Shown one piece after another: positions 1 to 57,947 of a DNA stretch of 57,947 nt. The position numbers and the translations under genes are program-made. Source of the DNA: Alphaproteobacteria bacterium MarineAlpha5_Bin7. Its GTDB lineage: Bacteria > Pseudomonadota > Alphaproteobacteria > HIMB59 > GCA-002718135. The stretch is from the NCBI GenBank assembly GCA_002938195.1, contig PTKX01000005.1, positions 1-57,947 on the forward strand, read 5' to 3'. Within the stretch, counting starts at the first letter, position 1. Every line of letters begins with the position of its first letter. The notes beneath the pieces are model-generated. The model saw nothing but the letters and a program-made list of their open reading frames with translations. It did no database searches and was not told the origin of the DNA.

Positions 1-2235
1 TGCAAATTGCTCAGTAACTGAAGTTAAATATACTTTAAGTTCTGGCCATTCTGTTTGTAGCCAATCTTCTAGTTTTGCCATAACACTTGCAGCATTTCCT
101 GTCGTTGTAGTCATAACATAGTGATTTTCACCAAGTCTGCTAGTCACCCCGTCATCCATTACCATCCCATCATCGCCAAGCATCAAACCATATCGACATT
201 TTCCAATTTGAAGTTTTGACCATGAATTAGTATATATGCGATTAAGAAATTCACTTGCATCTCTTCCTTTAATATCAATCTTTCCTAAAGTTGAGGCATC
301 AAGTATTCCTATTCCATCTCTAGTAGCCTTAACTTCGCGATTAACTGCTTGTTGCATATCTTCATTATTTTTTGGATAGTACCAAGCTCTTTTCCATTGT
401 CCCACATCTTCAAATTTAGCTCCGTTATTAACATGCCATTGATGTATTGGAGTTGTTCTTTCTACGTCAAAAAATTCTTTAACATGTCTTCCTGCTAATG
501 CGCCAAAAGTTACAGGCGTGTAGGGTAATCTAAATGTGGTTGTACCAAGTTTATGAATTGGTATGCCCGTTAGCTCTGAGACAATACCTAAAGCATTAAT
601 ATTGCTAGTTTTTCCTTGATCAGTAGCCATTCCAGTAGTGGTATACCGTTTTACGTGTTCAATTGACTTATAACCTTCTTTGAGGGCTAATTTTATATCT
701 TTTGCGGTAACATCGTTTTGAAAATCAACAAACATTTTAGTTTTGCCGAAATGTTTATCTGAGGGAATAATCCAAAGATGTTTCATTTTATCATAAAAAA
801 TTTTTTCTACATTTAAAGGGTTTATATAATTTGTTTTTTCTATTTTTTTTCCTAATTCTGCAAATAATTTTGGAATTTTTTTATTAATTTCTTCTATAAT
901 TTTATCTAATTCAAAAGTACCATTACATGCCCCTATAGATATTTGATTTTGAAATGATTGATCAGGAATAAAAGTTGCATCAGATTCTCTGTAGATTAAT
1001 TTACCTCTTGATTGAGTAAATAAATGTACAGTTGGGGTCCACCCTCCTGATATACAAAGAAGATCACATGGTATTTTTCCATAATTGCTAATTATTTTGT
1101 TAGTTCGTCCATCAATTTTATGTACAAATACTAAACTAATTTTTTTTCTACCTGAAGTGTTAGTTATAATATGATTGAATAAAATTTTAATTCCTAAAGA
1201 TTTAGCTTTTTTAATAAGATCTCCATCAGAATTATTACGTAAATCAATAATGATAATATTTTTTGAAGAATTTTTGTTAATTAAGTTTATAGCTGTATGA
1301 TAAGCATAATCATTATTAGTAAAAAAAATTATATTTTTTCCTATATTTTGATTTCGATTTGCATAGTAGTTTGCACTATTTGATAACATTATTCCAGGCC
1401 TATCATTATTATTAAATGTTAGAGGTCTTTCTATAGATCCGGTTGCTAAAATTACTTTTTTAGCTCTGATTTTCCAGATAATCTGCCTTATATTTTCATT
1501 ATTTATTTTCTGACAAGCTAATAAATAATTATGGTGCATATACGCAAACACACTAGTATCTTTAACGACTCTAACATTAGGATATTTTTTTAAACTTAAA
1601 CAAATATCATTTAATAAATTTTCTTCAGAATTATTAATTAACTCATGTTTACTTATTTCATCAACTATTTGTGGTTTTTGCTCTAATAATAAAACTTTTA
1701 AATTAGCTTTACCTGCTAGTTCAGCTGCGTACAAACCGCTTATTCCTCCTCCTATTATTAAAACATCGCAATGGTAATGAAAATGTTCGTATTTATCAGG
1801 ATCATCCTCTGTAGGCGACTTTCCTAAACCTGCTGCTTTTCTGATAAAATATTCATATTTCCCCCAAAATTTTGGAGGCCACATAAAGGTTTTGTAATAA
1901 AATCCAGCTGGGAAAAAAGGTGAGAGAATATCATTTATTGATCCAATATCTAAATTTACACTTGGCCAATTATTTTGAGATTTGGCATTTAATCCCTCAT
2001 AAATAATTATCTCAGTTGCTCTAACGTTTGGTTCAGTTTTATTGCCAGTTTCCAATTGAACAATAGCATTTGGTTCTTCACTACCTGCGCTAATTATTCC
2101 TCTTGGTCTATGATATTTGAAACTTCTTCCTACTAAAAATATATTGTTATCAATCAAAGCCTTTGCAAGTGTATCACCTTCACTTCCAAAATATTTTTTT
2201 CCATCAAATGTAAAAGAAATTTTTTTTGACATCAT
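1..2235 (-). CDS. soxA: Heterotetrameric sarcosine oxidase alpha subunit (3' end runs off the window)
   Basis: Not in the ORF track; translated by hand at several points in one frame. ATG at 2235 overlaps the soxD stop (ATGA). Motifs: ISFTFDGKKYFGSEGDTLA, RSFKYHRPRGI, CDVLIIGGGISG, IRAKKVILATG, FVDFQNDVTAKDI, WLQTEWPELKVYLTSVTEQFA. Confidence 0.95.
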   Translation of the reverse strand, partial: MMSKKISFTFDGKKYFGSEGDTLAKALIDNNIFLVGRSFKYHRPRGIISAGSEEPNAIVQLETGNKTEPNVRATEIIIYEGLNAKSQNNWPSVNLDIGSINDILSPFFPAGFYYKTFMWPPKFWGKYEYFIRKAAGLGKSPTEDDPDKYEHFHYHCDVLIIGGGISGLYAAELAGKANLKVLLLEQKPQIVDEISKHELINNSEENLLNDICLSLKKYPNVRVVKDTSVFAYMHHNYLLACQKINNENIRQIIWKIRAKKVILATGSIERPLTFNNNDRPGIMLSNSANYYANRNQNIGKNIIFFTNNDYAYHTAINLINKNSSKNIIIIDLRNNSDGDLIKKAKSLGIKILFNHIITNTSGRKKISLVFVHKIDGRTNKIISNYGKIPCDLLCISGGWTPTVHLFTQSRGKLIYRESDATFIPDQSFQNQISIGACNGTFELDKIIEEINKKIPKLFAELGKKIEKTNYINPLNVEKIFYDKMKHLWIIPSDKHFGKTKMFVDFQNDVTAKDIKLALKEGYKSIEHVKRYTTTGMATDQGKTSNINALGIVSELTGIPIHKLGTTTFRLPYTPVTFGALAGRHVKEFFDVERTTPIHQWHVNNGAKFEDVGQWKRAWYYPKNNEDMQQAVNREVKATRDGIGILDASTLGKIDIKGRDASEFLNRIYTNSWSKLQIGKCRYGLMLGDDGMVMDDGVTSRLGENHYVMTTTTGNAASVMAKLEDWLQTEWPELKVYLTSVTEQFA

Positions 2236-2588
2236 TGTTTTTTTTCAAAAGAAGTTGAATAGTTTCCAGAGCCAATTATTGGTTCTCCTGAAGGTGTTTT
2301 AGGATTGTTACCTTCTATCTGAGGGGCTTTTTCACCAATATTGTATATTTTTAAAATCTCATCAGTTGCAGTATTTCTTACAACATTAAACCATCTACGA
2401 CATCCATTTGAATGATTCCATCTTTCAAATTGAATACCCTTTATATTTTTACGCATAAATAGATAATCCGCCCATTGATCGTCGGTTAAATTTAGAGGAT
2501 TTTTTGGACGCACAATGTGTGCCTCACCTCCACAATTAAATTCGGATTGATCTCTTTCACCACAATGAGGACAATTTATTAAAAACAT
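2232..2588 (-). CDS. soxD: Sarcosine oxidase delta subunit
   Basis: CPHCGER...EF Zn-binding start, ERWNHSNGCRRWFNVVRNT; lies between soxB and soxA. Confidence 0.95.
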   Translation of the reverse strand: MFLINCPHCGERDQSEFNCGGEAHIVRPKNPLNLTDDQWADYLFMRKNIKGIQFERWNHSNGCRRWFNVVRNTATDEILKIYNIGEKAPQIEGNNPKTPSGEPIIGSGNYSTSFEKKQ

Positions 2589-2590
2589 AA

Positions 2591-3853
2591 TTAATGAGCT
2601 ACTGCTGCAGCACCATGCTCGTCTACCAATTCTCCACTTGAAAAACGATTAATATTAAAAGGTGCATTTAGAGCATGGGGTTCATCATTAGCAATTGTAT
2701 GTGCAAAAACCCAGCCTGATCCCGGGGTTGCTTTAAAACCTCCTGTTCCCCAACCACAATTAAAATACAATCCATTAATATGAGTTTTGCTCACAATTGG
2801 ACTTGCATCTGGACATATATCAACAATTCCACCCCAGTGTCGTAACATTTTCATTCTTGAAAAAAGAGGAAATAGTTCTACAACTGCAGTTATGGTATCT
2901 TCTACAATATTGAATCCTCCTCGCTGAGTATAAGAGGTATAACCATCAGTTCCAGCGCCTATAACTAGTTCACCTTTATCTGATTGTGAAACGTATGCAT
3001 GAATAGTATTTGACATAACTACAGTATCAATAATTGGTTTTACTGGCTCAGAAACTAAAGCTTGCAAAGGTCTACTTTCTAAAGGAAGTCTAATACCAAC
3101 CATGTTTGCTATAACACTAGAATGTCCAGCAGCAACTACTCCTATTTTTTTTGATTTTATTAATCCTTTAGTTGTTTCAATTCCGGTAACATTACCTTCT
3201 TTAATATTAATATTAGTTACTTCGCAGTTTTGAATTATATCAACGCCCATAGCATTTGCACCTCTGGCATAACCCCAAGCAACTGCATCATGTCTTGCAG
3301 TCCCTGCGCGACGTTGAAGTGTAGCTCCTAAAACAGGATATCTAATATTTTGCGAAGTATTAATTACTGGACAAAATTTTTTTACCTGTTGAGTATTGAG
3401 CCACTCACAATCAATATCATTTAGTCGGTTAGCATGCCATCGGCGTTTCAATTCTCTAACATCATGTAGAGTATGAGCAACATTCATTACACCTCTTTGC
3501 GAAAACATAACATTGTAATTCAGTTCTTGTGACATACCTTCCCATAATTTTAGAGCATGTTCATATAAAGCAGCACTTTGATCCCATAAATAATTAGATC
3601 TAATGATAGTAGTGTTTCTTCCAGTATTTCCTCCGCCTATCCATCCTTTTTCAATTACTGCTATATTTTTAATATTATGATTTTTAGCTAGATAATAAGC
3701 GGTTGTTAATCCGTGACCACCTCCACCAATTATTATAGCTTCATATTCTTTTTTTGGCTCTGGGGAGTCCCAAGCTGGCTGCCAGTTTTCATGATAAGAA
3801 AAAGCATTTTTAATTAGAGAAAAAACAGAATATTTTTTTGGTTTTTTATTCAT
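2591..3853 (-). CDS. soxB: Sarcosine oxidase beta subunit
   Basis: GGGGHGL FAD motif, [43 protein letters not shown]-terminal AAAVAH. Confidence 0.97.
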
Positions 3854-3884
3854 TTTGATAGACTAAAGTAAATCTATAACAGTT

Positions 3885-5546
3885 TTAGAAAAGACCTTCA
3901 ATTTCTCCATTATCATTAAGATGAATAGAATTAGCTGCAGGAACGCTTGGGAGTCCTGGCATGGTCATAATTTCTCCACATACCACAACAATAAATTCTG
4001 CGCCGCTAGAAAGCCTTACCTCTCTTATGGGGATGCTATGTCCAGATGGCGCACCTTTTAGCGCTGGATCTGTTGAAAAGCTATACTGAGTTTTGGCCAC
4101 ACAAATAGGAAAATTTCCATAACCATTTTCTTCGAATTGTTTTAACTGTTCTTTAATCTTGTTATCAGCGATAACTTCGCTAGCATCATAAATTTCTTTT
4201 GCTATGGTTTCTATTTTATCTAATAAACTAATCTTATCTTCATAAAGAACTTCAAATGATTTTTCTTGATTAGATATTTCAACAACTTTTTTGGCAAGCT
4301 CAACAGTTCCCTCTCCACCTTTTGACCAATGCTGGCAAGATATTGCCTCAACATTAATTTTTTTACATTCATCTTTAAGGGCTAACATTTCATTTTCTGT
4401 ATCAGCAATAAAATGGTTTATAGCAACTACAACTGGCAATTTAAATTTTCTAATATTTTCTATATGTTTTTTTAAATTAGATATTCCAGATTTAACAGCT
4501 TCAATATTTTCTGTTTTTAAATTTTCTTTAGAAACTCCTCCATGCATTTTTAGCGCTCTGATAGTAGCAACTAAAACTACAGCATCTGGAGCCAGTCCTG
4601 CCATTCTACATTTTATATTAAGAAATTTCTCTGCTCCTAAATCAGCACCAAAACCTGCCTCAGTAACAACATAATCTGACAACTTTAAACTTGTTTTTGT
4701 TGCAATAACACTATTGCAGCCATGAGCTATATTAGCAAACGGGCCTCCATGAATAATAGCAGGATTATTTTCTAAAGTCTGAACTAAATTAGGCATTAAA
4801 GCTTGTTTTAATAATACGGTCATTGGACCTTCGGCTTTTAAATCTTTTGCAAAAATTGGTTTTTTATCTCTTGTATAAGCAATTGTTATGTTACCAAGTC
4901 TTCTTTCTAAATCTTTTAAATCACTTGCTAAACAAAATATTGCCATTACTTCTGAGGCAACTGTTATATTAAATCCATCTAATCTTGGGTATCCATTAGA
5001 AATACCTCCAAGGTTAGCCGTTATTTCTCTTAAAGCTCTATCATTTAAATCAATGCATCTTTTCCAAGAGACTCTTCTAGAGTCAATTCCTAATTTATTA
5101 CCCCAATAAATATGATTATCAATTAAAGATGCTAACAAATTATTTGCTGAAGTAATTGCATGAAAGTCGCCTGTAAAATGTAAATTGATATGTTCCATGG
5201 GAATTACTTGAGCATAGCCACCACCAGCTGCGCCACCTTTCATTCCAAAACTTGGTCCTAGACTTGGTTCTCGCAAACATACTGTGCTTTGTTTTCCAAT
5301 CTTACAAAGACCATCACTCAAACCCACTGATGTGGTTGTTTTTCCTTCACCAGCTGGAGTTGGAGTAATAGCAGTTACTAGTATAAGTTTAGAATTTTTA
5401 TTAGGGAGTTTGTTAATAGAATTAATATCTATTTTCGCAATATGATGTCCATAAGGTCGTAAATCTTCATCTTTTAAATTTAATTTAGAAGCTATATCTT
5501 TTATATTCTCTTTTTTAGCTTTTCTTGCGATTTCAATATCAGACAT
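3885..5546 (-). CDS. fhs: Formate-tetrahydrofolate ligase
   Basis: [51 protein letters not shown]. Confidence 0.98.
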
Positions 5547-5570
5547 AATAAATAATTTTTGTTGTATAGA

Positions 5571-6473
5571 CTATTTTTTGTCAGGTTTAAATTCATTATT
5601 AGAATTAATTTCAAGCGATGAATCTAAAATTAAACTTAACCATTCTGATGTTTTTTTTATACCTCCAAATGCATAAAAATGCAGTTTTGCCAATCGAGAA
5701 GCTGGATTTTCCTGTTTATATAGAGCAAGATCAGTGATCAACTTATCAGGAGTCTTAGATGAGGCAAGTTTAGTTATGTTTAAAGCTTGTTTTGAGAGAA
5801 ACCTTATGGAATTTCTTATGCCACATGAAGTAGCATAGGATATCAAAGTTTTTAAAGTTGCCGGACCAGGTATGCCTGCATGAATTTCTAATTTATTGTT
5901 TAAGGAATTTAGATGATATTCCCATTTTTCAAAAATAGAAGCTTCAAAAAAAAATTGTGTAGCTATATATATTTTAAAATCGACATTATTAGCAAAATTA
6001 TTTTTTTCAATAATTGCCTTATCAAGTTCAGTATTAGAAATATCTGGACTACCTTCCGGATGTCCAGCTACACCAACTTGAGTAAAGTTAAATTTTGATA
6101 ATAAATCTGTTTTTAAAACTTCTATACTAGAACTAATTTCTCCTTTTTGATTTCCCCCACCTCCAATAATTAATATTTTTTTACATCCTGCATTTTCTGA
6201 TAAGGAACCTATGTATTTTTCTAAATCTGCAATATCTTTTATTGTTCTGGCTGGGAGGTGAGGGATTACATCAAATCCTTCAAGATTTAATTTTTTACAA
6301 GTATTTACTACATTGTCTGGGTTTTCATCTGGCAAGTAAGTTACATATACATCATTCTTTTTAGGTAACATTTCAATAAAAGTACCATATTTATTATAAA
6401 CATTAGGTGTAGTTTCTATTGAGAAATCTTTTATTAATTCTTTGATTAATAATTCTTTATAATTTGTTGCCAT
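5571..6473 (-). CDS. metF: Methylenetetrahydrofolate reductase family protein
   Basis: FSIETTP, PHLPAR, VAGHPEGSP, ATQFFF motifs; directly upstream of fhs. Confidence 0.85.
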   Translation of the reverse strand: MATNYKELLIKELIKDFSIETTPNVYNKYGTFIEMLPKKNDVYVTYLPDENPDNVVNTCKKLNLEGFDVIPHLPARTIKDIADLEKYIGSLSENAGCKKILIIGGGGNQKGEISSSIEVLKTDLLSKFNFTQVGVAGHPEGSPDISNTELDKAIIEKNNFANNVDFKIYIATQFFFEASIFEKWEYHLNSLNNKLEIHAGIPGPATLKTLISYATSCGIRNSIRFLSKQALNITKLASSKTPDKLITDLALYKQENPASRLAKLHFYAFGGIKKTSEWLSLILDSSLEINSNNEFKPDKK

Positions 6474-6506
6474 TTAATAACATTTATTTATATATTTTTC
6501 CTGTAA

Positions 6507-7442
6507 ATGAATAGTGATCAATTTACCATAATTTCTTTTTATCAATTCAAAAAAATTCGTAATCCTGAGAAATTACAAATAATATTAAAGGATTTTTGCT
6601 TCTTTCATAAAATTAAAGGAACAATCCTTTTAGCAAATGAAGGAATTAATGGAACAAATGCTGGATTAAAAAATTCTATTAAATTACTGCAAGAGAAATT
6701 AAATGAATTAAATTTCAAGGATTTAGAGATCAAAGAATCTTTGTGTCAATATATGCCTTTCAATAGATTGAAAATTAAAATTAAAAAAGAAATTGTGACA
6801 TTTGACGGAAATCACTACAATTCACTCACCGGTACTGCCAAACATATAGATAATCAAAGTTGGAATAATTTGATCAAAGAAAAAAATACGCTTGTAATTG
6901 ATGTAAGAAATGAATTTGAGAATAAGATGGGAACCTTTGTAAATTCATTAAATCCTAAAACTAAATCTTTTTCTGAATTTAAAAAATATGTAGATTCATT
7001 TTTAAGTAAGCATAAGGATAAAAATATCGCCATGTTTTGCACAGGAGGAATAAGATGTGAAAAAGCATCTTCTTATATGTTAACCAAGGGTTTTAAAAAT
7101 TTATATCAATTAAAAGGAGGCATAATAAAATATCTTGCAAAAATTCCCAAAAAAGAATCTCTATGGCAAGGTGAGTGCTTTGTATTTGATAATCGTGTAT
7201 CTATTACAAATGGAATGTCAGTAGGAACTTATTCTTTATGTCATGGCTGCAGATTACCTATAAATTCTGAAGATAAGGAGTCTTACAAATATGAAGAAGG
7301 TGTTACATGCCCAAATTGTTTTAATAAAATATCTTTAGATAAAAAAAGAAGACTTAGAGAGCGCAACAAACAGATTAAAATATCCAAAAAGAAAGGTATT
7401 TATAACCCCTATATTAGATTAACTACTTTTGATTATTCTTAA
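6507..7442 (+). CDS. trhO: Rhodanese-domain tRNA U34 hydroxylase (UPF0176/TrhO)
   Basis: GTILLANEGINGT, KKEIVT, MFCTGGIRCEKAS, LKGGIIKYL, GECFVFDNRV. Confidence 0.9.
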   Translation: MNSDQFTIISFYQFKKIRNPEKLQIILKDFCFFHKIKGTILLANEGINGTNAGLKNSIKLLQEKLNELNFKDLEIKESLCQYMPFNRLKIKIKKEIVTFDGNHYNSLTGTAKHIDNQSWNNLIKEKNTLVIDVRNEFENKMGTFVNSLNPKTKSFSEFKKYVDSFLSKHKDKNIAMFCTGGIRCEKASSYMLTKGFKNLYQLKGGIIKYLAKIPKKESLWQGECFVFDNRVSITNGMSVGTYSLCHGCRLPINSEDKESYKYEEGVTCPNCFNKISLDKKRRLRERNKQIKISKKKGIYNPYIRLTTFDYS

Positions 7443-7483
7443 AAATATGTTTATTTAATTTATTTTTTATATATAGACTTTGT

Positions 7484-7678
7484 ATGGCTAAAAAAACATC
7501 ATTTGCATTAAAGCAATTAGTTCCAGAAGAAAATCCAAAAACAGGAACGAAATATATTGTGAGAAAACCAACAAAAGGATTAAAGGTTTCAGAGAAACTT
7601 AGATTAAAAAAATATGATCCAGTATTAAAAAAACATGTATGGTTTGTTGAAAAAAAAATGCCTCCTCATAGTAAATAA
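7484..7678 (+). CDS. rpmG: 50S ribosomal protein L33 (Cys-free, extended type)
   Basis: KLRLKKYDPVLKKHVWFVEKK L33 C-terminal signature. Confidence 0.9.
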   Translation: MAKKTSFALKQLVPEENPKTGTKYIVRKPTKGLKVSEKLRLKKYDPVLKKHVWFVEKKMPPHSK

Positions 7679-7725
7679 TAGACTCGAAACCTTTATATTT
7701 ATTCTCTTATCACTATTTATTTTTT

Positions 7726-9039
7726 ATGATTAAAAAAAAAATAGCTGTTATTGGATCAGGTATCTCAGGTTTAAGTGCTAGTGTTTTTTTATCTTCTAAA
7801 TATGAAGTGCAACTTTTAGAAAAAAATGATTACTTAGGAGGTCATACACGAACTAAAAAATTAAAAGAAAACAACAATATCTTAAGTATCGATACAGGCT
7901 TTATTGTTTATAATAATAAAAATTATCCTGATTTAAGTAATTTTTTTAAATATTTAAATCTTGAAACAGAAGAATCAAACATGTCTTTCTCTTTATCTAT
8001 AAATAAATCAAATATTGAATATGGAGGATCAAGTTTAAAAAGCCTATTTGCACAAAAAAAAAATTTATTTTCATTTAAATTTTTATTATTAATTAAAGAA
8101 ATAAGAAGGTTTTATAAATTTTGTAAAAATTTATCTTTAGAGAATTATACAAATGAATTCACATTAGAAGATTTTTTAAATCAAAATAAATTTAGTGACA
8201 ATATAAGAAATCTCCATATTTATCCAATGGCTTCCTCAATTTGGTCAAATAATAAAAAAGAAATTAAAAATTTTCCTTTTGTCTCTTTTATAAATTTTTT
8301 TAAAAATCACGGATTATTTGATTTTAAAAACAGACCTCAATGGAGATTTGTAAAAGGGGGGAGCAGTAAATATATAGAGAAAATTATATCAAAAAAAATG
8401 TTTAATTATAAGGTAAATTTTTGTGTTAAAAAGATTATTAGAAAAAAAAATAAAATAGTAATAATATCAGATAATGGTCAAAATATAGAAGTAGATAAAG
8501 TAGTGATCGCTACACATGCCGATCAATCATTAAAAATGTTAGAAGAGCCAAGCAAAGAGGAAAATAATATTTTATCAAAATTTAGATATACTAACAATGA
8601 AGCTTTTTTGCATTCAGATCATTCTTTTATGCCAAGAAATTTAAAGGCATGGTCTAGTTGGAATTTTATAGGAGATTCTATAAATGATAATAATTTTTCT
8701 TTAAGTTATTGGATGAATAATCTTCAAAACATTAAAAGTAACAAAGAATATTTTGTTACTATCAATCCTCAAATATCTCCAAAAGAATATTATGATCATA
8801 CCTTTTTCGAACATCCAATTTACAATTTAGAAACAATAAATGCTCAAAAAAAAATCAACATAATTCAAGGTTATTTGAATACTTATTATTGTGGAAGTTA
8901 TTGTGGATTTGGTTTTCATGAAGATGGTATTCAATCAGCAGCATATATAGCTGAAGTTTTGAACGTAGCTCTACCTTGGGAAAGAAATGAAAATTTTGAA
9001 AGTAGATTAAATTACAGTAAAAAGCATTATGGAGACTAA
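7726..9039 (+). CDS. NAD(P)/FAD-dependent oxidoreductase, UfaD/RSP1091-like putative fatty acyl desaturase
   Basis: IAVIGSGISGL, LGGHTRT, IDTGFIVYN..NYP, AWSSWNF, YWMNNLQ, GFHEDG; cotranscribed with DUF1365 and a cfa-like gene. Confidence 0.85.
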   Translation: MIKKKIAVIGSGISGLSASVFLSSKYEVQLLEKNDYLGGHTRTKKLKENNNILSIDTGFIVYNNKNYPDLSNFFKYLNLETEESNMSFSLSINKSNIEYGGSSLKSLFAQKKNLFSFKFLLLIKEIRRFYKFCKNLSLENYTNEFTLEDFLNQNKFSDNIRNLHIYPMASSIWSNNKKEIKNFPFVSFINFFKNHGLFDFKNRPQWRFVKGGSSKYIEKIISKKMFNYKVNFCVKKIIRKKNKIVIISDNGQNIEVDKVVIATHADQSLKMLEEPSKEENNILSKFRYTNNEAFLHSDHSFMPRNLKAWSSWNFIGDSINDNNFSLSYWMNNLQNIKSNKEYFVTINPQISPKEYYDHTFFEHPIYNLETINAQKKINIIQGYLNTYYCGSYCGFGFHEDGIQSAAYIAEVLNVALPWERNENFESRLNYSKKHYGD

Positions 9040-9802
9040 GTTATTTTTTTGCAAAGTGATACATGAAAGATTTATTCCTTTTAAAAATAGGTTTAAATAT
9101 AATGTTTTAAGTATTTTTATAGATTACGATGAAATCAATTATTTATCAAAAAAAATTTTTTTGTTTTCATATAACAAGTTAAATTTATTTTCTTTTAATG
9201 AAAAAGATCATGGTTTCAGAGATGGACAATTATTAAATGAATATGTAAAATATTATCTGAAAGAAAATAAAATTAAATTTAATCATCTAAAAATAAAAAT
9301 TTTATGTTTTCCAAGAATATTAGGATATGTTTTTAATCCCTTGTCCGTTATTTATTGTTTTGATAATAATCGGCTTATATCTATTTTTTATGAAGTTAAA
9401 AATACACCTAATGAGCAACATACCTATATTTTTGCAAATAAAAAAAAGCTTAATAAGTCAATATTAAATCATCAATGTAATAAAAATTTTTATGTATCGC
9501 CATTTATTGAAATGAACTGTAAATATAAATTTAACAATAAAATTCCAAATGATAGGGTTTCAATTATCATTGAAGTTTTTGATCAATTAAAAAATAAAAT
9601 TTTACTTGCATCACAAACAGGAAAAAGAATTAAATTTAATTCGTTTTCGATACTAAAATATGTATTATTTAATCCTCTAGTAATGTATAAAATAATTTTT
9701 CTTATCTTATATCAGTCAGTTGTTATTATGTTTAAGGGTGGTAAATATTATTCACGAAAACAAAAGAAAAAAAATTCAATTTCTTTTGAAGGAAATATTT
9801 AA
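9029..9802 (+). CDS. DUF1365 family protein (UfaO/RSP1090-like)
   Basis: H.RF.P...F.Y, PRILGYVFNPLSV, YEVKNT, K.FYVSPF. Confidence 0.9.
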   Translation: METKLFFCKVIHERFIPFKNRFKYNVLSIFIDYDEINYLSKKIFLFSYNKLNLFSFNEKDHGFRDGQLLNEYVKYYLKENKIKFNHLKIKILCFPRILGYVFNPLSVIYCFDNNRLISIFYEVKNTPNEQHTYIFANKKKLNKSILNHQCNKNFYVSPFIEMNCKYKFNNKIPNDRVSIIIEVFDQLKNKILLASQTGKRIKFNSFSILKYVLFNPLVMYKIIFLILYQSVVIMFKGGKYYSRKQKKKNSISFEGNI

Positions 9803-9803
9803 T

Positions 9804-10997
9804 ATGAAAATTTTTTCAAATTATTTTGATAATTCATTTGAAAAATTAGCTCATACTTTTTTATCAAAAAATAAATATGGAAGTATAAAAGTGATATTTC
9901 CTTCGAAAAAATTTTATATTTTTAAGGGTTATGAAGAAGGATATGAAGCAGATGTTAGGTTAAATAATTATAATTTGTTTTATAAGTTATTAAGAAAAGG
10001 ATCTGTTGGATTTGCAGAATCTTATATGGATGATGATTTTGAGACTAGCAACTTATCAAAGCTGCTACTTTTTGCTCGGCAGAATGAGCTATCCTATTTG
10101 AATCAAAAAAAAGCAAAATGGTTTCATAATTTTATTATAAAAATACAACATTATATGAAAAAAAATACAAAAATTGGTAGTAAAAAAAATATAAGCCATC
10201 ATTATGATCTCGGTAACAATTTTTATAAACAATGGTTGGATAAATCGATGACATATTCATCCGGATTATTTGAGCAAAGTAGTGACGATTTATATAAAGC
10301 TCAATTAAATAAATATATAGGCATAGCTGAACCATTAAAATTAAATGATCAATCAAAACTACTTGAAATTGGATGTGGCTGGGGAGGATTCTCAACATTT
10401 GTTGCAAAAAAATATGGAGCAAATGTAAAGGCAATAACAATTTCAAAAGAACAATTTAATTTTGCTTCAGAAAAAATTGCTAGCGAAGGCTTGAATGAAA
10501 AAATATCTATTGAGATGCGTGATTATAGAGATATTAAAGATCAATATAAAAACATAGTTTCAATAGAAATGTTTGAAGCTGTTGGAAAACAATATTGGTT
10601 GCAATTTTTTGATAAAATTAAAAGTAGTTTAACCAATGATGGATTAGCTACAATGCAAATAATAACTATTGAAGAAAATAGAGCTAATTATTATCAATCT
10701 AATCCTGATTTTATCCAGCAATATATTTTTCCTGGAGGCGTTCTTCCTTCAAAAAAACAACTATCAACAATAACTACTTTGTTAGGATTAAAATTAAATG
10801 AATATAAAAATTTCCAACAATCTTATGCTAAGACTTTAGAATTATGGAATAAGAAATTTCAGGATTCCTGGACTCACATTTCTCAACAAGGTTATTCTTT
10901 AAGATTTAAAAGAATGTGGGAATACTATTTGTGTTATTGCCAAGCAGGCTTTATTTCAGGATCAACAGACGTTTCTCAATTTATAATAAAGAAATAA
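9804..10997 (+). CDS. cfa: Cyclopropane-fatty-acyl-phospholipid synthase family SAM methyltransferase (UfaM/Cfa-like)
   Basis: NISHHYDLGNNFY, MTYSS, LLEIGCGWGG, SIEMFEAVG, FIQQYIFPGG, RMWEYYLCYC. Start moved to the ATG at 9804, just after the DUF1365 stop. Confidence 0.88.
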   Translation: MKIFSNYFDNSFEKLAHTFLSKNKYGSIKVIFPSKKFYIFKGYEEGYEADVRLNNYNLFYKLLRKGSVGFAESYMDDDFETSNLSKLLLFARQNELSYLNQKKAKWFHNFIIKIQHYMKKNTKIGSKKNISHHYDLGNNFYKQWLDKSMTYSSGLFEQSSDDLYKAQLNKYIGIAEPLKLNDQSKLLEIGCGWGGFSTFVAKKYGANVKAITISKEQFNFASEKIASEGLNEKISIEMRDYRDIKDQYKNIVSIEMFEAVGKQYWLQFFDKIKSSLTNDGLATMQIITIEENRANYYQSNPDFIQQYIFPGGVLPSKKQLSTITTLLGLKLNEYKNFQQSYAKTLELWNKKFQDSWTHISQQGYSLRFKRMWEYYLCYCQAGFISGSTDVSQFIIKK

Positions 10998-11019
10998 TGA
11001 AAGTATAGATTAAATTATT

Positions 11020-11577
11020 TTAATTCTTAGCTTTTGCTTCTTCATCATTATTTATTTTTTTTTTGGATCTATTAAGTGATTTTTCTAATTCTTTGAATGT
11101 GCATAACCCAATATCCATTGGGCTTTTAGATTCAAAGATAGCTTCTCTGTACGTTCCGTTTCTAATCGCAACCACGGTATTTTTTGTTGAACCAGTAAGT
11201 TTAGCTATTTGTGAATCTGTTAGTTCAACTGGGTATCTTTTTATTAACCAAAGTATTGCATGTGGTTTTTCTTGTCTCAAGGATATAGGCGTATACTTTG
11301 TATCTTTTTTCCTTGGGGGCAAACTTTCTATAATTTCTGAAGAGATTAGTTCCAATCTAGCATTATTATCTTGTTCACACCTTTTTATTTCATCGCGAGT
11401 TAACTGGTTATTATCGATAGGATCATAACCCTGCATGCCTATAGCAACGTCACCATCTGCAATTCCTTGAACCTCTAGTTCGTGAAGACCACAAAACTCA
11501 GAAATTTGAGTAAAAGAGAGAGTAGTATTTTCTATTAACCAAACTGCTGTAGCTTTTGGCATTAGCGGTAGTTTCAT
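11020..11577 (-). CDS. trcR: DUF1013 family / TrcR transcription regulator
   Basis: PLMPKATAVWLIENTTLSFTQISEFCGLHELEVQGIADG, KYTP.S.RQ.KP.AI.WL. Confidence 0.9.
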   Translation of the reverse strand: MKLPLMPKATAVWLIENTTLSFTQISEFCGLHELEVQGIADGDVAIGMQGYDPIDNNQLTRDEIKRCEQDNNARLELISSEIIESLPPRKKDTKYTPISLRQEKPHAILWLIKRYPVELTDSQIAKLTGSTKNTVVAIRNGTYREAIFESKSPMDIGLCTFKELEKSLNRSKKKINNDEEAKAKN

Positions 11578-11646
11578 ATTTTGCCTTTTTTAATTAACAA
11601 GCTCTTATAAATATATTAATAACAAATAAACAGGAAAATATTAATA

Positions 11647-11829
11647 ATGGATGATTTTTTAGAATTTGATGGAGAAAAAAAAACAATAAAATCCATCAGT
11701 TTAGAAGATTTTAGTGTTGAGGATTTGCAAAAATATATAAATGAATTAAAAAAAGAAATTGAGCGTACTGAAAAGGAACTAATTAAAAAAAATAAAATTC
11801 AGGAAGACGCAAAAAAGTATTTTAAATAA
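11647..11829 (+). CDS. DUF1192 family small coiled-coil protein
   Basis: L..FSVEDL..YI..LK.EIER....K....A...FK pattern; usual position next to rpmE. Confidence 0.8.
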   Translation: MDDFLEFDGEKKTIKSISLEDFSVEDLQKYINELKKEIERTEKELIKKNKIQEDAKKYFK

Positions 11830-12057
11830 TTACTTAACTACCTTTAGTCCTTTAAATCTTTTTTCAAAACGCGCAACTTGACCTTCACTATCATTTATGT
11901 TTGTTTTACCACCTGTCCATGCAGGGTGTGATTTTGGATCAATTTCAAGTTTAAGTTTATCAGATTCTTTTCCCCAAGTGGATCTTGTCTTAAATGAAGA
12001 ACCATCAGTCATGATCACTTCAATATCGTGATAATCAGGATGAATTTTTTTTTTCAT
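11830..12057 (-). CDS. rpmE: 50S ribosomal protein L31
   Basis: [38 protein letters not shown]. Confidence 0.97.
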
Positions 12058-12094
12058 GATTGAGGCTTATAAGTATACTTTTAATAAAGTAAAG

Positions 12095-12874
12095 TCAGTT
12101 TTTTAGATTATTTATCATTAATTCATGAATATGGGCATTTGATACTAAAATATCTTTAGAATTGATATTCCATTTATTCCCATCTAATTCTGTAATTTTG
12201 CCACCAGCTTCCTTGACAAGTAAGATTCCACTAGAAACATCCCATATATTTAAACCTCGCTCCCAGAATCCATCTAATTTTCCTGCAGCTACATAAGCAA
12301 GATCAATTGCAGCTGACCCCATCCTTCTAATTCCTGAGCTATCTTTTGCAATATTGTATATTTCTTTCATATGTTTATCTTCAATTTCATTTGAATGTGG
12401 AATACCTGTTCCAATTATTGATGTTTCTAAATTATGACGTTTTGAAACTCTTAATCTTTTGTTGTTACACCAGGCTCCGTTCCCCTTTGATGCCCAGAAA
12501 AATTCATCAGATATTGGATTAAATATTACTCCATCAGTAATTTCATCATCTTTTATTTTTGCCACCACAATACCAATAATGGGAATACCATGAATAAAAT
12601 TAGTTGTTCCATCTATTGGATCAATTACTATCATTTCTTCATTTCCTTTAATTAAACCTTTTTCTTCAGACAAGTAAGTGACATCAGGAAAATACTTTTG
12701 AAGAGTTTCTAATAATGATTTCTCTACATTAATATCTGCATTCGTTACAAAATCTCCAACACTTTTAGAATTAATTTGTAAATTTTCTATTTCTCCAAAA
12801 TCTCTTATTAACATTTTACTAGCTTTTCGTACTGCTTTTTCAAAAATGTTTATTATAGGAGGTTGATTAAACAT
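12095..12874 (-). CDS. suhB: Inositol monophosphatase family protein SuhB
   Basis: DFVTNAD, IDPIDGTTNFIHG, RRMGSAAIDLAYVAAG, WDV. Confidence 0.93.
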   Translation of the reverse strand: MFNQPPIINIFEKAVRKASKMLIRDFGEIENLQINSKSVGDFVTNADINVEKSLLETLQKYFPDVTYLSEEKGLIKGNEEMIVIDPIDGTTNFIHGIPIIGIVVAKIKDDEITDGVIFNPISDEFFWASKGNGAWCNNKRLRVSKRHNLETSIIGTGIPHSNEIEDKHMKEIYNIAKDSSGIRRMGSAAIDLAYVAAGKLDGFWERGLNIWDVSSGILLVKEAGGKITELDGNKWNINSKDILVSNAHIHELMINNLKN

Positions 12875-12876
12875 AC

Positions 12877-13446
12877 TTATTTTTTTAATTTTTCAACGTA
12901 GCTTCCGTCAATAGTGCTAACTACTATTTCATCCCCTGTTTCAATAAATTGTGGAACATTGGTTTTAATTCCATTTTCAAGCATTGCAGGTTTGTAAGAA
13001 GCAGAAGCGGTTTGACCTTTTACAACAGCATCAGACTCTATTACTTTAAAGCTGATATTATCAGGTAATATTAATGATATAGGACTAGATTCATAAAATT
13101 GGATTATTACACTTTGATTTTCTTTTAAAAAAACTTTCTGATCTTGTGAAATAATATCATTGCCAATTTCAATTTGCTCATAATCTATACTATCCATAAA
13201 AATAGATTTATCTTCCGAATTATATAAGAACTGACATTCTTTTTCGTCTAGCACAGCTCTCTCGACACTTTCAGATGATCTAAATCTTGAATTTTTTTTA
13301 GTTCCTTCTTTAATATCTTTCATTTCAACCTGTAAATATGCTCCACCTTTTCCAGGTTGTGTATGTTGAGTTTTTAAAACCTTCCAAAGTCTATTTTCTA
13401 TTTCTAAGATATTACCAACTTTGATTTGGTTTCCATCTATTTTCAT
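12877..13446 (-). CDS. efp: Elongation factor P
   Basis: HTQPGKGGAY, KGQTASASYKPA, VPQFIETG, GSYVEK. Confidence 0.97.
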   Translation of the reverse strand: MKIDGNQIKVGNILEIENRLWKVLKTQHTQPGKGGAYLQVEMKDIKEGTKKNSRFRSSESVERAVLDEKECQFLYNSEDKSIFMDSIDYEQIEIGNDIISQDQKVFLKENQSVIIQFYESSPISLILPDNISFKVIESDAVVKGQTASASYKPAMLENGIKTNVPQFIETGDEIVVSTIDGSYVEKLKK

Positions 13447-13479
13447 AACCTGCCTTACTTAAAATCAATTTAATATATT

Positions 13480-13887
13480 TTAACCAGCTAATATATTAGT
13501 GATTTTTTTGTTAATATGCTTAATTCTAGATAGATCTACTATACTAAAATTTGGATTTAATGAAACTTTATTTTTTCTTGCAATTTGATTTAATCTTTTT
13601 AAAGTATTTTTATCTGCCTCAGTTTTTAAGTATTCAACTTCCAATTCTAATAAATCAATAAGCAACCCGTAATTTTTTTTACAATCTATAAATAATTTAT
13701 ATTTATTTTTAATTTTATTTTCTTTTATTGAATTATTAAATTCAACCAGCCAATCTCTTCCTAATCGATTAATCATAAAATATTTTATAAATAAAACTGG
13801 CAATATCTTTTTATTTATACATGCGTTGATGGTTTCTATTGCTTGTTGATATGAAATGATAGCAAAGCAATATTTTTTATATTTCAC
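13480..13887 (-). CDS. Hypothetical protein (GTG start), abutting gap
   Basis: 135-aa ORF filling the space between gap and efp; FIDC...G and L..IA pattern. Confidence 0.65.
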   Translation of the reverse strand: MKYKKYCFAIISYQQAIETINACINKKILPVLFIKYFMINRLGRDWLVEFNNSIKENKIKNKYKLFIDCKKNYGLLIDLLELEVEYLKTEADKNTLKRLNQIARKNKVSLNPNFSIVDLSRIKHINKKITNILAG

Positions 13888-14892
13888 TTATAATATTTTT
13901 TTTAGGTTTATTAGAGTGTCTACCATTCTATTTGAAAAACCCCATTCATTATCATACCATGATAATACTCTACAAAATTTATTATTAATTACTTGGGTTT
14001 GAGTTAAATCAAAAATAGAACTGTGAATATTATGATTAAAATCTATAGATACCAATGGTAATTGATTAACTGACAAAATATTCTTCATATTTTTTTTCTT
14101 ACTAGCATTTATCATTGCTTTATTTATTTTATTTATTGTTGTTGCTTTTTTTGAAATAAAAGTAAGATCTATTAATGAAACATTTTGTGTAGGAACTCTT
14201 ATAGCTGTTCCATCTAATTTTCCAACCAAAGAGGGCAAAACTAAGCCTATTGCTTTTGCAGCTCCAGTTGTTGTTGGTATCATAGATGTGGAAGCTGCGC
14301 GCGCCCTTCTAAGATCTGTATGATTTTGATCTACAGTTCTTTGATCTCCGGTGAAGCTATGAATAGTAGTCATAAATCCTGATTCAATTCCTACTAATTT
14401 TTCTAAAACCATTACAATTGGTGCTAGACAATTGGTTGTACAAGAGCCATTTGAAATAATTTTATGCTTTGAATGTAATTTGTTATTATTTACTCCCTGC
14501 ACTATTGTAATGTCAGCGTTTTTAGCCGGAGCTGATATTAGTACTTTTTTGGCACCTGCTTTGATATGTTGCAAAGATTTTTCCTTTGATGCAAAAATTC
14601 CACTGCACTCAAGAACTACATCTACACCTAGTTTTTTCCAAGGAAGTTTGGATGGATCTTTTTCTGATAAAAATAATATATTTTTATCATTATATTTTAA
14701 TCCTGATTTTGTTTTTTTAATTTTTAGTGGAAATTGACCATGAGAGCTATCATAACGCAACAAGTGATGACTTGATTCTATTGAGCCCAATTCATTTATA
14801 GCTATAATATTAATATTTTTGATTTTTCTTTCTAAATAAGCTCTAAATACAAGTTTACCAATTCTACCAAATCCATTTATTGCAACTTTCAT
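13888..14892 (-). CDS. gap: Type I glyceraldehyde-3-phosphate dehydrogenase
   Basis: AINGFGRIG, SNGSCTTNCLAP, PTTTGAAKA, WYDNEWGFS. Confidence 0.97.
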   Translation of the reverse strand: MKVAINGFGRIGKLVFRAYLERKIKNINIIAINELGSIESSHHLLRYDSSHGQFPLKIKKTKSGLKYNDKNILFLSEKDPSKLPWKKLGVDVVLECSGIFASKEKSLQHIKAGAKKVLISAPAKNADITIVQGVNNNKLHSKHKIISNGSCTTNCLAPIVMVLEKLVGIESGFMTTIHSFTGDQRTVDQNHTDLRRARAASTSMIPTTTGAAKAIGLVLPSLVGKLDGTAIRVPTQNVSLIDLTFISKKATTINKINKAMINASKKKNMKNILSVNQLPLVSIDFNHNIHSSIFDLTQTQVINNKFCRVLSWYDNEWGFSNRMVDTLINLKKIL

Positions 14893-16872
14893 TTATATAA
14901 CTTTTGCTTTTATATTATTTTTTATCATTTTTATAAGGTTTTCAGAATTAATTCCAAAGTGATCATAAAGCTCTTTATAAGGAGCACTGGCCCCAAATGA
15001 ATTCATACCTAAAAAATTATCACTTGGGACGAATTTTTCCCATCCATTAATGACGGCTGCTTCTATGGCGAATATTGGCTTTTTACCTAATATCTTATTT
15101 TTATATTTAATATCTTGTTTTGAAAAAAATTCCCAAGATGGAAAAGAAATAACTCTTAGATAAAAATCTTCTACTTTTAAATTATTAGAAGCTTCAACGG
15201 CAATCTCAACTTCTGACCCAGTAGCTAAAACTGTTGCATCATATTGATCAAAATCAATTACGGGGTAGGCACCTAATTCAACATAATTTTTATCTATTTT
15301 TGAATTTCTTAATAAGGGTAAATTTTGTCTAGTAAGAACTAAAACAGTTGGGGTAGAATTTGCTTTTAAAGCAGCTTCCCATGATTCTATAGTTTCAATA
15401 ATATCACAAGGTCTTATAACATTTAAATTAGGAATAGATCTTAGAGATGCTAAGTGTTCTACCGGTTGATGAGTTGGCCCATCCTCACCGAGACCAATTG
15501 AGTCATGTGTCATTACATATATTACAGGCAGTTTCATAATTGATGCCAATCTAATGGAGGGTCGACAATAATCTGTAAATACAAGGAAAGTGCCTCCATA
15601 AGGCTTTAATCCTCCATGTAAGGCTAAGCCATTCATTATACCAGCCATAGCGTGCTCTCTTACTCCGTAATATATATATCTTCCAGAAAAATCATTTTTT
15701 GAAATAATTTTCATATTACTTGCCTTAGTATTATTAGAACCAGTTAGATCTGCAGAACCACCAATCAAATTATCAAGATGTTGAGTAAAAATGTCTAAAG
15801 AACTTTCACTAGCCTTTCTGGTAGCGCAGCTAGTTTTTTTATTTAAGTGATTATTTTTAAAAACATTGATTGATTCTTTGACTTCAGGAGATAGATTGCT
15901 AGAAAAATATTTTTTATATTCTGAATTATCTTTTATTTTATTAAATTCATTTTTCCATTCTTGGATATCTTTATCATTTCTCTTAGAAAAATTTCTCCAT
16001 ATATCTAAAATATCATTTGGAATTTCAAAAGGCTCGTATGACCAATTTAAATTTTTTCTAGTTAAATTTACCTCTTCTTCACCAAGAGGCGACCCATGTG
16101 ACGAAGAAGATGACTCTTTGTTTGGAGATCCAAAGCCTATTTTAGTCTTACAAGAAATTAAAGTTGGATTTGTATTTGATTTAGCTTTATTTATTGCTGC
16201 TGATATTTCCTCTTGATTATGACCATCAATACTTAAAGTTTGCCAACCGTAAGCGCTAAATCTTTTTATTACATCATCTGATGTAGAAAGATTAGTACTG
16301 CCGTCAATTGAAATAGAATTGTTATCAAAAAAAACTATCAATTTTGATAAGTTTAAGTGTCCTGCCAAACTACATGCTTCATGGCTTAAACCTTCCATCA
16401 AACATCCATCCCCTGCAAATACATATGTAAAATGATTTATGATTTTAGAGCTAAATTTTGATTGAAGAATTTTTTCAGCTAATGCCATCCCAACACCATT
16501 TGCTAGTCCTTGAGACAAGGGACCTGTCGTTGTTTCTATACCAGATAATTCTAAATATTCAGGATGCCCAGCTGTAGAGGAGCCTAGTTGTCTGAAATTT
16601 TTTATATCCTCAATTGTAATATCCTTGTATCCACTTAAATATAAACAGGCGTATAAAAGCATAGAACCATGCCCATTAGAGATAACAAGGCGATCACGAT
16701 CTAGCCATTTTGGATTTAAGGGATCAAATTTTAAATGATCTTTATATAGCGAAGTGGCAATATCAGCCATTCCCATAGGCATTCCTGGGTGGCCTGACTT
16801 AGCTTTTTCGACTGCATCAATTGATAGAAATCTTATACAGTTAGCTAATTTTTGAAAAATTTGAGAATCCAT
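14893..16872 (-). CDS. tkt: Transketolase
   Basis: SGHPGMPMG, SNGHGSML, GDGCLMEG, THDSIGLGEDGPTHQPVEH. Confidence 0.98.
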   Translation of the reverse strand: MDSQIFQKLANCIRFLSIDAVEKAKSGHPGMPMGMADIATSLYKDHLKFDPLNPKWLDRDRLVISNGHGSMLLYACLYLSGYKDITIEDIKNFRQLGSSTAGHPEYLELSGIETTTGPLSQGLANGVGMALAEKILQSKFSSKIINHFTYVFAGDGCLMEGLSHEACSLAGHLNLSKLIVFFDNNSISIDGSTNLSTSDDVIKRFSAYGWQTLSIDGHNQEEISAAINKAKSNTNPTLISCKTKIGFGSPNKESSSSSHGSPLGEEEVNLTRKNLNWSYEPFEIPNDILDIWRNFSKRNDKDIQEWKNEFNKIKDNSEYKKYFSSNLSPEVKESINVFKNNHLNKKTSCATRKASESSLDIFTQHLDNLIGGSADLTGSNNTKASNMKIISKNDFSGRYIYYGVREHAMAGIMNGLALHGGLKPYGGTFLVFTDYCRPSIRLASIMKLPVIYVMTHDSIGLGEDGPTHQPVEHLASLRSIPNLNVIRPCDIIETIESWEAALKANSTPTVLVLTRQNLPLLRNSKIDKNYVELGAYPVIDFDQYDATVLATGSEVEIAVEASNNLKVEDFYLRVISFPSWEFFSKQDIKYKNKILGKKPIFAIEAAVINGWEKFVPSDNFLGMNSFGASAPYKELYDHFGINSENLIKMIKNNIKAKVI

Positions 16873-16937
16873 AAATTTTAGGTAACTATTTCTGTCAGTT
16901 TATAAAGACTATTATACTAATATTAAGTCTCATTAAA

Positions 16938-16966
16938 GTGACTTTTTTTATAAATAAAACTATAAA
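16938..16966 (+). promoter_or_regulatory. Putative sigma70 promoter for the zapA-ygfA-ymdB unit (likely leaderless)
   Basis: GTGACT (16938-43), 17-nt spacer, TATAAA (16961-66), 5 nt before the ATG at 16972; no Shine-Dalgarno sequence. Confidence 0.45.
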
Positions 16967-16971
16967 TAATT

Positions 16972-17154
16972 ATGAATCTTTTGAAAAAAATTGAAAATTT
17001 AAAAAATACCCTAAACAAATTTGAAAATATGGTTGATGAATTAGGCGATAATATCATTAGTAAACAAGAAAAAATTAATCATTTAAAGCAAAAAATTGAA
17101 GAAAATGTCAAAAGAATCGATGAAATAATTCAAAATTCAGATGCCGATTCTTAA
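16972..17154 (+). CDS. Small coiled-coil protein upstream of zapA (DUF4164/ZapB-like position)
   Basis: Heptad-rich 60 aa; overlaps the zapA start; usual position divergent from tkt. Confidence 0.65.
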   Translation: MNLLKKIENLKNTLNKFENMVDELGDNIISKQEKINHLKQKIEENVKRIDEIIQNSDADS

Positions 17155-17542
17155 AACTCAAATTTTAGGATCTATAGTAGAGATTAATTATGAAACAGAT
17201 GAAAAGCAAAGACTATTATTTATAATAGATAAATTTAATCAAAGATTAAAAGAATTTCAAAAACTAGAAGGTCAAGTTAGCGATAAAAAAATTATTTATC
17301 TTGCTGCATTAAAAATTGAGAACGAGCTTAAAGAAAATAATGAAAAAAAATCTAGTTATGAAAATAGTAAATACTTAGCGAAGGAAAATATTGAACTTAA
17401 AGATAAAATAAATGAATTAAATTTAGAAATTAAAGAATTAAAAAGTGTTAATTTGAAAGCATTAGATGAAATTGATAAAATAGAATTAAAATTAAATCAG
17501 TTAATTAAAAATATTTTAAAGTCTAAAATTGATGAATATTGA
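17141..17542 (+). CDS. zapA: Cell division protein ZapA
   Basis: N-terminal I.G....I......E..RL, ..LAAL.I..EL followed by a coiled coil; synteny with tkt and ygfA. Confidence 0.8.
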   Translation: MPILKTQILGSIVEINYETDEKQRLLFIIDKFNQRLKEFQKLEGQVSDKKIIYLAALKIENELKENNEKKSSYENSKYLAKENIELKDKINELNLEIKELKSVNLKALDEIDKIELKLNQLIKNILKSKIDEY

Positions 17543-18107
17543 AATAGAAAAAAAAAATCAAAGAAAAAGTGCAAATATAAAGAGAGAAAAACTTTTTTCT
17601 GCAAATAAAAATACTCAAGTAAATTTTATTAGGAATTTAGAAAAATTAGACTTATTTAAAAAAGCTAAAATTATAGGAAGTTTTGTTTCAATTAGAACTG
17701 AAATTTCAACCCTTGAAATAAATCATTTTATTTTAAAAAATGACAAACAATTATGTTTGCCTAAGATTAATGGCATGTCTAATGAATTGATTTTTAAAGA
17801 ATATGATTTTAAATCTAAACTTGTTACTGGTAAATATGGAACTCAGGAACCAAATAATAATAATCAAGATTTATTACCTGAAATTATTCTCACTCCCTGT
17901 TTAGCTTTCGATATGCAAGGATATAGACTTGGATACGGAGGAGGTTATTATGATAGGACATTTGATTTTTATGAAAAAATCAATCATGATTACATTTCTA
18001 TTGTTGTTGCTTATTCAGATCAAAAAGTAGATAAGGTATTTCATAATGATTTAGATAAAAGAATCGACTACGTATTAACAGAAAAAGAATTATATAAAAT
18101 TAAATGA
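17529..18107 (+). CDS. ygfA: 5-formyltetrahydrofolate cyclo-ligase
   Basis: P.LAFD..GYRLGYGGGYYDRT, D..ID..LTE. Confidence 0.93.
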   Translation: MMNIEIEKKNQRKSANIKREKLFSANKNTQVNFIRNLEKLDLFKKAKIIGSFVSIRTEISTLEINHFILKNDKQLCLPKINGMSNELIFKEYDFKSKLVTGKYGTQEPNNNNQDLLPEIILTPCLAFDMQGYRLGYGGGYYDRTFDFYEKINHDYISIVVAYSDQKVDKVFHNDLDKRIDYVLTEKELYKIK

Positions 18108-18892
18108 AAATCATTTTTATTGGAGATATAGTAGGAAGGTCAGGAAGAGAAGCATTAAGCAATAATCTTAGTTTAATAAAAAAAAAATATCAACCTGATG
18201 TTATTGTAGCAAACGCGGAGAATGCTGCAGCAGGTTATGGCTTAAATAAAAAAATAGCTACCGAACTGATTGAGCAAGGAGTTGATGTTTTAACATTAGG
18301 AAATCATGCATGGGATCAAAAAGAAATGCTTTCCTATATTGAAGAATGTTCACAAATAGTTAGAGCTATAAATTATCCTGAGGGAGTGCCAGGTAGGGGG
18401 GAATGTAAAGTAGTTTTAGAAGATGGAAGATCCCTTATTGTTATTCAATCAATGCTTAGATTATTTATGGGCTTATCTTTAGATGATCCTTTTTTTTCTA
18501 TTAAAAAAAGATTATCTTCAGAATTTCTAGGCAGCACTGTAAATGCAATTATTGTTGATTTACATGGTGAGGCCACTTCCGAAAAAAATGCTTTTGCTCA
18601 TTATGTGGACGGCAAAGTAACAGCTGTATTAGGAACCCATACTCATATACCTACTGCCGATGCTAGAATTTTAGATAATGGTACTGCTTATCAAACTGAT
18701 GTGGGCATGACAGGAAACTATAATTCAGTGATTGGTATGGAAAAAGAAGGACCCATACATGGATTTACCAAGGGATATAGACAGGAGGGGCGCTTTGTGT
18801 CAGCTGCCGGAAAAGGAAAGGTTTGCGGGGCTTTTATTGAAAGTGATGATCAAAATGGTCTAGCAAAAATTATAGAAACTTTCCAAATATAA
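18104..18892 (+). CDS. ymdB: TIGR00282/YmdB family metallophosphoesterase
   Basis: FIGDIVGRSGR, NAENAA, TLGNHAWD, DLHGEATSEK, GTHTHIPTAD, TDVGMTG. Confidence 0.93.
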   Translation: MKIIFIGDIVGRSGREALSNNLSLIKKKYQPDVIVANAENAAAGYGLNKKIATELIEQGVDVLTLGNHAWDQKEMLSYIEECSQIVRAINYPEGVPGRGECKVVLEDGRSLIVIQSMLRLFMGLSLDDPFFSIKKRLSSEFLGSTVNAIIVDLHGEATSEKNAFAHYVDGKVTAVLGTHTHIPTADARILDNGTAYQTDVGMTGNYNSVIGMEKEGPIHGFTKGYRQEGRFVSAAGKGKVCGAFIESDDQNGLAKIIETFQI

Positions 18893-18987
18893 GATTTTAC
18901 ACATAATAGACACATTGTGACAGTAATTAGCATAATTTGATGAAATTGCTTTACTAATAACGAATTAAAAATTTATACACTATTTTA

Positions 18988-19734
18988 ATGGCAGGACATT
19001 CAAAGTTTAAAAATATAATGCATCGCAAAGGTGCCCAAGATAAAAAGCGAGCAAAAATATTTTCTCGTTTGGGGAGAGAAATTTCTGTTTCAGTTAAAGA
19101 AAGCGGACCTGATCCAGAAAAAAATATTCGACTCCGTTCTGCTATTACTGCAGCTAAGTCATTAAATATGCCAAAAGATAATATTGAACGCGCAATTAAA
19201 AAGGGAGAAGGAAATGATGCTGACTCTAATTATGAAGAAGTAAGATATGAAGGTTATGGACCTTCAGGGATTGCAATAATTGTGGATGCTATGACAAATA
19301 ATAAAAATAGAACAGCTGCTGAAATTCGTTCTATTTTTAGTAAACATGGAGGAAATCTTGGAGAGACAGGTAGCGTGAGTTATAATTTTAAAAGACTAGG
19401 ATCTATATCGCTTGAAAAACAACTTGCAAATGAAGAAGATCTCTTTGAATTTGCTATAAATAATGGCTCCCAAGATTTTGAAGTTAACGAAGATAACTAT
19501 GTAGTTTATTGTGATCAAAGTCACCTTCATTCTTTAAATGAGAAAATTATTAATAAATTTGGATCAACAAAATCAACTGAATTAACTTGGATAAGTGAAA
19601 ATAATATTAAAGTACAAAAAGAATCCGCTGAAAAATTATTTAATTTATTAAATTCTTTAGAGGAAAATGATGATGTTCAAAATGTTTCTTCAAACTTTGA
19701 AGTTTCGGAAGAAATTTTACAAAGTTTAACTTAG
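18988..19734 (+). CDS. yebC: YebC/PmpR family protein
   Basis: MAGHSKFKNIMHRKGAQD, MPKDNIERAI, YEGYGPSG, LEENDDVQNV. Confidence 0.97.
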   Translation: MAGHSKFKNIMHRKGAQDKKRAKIFSRLGREISVSVKESGPDPEKNIRLRSAITAAKSLNMPKDNIERAIKKGEGNDADSNYEEVRYEGYGPSGIAIIVDAMTNNKNRTAAEIRSIFSKHGGNLGETGSVSYNFKRLGSISLEKQLANEEDLFEFAINNGSQDFEVNEDNYVVYCDQSHLHSLNEKIINKFGSTKSTELTWISENNIKVQKESAEKLFNLLNSLEENDDVQNVSSNFEVSEEILQSLT

Positions 19735-19753
19735 CTAATAGAAAGGTATTTAA

Positions 19754-20056
19754 ATGGCTGATAAAACTTGGAAAAAACGAGAAAGAGATGTCGCAAGTTA
19801 TTTTGACGGCATAAGAACGCCTTTAAGTGGAGGTAACGGAAAAGTTACTAGGGCTGATGTTATACATGAAGAACTATTTATAGAGTGTAAGTTGAGAGCG
19901 AAACATACAGCTGTTTCACTTTGGGATGATACGGCTAAGCTTGCAAAAGAAGAAGGCAAAACTCCAGTTATTGCTTTGTGTGAAAAAAATAGACCTGGAT
20001 TCTGGGTCATGGTTCATAGCAATGATTTAGAAAAAATAACTAAGAAAAAAATCTAA
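19754..20056 (+). CDS. PD-(D/E)xK nuclease, Hjc-type (archaeal/phage) Holliday junction resolvase-like
   Basis: E10-R11 helix (KRERDVA), R21-T-P-L-S-G, A-D35, I-E44-C-K46. Shine-Dalgarno GAAAGG at 19741-46; stop overlaps the tolQ start (TAATG). Confidence 0.75.
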   Translation: MADKTWKKRERDVASYFDGIRTPLSGGNGKVTRADVIHEELFIECKLRAKHTAVSLWDDTAKLAKEEGKTPVIALCEKNRPGFWVMVHSNDLEKITKKKI

Positions 20057-20775
20057 TGGAAACAGTAGTTACTTCAGAAGCAATTTCTTCAGCAGCAATA
20101 GATTTTTCCTTATTATCTTTATTTTTAAGGGCAGATTTGGTGGTAAAATCTGTAATAATTATTTTAGCTTTAGCATCAATATATTCTTGGACAATAATAA
20201 TAGCGAAATTAATTAAAATGAAAAAGTTAAGACAATTAGAAAATGAGTTTGATGAAATTTTTTGGTCAGGAAATTCATTTGAAGATCTATACGAAACATT
20301 TAATTATAATCAAGAAGATCCAAAATCTAAAATTTATTGCGCTGCAATGAACGAATGGAAGAAAAGTAAACAAGGTAAAGCTATCTCAAAATCACATGAT
20401 TTAAATTCTTTAAAAGAAAGAATGCATAGATCTATGTTGGTTACATTCAACAAAGAATCAGAATTGATTGAGAAGAATTTAACATTTTTGGCTACTTCAG
20501 GTTCCACCGCTCCATTTATTGGTTTGTTTGGAACTGTTTGGGGAATAATGAATAGTTTTCAATCAATAGCTATAGCTCAAAATACAAATTTGGCAGTAGT
20601 TGCTCCTGGTATAGCAGAAGCTCTATTTGCAACAGCTTTAGGTCTTTTTGTAGCAATACCTGCAGTTGTTGCATACAACAAATTGACCAGTGATTTATCT
20701 AAATATTTCATGTCTTTAGAGTCTTTTATTGATGAATTTACAACAATATTCTTTCGCCAACTAGAAAATAAATAA
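20056..20775 (+). CDS. tolQ: TolQ
   Basis: LFLRADLVVK, FWSG, FLATSGSTAPFIGLFGTVWGIM, VAPGIAEALFATA. Confidence 0.96.
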   Translation: METVVTSEAISSAAIDFSLLSLFLRADLVVKSVIIILALASIYSWTIIIAKLIKMKKLRQLENEFDEIFWSGNSFEDLYETFNYNQEDPKSKIYCAAMNEWKKSKQGKAISKSHDLNSLKERMHRSMLVTFNKESELIEKNLTFLATSGSTAPFIGLFGTVWGIMNSFQSIAIAQNTNLAVVAPGIAEALFATALGLFVAIPAVVAYNKLTSDLSKYFMSLESFIDEFTTIFFRQLENK

Positions 20776-20776
20776 T

Positions 20777-21205
20777 TTGAAAACTTCAACTAATAAAAAT
20801 AATTTAAGAAACAAAAGGTACTCTCAGATGAGTGAAATAAATGTAACACCTTTTGTTGATGTGATGTTGGTTTTGTTAATAGTTTTTATGGTTACCGCTC
20901 CATTGCTTACCGTAGGTATTCCTGTTGATTTGCCAAAAGTGAAGGCAGATGCTCTTACTGATCAAAAAGATCCCATAGAGATTACAGTAAAATTAGATGG
21001 TAAATTATATATAGGCGAACAACTTGTAGAGGTGGAAAATTTAGTGCCTAGATTGAATGCAATCACTGATCAAAATGTAGAGGCAAGAGTATATGTAAGG
21101 GGAGATAGAGTTGTTGCATATGGACGTGTAATGGAAATAATGTCTAAAATAAACTCAGCTGGATACACTAAAGTAGCGTTAGTAGCTCAAAATCCTAGTG
21201 ATTAA
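20777..21205 (+). CDS. tolR: TolR
   Basis: SEINVTPFVDVMLVLLIVFMVTAP, VRGD...YGRVM; TTG start is uncertain. Confidence 0.95.
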   Translation: MKTSTNKNNLRNKRYSQMSEINVTPFVDVMLVLLIVFMVTAPLLTVGIPVDLPKVKADALTDQKDPIEITVKLDGKLYIGEQLVEVENLVPRLNAITDQNVEARVYVRGDRVVAYGRVMEIMSKINSAGYTKVALVAQNPSD

Positions 21206-21210
21206 TTCTA

Positions 21211-22227
21211 ATGAATATATTGATTATTAAAAATTTTTTTTCTCTAAAAAGTGAAAGTATAGGTTTTTATATTTCTTTGCTATTGCATTTCTTAATTTTA
21301 GCTTTTGCAATAGGCATACCAAATTTTTTTGATAGACCCAAAATATATGTTCCAGAAATTATACCCATTGAAATAATTAATGTATCAGATAGTACTTCTA
21401 TACCCAAAAAGGAACTTGATCAAAATGACAATAAAACAACTAATACTACATTGAAACAAAAAAAATTTAATAGTTCGGATATAAAAGAAATACAAAAAGC
21501 TGAATTAAAAGCAAAACCCATATCGGAGTCCATAAAAGACAAAGAAGTTTCAAATATGATTAAGCAAGATATTTTAATTGAAAAAAAACCTGTTAAAAAA
21601 ATTAAATTAGAAAAAGAAAAAATAATTTTAAAAGAAAATAATATTGAAACTATACCAACAAAAAAAATTAAACCTAAAATTAAACCCTCAACTCAATCTG
21701 AAGAATTATTAAAAAATAAAAAACAAGATGTTATTATTGCGGCTAAACCAAAAGCAAAGCCTAAGAAAGAATTTAGTATTGCATCAATGTTAAAAGATTT
21801 ACGTAATGAAAAATCTACACAGAATATTGATAAACTAAAAGAAGAAGAAAAAAATATAGAAAACATATCTGATGAAGAAAAAAAAGTTAATGAAAATAAT
21901 TTCAAATTATCAATAAGCGAAATAGACTTGCTCAGACAGCAACTTTCGTCATGTTGGATAGCTCCAGCTGGAGCAGTAATTGAAAAAGGGATGACGGTTA
22001 AAGTATCTGCTAAAGTTCAACAAAATAGAAGGGTTTATGATAGTTCCGTTCGTATTGTTGACACAAATATATCTAAAAGTAATCCTTTTTATGGACCTAT
22101 AACAGAAAGTGCTATGAGAACTCTTTTGAACCCTGATTGCATACCTCTAAAATTACCTAAAGATAAATATAATTTATGGAAAAATTTAACAATAACTTTT
22201 GATTATAGTATTATGAAAGGTTACTAA
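21211..22227 (+). CDS. tolA: TolA-like protein
   Basis: N-terminal TM S..LH, Lys/Pro-rich linker, C-terminal Q...CW..P.G...ESAMR....C.PL.LP..KY..WK; lies between tolR and tolB. Confidence 0.8.
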   Translation: MNILIIKNFFSLKSESIGFYISLLLHFLILAFAIGIPNFFDRPKIYVPEIIPIEIINVSDSTSIPKKELDQNDNKTTNTTLKQKKFNSSDIKEIQKAELKAKPISESIKDKEVSNMIKQDILIEKKPVKKIKLEKEKIILKENNIETIPTKKIKPKIKPSTQSEELLKNKKQDVIIAAKPKAKPKKEFSIASMLKDLRNEKSTQNIDKLKEEEKNIENISDEEKKVNENNFKLSISEIDLLRQQLSSCWIAPAGAVIEKGMTVKVSAKVQQNRRVYDSSVRIVDTNISKSNPFYGPITESAMRTLLNPDCIPLKLPKDKYNLWKNLTITFDYSIMKGY

Positions 22228-22234
22228 TTAATAT

Positions 22235-23566
22235 ATGAATTATTTCTTTATGAAAAATTATTTTTATTTATTAACTATTTTCTTTATTTCTTTCAAAACT
22301 TACGCTTTGGAGGTAACTTTAACTCAAGGTACAGTAAAACCAACACCGATAGCTGTAACAGATTTTTTTTCTACTGATAACAAGATTAAAAAAATTGGAA
22401 AAAATATCTCTATGATAATATCTGATAATCTAGAGCGTTCAGGATTATTTTTGCCAATTGATAAAAAAGCCTTTATTCAGGATACTGAGTCCTTATCTGA
22501 CCAGCCTAGGTTTGAAGACTGGAAATTGATCAAGGCTCAACACTTAATATCAGGAAAAATTTTTAAGAATAATGATAAAATCTCAGTTGAATTCCGTTTA
22601 TTTGATGTATTTGCTCAAAAACAACTTATTGGCAAAAGATATCAAACATCAGAAAATAATTGGCGCAGAGTTTCTCATATAATTTCAGATGCAATTTTCG
22701 AAAGAATTACTGGAGAAGGAGGGTACTTCGATACGCGAATTGTTTATGTAGCTGAAACAGGTCCAAAAGAGAACAAACAAAAAAGACTTGCGATTATGGA
22801 TCAAGATCAAGCTAATCATCGTTTTTTAACTGATGGATCATATTTAGTTTTAACACCAAGATTTTCTCCTAATTCTCAAAAAATTACATATATGTCATAT
22901 GTAGATAGAAATAATCCTAGAGTTTACATACTTGATATTGAAACAGGGCAGCAAGAAATAGTTGGAGAATTTCCTGGAATGACTTTCGCTCCACGTTTTT
23001 CTCCAGATGGAAAAAAAATTATCATGTCTTATTCTGATCCCAATGTTGGTAATTCAGAAATATATATTCTAGATTTGGCGACTAGAATCTCAAGCAGAAT
23101 TACAAACAGTTCTGCAATTGATGTTTCTGGAAGTTTTGCACCTAATGGAAATAGAATAGTATTTAATTCAGATAGAAGTGGAAGAAGACACCTTTACGTT
23201 GCAGATATTAATGGAAAGAACATTAAAAGAATAAGCAGGGAGGGAGGTAGTTATTATACCCCAGTGTGGTCTCCTAGAGGTGATATGATAGCATTCACAA
23301 AGCAAGAAGGAGGTCAATTTTATATAGGAGTCATGGAAACAAATGGATCAAATGAAAGAATGATAGCAAAATCTTTTCATGTTGAAGGGCCTACATGGTC
23401 CCCTAATGGCAGATATCTTCTATATTTTAAAGAAGAAAGAACAGCAGAAGATGGTTCAGGAGGAGAATCTAGCCTTTTTTCAATTGATTTGACAGGATAC
23501 AATGAAAGAAAAATAATTACTCCACTGGGTGGCTCTGATCCTGCATGGTCTCCACTATTGCACTAA
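22235..23566 (+). CDS. tolB: TolB beta-propeller protein
   Basis: GYFDTRIVYV, RLAIMDQD, repeated PRFSP/PVWSP/PTWSP/PAWSP PD40 motifs. Confidence 0.97.
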   Translation: MNYFFMKNYFYLLTIFFISFKTYALEVTLTQGTVKPTPIAVTDFFSTDNKIKKIGKNISMIISDNLERSGLFLPIDKKAFIQDTESLSDQPRFEDWKLIKAQHLISGKIFKNNDKISVEFRLFDVFAQKQLIGKRYQTSENNWRRVSHIISDAIFERITGEGGYFDTRIVYVAETGPKENKQKRLAIMDQDQANHRFLTDGSYLVLTPRFSPNSQKITYMSYVDRNNPRVYILDIETGQQEIVGEFPGMTFAPRFSPDGKKIIMSYSDPNVGNSEIYILDLATRISSRITNSSAIDVSGSFAPNGNRIVFNSDRSGRRHLYVADINGKNIKRISREGGSYYTPVWSPRGDMIAFTKQEGGQFYIGVMETNGSNERMIAKSFHVEGPTWSPNGRYLLYFKEERTAEDGSGGESSLFSIDLTGYNERKIITPLGGSDPAWSPLLH

Positions 23567-23685
23567 ATTGTTAAGTATTAAGGCTTATTTTTTGTTTTTT
23601 TTATAAATAAATATATGAAATTTACGTAAAAATGTTAATAAATGGTAGGTTTAAATTGAAGATTTGTATTAAAGGGAGTTTCTAT

Positions 23686-24204
23686 ATGTTTTATAAGTTT
23701 TTATTTTCAATATTACTTGCAGCTTTTGTTACAGCATGTTCCACAACACCTAAGGATACAGCTGACACTTCAGGTAGTGGTGCATCATCTGATGAAAGTA
23801 GCAGTGAATCAGCAAGTGCTGATTATTCGAATGATTTAAGTGTAGTACCAGGTTCACAAGAAGATTTAATTGTTAATGTTGGTGATAGAGTGTTTTTTGG
23901 ATACGACAGTTCTGATTTAGATGCTGATGCTCAAGAATTACTTCAAGATCAAGTTGCATGGTTAAAACAATATCCAGCAGTTTCTGTTACTGTTGAGGGA
24001 CATTGTGACGAAAGAGGCACTAGAGAATACAATCTTGCATTAGGAGAAAAAAGAGCTCAAGCGGTTAAAAATTATTTACTTAGCTTAGGCATCTCTTCTG
24101 AAAGGGTCTCCACAATCAGTTATGGTAAAGAAAGACCTGCCGTAGTTGGATCCAATGATAATGCATGGAGTCAAAATAGACGTTCAGTTACATCAGTTAA
24201 TTAA
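23686..24204 (+). CDS. pal: Peptidoglycan-associated lipoprotein
   Basis: Lipobox VTAC, DRVFFGYDS, EGHCDERGTREYNLALGEKRA, NRR. Start reassigned to the ATG at 23686, which follows a GGGAG Shine-Dalgarno. Confidence 0.96.
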   Translation: MFYKFLFSILLAAFVTACSTTPKDTADTSGSGASSDESSSESASADYSNDLSVVPGSQEDLIVNVGDRVFFGYDSSDLDADAQELLQDQVAWLKQYPAVSVTVEGHCDERGTREYNLALGEKRAQAVKNYLLSLGISSERVSTISYGKERPAVVGSNDNAWSQNRRSVTSVN

Positions 24205-24229
24205 TTTATAACCTTTAATACAAGTATTA

Positions 24230-24261
24230 ATGGCGCCAGATAATTTATTATTTGGCGCCAT
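24230..24261 (+). terminator. GC-rich stem-loop after pal (terminator or mRNA-stabilising hairpin)
   Basis: ATGGCGCCAGATAA-ttta-TTATTTGGCGCCAT: 14-bp stem with one G-U pair; no clear U-tract. Confidence 0.65.
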
Positions 24262-24296
24262 AATTGAGTCAAATATCAAGTTTAATAGTCAGTAAT

Positions 24297-25196
24297 ATGT
24301 TTAGATTATTAGTATTGATTTTAGTTATTATAAATTTTTCTACAAAAGCAGAGGATAATTTACTTACCTTAAAACAACAAGTGGACAGATTGCAAAGAGA
24401 AGTTAACGATTTGTCAAAGTCGGTTTTTCAAAATGGTGCAAATAAACGTGACGTAAAAATAGAAAAAAATGATTCTACGGATTTAGCAAATATTACTGCA
24501 TTTGATATTAGGATATACGATATTGAAAATGATATTAAAAATATATATTCAAATTATGAAGATATTTCTTTTCAGATAGAAGAAATGCGAAACTTGATCG
24601 AAGAAATAAATATTAAACTAAACACCAAATTTGTTAGTCAAGTAGAAAATAATCAAGATACTGAAACTATTAGTGAAAAAAATATAGAAGAGGAGAATTT
24701 AGAAACAAAAAACACTTTAGGTACATTAAAAATTAACTCACAGGATTTGTCTGAAAATAGTGAAAATGTTAAAGTTAATGATAATGAAAATTTTGTTGAA
24801 GATGAACCAGCTGATTTGTCTCCTGAAGAAGAATATCAATTAGCGTATGATTTATTAAGATCACAGAAATTTGATCAAGCTAAAGTAGCATTAAATGAAT
24901 TTATCAAAAAAAATAGCAGTAACGATTTAGCTGGTTCAGCTCATTATTGGTTAGGAGAAATATATTTATTGCAAAAAGATTATCGCGAGGCAGCATTGAT
25001 TTTTGCTGAAGGTTATCAAAATTATCAATCAAGTGTTAAGGCGCCCGATATACTTTATAAACTTGCTTTAGTGTTAACAAAAATCGATAAAAATTTAGAA
25101 GCATGTAATACTCTAATAAAATTCCAACAGGAGTATAGTGATCATAAATTTATGGATAAAACAAGCCGTAAGATCAAAGAATTAGAATGTGAGTAA
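24297..25196 (+). CDS. cpoB: Tol-Pal system protein YbgF/CpoB
   Basis: Signal peptide, coiled coil, TPR with AGSAHYWLGE and KAPD.LYKL; follows pal. Confidence 0.9.
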   Translation: MFRLLVLILVIINFSTKAEDNLLTLKQQVDRLQREVNDLSKSVFQNGANKRDVKIEKNDSTDLANITAFDIRIYDIENDIKNIYSNYEDISFQIEEMRNLIEEINIKLNTKFVSQVENNQDTETISEKNIEEENLETKNTLGTLKINSQDLSENSENVKVNDNENFVEDEPADLSPEEEYQLAYDLLRSQKFDQAKVALNEFIKKNSSNDLAGSAHYWLGEIYLLQKDYREAALIFAEGYQNYQSSVKAPDILYKLALVLTKIDKNLEACNTLIKFQQEYSDHKFMDKTSRKIKELECE

Positions 25197-26163
25197 TTTA
25201 TCTAATAAAGAGTTTGAATCTTTTTTTTATAAAGAAATTAACAAAAATTTCATTCATGAAAATAACCCAGTTATCTCAGTCGCAGTATCAGGTGGTCCTG
25301 ATAGCATAGCATTAGTTTTTTTATTAAAAAAATGGATTAATAAAAAAAGAGGAACTTTAGTAACCCTAATCGTTAACCACAATATTAGGAATGATTCATA
25401 TCAAGAATCAAGAATCGTAAAAAATTATTTAGAAAAAAATAATATAAAAAGTTTTGTTCTTGATGTCTCTAAACAAAAAGTAGGCAAAGGCTCAATGTAT
25501 CAGGCTCGAGAAAATCGTTTTTCGAAAATTGTTAATTATTGTAAATCAAATAAGATTTTTTATGTATTTTTAGGCCATCATTTAGAAGATAATTTAGAAA
25601 CGTTTGTTATAAGAAAGGCATCAGGAAGCAATATTGAAGGTTTAAACTCTATGCAATATAAAAGTATTTATAATGGTATCCAAATTATTCGACCATTAAT
25701 AAATTTCTCAAAAAAAAATATATTAAAATATATTTCTTGCCATGAATTAAAATTTATAGATGATCCTAGTAATAAAGATGAAAAATATAGTAGGGTAGTA
25801 GTTAGAAATTTTATAAAAAAAAATACTTCAATTAAGTCTAATATACTAAGAGACTTTAACTTTATCAGAGATAATTATTTTGAATACATTAAGATGATTT
25901 ATAAGATATTTATTCTAACTAACTACAAAATACAAAAAAAATCACTTACCTTTTTCTCTGAAAATTTTATTAATTTAGATGAAGAAATACAGATAAAAAT
26001 TATTCAGATAAGTTATAAATATTTAAATTCAAAAAAAGCATTTTTAAGATATAAAAAAATAATACCACTAATTACAAAATTTAATAAATTTGAAAAAATA
26101 TCAATGAATCTAGGCGGTATTGAGGTAAAAAAAAATAAAAAATATATATATTTTTCTTGTTAA
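25189..26163 (+). CDS. tilS: tRNA(Ile)-lysidine synthase
   Basis: VAVSGGPDS, VNHNIR, GHHLED..ETF, RPL, DDPSN. Confidence 0.93.
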   Translation: MSNLSNKEFESFFYKEINKNFIHENNPVISVAVSGGPDSIALVFLLKKWINKKRGTLVTLIVNHNIRNDSYQESRIVKNYLEKNNIKSFVLDVSKQKVGKGSMYQARENRFSKIVNYCKSNKIFYVFLGHHLEDNLETFVIRKASGSNIEGLNSMQYKSIYNGIQIIRPLINFSKKNILKYISCHELKFIDDPSNKDEKYSRVVVRNFIKKNTSIKSNILRDFNFIRDNYFEYIKMIYKIFILTNYKIQKKSLTFFSENFINLDEEIQIKIIQISYKYLNSKKAFLRYKKIIPLITKFNKFEKISMNLGGIEVKKNKKYIYFSC

Positions 26164-26176
26164 ATTATATTAAACT

Positions 26177-26204
26177 ATTGTGTTTTATTAATTAATCCCT
26201 ATCT
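26177..26204 (+). promoter_or_regulatory. Possible RpoH-type promoter for ftsH
   Basis: aTTGtg-N15-CCTATCT, resembling the alphaproteobacterial sigma32 consensus (CTTG...CCTATNT); the -35 match is weak. Confidence 0.3.
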
Positions 26205-26221
26205 ATATTATTCAATTAAAG

Positions 26222-28126
26222 ATGAAGAATTTTAGTAAAAATATAATACTTTGGATTATAATAGGAATTTTGGTACTTGTTTTATTTAACCTTTTTCAAG
26301 GTAATCAAAGCAATAGAGCGTCTTCTCTAGTATCTTTTTCAGATTTTATAGCAGCAACAGAAGCAGGTAATGTTAGTGAAGTAAATATCATTGGTAATAG
26401 CGTAGAGGGCTTTTTTGTCGATGGTAGGCCTTTTAAAACTTATGCTCCTGATTATCCTAATTTAGTTGAAAAATTAAATGAAAATGGCGTTAAAATAACA
26501 GCTGAGCCCTCCGACAGATCAATGCATCCTTTTTTGAGTATTCTTTTGTCATGGTTTCCTATGCTGCTTTTAATTGGAGTTTGGATTTTCTTTATGAGAC
26601 AAATGCAAGGCGGAGGAGGTAAGGCGCTTGGTTTTGGTAAATCTAAAGCTAAACTTTTAAATGAAGCAGTAGGTAAAGTTACATTTGATGATGTTGCAGG
26701 TATTGATGAAGCAAAACAGGAATTAGAGGAAGTAGTTGAATTCTTAAAAGATCCAAAAAAATTTTCTAGACTAGGCGGTAAAATTCCAAGAGGGGCTTTA
26801 TTAGTGGGACCGCCTGGAACTGGCAAAACTTTACTAGCTAGGGCAATAGCAGGAGAGGCTAATGTACCTTTCTTTTCAATATCTGGTTCAGATTTTGTTG
26901 AAATGTTTGTTGGTGTAGGAGCTAGCAGAGTAAGGGATATGTTTGAACAAGGTAAAAAAAATTCTCCGTGCATAATCTTTATAGATGAAATAGATGCTGT
27001 TGGAAGACACCGAGGCGCAGGTTTAGGTGGAGGTAATGATGAAAGAGAACAAACTTTAAATCAACTTTTAGTTGAAATGGACGGTTTTGAATCAAATGTT
27101 GGGGTTATAATTGTAGCGGCCACAAATAGACCCGATGTATTAGACCCAGCTTTATTGAGACCAGGAAGATTTGATCGTCAAATAACTGTATCGAATCCTG
27201 ATATAATAGGTCGCGATAAAATTTTAAAAGTACATATTAAAAAAATTAAAGTTTCTCCAAAATTTGACTCCAAAATTATAGCTAGAGGAACCCCTGGTTT
27301 TTCGGGTGCAGATTTAGCAAATTTAGTAAATGAAGCAGCGCTACTAGCTGCCAGAAAGAACAAACGTCTAGTTACTTTAGAAGATTTCGAAAGCGCTAAA
27401 GATAAGGTTATGATGGGAGCTGAAAGAAGATCTATGGTTATGACTGATGAAGAAAAAAAACTTACGGCATATCATGAGGCAGGACATGCAGTTGCTACCA
27501 TACATTCACCAGCTTCAGATCCAATTCATAAAGCAACAATTATTCCAAGAGGAAGAGCTCTTGGTATGGTGATGAGATTACCTGAAAAAGATCAACTTTC
27601 TATGAGAAAAGATCAAATGATCGCACACCTTGTTATTGCTTCAGGGGGAAGAATAGCTGAAGAAATGATATTTGGTAAAGATAAAATCACGAATGGTGCA
27701 GCAAGTGACATACAAATGGTCACAAATCTCTCTAAAAAAATGATTACTGAGTGGGGTATGGGTACAAAATTAGGACGTCTCAGATATAATAATGATAGTG
27801 AAGAAGTTTTTTTAGGTCATTCAGTTGCTCAATCGAAAAATTTGTCCGATGCTACTGCGAAATTGATTGATGAGGAAATAAGAGAATTAGCAGAAAATGC
27901 TGAAAATGAATGTAGAAAAATTTTGCAGGACAATCTTGAACAATTACATATTGTTGCCAAAGGTCTTCTAGAATACGAAACCTTGACTGGCGATGAAATA
28001 AAAGATTTAATTAATGGAATAAAACCTTCGAGAGATGATTTTGATAATGATCCTGATTCTTCAACTACTACCCCTATTTCATCTGTTCCTAAAACTAGTA
28101 GTAATATTAGTCCACAAACCCAGTAA
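26222..28126 (+). CDS. ftsH: ATP-dependent zinc metalloprotease FtsH
   Basis: Two TM segments, [33 protein letters not shown]. Confidence 0.99.
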
Positions 28127-28172
28127 TTTTTATAATACTTTCTTTATATTTAAATATTAAATAGAAGAGCTT

Positions 28173-29534
28173 ATGTTAAAAATTTTTGGAACTGATGGAA
28201 TTAGATGCAAAGTTAATCAAGAGCCAATGTCTCCTGATACTTGTCTAAAGATAGCAAAAGTAGCTGGGTATATTTTATCTAAAAAGACTAATAAAAAAAA
28301 TAGAGTTGTTATTTCCAAAGATACTCGTTTATCAGGATATCTTTTTGAACCACTGATAACATCAGGTTTTTTATCAGTAGGTATGGATGTAGTTTTGGTA
28401 GGGCCATTACCAACACCTGCTCTTCCTATGCTCATTAAATCTCTTCGCGCAGATATGGGTGTGATGATAACAGCTTCACATAATACTTATGAATACAATG
28501 GTTTAAAATTTTTTGATTCTAAAGGAGATAAAATATCTAAAAGTTTAGAAAAAAAAATAGAAGAAATTATTTATGATCAAAAAAAATATTCATTTATATC
28601 TACTTTAAAAAAAGAATCTGGAAAGGCATTTAGATTAGAAGATGCAAGAGGAAGATATTTAGAATATTTAAAATCAAAATTAGACGAAAAAATTGAATTA
28701 AAAAAATTAAAAATAGTTTTAGATTGTGCAAATGGAGCTACATACAATGTAGCACCCATCTTATTTTGGGAATTAGGATATGATTTAATAACCATCAACG
28801 ATCGTCCAAATGGAAGAAATATTAATAAAAAATGTGGAGCAGTAGATATTCGAGAATTATCTAAAAAGGTTATAGAGGTTAAGGCAGATATAGGTTTTGC
28901 TTTTGATGGAGATGGAGATAGAATTTTAGCGATTAATGAAAAGGGTGGCGAAATTGATGGAGATAAAATAATAGCTTTATTTGCTAAAAATTATTTACAA
29001 AACAAAAAACTTAACAAAAAAACAGTAGTCACTACTGTAATGTCAAATCTAGGTTTAGAAAATTATTTAAGAGAAGATTTGGGAATTAAATTAATTAGAA
29101 CAAAAGTAGGTGATATTAATGTTATCTCTGAAATGAAAAAAAATTCCTACATTTTAGGAGGCGAACAATCAGGACATATAATTTTAGGTAATTACATTAA
29201 AACCGGAGATGGAATATTAGCAGCTTTGAAAATTGCAGAGATTCTTTCTTCTACAGGTTTAAAGTCTAGCAAATTATTCGATCTTTATAAATCTATACCT
29301 CAAACGAAAATTAATTTAGCAATCAAAAATGAACTAAATAATAGATTGAATAATAAAATTAATCGAATAATAAAAAAATATAATACTAATAGCAAAAATC
29401 TTCGTATATTAATTAGAAAATCAGGAACTGAACCTCTTATAAGAATACTGGTGGAAGGTAAAATATCTGAAAATGTTGCAAATATTTCTAAAACATTGGA
29501 TAAAGAAATAAAGAAAATATTAAATGATAAATAG
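28173..29534 (+). CDS. glmM: Phosphoglucosamine mutase
   Basis: FGTDGIR, KDTRLSGY, ITASHN, DGDGDR, GGEQSGH, RKSGTEPLIR. Confidence 0.96.
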   Translation: MLKIFGTDGIRCKVNQEPMSPDTCLKIAKVAGYILSKKTNKKNRVVISKDTRLSGYLFEPLITSGFLSVGMDVVLVGPLPTPALPMLIKSLRADMGVMITASHNTYEYNGLKFFDSKGDKISKSLEKKIEEIIYDQKKYSFISTLKKESGKAFRLEDARGRYLEYLKSKLDEKIELKKLKIVLDCANGATYNVAPILFWELGYDLITINDRPNGRNINKKCGAVDIRELSKKVIEVKADIGFAFDGDGDRILAINEKGGEIDGDKIIALFAKNYLQNKKLNKKTVVTTVMSNLGLENYLREDLGIKLIRTKVGDINVISEMKKNSYILGGEQSGHIILGNYIKTGDGILAALKIAEILSSTGLKSSKLFDLYKSIPQTKINLAIKNELNNRLNNKINRIIKKYNTNSKNLRILIRKSGTEPLIRILVEGKISENVANISKTLDKEIKKILNDK

Positions 29535-30642
29535 TTTATTACCACCAGGCTTTAAGGATGAAATTTCTGATCTAGCTGGAATTGAACATAAATACAAAAA
29601 TACAATTATTAATCTGTTTCAAATTAATTCATATAAACTGGTAAAGTCTCCTTTAATAGAATTTTCAAATAATTTTAATTCGTCAAATGCTTTAAAAATT
29701 AAAGTGAAAAAAAACAATCAAAAAATGATTTTAAGAGATGATATAACGATGCAAATTGCTAGAATTGCAACAGGTCGTTTACAAAAAAAAGTTAGACCTC
29801 TTAAACTTTGCTACTATGGAGAAGTAGTAAGAGATAAAGGAAGTATAATTAGACCTGAAAGACAATTTTTACAAATAGGAGCAGAATGCATAGGAGAGAG
29901 CAGCTACCTTGCCGATGTTGAAATCATTGAATTAGCTCTTAGCTCTTTAGAATCAGTGGGTATAAAAAATATTTCAATTGAATTGTCTTCAAGATTATTT
30001 TTAGATAAATTATATAAAAATATTAAAAACCAATTAAATTTAAAAAAAATTAAATTATTGATTAGAAAAAAAGATATAAATAATTCTTTAAAACTTATAG
30101 ATAAAAAATATCATGAGTATTTAAAAAATATTTTTTTATGCATTGGTAATTTTAAAGATAAAAAACAATATTTAGAAAATCTTAAGATAGATAGCTCTCA
30201 TATATTAGAAATTGATAAACTTAATAATATTTATAAAAAATTAGTTTTAAAATTTCCTAAAAATAATTTTTTTTTAGATCTTACTGAATTTGATGATAAA
30301 AATTATCATAAAAGTACAAGATTTACTTTTTTTTCAAAAAATATTAGAGGCGAAATAGCAAGAGGAGGCAGATACATCGCTAGAAATGGAAATATAGCTG
30401 AGGAAGCCACTGGTTTTACTTGTTATATGGATACTATTTTAAGAGCATCATCTTATAAAGAAAAAATAAAAAAAATATTAGTTTCCTATAAAATTTCTAA
30501 AGCAAAAAAAATGGAATTATTAAAAAAAGATTACATCGTAGAAACTTATTTCGGAGATTTAGATAATATAAAAAAAATTGCATTGAAAAAAAATATTAAA
30601 TATTATTTAAAAGGTGATAGAATTTATAATTCGGTCAAGTAG
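29524..30642 (+). CDS. hisZ: ATP phosphoribosyltransferase regulatory subunit
   Basis: LLPPGFKD, LRDDITMQIARIA, RQFLQIGAECIG, ARGGRY, ATGFT; directly upstream of purA. Confidence 0.88.
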   Translation: MINSLLPPGFKDEISDLAGIEHKYKNTIINLFQINSYKLVKSPLIEFSNNFNSSNALKIKVKKNNQKMILRDDITMQIARIATGRLQKKVRPLKLCYYGEVVRDKGSIIRPERQFLQIGAECIGESSYLADVEIIELALSSLESVGIKNISIELSSRLFLDKLYKNIKNQLNLKKIKLLIRKKDINNSLKLIDKKYHEYLKNIFLCIGNFKDKKQYLENLKIDSSHILEIDKLNNIYKKLVLKFPKNNFFLDLTEFDDKNYHKSTRFTFFSKNIRGEIARGGRYIARNGNIAEEATGFTCYMDTILRASSYKEKIKKILVSYKISKAKKMELLKKDYIVETYFGDLDNIKKIALKKNIKYYLKGDRIYNSVK

Positions 30643-30645
30643 AAA

Positions 30646-31932
30646 ATGTTTTATACAATTATAGGTACACAATGGGGAGATGAGGGCAAAGGAAAGATTG
30701 TTGATTGGTTAGCATCGAAGGTTGATACCGTTGTACGATTTCAAGGAGGTAACAATGCCGGCCATACTATTCAAATAAATGAATCAAAGTATAAACTAAA
30801 CTTATTACCTTCAGGTATAATTAGAGGTAAAAAATGTATTATAGGAAATGGAGTTGTATTAGATCCTTGGGCATTAGTAGATGAAATAGTTAAATTAAAA
30901 AAGCAGAATATAGAAATTTCAGATCACAATTTAATGATTGCTGAGAATACTTGTTTAATATTACCTATTCACAAAATTATTGACGAAATTAACGAAATAG
31001 AAAGAGGTAATGCTGGAATAGGTACAACAAAAAAAGGCATAGGTCCGGCATATGAAGATAAAGTTGGAAGAAGATCCATAAGACTCTGTGATTTAGCAAA
31101 TGAAGATATTTTAAAGCGAAAAATATCTAGCTTGGTTAAATTTCATAGTCCACGACTTACATTTTATAATAAAAAAGTAGATGCTGAAGATTTATACAAA
31201 CAGCTAAGTCTAGTTGCAAAGAAAATCTTGCCGTACTCTTATCCAACTTGGCAGTATCTAAATAAATTGGCAAAAAAAAATAAGAATATCTTATTTGAAG
31301 GAGCTCAAGGAGCTCTGTTAGATATAGATTTTGGGACCTATCCATATGTAACTTCCTCGAATACTTCGTCTGGTCAGATATTTGCAGGTAGCGGCTTTAA
31401 TACTAGAACAAACAATAAAATATTAGGTATAACAAAAGCATATACTACAAGAGTTGGTTCAGGACCTTTTCCTACTGAACTTAATGATCAAATAGGAGAT
31501 CATTTAGTTGAAAAAGGACAAGAATATGGGACTGTGACTAAACGGAAAAGAAGATGCGGTTGGTTTGATATTAATTTAGTTAAACAATCAATAAATATAA
31601 GTGGAATAAATAATATTGTTTTAACAAAATTAGATGTTCTTGATCATTTAAATGAAATTAAATTATGTATTGGTTATCAATTTGAAAATATTCAATATAG
31701 TTATTTGCCCGCGAATGAAAATTTACAATTTAATGTTAAGCCTATTTATAAGACTTATCCCGGTTGGAAAGAATCAACTTTTGGGTTAAATAATTGGGAC
31801 GATCTTCCTTTAAATGCAAAAAAATATGTTAATAGTATTGAGGAGTTACTTGAAACTGAAATATCAATAGTCTCGACAGGGCCGGAGAGAAGTCAAACTA
31901 TCGATAGAAAAAAATTTTTAGATAATATTTGA
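30646..31932 (+). CDS. purA: Adenylosuccinate synthetase
   Basis: QWGDEGKGK, RFQGGNNAGHT, GIGPAYEDK, EGAQG, GTYPYVTSSN, RRCGWFD. Confidence 0.98.
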   Translation: MFYTIIGTQWGDEGKGKIVDWLASKVDTVVRFQGGNNAGHTIQINESKYKLNLLPSGIIRGKKCIIGNGVVLDPWALVDEIVKLKKQNIEISDHNLMIAENTCLILPIHKIIDEINEIERGNAGIGTTKKGIGPAYEDKVGRRSIRLCDLANEDILKRKISSLVKFHSPRLTFYNKKVDAEDLYKQLSLVAKKILPYSYPTWQYLNKLAKKNKNILFEGAQGALLDIDFGTYPYVTSSNTSSGQIFAGSGFNTRTNNKILGITKAYTTRVGSGPFPTELNDQIGDHLVEKGQEYGTVTKRKRRCGWFDINLVKQSINISGINNIVLTKLDVLDHLNEIKLCIGYQFENIQYSYLPANENLQFNVKPIYKTYPGWKESTFGLNNWDDLPLNAKKYVNSIEELLETEISIVSTGPERSQTIDRKKFLDNI

Positions 31933-32769
31933 TATCTCTTTTTTAATTTTTTCTAGAGCTCTTTCTTCAATTTGACGCACTCTCTCTCTACTGATTTTGT
32001 ATTTTTTACTTAATTCTTCTAATTTTTTAGGTTGATCAGATAATTTTCTTGATTGTATTATTTCTTTTTCTCTATCGTTTAAAATTTCTAGAGCATTAAT
32101 TAGAAGTTTTTTTCTATAATTATATTCGTTTTTGTTTTCTACGATTCTGTCTTGTGTCTCTTTTTCATCAACTATCATATCTTGCCATTCAGTATCGGCT
32201 TCATCACTAATTTGAACATTCAGAGATTGATCTCCAGTAGACAGTCTGTGTTCCATACTTATCACTTCAGCTTCTTTTACATCCAATTTATTAGCAATTT
32301 CTCGAACATTTTCAGGAGACAAAGTGCCTTTATCAATAGATTCTAACTGATTTTTTAATTTTTTAAGATTAAAGAATAATTTTTTTTGTGCTGCAGTAGT
32401 TCCTATTTTTACCAAAGACCAGCTGTGAAGAACGTATTCTTGAATTTGTGCTCTAATCCACCACATTGCATATGTTGCCAATCTGAATCCTTTATCTGGA
32501 TCAAATTTTTTAACTGCCTGCATAATTCCAACATTTCCTTCAGAAATTAAATCGGTAACAGGCAAGCCATAACCTCTATATCCCATTGCAATTTTTACGA
32601 CTAATCTAAGATGACTTGTTACTAGTTTATGAGCCGCTTCAGTATCCCCATTTTCTTTAAATCTTTTTGCAAGCATATATTCTTCTTTTAGACTTAGTAT
32701 TGGAAATTTTTTAATTTCCTGCAAATAAAGAGATAGGCTTCCCTCAGAAGATAAAACTGGTAATTTCAT
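31918..32769 (-). CDS. rpoH: RNA polymerase sigma factor RpoH (sigma32)
   Basis: SHLRLVVKIAMGYRGYGLP, RpoH box QKKLFFNL, SRERVRQIE. Confidence 0.96.
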   Translation of the reverse strand: MKLPVLSSEGSLSLYLQEIKKFPILSLKEEYMLAKRFKENGDTEAAHKLVTSHLRLVVKIAMGYRGYGLPVTDLISEGNVGIMQAVKKFDPDKGFRLATYAMWWIRAQIQEYVLHSWSLVKIGTTAAQKKLFFNLKKLKNQLESIDKGTLSPENVREIANKLDVKEAEVISMEHRLSTGDQSLNVQISDEADTEWQDMIVDEKETQDRIVENKNEYNYRKKLLINALEILNDREKEIIQSRKLSDQPKKLEELSKKYKISRERVRQIEERALEKIKKEISNII

Positions 32770-32801
32770 AAATGGCCGTTTATCATATTTATATTATAAA
32801 T

Positions 32802-33770
32802 CTAATATTTTGCCAATATACTAAGTAAATAGCGCATATCTTCATGTAAATCGCATTGAAATTTCAAATATTTTTTATTGATAGGGTGAATAAAGCCTAA
32901 GTAATAAGCGTGTAAAGCTTGTCTTTGAAAATTTTTTAAGATTAAAAATTTATTAAAAGTTTCTTTATTTTTGCTAAAATGATTAATTTTGCTTTTTCCA
33001 TATAGTTTATCTCCCACTATAGGAGAATTTATAGATGTTAAATGCAGTCTAACCTGGTGGGTTCTTCCAGTTTTTAATTCGCACTCAACAACACTACAAA
33101 TTCCAAAATTTTTTTCTAAACTTATGCTAGTCTCAGAAAATTTTCCAATTTTATTTTGATTTAAGGCCATCTTTTTTCTGTTTTTCTTATTTCTAGTTAT
33201 ATACCCACTTACTATTTGGTTTTTAGGAGTTCCCCAAACTATAGCTTTATATTTTCTTGAAATAGAATGAATTTTAAATTGTTCTGCTAAATTGTGATGA
33301 GCTAAATCATTTTTTGCTACCACAATCAAACCACTGGTATCTTTATCCAATCTATGAACAATTCCCGGCCTATTTATATTAACTTTACTTAAATTTTTAT
33401 TTGTATGATTTAATAGCGCTTGTACAAGTGTACCATTTTGATTGCCTGGAGCTGGATGAGTTACCATGCCTGCCTTCTTGTTTACAACTACAATATCATT
33501 ATCTTCATAAACTACATTGATTTCAATTTCCTCAGCATTATAAGAAGTTTTTTTAACTTTAGGTATGTGAATTGTATAGATTTCACCTTCTTTAACTTTA
33601 TCAGAGGCTTCTAAATTCCTTTTTTGGTCATTCCTGACATTATTGTTGTTTATAAGAATTTTGATTTGTGATCTTGTAAGGTTATTTAGCATTTTACTTA
33701 ATGCTTGATCAAGCCTAAGAAGGTTTTGTTCTTTATTAATTTTTATTTTTTGGATATAAAACTCATTCAT
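32802..33770 (-). CDS. rluD: RluD-family 23S rRNA pseudouridine synthase
   Basis: S4 domain RLDQAL, RPGIVHRLDKDTSGL, TGRTHQVR, RQALHA. Confidence 0.92.
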   Translation of the reverse strand: MNEFYIQKIKINKEQNLLRLDQALSKMLNNLTRSQIKILINNNNVRNDQKRNLEASDKVKEGEIYTIHIPKVKKTSYNAEEIEINVVYEDNDIVVVNKKAGMVTHPAPGNQNGTLVQALLNHTNKNLSKVNINRPGIVHRLDKDTSGLIVVAKNDLAHHNLAEQFKIHSISRKYKAIVWGTPKNQIVSGYITRNKKNRKKMALNQNKIGKFSETSISLEKNFGICSVVECELKTGRTHQVRLHLTSINSPIVGDKLYGKSKINHFSKNKETFNKFLILKNFQRQALHAYYLGFIHPINKKYLKFQCDLHEDMRYLLSILAKY

Positions 33771-34047
33771 GTCAAAAAAGTTACTTCAATATATAGTAAT
33801 ATTTTTAGGTATTTTAATTATTTTTGCTTTTATTGCACTTATTTATGGAATGTATTTAAAAATTTCAAATTCTAATAATATAGATTTAAAACAAATTTCT
33901 CTTAATTTATCCCATAATGATAAAATATTCGATATAGATGTTATTGATGACAAAAAATTGCTTATAGTTATTAAGGGCCAAGATGATCTTAAGGCTGCAA
34001 TATATAACATTAAGGAGCAAAAAATTACGGAATTTATTGAAAAATAA
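33769..34047 (+). CDS. Small membrane-anchored hypothetical protein divergent from rluD
   Basis: Single N-terminal TM (VIFLGILIIFAF) plus a beta-rich tail; similar small genes sit opposite rluD in Alphaproteobacteria. Confidence 0.7.
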   Translation: MSKKLLQYIVIFLGILIIFAFIALIYGMYLKISNSNNIDLKQISLNLSHNDKIFDIDVIDDKKLLIVIKGQDDLKAAIYNIKEQKITEFIEK

Positions 34048-34104
34048 ATTCACTATAATAGTATTATGTGTTTTATTAATATAAATATTTAAAGAATATT
34101 AAAA

Positions 34105-34335
34105 ATGAAAAAATCAGAAGATAAAGATATGACTTTTGAAGATAGCATCAAACAACTTGAAGAAATTGTTGATAAACTAGCCTCTGGAGAGATTGATTTA
34201 GAAAAATCACTTGAATATTATAAGAAGGGCATGGAATTAAAAAAAATATGTGAAGAAAAACTAAAAAAAGCAGAACTTCAGATAAAAAAAATAAAAATTG
34301 ATAATAATAAAATTTCAAAAGAGGACTTTAAATAA
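34105..34335 (+). CDS. xseB: Exodeoxyribonuclease VII small subunit
   Basis: TFEDSIKQLEEIVDKL.SGE..LE.SL..Y..G..L...C...L..AE. Confidence 0.95.
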   Translation: MKKSEDKDMTFEDSIKQLEEIVDKLASGEIDLEKSLEYYKKGMELKKICEEKLKKAELQIKKIKIDNNKISKEDFK

Positions 34336-34338
34336 TAC

Positions 34339-36252
34339 ATGGAATACAAAATTTTAAATAAAATAGATTATCCTTTAGATTTGAGGAAACTAAAAATTGC
34401 AGAATTAAAACTGTTATCAGAAGAACTTCGACATAAGCTAATAGATGTTGTATCAAAAACTGGAGGACATTTGGGAGCTGGACTTGGTGTCATAGAATTA
34501 ACAATAGCTTTACATCACATTTTTGATACACCTACAGATAAGTTAATTTGGGATGTTGGCCATCAATCTTATCCTCATAAAATTCTTACCGGAAGAAAAG
34601 ATCAGATACAAACTATTCGTCAGAAAGGCGGTTTATACGGTTTTGTTAAAAGAAATGAAAGTAAATATGATACTTTTGGAACTGCTCATAGTTCAACTTC
34701 TATTTCGGCTGGTCTTGGAATCAAAATTGCAAAAGAAATTAAAAAAGACACTTCAAAGGTAATTTGTGTAATAGGTGATGGAGCACTTAGCGCAGGAATG
34801 GCTTATGAAGCACTGAATAATGCCGGAGCATTGAACAAGCAAGTTATTGTTATTTTAAATGATAATGACATGTCTATTGATAAACCCGTAGGTGCAATGA
34901 GCAGTTATTTATCAAAACTAATGTCTTCAAATTCTTACTCAAACATAAGATGGATAATAAAAAAAATATCTAATAAATTTCCTAAAGTTTTTGCAAAAAC
35001 ACTATACAAAGCAGAAGAATTTTCAAAAGGAATAGTGTCTGGAGGCACATTATTTGAAGAGTTAGGTTTTTTTTATTTAGGTCCGATAGATGGTCACAAT
35101 TTAGACCATTTAATTCCAGTCTTAAAGAATATTAATAATAATAATTTCGATAAACCAATATTTCTTCATGTAATTACAAAAAAAGGTAAGGGTTACAAGC
35201 ATGCAGAAGAAGCAAATGATAAGTTTCATGGAGTAAACAAGTTTGATGTTATTACAGGTTCCCCATTATCTAAGTCAAATTCAAAATCGTATTCTGAAAT
35301 ATTTGGCGAAACACTATCTCAAGAAGCAAAAAAAGATAATACTATAGTTGCAATTACAGCAGCTATGGCATCTGGAACAGGACTTAATATATTTGCTCAA
35401 AATCATCCTAAAAGATTTTTTGATGTGGGTATCGCAGAACAACATGCTGTAACAATGAGTGCTGGATTAGCTACAGAAGGAATGAAACCTTTCGCAGCTA
35501 TTTATTCCACCTTTTTACAAAGAGCATACGATCAAATAATACATGATGTTGCCATTCAAAAACTTCCAGTAAGATTTGCTATTGATCGAGCTGGGCAAGT
35601 AGGCGCAGATGGAGCAACACATGCAGGATCATTTGATATTGCCTATTTATCTTGTCTTCCTAACTTTATTGTAATGGCTGCAGGAGATGAGCAAGAATTA
35701 ATTAAAATGATTAAAACTTCTATTTTGATCGATGACAGACCTTCTTCATTTAGATTTCCTAGAGGTTCAGGAGTTGGTTTAGATATTAAAAAAGAATTTT
35801 TACCAATAGAGATTGGTAAAGGCAGAGTTTTACAAGAAGGTAATTCTATAGCTCTAATAAATTTCGGAGCAAGATTAGGAGCATGCCAAGATTGTACCAA
35901 TGCTCTAAATTCAAAAGGTTACACAATTTCACTAATTGATGCGAGGTTTGCAAAACCTATGGATACAAAGCTTTTAGATGACCTGTTAAATAATCATGAG
36001 TTTATCTTAACTATTGAGGAAGGATCGATAGGAGGTTTTAGTTCAATTGTTTTAGATTATATTCACAATAAGAGATCCAAAAAAAATTCCTCTGTTGTGC
36101 AAAATTTAATTTTTCCAGATAAATTCATCGATCATAACACACCTGAAAATCAATACAAAGAAATAGGTATGGATGCAAAATCAATTGAAAACAAAATTTT
36201 ATCAATGATTGATCCTAAGGAAGTAGACCTAAAAATAATAAGAAATTTATAA
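34339..36252 (+). CDS. dxs: 1-deoxy-D-xylulose-5-phosphate synthase
   Basis: GGHLGAGLG, WDVGHQSYPHK, GDGA, NDN, DVGIAEQHA, DRAG.VGADGATH. Confidence 0.98.
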   Translation: MEYKILNKIDYPLDLRKLKIAELKLLSEELRHKLIDVVSKTGGHLGAGLGVIELTIALHHIFDTPTDKLIWDVGHQSYPHKILTGRKDQIQTIRQKGGLYGFVKRNESKYDTFGTAHSSTSISAGLGIKIAKEIKKDTSKVICVIGDGALSAGMAYEALNNAGALNKQVIVILNDNDMSIDKPVGAMSSYLSKLMSSNSYSNIRWIIKKISNKFPKVFAKTLYKAEEFSKGIVSGGTLFEELGFFYLGPIDGHNLDHLIPVLKNINNNNFDKPIFLHVITKKGKGYKHAEEANDKFHGVNKFDVITGSPLSKSNSKSYSEIFGETLSQEAKKDNTIVAITAAMASGTGLNIFAQNHPKRFFDVGIAEQHAVTMSAGLATEGMKPFAAIYSTFLQRAYDQIIHDVAIQKLPVRFAIDRAGQVGADGATHAGSFDIAYLSCLPNFIVMAAGDEQELIKMIKTSILIDDRPSSFRFPRGSGVGLDIKKEFLPIEIGKGRVLQEGNSIALINFGARLGACQDCTNALNSKGYTISLIDARFAKPMDTKLLDDLLNNHEFILTIEEGSIGGFSSIVLDYIHNKRSKKNSSVVQNLIFPDKFIDHNTPENQYKEIGMDAKSIENKILSMIDPKEVDLKIIRNL

Positions 36253-36253
36253 A

Positions 36254-36988
36254 TTGAAAAAAAGAGCTGATATAGTTTTATTTGAAAAAGATTTAGCAGA
36301 ATCCAGATCTAAAGCTCAAGCGATGATTATGGCAGGGCAGATTAGGGTAGACGGAAAAAAAATAACAAAAAGTGGTACAATTATTGATCCTGAGTCTGAA
36401 ATATTAGTTTCAAATCTTCATTCCGAATGGGTTTCTCGAGGCGCTATTAAAATAATTCATGCAATAAATTTTTTTGAAATAAATATTCAAGATTATATTT
36501 GTTTAGACATAGGATCTTCAACAGGAGGTTTTACTGAAGTTTTATTAAAAAAAAATGCTAAAAAAATTTATTCTGTAGATGTTGGAACTAATCAATTACA
36601 TGAAAAATTAAAAAAAGAAAAAAGAATCATTAGTTTGGAAAATACCAATGCAAGATATTTAAGCAAAAATATTATTAAGGAACAAGTAGATTTAATAGTT
36701 TGTGATGTTAGTTTTATAAGCATGAAGAAGGTCTTACAACAATGTATCAATTTTCTAAAACAAAATAACGGTGAAATACTAGGCTTAATTAAACCACAGT
36801 TTGAGGCTCAAAAAAGAGAAATTAAAGGAGGAATTGTTAAAGATCAAAATATTCATAATAGGATTTGTGATGATTTTAAAGAGTGGTTTCCTAAATATTT
36901 AAATATGAATGTGATAGGATTAACTCAAAGTCCTGTGAAAGGTCCAAAGGGCAACATTGAGTTTTTTATATATGCAAAGAGAAATTAA
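36254..36988 (+). CDS. tlyA: TlyA family rRNA 2'-O-methyltransferase
   Basis: S4 domain, [38 protein letters not shown]; TTG start. Confidence 0.93.
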
Positions 36989-38055
36989 ATGTTTCTTAAA
37001 AAATGGTCAGCTAGAGTTGTAGCCATCATCGCTTCTCCTACTGGTACAGCTCTGATTCCAACACATGGATCATGACGACCTGTTGTTGAAATTTCAGTTT
37101 CTTGTAAATCTTCATTAATCGTTTTTCTTTTAGTTAATATGGAACTGGTAGGTTTGACACAAAATCTTAAAATTATATCTTGCCCTGAAGAAATACCTCC
37201 TAAAATGCCTCCATTATTGTTAGAACTAAATTGAGGCACGCCATCTTTAATAAACATTTCATCAACGTTTGATATTCCAGTTTCTAGAACGCTATTGAAG
37301 CCATTACCAATTTCCACACCTTTAACTGCATTAATACTCATCATTGCTTTTGCTAAATCAGCATCAAGCTTACCATATACAGGCTCCCCTAAACCAACAG
37401 GAACATTTGTACATCTAATTTCTATTATAGCACCAAGTGAGGATCCATCTTTTCTCGCTTTATTAATCATATCCTCCCACTTAATTATAATATCTTTATC
37501 AGGACTAAAAAAATCATTTTTTTCTATAAAATCATCATTCCATTTTTTGTAATCTATTTTACTTGACCCAATCTGAATTAAAGCACCTGTAATTTTGAAT
37601 TTGTTATTAATTTTTGTCTCTAATACTTTTCTTGCTACAGCTCCTGCCGCTACTCTCATAGCTGTTTCTCTAGCACTAGAGCGACCTCCTCCTCTATAAT
37701 CTCTTATTTTATATTTTGACCAGTATGTATAATCTGCATGTCCTGGCCTAAAAACATTTTTTATTTCAGAATAGTCTTTAGATCTTTGATCTTCATTGTT
37801 TATAAGAAGAGAAATAGGATGTCCAGTTGTCAACCCATTGAAAGTTCCTGAAAGAATATTGATTTTATCTGATTCTTTTCTTTGACTAGTATATTTTGTT
37901 TGCCCTGGTCTTCTTTTATCTAAATATTTTTGTATATCATTTTCGCTTAAAGGAATTTGTGAAGGCACGCCATCTACAACACATCCAATTGCCTTTCCAT
38001 GACTTTCTCCCCAAGTTGTAAAATTAAAAATTTTTCCTAAATTATTCTCAGCCAT
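36985..38055 (-). CDS. aroC: Chorismate synthase
   Basis: [40 protein letters not shown]. Confidence 0.98.
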
Positions 38056-38061
38056 CAGTAT

Positions 38062-38880
38062 TTATGAATTAAAATCATTTAATAATTCAGAGACTTTACC
38101 AGCCTCATCTACAGCTACCATTCCAACAGTATGATAACCACAATCCACATGTTGAATTTCACCTGTAACCGCACTTCCTAAATCACTTAAGAGATATAAT
38201 GAGGCATTACCAATATCTTCTTGATTAACGTTTCTTTTAAGTGGAGAATTTAATTCATTCCATTTTAAAATAAATCTAAAGTCCCCAATTCCAGAAGCAG
38301 CTAATGTTTTAATTGGACCTGCGCTAATAGCATTTACTCGTATTTTGCTATCTCCAAGATCAGAAGCCAGATATCTGACACTTGATTCTAAAGCAGCTTT
38401 TGCTACACCCATTACATTATAATGAGGCATTACCTGTTCTGAGCCATAATAAGTAAGGGTAATAATAGAGCCACCATTTTTCATTAGTGGTTTTGCTAAA
38501 CGACAAGCTTCAGTGAATGAATAACATGACACAAGCATAGTTTGGTTAAAGTTTTCAAGGGAGGTGTCAACATATTTGCCTCTCAGTTCGTCCTTATCAG
38601 AAAAGCCAATAGCATGAACTAAGAAATCAATTTCTCCCCATTCTTTATACAAAGTTTCAAATGTATTTTTCATAGATGTATGGTCATTCACGTCACAAGG
38701 AATTATTAAATTAGAATTCAAGCTTTTTGCCAAAGGTTCCACTCTTTTTTTTAGAGCTTCTCCTTGATAAGTAAATGCTAGTTCTCCGCCATTATTTGAA
38801 ATGGATTTCGCTATTCCCCATGCAATAGAGCGCTCATTGGCTACACCCATGATTAAACCTTTTTTGGATTTCATTAACAT
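38062..38880 (-). CDS. fabI: Enoyl-ACP reductase
   Basis: GVANERSIAWGIA, YNVMGVAKAALE, NAISAGPIKTLAASGI. Confidence 0.97.
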   Translation of the reverse strand: MLMKSKKGLIMGVANERSIAWGIAKSISNNGGELAFTYQGEALKKRVEPLAKSLNSNLIIPCDVNDHTSMKNTFETLYKEWGEIDFLVHAIGFSDKDELRGKYVDTSLENFNQTMLVSCYSFTEACRLAKPLMKNGGSIITLTYYGSEQVMPHYNVMGVAKAALESSVRYLASDLGDSKIRVNAISAGPIKTLAASGIGDFRFILKWNELNSPLKRNVNQEDIGNASLYLLSDLGSAVTGEIQHVDCGYHTVGMVAVDEAGKVSELLNDFNS

Positions 38881-38975
38881 TTAATTAACCATCTAATTTT
38901 CAACTAATAAATTCAATTTCTTGTTATTATTTTTTTAACTCTATATACTACTTATATAATCTATCGTACAAAAAC

Positions 38976-39581
38976 ATGAAAAAAGTTAATATTACTAAAC
39001 AATATTATGCAGATCCGTTAATTCTATTTCATGAGTGGTTTGAGGAAGCAAAAATTAAGGAGATAAATGATCCTAATGCTATGAATTTGGCAACAATTTC
39101 CAAAAAAAATATTCCTAGTTCAAGAATAGTTCTTTTGAAATCTTTTTCGAAAAGTGGTTTTGTTTTTTTTACAAATAAATCAAGTAAAAAAGGAAAATCA
39201 ATATTAAATAACCCAAATGTAGCATTAAATTTTCATTGGAAAAGCATTAGGAAACAAGTGCGTATTGAGGGTACTGTTTTACAAATATCAAAAAAAGAAG
39301 TTGATGAATATTTTAAAACTAGACCTTTTCTAAGTAAAGTAGGTGCATGGTCATCTAATCAATCTAGTAAGTTGCAAAAAAGAGAAGATTTGAAGGTTAG
39401 GTTTAAAAAGTATAGTGCAATCTATAAAGATAAGATAGTTCCAAGACCTTCTTATTGGGTAGGGTATAGTGTTGATCCTAGTCTTTTTGAGTTTTGGGAA
39501 GAAAAGAAATACAGATTGCATGACAGAACAGAATATCAAAAAATTAGAAATAAATGGATTATAAGAAAATTATATCCTTAA
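38976..39581 (+). CDS. pdxH: Pyridoxamine 5'-phosphate oxidase
   Basis: PNAMNLAT, SRIVLLK, QVRIEG, YF.TRP, EFW....RLHDR. Confidence 0.96.
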   Translation: MKKVNITKQYYADPLILFHEWFEEAKIKEINDPNAMNLATISKKNIPSSRIVLLKSFSKSGFVFFTNKSSKKGKSILNNPNVALNFHWKSIRKQVRIEGTVLQISKKEVDEYFKTRPFLSKVGAWSSNQSSKLQKREDLKVRFKKYSAIYKDKIVPRPSYWVGYSVDPSLFEFWEEKKYRLHDRTEYQKIRNKWIIRKLYP

Positions 39582-40009
39582 TTATCTTTCCACTTTTTTA
39601 AAATCCAACTACTAGAGTTTGACTTATTTGATCCACCAATGCCCCAAATAGTTTCAATATTATTATTTTTACAAAATTCTAATTCGGGAGTAGTTTCTTG
39701 ACTTCTATCCCCCCCATTAGCAAACATTATTTTATAATTTGGAAATTTTGATATAGCTTTTTTAATTCCATCTATACAAGTTGAATCTTGATCATCAAAA
39801 GATAAAACCTCAATTACATTCTTAATTGATTTCATTATGATTTGTCTTTCATTAAATGGTAAAAACTCTCTACCCTTTTTTTTTCTTAGCCAATCATCTG
39901 AATTCAATAAAACTACTATTTTTCCATATTTAGATGCTTCATTTATTAAATAAATATGACCGCTGTGCACAGGATCAAATCCACCACTTATTAATACTAA
40001 ATTATCCAT
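39578..40009 (-). CDS. HxGH cytidylyltransferase-like nucleotidyltransferase
   Basis: SGGFDPVHSGH, LNSD.WL..KKG, FANGGDR, K.NSSSWIL. Confidence 0.85.
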   Translation of the reverse strand: MDNLVLISGGFDPVHSGHIYLINEASKYGKIVVLLNSDDWLRKKKGREFLPFNERQIIMKSIKNVIEVLSFDDQDSTCIDGIKKAISKFPNYKIMFANGGDRSQETTPELEFCKNNNIETIWGIGGSNKSNSSSWILKKWKDN

Positions 40010-40652
40010 ATTTATTTCTCCATTTATCAGGATCAGCCAAAAAATTTTTTATATTTTCTATCTCTGAATTGGAAAACATTTTTTTTATAGACATAACTTC
40101 TAAAATATTTTTCCAAGTGCACAAAGAATGAATCTTAACGTCCATAGAACTAAGGGGTGATTTTTTTAAATCAAATATATCATAATAAAAAATTACAAAA
40201 ATATCCGATACTAATAAACCATTTTTTCTCATTGTTTCAATAAAAGAAACCTTGCTCCCTCCATCTGTAGCAAGATCTTCAATTAAAATTGCTTTTTGAC
40301 CTTTCTCATAAAATCCTTCAATTTGTTTATTTTTACCAAATCCTTTTGATTGTTTTCTCACGTAAATCATTTTTTTTTGTAATATTTGAGATAAGAAAGC
40401 TGCATAAGGGATGCCTGCAGTTTCACCTCCAGCCAAAATATCAAATTTTATTTTTTGATTAATAAAATATTCATTTGCATAATTAAGTATTTTGTTTCTT
40501 TCTTCTATAAATGAAATTAATTTTCTACAGTCGACATAAACAGGACTTTTTTTTCCTGAAGTTAAAATAAATAATTCTTTAAAAGAAAATTTTATGGCTT
40601 CTATTTCTAATAAAATTTCTGCTACTTGATTATTATAATTATAATTTTTCAT
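40002..40652 (-). CDS. pyrE: Orotate phosphoribosyltransferase
   Basis: LTSGKKSPVYVDCRKLIS, GGETAGIP, YVRK..KGFG, IEDLATDGGSK. Confidence 0.93.
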   Translation of the reverse strand: MKNYNYNNQVAEILLEIEAIKFSFKELFILTSGKKSPVYVDCRKLISFIEERNKILNYANEYFINQKIKFDILAGGETAGIPYAAFLSQILQKKMIYVRKQSKGFGKNKQIEGFYEKGQKAILIEDLATDGGSKVSFIETMRKNGLLVSDIFVIFYYDIFDLKKSPLSSMDVKIHSLCTWKNILEVMSIKKMFSNSEIENIKNFLADPDKWRNKYG

Positions 40653-41125
40653 TAAGTTATATGAGATATATGTTCTTTTGAAAAATTTCCTGGAACAATC
40701 ATAATGGGTATTCTGAAATTAGTTAATTCTTTTGTTAATAATGAATTAATTATATGTCCTGGATTAGTTTCTTTTTCATCTATATTTGCAGCTAAAACTA
40801 AAACATTAATACTTTTCTCTTCTTCAATTAATGCTTTAAGTTCTTTTATTATATTTCCTTCTCTTAAGTGTAATACCGGCATCACTCCAGTAGCTTCCTT
40901 TACTATAGAAGAAGCATGCTGTAATTTTTTTTCAGCTTCTTCCCTTGCCTCATTTTGCATTATTTCTGTCACTCCTTGAGTAGTTAAAACATCAACAGGC
41001 TCGATAAATGTAGCAATAATAATTTTTCTGTTTGTTTTTTTTGATCTTGCGCATGCATATTGAAGAGCAACTTCCATTTCTTTGCTTCCATCAGCTATTA
41101 CTAAAATATATCTTTCATCTTTCAT
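40652..41125 (-). CDS. Universal stress protein
   Basis: LVIADGS.E...AL, REG, LVLAA, PG, IPIMIVPG. Confidence 0.88.
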   Translation of the reverse strand: MKDERYILVIADGSKEMEVALQYACARSKKTNRKIIIATFIEPVDVLTTQGVTEIMQNEAREEAEKKLQHASSIVKEATGVMPVLHLREGNIIKELKALIEEEKSINVLVLAANIDEKETNPGHIINSLLTKELTNFRIPIMIVPGNFSKEHISHIT

Positions 41126-41127
41126 AT

Positions 41128-41889
41128 CTATAACCTCCTAAATGCTGTAGCCGCTATTAAACCTGCAAAAATTGCAAAAATTATACATATTATACCATAA
41201 GTAGCAGGTTGTTTATGAGCTAATCTAAAAATTCTATTTCCTATGCCAGTTTTTTTAATAATTATTTTTCTATTCTTTTTATTTTTTATAATTTTGTTTT
41301 TTATTTGATAAATATCTACATCGTAGATACCTGGAACTGTATTAGAAGGAAAAAAAATTTTAGTTTGAAATAACTTATCATCTACTATTTTTATATTATA
41401 TTCTTTATAAAAATCTTCATTTTTTTTAATCTTAAGAAGATTTTCATTCCAGAACTCAGGTTTATTTTTATCATTAAAATTAAAATTTCTTTTCGTTACA
41501 ATATTTGCAAGACTTTGTTCAAAATTAAGTGCACTTTTTATTATTGTTTCTTCCTCTAATATGTTTTTTATAGGTGCAGATGAAGCGATAAAGAAAATAC
41601 TAGGTAAGTCTTTGTAAACTATCTTCTTAGTATTAAACCAAAAAACAAATATTCTTTCTTTTTTTCTAATTTCGGTGTTTTTTTTCGGACCTTTAATGTT
41701 AATAATAGTATCAAAGCCTGGCTCTAATAAACCAAAAATAATAACTTCTTTGCCTTTAAAATTAGTTTGTATTTCTATTTCAGAATCAGAGAGATCAAAA
41801 TAAGTCTCATTACTTAAAGCTACATTTGAATAAAAGGCAAAATATAATAGAATGATTGAAAAAATTCTTAATATTATATTATATTGCAT
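41128..41889 (-). CDS. TIGR02186 family membrane protein
   Basis: DLS...I.I...F.G....IFG, V/I.GP....RKKER...FW.N, LF....FP.N..PG.Y, K.G...., C-terminal TM; usual partner of tauE and usp. Confidence 0.85.
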   Translation of the reverse strand: MQYNIILRIFSIILLYFAFYSNVALSNETYFDLSDSEIEIQTNFKGKEVIIFGLLEPGFDTIINIKGPKKNTEIRKKERIFVFWFNTKKIVYKDLPSIFFIASSAPIKNILEEETIIKSALNFEQSLANIVTKRNFNFNDKNKPEFWNENLLKIKKNEDFYKEYNIKIVDDKLFQTKIFFPSNTVPGIYDVDIYQIKNKIIKNKKNRKIIIKKTGIGNRIFRLAHKQPATYGIICIIFAIFAGLIAATAFRRL

Positions 41890-42292
41890 TCTTATCTCTT
41901 TCTTGTAGCCTAATAAAAATTAAATTTTTTTCTATTAATATTCCTATTATTGCTAAAATAGTTACAATTACATAAGTTATTACTGAAACATAGTGACTAA
42001 CTACTAAATAGGGCTCTTGAAGAATACAATAGATCGGCGAAATATAGGTAAATATACAATAAACTAATCTTAGTAAAAAAGTTTTTTGTGAATTCTCAAT
42101 TCCAATGCTTAACTGTTCTTTTTTAATAGAGTACCAATAAAATAGCTTTGTAAATAATAAAGCAATAGCTACTATAATAATAAAATTTGTTAAAATTATG
42201 TTTTTGATTTCAAAAATAAACAAAAATAAAAAACCCACTAATCCAATTACATAAAATATATTAAAGTATATAAATAATGACCACTTTTTCAT
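41879..42292 (-). CDS. Hypothetical integral membrane protein (about 4 TM; DmsC/SoeC C-terminus-like)
   Basis: Hydrophobic 137 aa; K..YW, LR...F..P, G.L.E..L.F pattern. Confidence 0.6.
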   Translation of the reverse strand: MKKWSLFIYFNIFYVIGLVGFLFLFIFEIKNIILTNFIIIVAIALLFTKLFYWYSIKKEQLSIGIENSQKTFLLRLVYCIFTYISPIYCILQEPYLVVSHYVSVITYVIVTILAIIGILIEKNLIFIRLQERDKNAI

Positions 42293-42300
42293 TACAAACT

Positions 42301-42329
42301 TTGACTTTCTTTTTACAAAATAATATAGA
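42301..42329 (+). promoter_or_regulatory. Putative sigma70 promoter for aprMBA
   Basis: TTGACT (42301-06), 17-nt spacer, TATAGA (42324-29). Confidence 0.45.
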
Positions 42330-42439
42330 AATATCAGTATCCTTCATATAGTTGATATGCTAGAAAACTGCATTAAATATATATATATTTAATTATTAAT
42401 ACAACTTGTGATTGATTTAAACCTAGGTCTAGAAAATTT

Positions 42440-43234
42440 ATGATTACTGCGAATCCCTTTTCCTTACTTTCAGTCTATATACCATCTATATTTATGCAGT
42501 TGTTTGTTATTCTGATGGTAATTTTGTTACTAGCAGGAACTATCTTTGATATGATTAATAAAAAAAATGTTAAATATTTTTTTGAAAATGCAAAAAAAGC
42601 AAAAAAGCAGGCAAAAAAAGAGTTAAGTTCTTCTGAAAGAGCTTCTGTAGTTTTAAAAACTGTAACTCATGAGATTTTAACTACGTCAGAACTAGGAAAA
42701 GGCAAAAGAAGAATAGCTCATTTATTAGGAATGTATGGAACAATAATTTTCTGGATTACTTCAATTATAATGATTTTTTCTTTATCAAAAACAAATTCTT
42801 CAAACCTAACCATTTATCCAATTCTTTGGCACATAGGAGCTTTAATGACATGTTTAGGAGGTTATTGGTTTTGGTTTTTTTTAAGAGTAGATGTTTCATC
42901 AGAGGCGCATCCTTGGTACCGTATAGTGCAAGCTGACTTATTTGTTTTATCTCTAGTCATAACTTCAACATTTGCTTTGTTGTGGTCTTTTTTTCAATCA
43001 TCTGAATTAGTACTTTTAGGTAATCTATTTTTTGTTTTATTTTGTTTAGCAAATATAATTTTATTTGGTGGGGTATATTGGTCTAAGTTTGCTCATATGT
43101 TTTACAAACCAGGAGCAGCAATTCAAAGAAATTTAGCGGAGGCAGATGGATCAAGAGATAACTTACCTGAGCCTTCAGATCAACCTAAACAATTTGGTTT
43201 AGGTATAAAAAGAGAGGCTCCAAAACACTATTAA
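42440..43234 (+). CDS. aprM: APS reductase membrane anchor AprM
   Basis: Multi-TM; RR.AHLLGMYG, GGYWFWFFLRVDV..E, WSKFAHMFYKP, ADGSR.NLP; immediately upstream of aprB. Confidence 0.92.
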   Translation: MITANPFSLLSVYIPSIFMQLFVILMVILLLAGTIFDMINKKNVKYFFENAKKAKKQAKKELSSSERASVVLKTVTHEILTTSELGKGKRRIAHLLGMYGTIIFWITSIIMIFSLSKTNSSNLTIYPILWHIGALMTCLGGYWFWFFLRVDVSSEAHPWYRIVQADLFVLSLVITSTFALLWSFFQSSELVLLGNLFFVLFCLANIILFGGVYWSKFAHMFYKPGAAIQRNLAEADGSRDNLPEPSDQPKQFGLGIKREAPKHY

Positions 43235-43296
43235 TATGAATAATAATTCGTTACATAATCAATTAAATTCAATTTTGAAGAAAGGAAAAAAATAAT

Positions 43297-43767
43297 ATGT
43301 CTACTTTTGTATATATGACGAAATGTGATGGTTGTGGACATTGTGTAGATATATGCCCTTCAGACATTATGCATATAGATCCTGTTACTAGAAGAGCTGT
43401 AAATATTGAGCCAAATATGTGCTGGGAGTGTTACTCATGTGTAAAAGCATGTCCGAACGAAGCAATTGATGCCAGAGGTTACGCTGATTTTGCTCCAATG
43501 GGTCATAGTGTAAGAGTCCTTCGAGAAGAAGAAAAAGGAACGATTTCTTGGAGAATAAAATTTCGCAATGGTACAGAAAAGAATTTTGTATCTCCAATCA
43601 CAACTAAACCTTGGGGAAAATATATACCTAAACTTGCTGAAGTAGATAAACCCAACAACGGTGAGATAAATTCTCAAATATTATATTCTGAACCAGAAGG
43701 ATTAAATACAAAAAAGGAATTACCTACAATAAATAAAAATTCTTTTAAAAAAGGGGTCTACTATTAA
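43297..43767 (+). CDS. aprB: Adenylylsulfate reductase beta subunit
   Basis: TFVYMTKCDGCGHCVDICPSDIMH, CWECYSCVKACP, RGYADFAP; strong Shine-Dalgarno GAAAGGA. Confidence 0.97.
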   Translation: MSTFVYMTKCDGCGHCVDICPSDIMHIDPVTRRAVNIEPNMCWECYSCVKACPNEAIDARGYADFAPMGHSVRVLREEEKGTISWRIKFRNGTEKNFVSPITTKPWGKYIPKLAEVDKPNNGEINSQILYSEPEGLNTKKELPTINKNSFKKGVYY

Positions 43768-45623
43768 TGCCGAAAAATAAAACTATTTATGAAAATTGTG
43801 ATGTGCTTGTTGTTGGTGGCGGTATGGCAGGTACTGGAGCAACATTTGAAGCAAGGCATTGGGGAAGAGATTTAAAAATTATTTGTGTGGAAAAAGCTAA
43901 TATTGATAGAAGTGGTGCAGTAGCGCAAGGTCTTTACGCTATAAATTGTTATATGGGAATGCAGTGGGATGAAAATCAACCTGAAGATCATGTAAGATAC
44001 GCACGTAATGATTTAATGGGATTAGTTAGAGAAGATCTTGGTTATGATATGGCACGGCATGTTGATTCAACGGTTCATATGTTTGACGAATGGGGTTTGC
44101 CCATGATGCGTAACAAAGAAGGCAGATATCAAAGAGAAGGTAAGTGGCAAATCATGATACATGGTGAAAGTTACAAGCCTATTGTAGCTGAAGCTGCAAA
44201 AAAATCTGCTGATAAAATTTATAATAGAATAATGATAACACATCTTCTAATGGATGAAACAAAAGATAACAGAGTTGGCGGCGCAGTTGGTTTTAATATG
44301 CGTACAGGTAATTATCATGTCTTTAGAGCTAAAACTGTAATAGTTGCAGCAGGTGGAGCTTCACATATTTTTAAGCCAAGAGCTGTTGGGGAGGGCATGG
44401 GACGAACTTGGTATGCTCCTTGGAGCAATGGTTCTGCTTATGCTTTACCTATTGAAGTTGGCGCTAAAATGACACAAATGGAGAATCGTATTGTCTTATG
44501 TAGATTTAAGGATGGTTACGGTCCAGTTGGTGCATATTTTTTACATTTAAAAACATATACTCAAAATGCTAATGGAGAGAATTATGAAAAAAAATGGTAT
44601 GAACAAACCAAAAAATTAGTGGGTGAATATATTGATCATCATCCAACCCCTACTTGTCTTCGTAATCATGCTTTTATTCAAGAGGTTATGGCCGGACGTG
44701 GTCCAATTCATATGGTTACAAAAGAAGCTTTTCAAGATCCTCATCTAGAGACTATTGGTTGGGAAAATTTCTTAGGAATGACCGTGGGGCAAGCAGTAGT
44801 TTGGGCTTCACAAAATGTTGACCCTAAATATCAAAATCCAGAATTAACAACATCAGAACCCTATGTAATGGGATCACATGCAACTTGCTCTGGAGCTTGG
44901 GTTAGTGGCCCAGAAGATCTTTCTCCGCCTGAATATTTTTGGGGATATAATAGAATGACAACTGTACAAGGTCTTTTTGGAGCAGGTGATACAGTAGGAG
45001 GTAGCGCTCACAAGTTTTCATCAGGCTCTTTTACTGAAGGCCGTTTAGCAGCCAAAGCTGCTGTTAAATATATTCAGGAGCAAAAAGCAGATAATATTGA
45101 AGTAAGCGATAAACAGTGCGAAAACTTCAGAGAAATTATTTACAAGCCTCTTGAAAATTATAAAGTTGGAAGAAATGAAATTACTGCTGGCACTGTGTCA
45201 CCAAGCTACATTTTGCCTATACAAGGTTTGCAAAGACTTCAAAAAATAATGGATGAATATGTTGGTGGTATTTCATTTAATTATATGACCAATGAAAATA
45301 CTTTAAAAAAAGGTTTAGAATTACTAAATTGGCTTCAAGAAGATTTAGAACATGTTGGAGCAGAAGATTATCATCAACTTATGCGAGCTTGGGAACTGAA
45401 ACATCGAACACTTACTTCTCAATGTGTAACTGAGCATACTTTATTTAGAGAAGAAACACGCTGGCCTGGATATTATTACAGAGGTGATCATATGAAGTTG
45501 GATGACGAAAATTGGCACTGTTTAACTGTATCAAGACGTGATCCACAAACAGGAAAATTTGCATTGGAAAAAATGCCTGTCTATCACATAATTGATGAAG
45601 AAAAGAAAAAAGAAGCATCTTAG
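43767..45623 (+). CDS. aprA: Adenylylsulfate reductase alpha subunit
   Basis: RSGAVAQGLYAINCY, WQIMIHGESYKPIVAEAAK, RFKDGYGPVGA, HKFSSGSFTEGR, REETRWPGYYYR. Confidence 0.98.
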   Translation: MPKNKTIYENCDVLVVGGGMAGTGATFEARHWGRDLKIICVEKANIDRSGAVAQGLYAINCYMGMQWDENQPEDHVRYARNDLMGLVREDLGYDMARHVDSTVHMFDEWGLPMMRNKEGRYQREGKWQIMIHGESYKPIVAEAAKKSADKIYNRIMITHLLMDETKDNRVGGAVGFNMRTGNYHVFRAKTVIVAAGGASHIFKPRAVGEGMGRTWYAPWSNGSAYALPIEVGAKMTQMENRIVLCRFKDGYGPVGAYFLHLKTYTQNANGENYEKKWYEQTKKLVGEYIDHHPTPTCLRNHAFIQEVMAGRGPIHMVTKEAFQDPHLETIGWENFLGMTVGQAVVWASQNVDPKYQNPELTTSEPYVMGSHATCSGAWVSGPEDLSPPEYFWGYNRMTTVQGLFGAGDTVGGSAHKFSSGSFTEGRLAAKAAVKYIQEQKADNIEVSDKQCENFREIIYKPLENYKVGRNEITAGTVSPSYILPIQGLQRLQKIMDEYVGGISFNYMTNENTLKKGLELLNWLQEDLEHVGAEDYHQLMRAWELKHRTLTSQCVTEHTLFREETRWPGYYYRGDHMKLDDENWHCLTVSRRDPQTGKFALEKMPVYHIIDEEKKKEAS

Positions 45624-45638
45624 AAATAAGATTTTCAG

Positions 45639-45989
45639 ATGAAACTTCAAGATAAATCAGACGAAGAAATTATTAAAATTGCTGATCCTCTATGGGATAA
45701 TCTTATTAAATGTTCTAACAACAAAGATTATAGCGGTTTTACAAAAGATTTTTCTGCACAGATGTTATACGGAGCAAATGAGGTAGAATTAGGAAAACAA
45801 TGGGCCAATAATGAATTGCTTGTTAGTTTATCAAAAAATAGAGATTGCTTAGGATGTTTAAGAAGAAATGGTTATGTTACAATTATTTATAAACAGAAAA
45901 GCGAAAAAATTAGCGGAGATTTTTTAGGCAGACTAGTTTTAGGAGAAGAAGAGGGTGATATAAGAATTTTTGGAGCGACAATATTTTAA
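45639..45989 (+). CDS. Hypothetical protein downstream of aprA (possible NTF2/DUF3887-like fold)
   Basis: 116-aa ORF 15 bp after aprA; helix-DY..F.KDFS..M followed by beta strands. Confidence 0.7.
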   Translation: MKLQDKSDEEIIKIADPLWDNLIKCSNNKDYSGFTKDFSAQMLYGANEVELGKQWANNELLVSLSKNRDCLGCLRRNGYVTIIYKQKSEKISGDFLGRLVLGEEEGDIRIFGATIF

Positions 45990-46477
45990 TCTGTTAATTC
46001 TTGAGCAATTTTTTTTATTTCATCGTCATTTAAAAAAGAAGTAATATGTTTGTCTATTTTTTTAGGAGTTTCAAACATATTGGTAGTATCTTCAAAAGCT
46101 TTACTATTTGATAAGGAATCAACATTAAATGGTAGATTTGTAATATCGTTTAACTCATTTATTTTTGATGAAACAACTCTTCCTTTTTCAATAGTATCCA
46201 TCCATATTACGTAATCAGCATTAAAAGCACTTCTTGATTTATTTGTAGGAGCAACAAAATCACATATTACCCATCTACCGTTGCTTCTTTCAAAATCTGC
46301 AAATGTTTTCATTCTATTAGCCTGCCTAATTCTTCCTTCAACACTGAAATCCCAGTCATTAGAATATTTTCTAACAAAATCTGCATTATACCATGCACAA
46401 TTACTAATATGTTTTACTAATCTTTTTGCAATCCAAGTTTTTCCAGATCCTGGTAATCCACATACTAATATTTTCAT
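45986..46477 (-). CDS. Adenylylsulfate-kinase-like P-loop kinase (short type)
   Basis: GLPGSGKT, NAD.VR, DWDFS.EGR.RQ, CDFVAP....R, FE.P. Confidence 0.8.
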   Translation of the reverse strand: MKILVCGLPGSGKTWIAKRLVKHISNCAWYNADFVRKYSNDWDFSVEGRIRQANRMKTFADFERSNGRWVICDFVAPTNKSRSAFNADYVIWMDTIEKGRVVSSKINELNDITNLPFNVDSLSNSKAFEDTTNMFETPKKIDKHITSFLNDDEIKKIAQELTD

Positions 46478-46490
46478 AATTATTTATCCA

Positions 46491-47399
46491 TTAATTTATA
46501 GAAAATAAATAATTGGGAGTTAAGGTTAAATCTAGGAAAATTTTAATACAAACAGCTAAGACAATAATTGCTAAAACTCCCCTTAGGTATTCTGCTTTGA
46601 ATTTTGAACCCAAAATTGCCCCTATTTGAGCTCCTATGACGCCTCCAAGAATCATCAAGATAGCTAGTATAATATCAACAGTTTGATTTAAATATGATTG
46701 AAAAAAAGTTGAGCTGGCAGTAACAAATATAATTTGAAACAATGAAGTTCCTACCACTACGCTGGTAGACATTCCCAAGATATATACCATGGCTGGAATC
46801 ATAATAAATCCTCCTCCAACACCCATCATTGCAGATAATATTCCTACTATCAAACCAATAAATATAGGAGGAATAACACTGATGTATAATTTTGATCTAT
46901 GGAACCTCATTTTAAAAGGAAGTCCGTGAATCCAAGAATGTTGATGCAACTTTGTTCTAATTATTGAAGTAGTTCTATATTTTCTTATTGTAGTTCTTGC
47001 ACTTTCAAAAAGCATAGAAAAACCAATAATTCCAAGAAATATTAAAAAAAGGAATTGTATAATTATATCAATTTGACCGTATCCTCTTAAAATTTTAAAT
47101 AAGTTTACACCTATAATAGAGCCAGTTACTCCTCCAATTAATAGAAAAAAACCCATTTTGATATCTACATTTTTTCTTTTTAAATGAGCCAAGACACCTG
47201 AAACTGAGGATGCTAATACATGAGGAGCTTCAGTTCCGACAGCTACTGCAGGAGGAATGCCAAGAAAAATTAAAAGAGGCGTCATTAAGAAGCCTCCTCC
47301 AACTCCAAACAAGCCAGATAAACAACCTACACCCATTCCAATTAAAACTATAATTAAAATATTTACATTCATTTCTGCAATTGGAAGATAAATAGTCAT
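46491..47399 (-). CDS. Sulfite exporter TauE/SafE family
   Basis: IYLPIAE, SGLFGVGGGFLMTPLL, MGVGGGFIMIPAM, VVGTSLFQI. Confidence 0.93.
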   Translation of the reverse strand: MTIYLPIAEMNVNILIIVLIGMGVGCLSGLFGVGGGFLMTPLLIFLGIPPAVAVGTEAPHVLASSVSGVLAHLKRKNVDIKMGFFLLIGGVTGSIIGVNLFKILRGYGQIDIIIQFLFLIFLGIIGFSMLFESARTTIRKYRTTSIIRTKLHQHSWIHGLPFKMRFHRSKLYISVIPPIFIGLIVGILSAMMGVGGGFIMIPAMVYILGMSTSVVVGTSLFQIIFVTASSTFFQSYLNQTVDIILAILMILGGVIGAQIGAILGSKFKAEYLRGVLAIIVLAVCIKIFLDLTLTPNYLFSIN

Positions 47400-47459
47400 A
47401 AATATTTATATAATCCTATTAACAAACTTATTCCACTAACAAATACAAATTTAATAAAA

Positions 47460-48080
47460 TTAAATGATTTCAACTTGTTTATTTTCTATTTCTTCAGCCT
47501 TTAGGATATCTTCCTTATAGTTAATATTAAAAAAATAATCATATTGATTATTGGAAAATTCTACATATCCCATAGAGTAATTTTCTGCCCACCTAAGTAT
47601 TTTTCTTGTTCCTAAATTTATATCATTCTCTAAACTGCTGAGTAAACTAGAATGCCATATCCCTATAATAGGATGGGTTTTACCATTAGATTTAGCTAAA
47701 ACAATTTTATGTTTTTTGTCTATGGTAGCTTTAAAAAGTTGTTCAACCAGATTATCAGGTAAAAATGGCGTGTCTGCTGGCACACTAATTAGCCAATCAA
47801 TATTTTTTTTAGAATTTATCCAGTGTAAACTTGCATGTAGCCCACCCAGAGGACCTACACGATTAGAAAATAAATCTTTAACAATTAAAGTATTATATTT
47901 ACTAAACAAAGCACTATCTTCGTTAGTATTAATAATTATATTATTAGTTTGATTTTTTAATTTTGAAAAAATTCTTTCAAAAATAGTTTTGTTATTAAAT
48001 TTTTTAAAAGTCTTAATTCCTCCTCCCATTCTTGATGCTAATCCACCTGCTAAAATTGAAACACAAACTTTATTATTCAT
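47460..48080 (-). CDS. mobA: Molybdenum cofactor guanylyltransferase
   Basis: ILAGG..SRMGG, GPLGG, P.DTPFLP, FFNIN. Confidence 0.93.
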   Translation of the reverse strand: MNNKVCVSILAGGLASRMGGGIKTFKKFNNKTIFERIFSKLKNQTNNIIINTNEDSALFSKYNTLIVKDLFSNRVGPLGGLHASLHWINSKKNIDWLISVPADTPFLPDNLVEQLFKATIDKKHKIVLAKSNGKTHPIIGIWHSSLLSSLENDINLGTRKILRWAENYSMGYVEFSNNQYDYFFNINYKEDILKAEEIENKQVEII

Positions 48081-48082
48081 AT

Positions 48083-48901
48083 TTATAAATCTTTAATTAT
48101 TCTATGTTTACCTGATAGTACTGTAAATCTTTTGCCCTTTGCTCTTCCTATTAATGTTAAATTTGCTTTACTGGCAAGTTCAACTCCCCATGCCGTAAAG
48201 CCAGAACGTGAAATTAAAATTGGTATATTCATCTTAACTGTTTTAATAATCATTTCACTTGTCAACCTACCTGTTGTATAAAAAATTTTATCTTTACTTT
48301 TTATATTATTTAAAAACATATAACCCGCAATTTTATCAACAGCATTATGCCTTCCAACATCTTCCATATAAATTATGGGAGTATTTTTTTTTATTATAAC
48401 GCACCCATGAATAGCTCCTGCATCAAGATAAAGACTTGGAGTTAAAGTTATTTTTTTAGAAATTTCGTAAATCCACTTATGATTAATTTTAATATTTGAA
48501 ACTATCTTAATCTTTTGAATTTCTTCATAAATATCACCAAAAACAGTGCCAAGAGCACAGCCACTAGTTGTAATTTTTTTCTTTAATCTTTTCTCATAAT
48601 TAGTTTTATTATTTGTTTTTACTATAACAGTATCCAAGTCCTCGTCATAAATAATCGATTTTATCTTATCTTTTGATTTGAGCATATTTTGATTCAATAA
48701 ATATCCTATAGCTAAATATTTAGGATGATCTCCAATTGTCATTAATGTTACTATTTCTTGATTATTTAAAAAAATTGTAAGAGATTTCTCTTTTATTACC
48801 TTCACATCAATTTTTTTGTTTTCTTGATCATATCCTTTTATAATCTTTGTAAGATCAGGATTATTTATATCAGGAGATAACAAATATTTGTTTTTCTTCA
48901 T
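48083..48901 (-). CDS. fdhD: Formate dehydrogenase accessory sulfurtransferase
   Basis: TSGCA.GT, GAIHGC, EDVGRHNAVDKIAG, TGRLTSEM. Confidence 0.95.
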   Translation of the reverse strand: MKKNKYLLSPDINNPDLTKIIKGYDQENKKIDVKVIKEKSLTIFLNNQEIVTLMTIGDHPKYLAIGYLLNQNMLKSKDKIKSIIYDEDLDTVIVKTNNKTNYEKRLKKKITTSGCALGTVFGDIYEEIQKIKIVSNIKINHKWIYEISKKITLTPSLYLDAGAIHGCVIIKKNTPIIYMEDVGRHNAVDKIAGYMFLNNIKSKDKIFYTTGRLTSEMIIKTVKMNIPILISRSGFTAWGVELASKANLTLIGRAKGKRFTVLSGKHRIIKDL

Positions 48902-48943
48902 ATTATTAAAAATGCTACAAACATGTTATAATAAAAATTATTT

Positions 48944-49633
48944 ATGAATATTTTTGACATTCTATTAAATTCAATAAAATTAATTTTTAGTTTTGACCCT
49001 TTGCTTTTTGAAATAATTTTGCTATCTTTTAAAGTAAGTTTCACAGCTTTAATCATTTCTTCTTTTTTTGCAATAATACTAAGTTATATATTAGCATTAT
49101 ATAATTTTTTTCTAAAAAATATTATTATTATTATTTTTAATTCTTTAATGGGAATACCCCCTGTAGTAGTGGGAATTATAGTATATTTCTTGGTAGCAAA
49201 GGGAGGTTTATTAGGAGTTTTTAATTTATTATACTCACCTACAGCAATGATTATTGCTCAAATAATTATAATTTTTCCTATAGTGGTTTCTTTATCACAT
49301 CAGGTATTTTTTCAAAGTTGGAAACAATTCAAAGATCAGTTTCAAGCATTTAACCTCCCATTTTCTGGAGTTTTAGTAATTTTAATTAGAAATAATTATT
49401 TTGTAATACTTACGATATTACTTTCAGCATTTGGTAGAGCAATTTCAGAGGTTGGAGCAGTGATGATTGTAGGGGGTAATATTGATCATTATACTAGAGT
49501 AATGACTACAGCAATAACTTTAGAAACACGTATGGGCAACTTAGAATATGCTATGGCACTTGGGATAATACTTATTTTTTTAACAACAATAATAAGTGGA
49601 ATAGTATATTTGTTTAATTATAAAAAAAGATAA
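48944..49633 (+). CDS. tupB: Tungstate ABC transporter permease (TupB-like)
   Basis: N.LMG.PPVVVG, AFGRAISEVGAVMIVGGNI...TRVMTTAI.LET..G....A.ALG. Confidence 0.85.
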   Translation: MNIFDILLNSIKLIFSFDPLLFEIILLSFKVSFTALIISSFFAIILSYILALYNFFLKNIIIIIFNSLMGIPPVVVGIIVYFLVAKGGLLGVFNLLYSPTAMIIAQIIIIFPIVVSLSHQVFFQSWKQFKDQFQAFNLPFSGVLVILIRNNYFVILTILLSAFGRAISEVGAVMIVGGNIDHYTRVMTTAITLETRMGNLEYAMALGIILIFLTTIISGIVYLFNYKKR

Positions 49634-49640
49634 TCATAAT

Positions 49641-50129
49641 ATGAAAATTTGTGGAATAGTTGGCTTAAAAAATTCTGGTAAAACATTTTTCGCTCAAAAA
49701 ATAATTAAATATTTTTCAGATCATAAATACAAAGTAGCCTCCATAAAACATGCACATCATGATTTTGAGATAGATAAACCTGATACTGATAGCTTTTTAC
49801 ATAGAAAAGCTGGATCTAAAGAAGTTATTATCAGTTCTTCAAAACGTTGGGCAAAAATTAATGAATTAGACAATAGAGAAGAAAAAACACTAAAGGATTT
49901 AATAGAACACTTAGATAAACCAGATATTGTTATAGTTGAAGGTTTTAAAAAAGAAAATCATAAGAAAATTGAAATTATAAGCAATAATTCTTTAGAAGAT
50001 CAGTATTTATTTCCAAATTTAAAAAATGTTTTTTGTATTATTAGTGATAAACAAATTAATACCTCGATTACTCAATTTAAAATTAACGAAATAAAAAATA
50101 TAGCTAATTATATTCTAGAAAAAATATAA
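49641..50129 (+). CDS. mobB: Molybdopterin-guanine dinucleotide biosynthesis protein B
   Basis: G.KNSGKT, IKHAHHDF.ID...TDS..HR.AG, VEGFK. Confidence 0.95.
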   Translation: MKICGIVGLKNSGKTFFAQKIIKYFSDHKYKVASIKHAHHDFEIDKPDTDSFLHRKAGSKEVIISSSKRWAKINELDNREEKTLKDLIEHLDKPDIVIVEGFKKENHKKIEIISNNSLEDQYLFPNLKNVFCIISDKQINTSITQFKINEIKNIANYILEKI

Positions 50130-50136
50130 GATAAGA

Positions 50137-51360
50137 ATGAATAAAAAACCTCTAACAAAATTGCAAATATTTAAATTATTAAAGAAAATTTCTATTCCAA
50201 ATTTAGATATAGAGAAAATCAGTTTATATTCTTCTTATGGAAGAATTTCGTCATCAGATATAAAAAGTAAAATTAATATACCGCCGTTTAATAATTCAGC
50301 AGTAGATGGCTATGCATTGCATAGCAAAGATATAAAAAATAAAAAAAATTTAAAATGTATCTACAGAATTACAGCAGGTGATAATAAAAAAGTTTATTTA
50401 AAAAGTGGCGAAGTTGCAAGAATTTTTACAGGTGCTTGTATGCCAAAAAATAGTAATACTGTAGTTATGCAAGAAAACACAATTATAGATAAAAATAAAA
50501 ATATAAAGTTAAAAAAAATTCCACAACTTGGAGAGAATTGTAGATTATATGGCGAAGATATTGCTGTAGGAGAAAGAGTTTTAAAATTAGGGCAAGAAAT
50601 TAATACAACAAATATCAATTTGTTGGCAGCTATTGGTAAATCACAGATTAAAGTTACAAGGCATCTAAAAGTTGGATATTTTACCAATGGTAATGAACTG
50701 AAAGAACCAACAGAAAAACTTCAATATGGAGAAATTAATAATTCAAATCATTACTCTCTCTATTCTTTGCTAAGAAATAATTATATTAAATCAAAGTATT
50801 TGGGTATTTTACCAGATAATAGAAAAAAAATTATAAAAAACTTATTAAATGATATTGATAAATATGATGTCATTATTACAACTGGAGGAGCTTCTGTTGG
50901 AGAAGAAGATTATTTAATTAAGATCATAAAAGAATTGGGAAAATTAATTTTTTGGAAAACATTAATTAAGCCTGGACGTCCTTTAGCTTTAGGAAAAATT
51001 AAGAAAACATTGATTATATGTTTGCCTGGCAATCCTGTGTCAGTACATTTACTTTATGGCATGTTAATAAAACCTTTTTTTAAGCATTTATTAGGTTCTA
51101 AACTATTAACCCCTAAATCCTATACCGCTAAAGTAAATTTTTCTATGAGAAAAAAAACTAAGAGACTTGAATGGATAAGAGTTAATATTTATGAAAAAAA
51201 ATCAGGCACAATCATTGTAAACAAATATCCAAAACAGGGATCAGGCATGATTTCTTCGATAGCTTTTTCAGACGGAATTATAGAAATACCAGAAAGTATC
51301 AGCCAAATAAATATAGGCGATAAATTTGATTTATATTTATTTAAAGATATTTTTAACTAG
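50137..51360 (+). CDS. moeA: Molybdopterin molybdo/tungsto-transferase
   Basis: PPF.NSAVDGYA, RIFTGA, TGGASVGEED, KPGRP, LPGNPVS, QGSG. Confidence 0.95.
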   Translation: MNKKPLTKLQIFKLLKKISIPNLDIEKISLYSSYGRISSSDIKSKINIPPFNNSAVDGYALHSKDIKNKKNLKCIYRITAGDNKKVYLKSGEVARIFTGACMPKNSNTVVMQENTIIDKNKNIKLKKIPQLGENCRLYGEDIAVGERVLKLGQEINTTNINLLAAIGKSQIKVTRHLKVGYFTNGNELKEPTEKLQYGEINNSNHYSLYSLLRNNYIKSKYLGILPDNRKKIIKNLLNDIDKYDVIITTGGASVGEEDYLIKIIKELGKLIFWKTLIKPGRPLALGKIKKTLIICLPGNPVSVHLLYGMLIKPFFKHLLGSKLLTPKSYTAKVNFSMRKKTKRLEWIRVNIYEKKSGTIIVNKYPKQGSGMISSIAFSDGIIEIPESISQINIGDKFDLYLFKDIFN

Positions 51361-51607
51361 ATTTTTTTTTAAATTTATATCTTATAATAAATTTTTCTTT
51401 TTCCTTTTTACAATCTAGATAAATATATTGAGATTGTTCACAATAATGCTTAAAATCTACCTCTGCTAAAGGATCTGTAGCAATAACTTTAACTATGCAG
51501 CCATCTTTTAAGTTTTGAGATAGTTTTCGTGCCTTTAAAACTGGGATTGGACACTCCGTTCCTGAAGTATCAAGAATTATTTCTTTATTTTCAACTGCAT
51601 ATTTCAT
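51353..51607 (-). CDS. tusA: TusA family sulfur carrier
   Basis: LD..G..CPIPVLKARK, V.ATDP....DF..YC. Confidence 0.9.
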   Translation of the reverse strand: MKYAVENKEIILDTSGTECPIPVLKARKLSQNLKDGCIVKVIATDPLAEVDFKHYCEQSQYIYLDCKKEKEKFIIRYKFKKKSS

Positions 51608-51651
51608 TTCTTTATGGTAAAAATATATACTATTTATATTATTTTTCTTAT

Positions 51652-53355
51652 ATGAGTGATTTTATTTCAGAAAAAAAAGCAACTTCTAGTAAAAAGAAGA
51701 AAAGATGGTACCCCAAAGGTCGTCAAGTTGAAAAAAAATATTTAGAAGATATTAGTCTTTTATTTAAAGATAAAAAAATTATTAGGGATGAACTGATAGA
51801 ATATCTCCATAATATCCAAGATAAATACGGTATCTTGTACGATAAACATTTAGTAGCTCTTGCTGAAATAACTAACTTACCATTATCTGAAATTTATGAA
51901 GTAGCTACTTTTTATGCACATTTTAATATAATAAAAAATCAAGAACAAATTATACCCATTAAATTTGTTAGAGTATGTGAAAGTTTAACATGTGAGCTAT
52001 ATGGTGCAAAAAATATTTTAAATGATTTAAGCAAAATTAAAAATGAAAATATTAAAGTTGTTCCAGGACCTTGTATGGGTCGATGTCATTCTGCACCTAC
52101 TGTTTGTGTTGACAAAAACTATATTGATAATGCTAAAACAGAAGAAGTTTTAAAAGCAATAGAAGCAAAAAATTTTAAAGTAAAAATCCCTAAGTATATT
52201 TCTTTTCAACAATATATAGATAACGGAGGATATACAATTCCACAAAAAATATCTAAAAAAGAAATTTCTAATTCTCAAATTATTGATATTTTAAATGAAA
52301 GCGGATTAAAAGGAAAAGGGGGAGCTGGTTTTCCCACTGGAAAAAAATGGGAAATAGTGTCCCAATACAAAGATATAAAGTATCTAGCTATAAACGGCGA
52401 TGAAGGAGAACCTGGAACTTTCAAAGATAGGTTTTATTTGGAATCAGATCCTCATAGGTTTTTAGAAGGAGTTTTAATTGCTTCAAAATTTATCAATGCA
52501 CATAAAGTATATATATATTTAAGAGATGAATATCCTGCAGCTATTGAAATTTTAAAAAAAGAAATAGCAATTTTAGTAGAAAACAATTTTATTGAAAAAA
52601 ATTATTTTATATTACGTAGAGGTGCTGGCGCATATATTTGTGGTGAGGAATCTGCTATGATTGAAAGCATTGAAGGCAAAAGGGGCTTGCCAAGACATAA
52701 ACCTCCTTTTGCAGCTGAAGTTGGATTGTTTGGAAAACCAACTTTAACTAATAATATTGAAACTATTTTTTGGATTAGAGATATTATTGAAAGAGGACCA
52801 CGCTGGTTTTCCGAACAAGGAATCAGAGGTAGAAAAGGTTTTCATAGTTTCTCCGTATCAGGAAGAGTCAATAATCCTGGAGTCAAAGTTGCTCCAGCTG
52901 GAATTACAGTGCAAGAGTTGATAGATAAATATTGTGGAGGTATGGCCCAAGGACATTTATTCAAAGGTTATTTGCCAGGAGGAGCTTCAGGAGGAATTTT
53001 ACCTTCCACTTTAAATAATATTCCTCTAGATTATGGTTCAAAAGAATTAGATCAAGAAGGTTGTTTTTTAGGTTCAGCAGCTATTGTAATATTATCAGAT
53101 AAAGATGATATGACAAAGGTAGCTCTTAATCTATTACAGTTTTTTGAAGAAGAAAGTTGCGGACAATGTACTCCTTGTAGAGTCGGTACAGAAAAAACAG
53201 TTAAAATAATGAAACAAAAAATTTGGAATAAAAGCAAACTGGAGGATTTATCTGAAGTCATGTCAGAGGCTTCAATTTGTGGACTAGGACAAGCTGCTAG
53301 CAATCCATTAAAATCCGTCATGAAGTATTTTAAAAATGAGTTAAATTATGAATGA
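51652..53355 (+). CDS. NAD-dependent formate dehydrogenase beta (diaphorase) subunit, fused NuoE-like + NuoF-like
   Basis: PKGRQ, EVATFYAHF, C....C / C.GRC 2Fe-2S, GKGGAGFPTG.KW, DEGEPGTFKDR, YICGEESA, ESCGQCTPCR. Start set at the ATG at 51652 because the upstream extension overlaps tusA. Confidence 0.92.
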   Translation: MSDFISEKKATSSKKKKRWYPKGRQVEKKYLEDISLLFKDKKIIRDELIEYLHNIQDKYGILYDKHLVALAEITNLPLSEIYEVATFYAHFNIIKNQEQIIPIKFVRVCESLTCELYGAKNILNDLSKIKNENIKVVPGPCMGRCHSAPTVCVDKNYIDNAKTEEVLKAIEAKNFKVKIPKYISFQQYIDNGGYTIPQKISKKEISNSQIIDILNESGLKGKGGAGFPTGKKWEIVSQYKDIKYLAINGDEGEPGTFKDRFYLESDPHRFLEGVLIASKFINAHKVYIYLRDEYPAAIEILKKEIAILVENNFIEKNYFILRRGAGAYICGEESAMIESIEGKRGLPRHKPPFAAEVGLFGKPTLTNNIETIFWIRDIIERGPRWFSEQGIRGRKGFHSFSVSGRVNNPGVKVAPAGITVQELIDKYCGGMAQGHLFKGYLPGGASGGILPSTLNNIPLDYGSKELDQEGCFLGSAAIVILSDKDDMTKVALNLLQFFEEESCGQCTPCRVGTEKTVKIMKQKIWNKSKLEDLSEVMSEASICGLGQAASNPLKSVMKYFKNELNYE

Positions 53356-56101
53356 AAAAAAAATAACCTTTTATCTTGATAATAAGAAAGTTGAAGCAAA
53401 CAATGGTGAAACTATTTGGCAAGTTGCAAATAAAAATGGCATTGAAATTCCTCATTTATGTTATGCGAATAAGCCAGGTTACAGAGCTGATGGCAATTGT
53501 AGAGCTTGTATGGTTGAGGTTGAAGGTGAAAGAGTTTTAGCGGCATCTTGTATACGTAAACCAAATCAAAATATGAAAGTTTCTACCTCAAGTGTGAAAG
53601 CAAAAAAATCAAGAAATCTTGTTTTCGAATTATTGCTTGCTGATCAACCAAAAAAAGAAGTGGCTCACGATAGTAATTCACATTTTTGGCATTGGATAGA
53701 TAAAATAGAGTTAAAAGAAAATAGATTTCCAAAAAAAACTCCTTGTACATCGGATGGATCACACCCTTCGATGGCAGTTAATCTAGATGCTTGTATACAA
53801 TGTAATTTGTGCGTTAGAGCCTGCAGAGAAGTTCAAGTAAATGATGTTATAGGAATGGCATATAGAGGAGAAAATTCAAAAATAGTTTTTGATTTTGATG
53901 ATCCAATGGGAGATAGTTCATGTGTAGCTTGCGGTGAATGTGTTCAAGCTTGTCCTACAGGAGCTCTCATGCCATCATCTTTAGTAGATGACAGAGGTAT
54001 TGGTCATTCTAAATCAGACAAAAAAGTTGATAGCGTATGTCCATATTGTGGAGTGGGCTGTCAAATTGAGTACAATGTTAATAATAACAAAATATCATAT
54101 GTTAATGGAGTAGATGGTCCAGCCAATAAAAATCGTTTATGTGTTAAGGGTAGATTTGGTTTTGATTACGTTAATCATCCTCATAGATTAACAAAACCTC
54201 TCATTAGAATAAAAGGCAAAAGTAAAGATTTACACCCTAATATTAATCCAAATAATATAGATGAATATTTTAAAGAAGTCTCATGGCAAGAAGCTTTAGA
54301 TTTTGCAGCTGAAGGTTTGAAAAATTTAAAAAATAAAAAAAACAATATAAGTAATTTAGCAGGTTTTGGCTCAGCTAAATGTTCTAATGAAGAGGCTTAT
54401 CTTTTTCAAAAATTTATTAGGACTGGTTTGAAAACTAATAATGTAGATCATTGTACAAGATTATGCCATGCGTCTTCAGTGGCAGCTCTATTAGAAACAA
54501 TTGGGTCGGGAGCAGTAACAGCTCCTTTTTATGAAGTAGAACATTCTGATGTAATTATTGTAATAGGAGCTAATCCAACTGAAAATCACCCTGTGGCTGC
54601 AACTTTTTTTAAAAATGCAGCAAAAAAAGGTTCTAAACTAATAGTAATGGATCCTAGGGGGCATGCTTTAAAAAAATACGCAACACATATGTTGCAATTT
54701 AAACCAGGTGCTGACGTTGCTTTATTAAATTCGATAATGAATATAATTATTAAGGAAGAGATCTACAACGTAGAGTACATAAAACATCGAACTCAAGGAT
54801 TTGAGCATTTAAAGGAACATTTAGAAGATTTTAGTCCTGAAAAAATGGAAAAAATTACAGGCATAAATCCTGAAATAATTAAAAAAGTGGCTAGACTTTA
54901 CGCAAAAACTAATAAAGGTATAATTTTTTGGGGAATGGGAATATCCCAACATATTCATGGCACCGATAATGCAAGATGTTTAATTTCTTTAGCCTTAATG
55001 ACAGGAAATGTTGGAAAAAAAGGAACAGGCCTTCATCCTTTAAGAGGGCAAAATAATGTGCAAGGAGCTTCTGATGCAGGACTAATACCTATGATGTATC
55101 CCGACTATCAGTTAGTAGATAAAGATAACAATAAAAAATTTTATGAAGAATTTTGGAAAACAGATTTAGATCCCAATAAAGGTTTAACAGTAGTAGAAAT
55201 TATGAACTCAATACATGATAATCAAATTAAAGGCATGTATATATTGGGAGAAAATCCAGCTATGTCTGATCCTGATTTAAATCATGCTAGAGCTGCATTA
55301 CAAAAATTAGAGCATTTAATAGTGCAAGATATTTTTTTAACTGAAACAGCTAATTATGCTGATGTAATACTTCCTGCTTCGGCTTGGCCTGAAAAAAATG
55401 GCACTGTTACGAATACAAATCGTCAAGTTCAAATGGGTAGAAAAGCAATCAATTCTCCTGGAGAAGCAAAAGAAGATTGGTGGATTATAAATGAGCTAGG
55501 AAAAAAAATAGGATTGGAATGGAATTACAATCATCCAAAAAGTATTTATGAAGAAATGTCAGAAGCTATGCCTTCTTTAAAGAATATTTCATGGGAAAGA
55601 TTGGACAAAGAAAATTCAGTTACTTATCCATGTAAATCTATTGATTCTGATGGAGAAGAAATAGTATTTAGTGATAAATTTCCTACAGAAAATGGCAAAG
55701 GAAAATTTGTATTTGCGAATGTTATTTCTCCAGATGAACTTCCAAACAACAAATTCCCTATGATACTTACCACCGGAAGACAGTTAGAGCATTGGCATAC
55801 AGGCGCTATGACCAGAAAAGCAACCAATTTAAATGCAATAGAACCTGAAGCTACTGTTTCAATGTCTCCTAATGATATAGAAAATAAACATATCAAGCCT
55901 GGAGATCTAATTAAGATATCAACCAAAAGAGGGTCAATTAATATTAGAGTGAGGGAAGATAGAGCGATCCCAGAAGGAGTGATTTTTATACCTTTTTGTT
56001 ACAATGAGGCTGCGGCCAATCTTCTGACAAATCCAGCCTTAGACCCATTTGGGAAAATTCCAGAATTTAAGTATTGTGCTGCAAATATTGAACCTTTATG
56101 A
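53348..56101 (+). CDS. fdhF: Formate dehydrogenase alpha subunit (Mo/W-bisPGD, Cys ligand)
   Basis: N-terminal Fe-S motifs, CPYCGVGC, LCVKGRFG, NNVDHCTRLCHASSV, LRGQNNVQG, LTTGR.LEHWH, PEFK. Confidence 0.96.
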   Translation: MNEKKITFYLDNKKVEANNGETIWQVANKNGIEIPHLCYANKPGYRADGNCRACMVEVEGERVLAASCIRKPNQNMKVSTSSVKAKKSRNLVFELLLADQPKKEVAHDSNSHFWHWIDKIELKENRFPKKTPCTSDGSHPSMAVNLDACIQCNLCVRACREVQVNDVIGMAYRGENSKIVFDFDDPMGDSSCVACGECVQACPTGALMPSSLVDDRGIGHSKSDKKVDSVCPYCGVGCQIEYNVNNNKISYVNGVDGPANKNRLCVKGRFGFDYVNHPHRLTKPLIRIKGKSKDLHPNINPNNIDEYFKEVSWQEALDFAAEGLKNLKNKKNNISNLAGFGSAKCSNEEAYLFQKFIRTGLKTNNVDHCTRLCHASSVAALLETIGSGAVTAPFYEVEHSDVIIVIGANPTENHPVAATFFKNAAKKGSKLIVMDPRGHALKKYATHMLQFKPGADVALLNSIMNIIIKEEIYNVEYIKHRTQGFEHLKEHLEDFSPEKMEKITGINPEIIKKVARLYAKTNKGIIFWGMGISQHIHGTDNARCLISLALMTGNVGKKGTGLHPLRGQNNVQGASDAGLIPMMYPDYQLVDKDNNKKFYEEFWKTDLDPNKGLTVVEIMNSIHDNQIKGMYILGENPAMSDPDLNHARAALQKLEHLIVQDIFLTETANYADVILPASAWPEKNGTVTNTNRQVQMGRKAINSPGEAKEDWWIINELGKKIGLEWNYNHPKSIYEEMSEAMPSLKNISWERLDKENSVTYPCKSIDSDGEEIVFSDKFPTENGKGKFVFANVISPDELPNNKFPMILTTGRQLEHWHTGAMTRKATNLNAIEPEATVSMSPNDIENKHIKPGDLIKISTKRGSINIRVREDRAIPEGVIFIPFCYNEAAANLLTNPALDPFGKIPEFKYCAANIEPL

Positions 56102-56108
56102 CATTACT

Positions 56109-56228
56109 ATGTTTAAAAAAATAATAATAATAATTTTTTTGGCAATGCCGTTAGCTCAATGCTCTTCTTTAAGTGAATTGAATGAAAGAGCTAAAGGAGA
56201 TGGCGTTCCATATATTCCTGGAATATAA
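56109..56228 (+). CDS. Putative 39-aa small lipoprotein
   Basis: Manual translation MFKKIIIIIFLAMPLAQCSSLSELNERAKGDGVPYIPGI*: basic N-terminus, hydrophobic core, lipobox-like LAQ-C. Below the ORF-track size cut-off. Confidence 0.6.
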   Translation: MFKKIIIIIFLAMPLAQCSSLSELNERAKGDGVPYIPGI

Positions 56229-56272
56229 TTTAGATTAATTACTCCGGAATATACTCTAAATTAAATACTTAT

Positions 56273-56349
56273 GTGCCCGTAGCTCAGTAGGATAGAGCAC
56301 CAGATTCCTAATCTGGGGGCCGTGAGTTCGAATCTCGCCGGGCACGCCA
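56273..56349 (+). tRNA. tRNA-Arg (anticodon CCT)
   Basis: Acceptor stem GTGCCCG/CGGGCAC, D arm AGCTCAGTAGGATAGAGC, anticodon arm CCAGA-TTCCTAA-TCTGG, T loop TTCGAAT, encoded 3' CCA; 77 nt. Confidence 0.97.
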
Positions 56350-56434
56350 ATTAATAATCTACAAAAATATATCTAAATTTTCTTTATTCCTTCTTGATGG
56401 TTAAATTTAAAATTTAATAAACTTTTTGATTAAA

Positions 56435-57580
56435 TTATTTATTAATTGTAGAAATTTTAGACAAAAGACCGTCTTTATCTACATAACATCCTTGCAACCA
56501 ACGCGTACCTTCACCAGAATAAGAAGTGCGAGCATGCAAGACTCTAGTATTATCTATAATAAAACATTCTCCAGGATTTAATTTAAATTTTACTAACAAT
56601 TTAGGATTATTAATAATATTTGAAAATAAATTATAAGCTTTATAATAATCAGCCATCTTTTTATAAGGAACATTAGTAATTGGCGCTATAGAACGGTTAT
56701 TGAATCGAATAGTAATTATTTCTTTAGAAGAAGATAATTCTATTAAAGGGCGTTCAGATTCAAGATGTACTTTATTTTTTTCTTTAAATTCAAAGTGTGC
56801 TGAATATTTAGATAGTAAATCAAAAAAATAAGAATTTTGATTTTGCAGCAGTTGAGCTGCATAAAAACCATCTACAACAATTGAATCTCCCCCTGTTACA
56901 GAATTTTCTAAGCAATAAAGAATTTGCATAGTAGGAACAGGATTTCTATATGGATTGTCTGTATGAGGATTTAATCCTAGATTTGTATAAGCTAAATTTA
57001 TAGCATTCACGTTTGTTTTAACATTAAAAAACTTACCATAATTAGTCTCTCTGATATAACCAAACAAATCTGCTATCTCCACAAGTGCACCAGATTTTAT
57101 TTTACATCTATTTATTTTTGCAAAACCATATTTATTAAGAGATACCAACCATTTGTATAAAGAAGATTTATTTGATTTAGCTTCTTCGAAATTAATTTCA
57201 GGAAGATTTTTTGAAAAACTTTTATCCCAAGTTTTTAAATTTGGATTAATCCAACCAATAATTTTTTTTATTTTTTTATCATATTTATATTTTATAAGCC
57301 AATTTGAAGGGAATGTTATTTTTTTATTTTCGGGTGCAAAGGTTAAAAAAATGTTTTCACCTGATTCATCTAAAGAAACTGATTCAATATAAATATCAGA
57401 AAAGTCAGAATGATTTATCAAACGCTGTCCATTGTTAACGTCTCTTGTCATTGAATCTAATGAATTATCTCTTAACCAATTAGAGTGATAACGTATTGCA
57501 TCTCCATTTTTGCACAAACATCTTATAGCTTTTCCAGAATCAATAATCTTGACTAACTTAAAACCATTATTTACTTTCAT
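56435..57580 (-). CDS. Fe(II)/2-oxoglutarate dioxygenase, gamma-butyrobetaine hydroxylase/TmpA-like
   Basis: WLRDN, RETNYG, NLAYT..GL..HTDNPYR.PVP, VDGF, IRFNNRS, DNTRVLHAR, RWLQGCY.DKDGL. Start set at the ATG at 57580. Confidence 0.88.
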   Translation of the reverse strand: MKVNNGFKLVKIIDSGKAIRCLCKNGDAIRYHSNWLRDNSLDSMTRDVNNGQRLINHSDFSDIYIESVSLDESGENIFLTFAPENKKITFPSNWLIKYKYDKKIKKIIGWINPNLKTWDKSFSKNLPEINFEEAKSNKSSLYKWLVSLNKYGFAKINRCKIKSGALVEIADLFGYIRETNYGKFFNVKTNVNAINLAYTNLGLNPHTDNPYRNPVPTMQILYCLENSVTGGDSIVVDGFYAAQLLQNQNSYFFDLLSKYSAHFEFKEKNKVHLESERPLIELSSSKEIITIRFNNRSIAPITNVPYKKMADYYKAYNLFSNIINNPKLLVKFKLNPGECFIIDNTRVLHARTSYSGEGTRWLQGCYVDKDGLLSKISTINK

Positions 57581-57684
57581 GTTCAATTAACTAAATTTTT
57601 TTAGCCATATTTATGCTAAAGAGAGTATATACTTTTGTTCTACTTTAAACAAAATATATTTGCTAAACAAAATGAATATATATA

Positions 57685-57713
57685 GTGACTGTTTTATAAT
57701 TAGTAACTAACAT
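57685..57713 (+). promoter_or_regulatory. Putative sigma70 promoter (leaderless) for the efflux adaptor gene
   Basis: GTGACT (57685-90), 17-nt spacer, TAACAT (57708-13), 7 nt before the ATG at 57721. Confidence 0.45.
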
Positions 57714-57720
57714 TATTTCT

Positions 57721-57947
57721 ATGAAAAAAATATTATTTCTTATTTTAATTGCTGTTTTTTTAGCTGGGGGTTACTATTATTTTTATCAAGATAATGAAGA
57801 TGTAAGCACAACCACTTATGAATTTGTTAAAATAGAAAAAGGTAATATTAAAAAAATAGTGTCGGCTACTGGAAAAATAACACCAACTAATTCTCAAATA
57901 TTATCTTCAGAAATTTCTGGTAAAATTGTTAGTATTGAAAAAGATTT
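57721..57947 (+). CDS. Efflux transporter periplasmic adaptor (MacA/RND MFP family), truncated by the window end
   Basis: Manual translation MKKILFLILIAVFLAGGYYYF...KIEKGNIKKIVSATGKITP....LSSEISGKIVSIEKD, a typical MFP N-terminus. Confidence 0.85.
   Translation, partial: MKKILFLILIAVFLAGGYYYFYQDNEDVSTTTYEFVKIEKGNIKKIVSATGKITPTNSQILSSEISGKIVSIEKD

Follow-up and report, generated by a model that had tools for sequence, protein, structure and literature searches.

The standard route by which bacteria complete homologous recombination is taken to be RuvABC. In the Firmicutes RuvC is replaced across a whole phylum by RecU, a PD-(D/E)xK resolvase that works with RuvAB. RusA, encoded by a cryptic prophage of E. 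coli, is a small phage-derived resolvase with a fold unrelated to PD-(D/E)xK, which acts as a silent backup in its host and can replace RuvABC provided that RecG is present. The archaeal enzymes Hjc and Hje (PF01870; PDB 1gef, 2wcw, 2wj0, 1ob9 and 1hh1) are small proteins of about 100-140 residues, the catalytic residues of Hjc being E...D...ExK, and a resolvase of the Hjc type, judged by its PDB title, has been solved from Thermus thermophilus phage 15-6 (7bgs). A further set of phage-borne genes, serving the phage's own DNA, comprises those of PHROG 2002 and those of uncharacterised Caudoviricetes proteins. Here we describe a bacterial chromosomal gene, referred to as X, that is probably a counterpart of these enzymes, being a phage-type PD-(D/E)xK nuclease and predicted dimeric Holliday junction resolvase that is likely to replace the missing RuvABC of an entire order of marine Alphaproteobacteria.

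X lies at 19754..20056 on the forward strand of the window, the whole 57,947-nt stretch of DNA analysed, and encodes 100 amino acids. It is preceded on the same strand by ymdB (18104..18892; PF13277, E 8e-93), part of the conserved upstream synteny, and by yebC of the TACO1/YebC family (18988..19734; PF01709, E 8.7e-54 and PF20772, E 3.6e-32), with a 19-nt spacer between the end of yebC at 19734 and the ATG of X at 19754. A putative Shine-Dalgarno-like GAAAGG (19741..19746, forward strand), read directly from the DNA, is situated 7 nt before this ATG. Downstream, tolQ (20056..20775, forward strand; PF01618, E 3.1e-36) begins within the stop codon of X, the TAA at 20054-20056 and the tolQ ATG at 20056 forming a TAATG overlap. 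Besides X and an antisense 70-codon ORF within it (19798-20010), the interval between yebC and tolQ holds no ORF of at least 50 amino acids, such that the lone 100-residue ORF with its GAAAGG and TAATG described by the sequence-only reading is there in the sequence. X is a single-copy core gene, with neither other phage genes nearby nor a partner methylase or immunity gene beside it. In three metatranscriptome runs the short contigs recovered covered yebC, tolQ and tolR only, with none covering X.

In other Alphaproteobacteria this position belongs to ruvC. RuvC was found in 383 of 401 genomes of a class-wide sample (one of the 383, G180, is unpublished), and at all eight loci of class relatives examined yebC directly precedes ruvC, with ruvC-ruvA-ruvB confirmed by Pfam at two of the eight and the full order tkt...ymdB-yebC-ruvC-ruvA-ruvB-tolQRAB-pal present at one. 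The proposal that X occupies the ruvC-ruvA-ruvB slot of its relatives is thus borne out by the yebC-ruvC adjacency at every locus and by the full order at a single one. Within its own order the arrangement yebC-X-tolQ was identical at all 26 loci examined, with ymdB syntenic throughout, so the conserved synteny predicted for the locus was found wherever it was sought.

Profile searches identified no RuvA, RuvB or RuvC in the genome from which the window derives. Across the order RuvC was absent from all 80 genomes, RuvA from all 22 high-quality genomes and RuvB likewise from 22 of 22, where nothing exceeded the cut-off (best 30.8 bits vs 299), and the absence of RuvABC holds in a closed genome too. 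X was found in 74 of the 80 genomes and in every one of the 22 high-quality ones, in agreement with the expectation that ruvABC would be gone where X is present. Neither RusA nor RecU was detected in the genome of this DNA, and RusA, RecU and RadA were each absent from the five genomes of the order that were searched, while RecA and YqgF/RuvX were present in all five and RecG gave a full-length match in four. Of the two branch-migration partners that had been suggested, RecG was therefore found and RadA was not. The likeness to RusA is that the order of X keeps RecG and has no RuvAB; the difference is that X appears to be the only candidate resolvase in the order apart from YqgF and has no Pfam match to RusA. 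RecU differs in working alongside RuvAB, which is absent from the order of X, and X has no match to RecU.

Throughout the order X belongs to the core genes and is under strong constraint. Of the 116 genomes of the family 98 carry it, at 72-92% identity, and in the class sample it occurs in 5 of 401 genomes, all five of them of this order. Its identity is 92% in a comparison that gives 72% for yebC and 73% for tolQ, and its pN of 0.055 (vs 0.198 and 0.173 for the neighbours) is far below its pS. The order is inferred to be of the HIMB59/AEGEAN-169 type and hence not SAR11 proper, so that the SAR11-like host assumed earlier needs correcting. HIMB59 is described as an order including family GCA002718135 in a published study (PMC10734472).

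This pattern bears directly on the idea that X has no cellular function and is left over from a prophage or other selfish element. The family to which X belongs is mainly viral, as such a remnant would be, but no phage gene lies nearby, the position of X is fixed in two bacterial families, none of the 22 high-quality genomes lacks it, and its pN falls below both its own pS and the pN of neighbouring core genes. The genomes of the order are also streamlined (1.2-1.6 Mb), and useless genes would be expected to have been lost from them, making a remnant scarcely credible.

The translation of X carries E10-R11, R21-T-P-L-S-G26, D35 and E44-C-K46. Among 127 diverse members of the family, extending down to 35% identity, no sequence departs from E10, R21, G26, D35 or K46, and at least 90% retain E44. 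E10 (codon 19781..19783, forward strand), placed in helix 1, is by analogy with Hjc a predicted metal-binding or catalytic residue, D35 (19856..19858, forward strand) would supply the catalytic aspartate of the PD-(D/E)xK motif, and E44-C45-K46 (19883..19891, forward strand), in strand 3, form the predicted (D/E)xK catalytic motif. The catalytic-type residues are accordingly as first reported, while the spacing of the C-terminal tail pattern proposed with them fits only approximately.

PHROG 2002, named 'Holliday junction resolvase', matched X with an E of 7.6e-10 over nearly its full length, the alignment running from residue 3 to 97 of the 100 and from position 16 to 115 of the 130-position profile, and was also matched by 39 of 44 sampled distant relatives, its name being an annotation and not a tested function. 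The family is large, comprising 1043 clusters at 50% identity (E<=1e-3). No Pfam family matched X at E<=1, including Hjc (PF01870), RuvC (PF02075), RusA (PF05866) and RecU (PF03838), nor was there a match in NCBIfam, and searches of PDB sequences with two profiles of X (A1 and A2) gave no match at E<=10. PF01870 was touched by one of the 127 relatives (E 0.028) and by X not at all, so that by sequence X does not belong to Pfam Hjc. The nearest Pfam family is PDDEXK_15 (PF24608), which 15 of the 127 relatives match with scores that all fall short of the cut-off (best E 2e-4); X itself gives no match at the gathering score of 27 bits.

The relationship of X to phage proteins, proposed from the outset, is upheld by the PHROG 2002 match and by close viral homologues. 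In IMG/VR 161 contigs encode relatives of X, the best 80 of the 161 being 68-81% identical, and none of these best 80 contigs carries yebC or tolQ. In 67 of the same best 80 a large terminase gene starts between -60 and +400 nt from the end of the homologue, and in the nearest contigs, which are marine, the homologue lies directly upstream of this gene. Among isolated phages, 2 of 50,697 records matched X, at 44% identity. In Pelagibacter phage Baldr the large terminase has 78% identity with its counterpart in the X-bearing contigs, but the ORF upstream of it is unrelated. In a tree built with the phage homologues, as had been proposed, an unconstrained quick search interleaved viral and host rows. 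Trees holding all host rows together (lnL 26.8 higher, p-AU 0.82) or all viral rows together (lnL 24.5 higher, p-AU 0.79) were not rejected, and with an alignment of only 101 columns the tree cannot tell donor from recipient. The genes of PHROG 2002 belong to phages, whereas X has a fixed place in the chromosome as a core gene.

Two structural models of X were compared. Model 1, an AlphaFold prediction from a shallow alignment (pLDDT 74.8), gave with Foldseek against the PDB a top 11 made up entirely of archaeal Hjc (prob 0.99, TM 0.55, E 0.02). With VIA-align it matched Hjc 1gef at Z 7.0 (rmsd 3.9 over 86 residues), such Z values being common according to the tool, and the phage 15-6 resolvase 7bgs at Z 5.5 (rmsd 3.1 over 79 residues), which is 16% identical to X in the structural alignment and belongs to a different sequence family. 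Judged by entry titles the VIA-align list consists mainly of PD-(D/E)xK nucleases. Against a viral structure library model 1 had 14 matches at E<=1e-3, all to tailed-phage proteins, of which two are named Holliday junction resolvase. Model 2, built from a deeper alignment (pLDDT 90.7), had no convincing global match with Foldseek, Hjc appearing only at E 1.4 with an rmsd of about 15, and in VIA-align against 48,161 chains reached a best Z of 3.7 with its two halves aligning separately. Since the match to Hjc belongs to model 1 alone and model 2 has no global match, the Hjc-like fold rests on the lower-confidence model. The fold comparison proposed for X has thus returned Hjc as the best match of model 1 and nothing comparable for model 2, which may represent the open conformation of a swapped dimer.

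The tRNA-splicing endonucleases also stand among the structural matches (Z 5.1-5.6), and X adjoins yebC, with which it is probably co-transcribed. Together these would fit an endonuclease of splicing-endonuclease/PD-(D/E)xK type that acts on RNA, not DNA, as a partner of YebC, a translation or transcription factor. Such a role is very improbable. The E...D...ExK metal-site residues are conserved in the family, and to our knowledge splicing endonucleases make no use of this site. The closest relatives of X are phage genes beside terminase genes, a DNA-packaging context, and because the linkage of yebC to ruvC is general in the class the adjacency to yebC points instead to DNA recombination.

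Prediction of a homodimer of X, made with its own alignment, gave a score of 0.68 vs 0.00 for the best control, with runs agreeing in at least 96% of contacts and a partner pLDDT of at least 77. Among proteins of solved structure, the mark used was attained by 20 of 30 that are pairs of one chain and by 1 of 23 that are single chains; as dimers of Hjc have already been solved, likeness to these may contribute to the score of X. In the predicted dimer strands pair across the chains, strand 3 of the first with strand 4 of the second, which suggests that X forms an intertwined homodimer. We know of no such intertwining in Hjc. Otherwise X and Hjc have their secondary-structure elements in the same order (helix, three strands, helix, strands) and share the E...D...ExK motif. 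Both are small, X being the shorter, but there is no match at the sequence level, model 2 cannot be superposed globally on Hjc, and Hjc is archaeal while X is bacterial and phage-borne.

If X is a nuclease of phage type it need not act on Holliday junctions. X could be a domesticated phage PD-(D/E)xK nuclease with another DNA role, such as debranching, flap or fork processing, repair nicking or an anti-phage, restriction-like function, with junctions left to RecG reversal, topoisomerase dissolution or YqgF. PD-(D/E)xK nucleases are multifunctional, and the fold matches also take in Cas4, restriction enzymes and cap-snatching endonucleases. Resolvases of phages tend to debranch DNA broadly, and viral resolvases are described as more promiscuous in one publication (PMC3864405). 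One family member (P0252) is fused to a uracil-DNA glycosylase domain, and the YqgF/RuvX retained in the order is an arguable alternative resolvase. Such a role is nevertheless judged unlikely, because X sits exactly in the ruvC slot and its presence coincides with the loss of RuvABC in the order. A role in defence is further opposed by the lack of any methylase or immunity partner for a single-copy core gene and by a conservation far above that usual for defence genes.

The same slot in other lineages bears on this choice in both directions. In two other alphaproteobacterial families that have neither RuvB nor RuvC, the ORF after yebC is a phage-type resolvase different from X, matching PHROG 1770 (E 2e-35) in genomes G252 and G478 and Pfam PDDEXK_15 (E 2e-21) in G194, where a true member of the Pfam family nearest to X fills the slot. 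In an hhalign comparison of the X family with the G194 ORF the R-x-P-x-SG, D and E-C-K elements do line up, the match as a whole not being significant (E 0.036). Two further lineages without RuvB and RuvC thus hold two other phage 'resolvase' families behind yebC, a repetition not easily accounted for unless it is resolvase function that selection maintains there. Against this, in other Alphaproteobacteria (L170) that also lack RuvB and RuvC the slot after yebC is empty, and genomes of this kind indicate that the loss of RuvABC need not be compensated, which also speaks for some other role of X on DNA.

Returning to X as the probable replacement for RuvABC, its resolvase activity is a predicted function, and a sequence of events can be proposed around it. 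A marine phage would have been the source from which an ancestor of the order acquired the gene, with insertion into the yebC-ruv operon and loss of ruvCAB. The X homodimer would have two metal-dependent active sites formed by E10, D35, E44 and K46, and might bind the four-way junctions made by RecA and nick two opposite strands, with the junction moved by RecG or by spontaneous migration, in the RecG-linked manner in which RusA suppresses ruv mutants of E. coli. Coupling of its translation to that of tolQ, together with its place behind yebC, may keep X expressed in the manner of ruvC.

No description of X or of the loss of ruvABC was found in the literature searched on HIMB59, SAR11, Pelagibacter and Holliday junction resolvases, and term searches of the text of PMC10308909, PMC10734472, PMC13712998 and PMC3815206 found neither. 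IMG already labels a protein near-identical to X 'Holliday junction resolvase'. The system appears undescribed in so far as no paper describing it was found.

That two lineages without RuvB and RuvC fill this slot with phage resolvases of other families opens the idea of replacement to comparative tests and points to non-orthologous replacement of RuvABC behind yebC as a general route. A wider reading, advanced tentatively and with slightly less than even confidence, is that streamlined marine Alphaproteobacteria have dropped the near-universal RuvABC more than once, each loss being matched by one resolvase of phage origin placed behind yebC, the family differing from case to case (Hjc-like of PHROG 2002, PDDEXK_15 or phage RuvC-like), and that X is a minimal intertwined, domain-swapped PD-(D/E)xK dimer completing all recombination with RecG in an abundant ocean order. 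For the order of X, inferred as HIMB59/AEGEAN-169, all three ruv genes are gone and one 100-residue phage-type nuclease under very strong constraint stands in their place. If this nuclease is the resolvase, few junction resolvases would be smaller, its architecture may be that of a swapped dimer, and it would be a natural counterpart of the RusA/RecG bypass of E. coli genetics. It would also provide a clear case of a phage gene turned essential housekeeping gene, through which streamlined plankton would keep recombining with a minimal gene set.

A single 100-codon open reading frame, X (19754-20056, +), lies between yebC (18988-19734, +) and tolQ (20056-20775, +), both identified by Pfam, as is ymdB upstream of yebC; the labels tkt, ygfA, tolR, tolA, tolB and pal come from translations and synteny, with no family scans behind them. 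The sequence-only reading, which proposed X as an Hjc-type nuclease replacing ruvC-ruvA-ruvB in situ, described the locus accurately, the lone 100-aa frame, the GAAAGG motif (19741-19746, +) within the 19-nt yebC-X spacer and the overlap of the X stop codon TAA with the tolQ ATG as TAATG all being borne out. Likewise, the residues it listed (E10-R11, R21-x-P-x-S-G, D35, E44-x-K46) are present in the translation as E10-R11, R21-T-P-L-S-G26, D35 and E44-C-K46. A 70-aa antisense frame wholly within X (19798-20010, -) is most likely a by-product of sense-frame composition.

The window's genome (93% complete) has no match to RuvC or RuvA_N, with RuvB models matching only other AAA+ proteins far under the cut-off. 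Across the order RuvC was found in 0/80 genomes, RuvA in 0/22 and RuvB over the cut-off in 0/22 (best 30.8 bits vs. 299), upholding the proposed loss of RuvABC. In an evenly spread class sample of 401 genomes (295 genera; 397 genomes high-quality), 383 carry RuvC, among them the unpublished G180. Neither RusA nor RecU was detected in five good genomes of the order, the closed one included (0/5 each), and RadA/Sms, to our knowledge nearly universal in bacteria, was over the cut-off in 0/5 (G000, G116, G080, G142, G133), the sub-cut-off matches being probably, judged by length and by the region aligned, Lon, DnaB and RecA. YqgF/RuvX and RecA are each present in 5/5 genomes and full-length RecG in 4/5, scoring 672.6 bits in the window's genome, such that, of the two proteins suggested for branch migration, RecG was found and RadA was not.

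In all eight class relatives whose RuvC neighbourhood was examined, ruvC directly follows yebC, with ruvC-ruvA-ruvB backed by Pfam in two of them and the full order tkt...ymdB-yebC-ruvC-ruvA-ruvB-tolQ-tolR-tolB-pal seen in G456 alone. As such X occupies the place held elsewhere by ruvCAB, as had been proposed. Outside the order, 13 genomes of the class sample lack RuvC, 11 of which also lack RuvB, and two RuvB/RuvC-less families (f105 and f47) have another resolvase directly after yebC (L167:5437-5940, L168:5428-5922 and L169:5414-5908, all -). In f105 (G252 and G478) this 164-aa frame, with tkt/ygfA-ymdB-yebC upstream and tolQRAB-pal behind, matches PHROG 1770 'Holliday junction resolvase' (E 2e-35 and 8e-35) and also PHROG 159 'RuvC-like', with no match to Pfam RuvC. 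In f47 (G194) tkt/ygfA-ymdB-yebC is kept and the 167-aa frame is a bona fide PF24608 PDDEXK_15 (E 2.2e-21; PHROG 244), followed by a PP-loop family gene and not tolQ. Judged by sequence, three different families of predicted phage-type nuclease thus directly follow yebC in lineages without RuvAB. The closed 1.5-Mb genome G391 (f119), which lacks RuvB and RuvC, has no ORF of at least 70 aa in the ~2 kb after yebC (L170:6145-8299); the 800 bases read there (6100-6900) are AT-rich and appear degraded, and may be what is left of ruvCAB.

X was detected in 98/116 genomes of the window's family (11/11 high-quality) and 74/80 genomes at least 80% complete of the order, which comprises two families (22/22 high-quality, including one closed single-contig genome), the six without a match being 81-88% complete. 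The expected yebC-X-tolQ synteny held throughout, with ymdB-yebC-X-tolQ-tolR seen, within the reach of each locus, in 26/26 loci examined (25 from other genomes and the window's own) and tkt/ygfA-ymdB-yebC-X-tolQRAB-pal in six longer ones. In the class sample the X family was confined to the five genomes of the order out of 401. X is more strongly conserved than the genes around it, protein identity to the window in the main genus being 92% for X, 72% for yebC, 73% for tolQ, 81% for tolR and 64% for ymdB, and in the second family 66-70% for X, 50-52% for yebC and 48% for tolQ. With synonymous sites saturated, pN against the window was 0.055 for X, 0.198 for yebC and 0.173 for tolQ at locus L004, and 0.21, 0.32-0.35 and 0.35, respectively, in the second family; the exception was L030, where X (0.176) exceeded yebC (0.165) and was not lowest. 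The aligned start of the frame lacks an ATG in the second family's closed genome and two genera of the first family (as in L026:5786-6124, -, and L029:4993-5295, +), where GTG or another start is likely for these frames (V-P-D-K...). One genome of the family, G074, carries two copies on one contig (C14:2118-2414 and C14:22920-23216), one inside a 305-aa open frame, which may reflect duplication, fusion or an error of assembly.

X has no match in Pfam or NCBIfam and is named hypothetical by NCBI, with IMG calling one near-identical protein 'Holliday junction resolvase'. It matches PHROG 2002 'Holliday junction resolvase' over almost its full length (E 7.6e-10), and a profile search run exhaustively over 1.84 billion representative proteins gave relatives in 1043 clusters at E<=1e-3 (610 at E<=1e-10), with members mostly of 95-180 aa. 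In an alignment of 127 members, with identities to X reaching down to 35%, E10, R21, G26, D35 and K46 are invariant and W6, K7, A14, S25, E44, A64, E67, K69, P71 and G82 at least 90% conserved, which gives the E...D...ExK pattern of PD-(D/E)xK nucleases. The main rival to the junction-resolvase reading takes X for a DNA nuclease that is broadly structure-specific or has some other special role. Among 44 sampled relatives PHROG 2002 was matched by 39 and, more weakly, PHROG 244 by 8, while no Pfam family covered the X domain (0/44) and PF24608 'phage putative PDDEXK endonuclease' was sub-threshold in three; at E<=10, Pfam scans of all 127 gave PDDEXK_15 in 15 (best 2e-4), UPF0102 in one and Hjc in one, at 0.028. 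One of the 44, the 318-aa metagenome protein P0252, is a fusion of this domain with that of a uracil-DNA glycosylase (PF03167, E 7.6e-18), linking the family to DNA repair. Some family members (P0130, P0139 and P0149; alignment A3) are extended at the C-terminus by stretches with many cysteine pairs, possibly zinc fingers, which are absent from host proteins.

The Hjc-like fold proposed for X was recovered in one of two AlphaFold2 models, and the predictions disagree. Model 1 (22 close sequences; modest pLDDT of 74.8) placed eleven Hjc chains on top in Foldseek against the PDB (prob 0.99, TM 0.55, E 0.02), with VIA-align matching Hjc of P. furiosus (Z 7.0, rmsd 3.9, 86 residues) and A. fulgidus (Z 6.3-6.6), the Hjc-type resolvase of Thermus phage 15-6 (Z 5.5) and, among the remaining matches listed, mainly PD-(D/E)xK nucleases, judged by titles. 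Against predicted viral structures it had 14 matches at E<=1e-3, all tailed-phage, two of them named Holliday junction resolvase. Model 2 (127 diverse sequences), far more confident at pLDDT 90.7, had no convincing global match (Hjc at E 1.4, rmsd ~15; best VIA-align Z 3.7 over 48,161 chains), residues 1-47 and 46-100 aligning separately. A homodimer prediction offers a reconciliation. Using the alignment built in this analysis, it scored 0.68 against 0.00 for the best control, the mark being reached by 20/30 proteins solved as one-chain pairs and 1/23 solved as single chains; Hjc dimers have been solved, so likeness to them may contribute. At least 96% of contacts agreed between runs (pLDDT at least 77), the lowest-error contacts pairing strand 41-46 (E44, K46) of one chain with strand 69-75 of the other, and strand 84-88 lying against its own symmetry mate. 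X is possibly a domain-swapped, intertwined dimer, of which a monomer model would come out as an open shape.

In IMG/VR, 161 viral contigs encode relatives, the best 80 being 68-81% identical to X, many on 30-38 kb contigs and none with yebC, tolQ or other X neighbours. At the annotated locus L048 the homologue stands between small and large terminase genes, with helicase and HNH genes upstream and portal, protease and capsid genes after the terminase. Among these best 80 of 161, the large terminase starts -60 to +400 nt from the end of the homologue in 67 and 470-1150 nt downstream in nine, with four loci ending too early to place it; their terminases are 74-100% identical to that of L048, which in turn shares 78% identity with the terminase of Pelagibacter phage Baldr, where the place of the homologue is taken by an unrelated ORF. 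T4 endonuclease VII and T7 endonuclease I are models for junction clearing before packaging, and by this precedent one would expect a debranching or resolving enzyme beside the terminase. Isolated phages gave only two matches, distant at 44% identity, one being the 'DNA endonuclease' of a Bacteroides phage, while clusters of feature-based look-alikes in the ESM Atlas were 93% viral or Pseudomonadota. A tree of 110 rows and 101 columns made each host family one clade with viral sequences around them, and trees constrained to hold all host rows or all viral rows together each had a likelihood no lower than that of the free tree, such that the data are compatible with a single host origin. Though the tree fits transfer in either direction, capture from phage by an ancestor of the order is the more economical reading, because the wider family is viral, the other 396 genomes of the alphaproteobacterial sample lack it and its genomic position does not vary within either host family.

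In the proposed route RecA would make joint molecules and RecG, the sole dedicated branch-migration motor found, would move the junctions, with an X dimer binding the junction and nicking two strands via metal sites at E10/D35/E44/K46 before a ligase seals the products. This would parallel E. coli, in which RusA with RecG bypasses ruv mutations. Literature searches, supplements being outside their scope, found no description of the X gene or of ruvABC loss in the order. Unrelated resolvases (RecU, RusA) are known to take the place of RuvC elsewhere, and X would be a variant of such replacement; what is new is that an entire order does without RuvABC and carries a minimal enzyme of phage type at that site.
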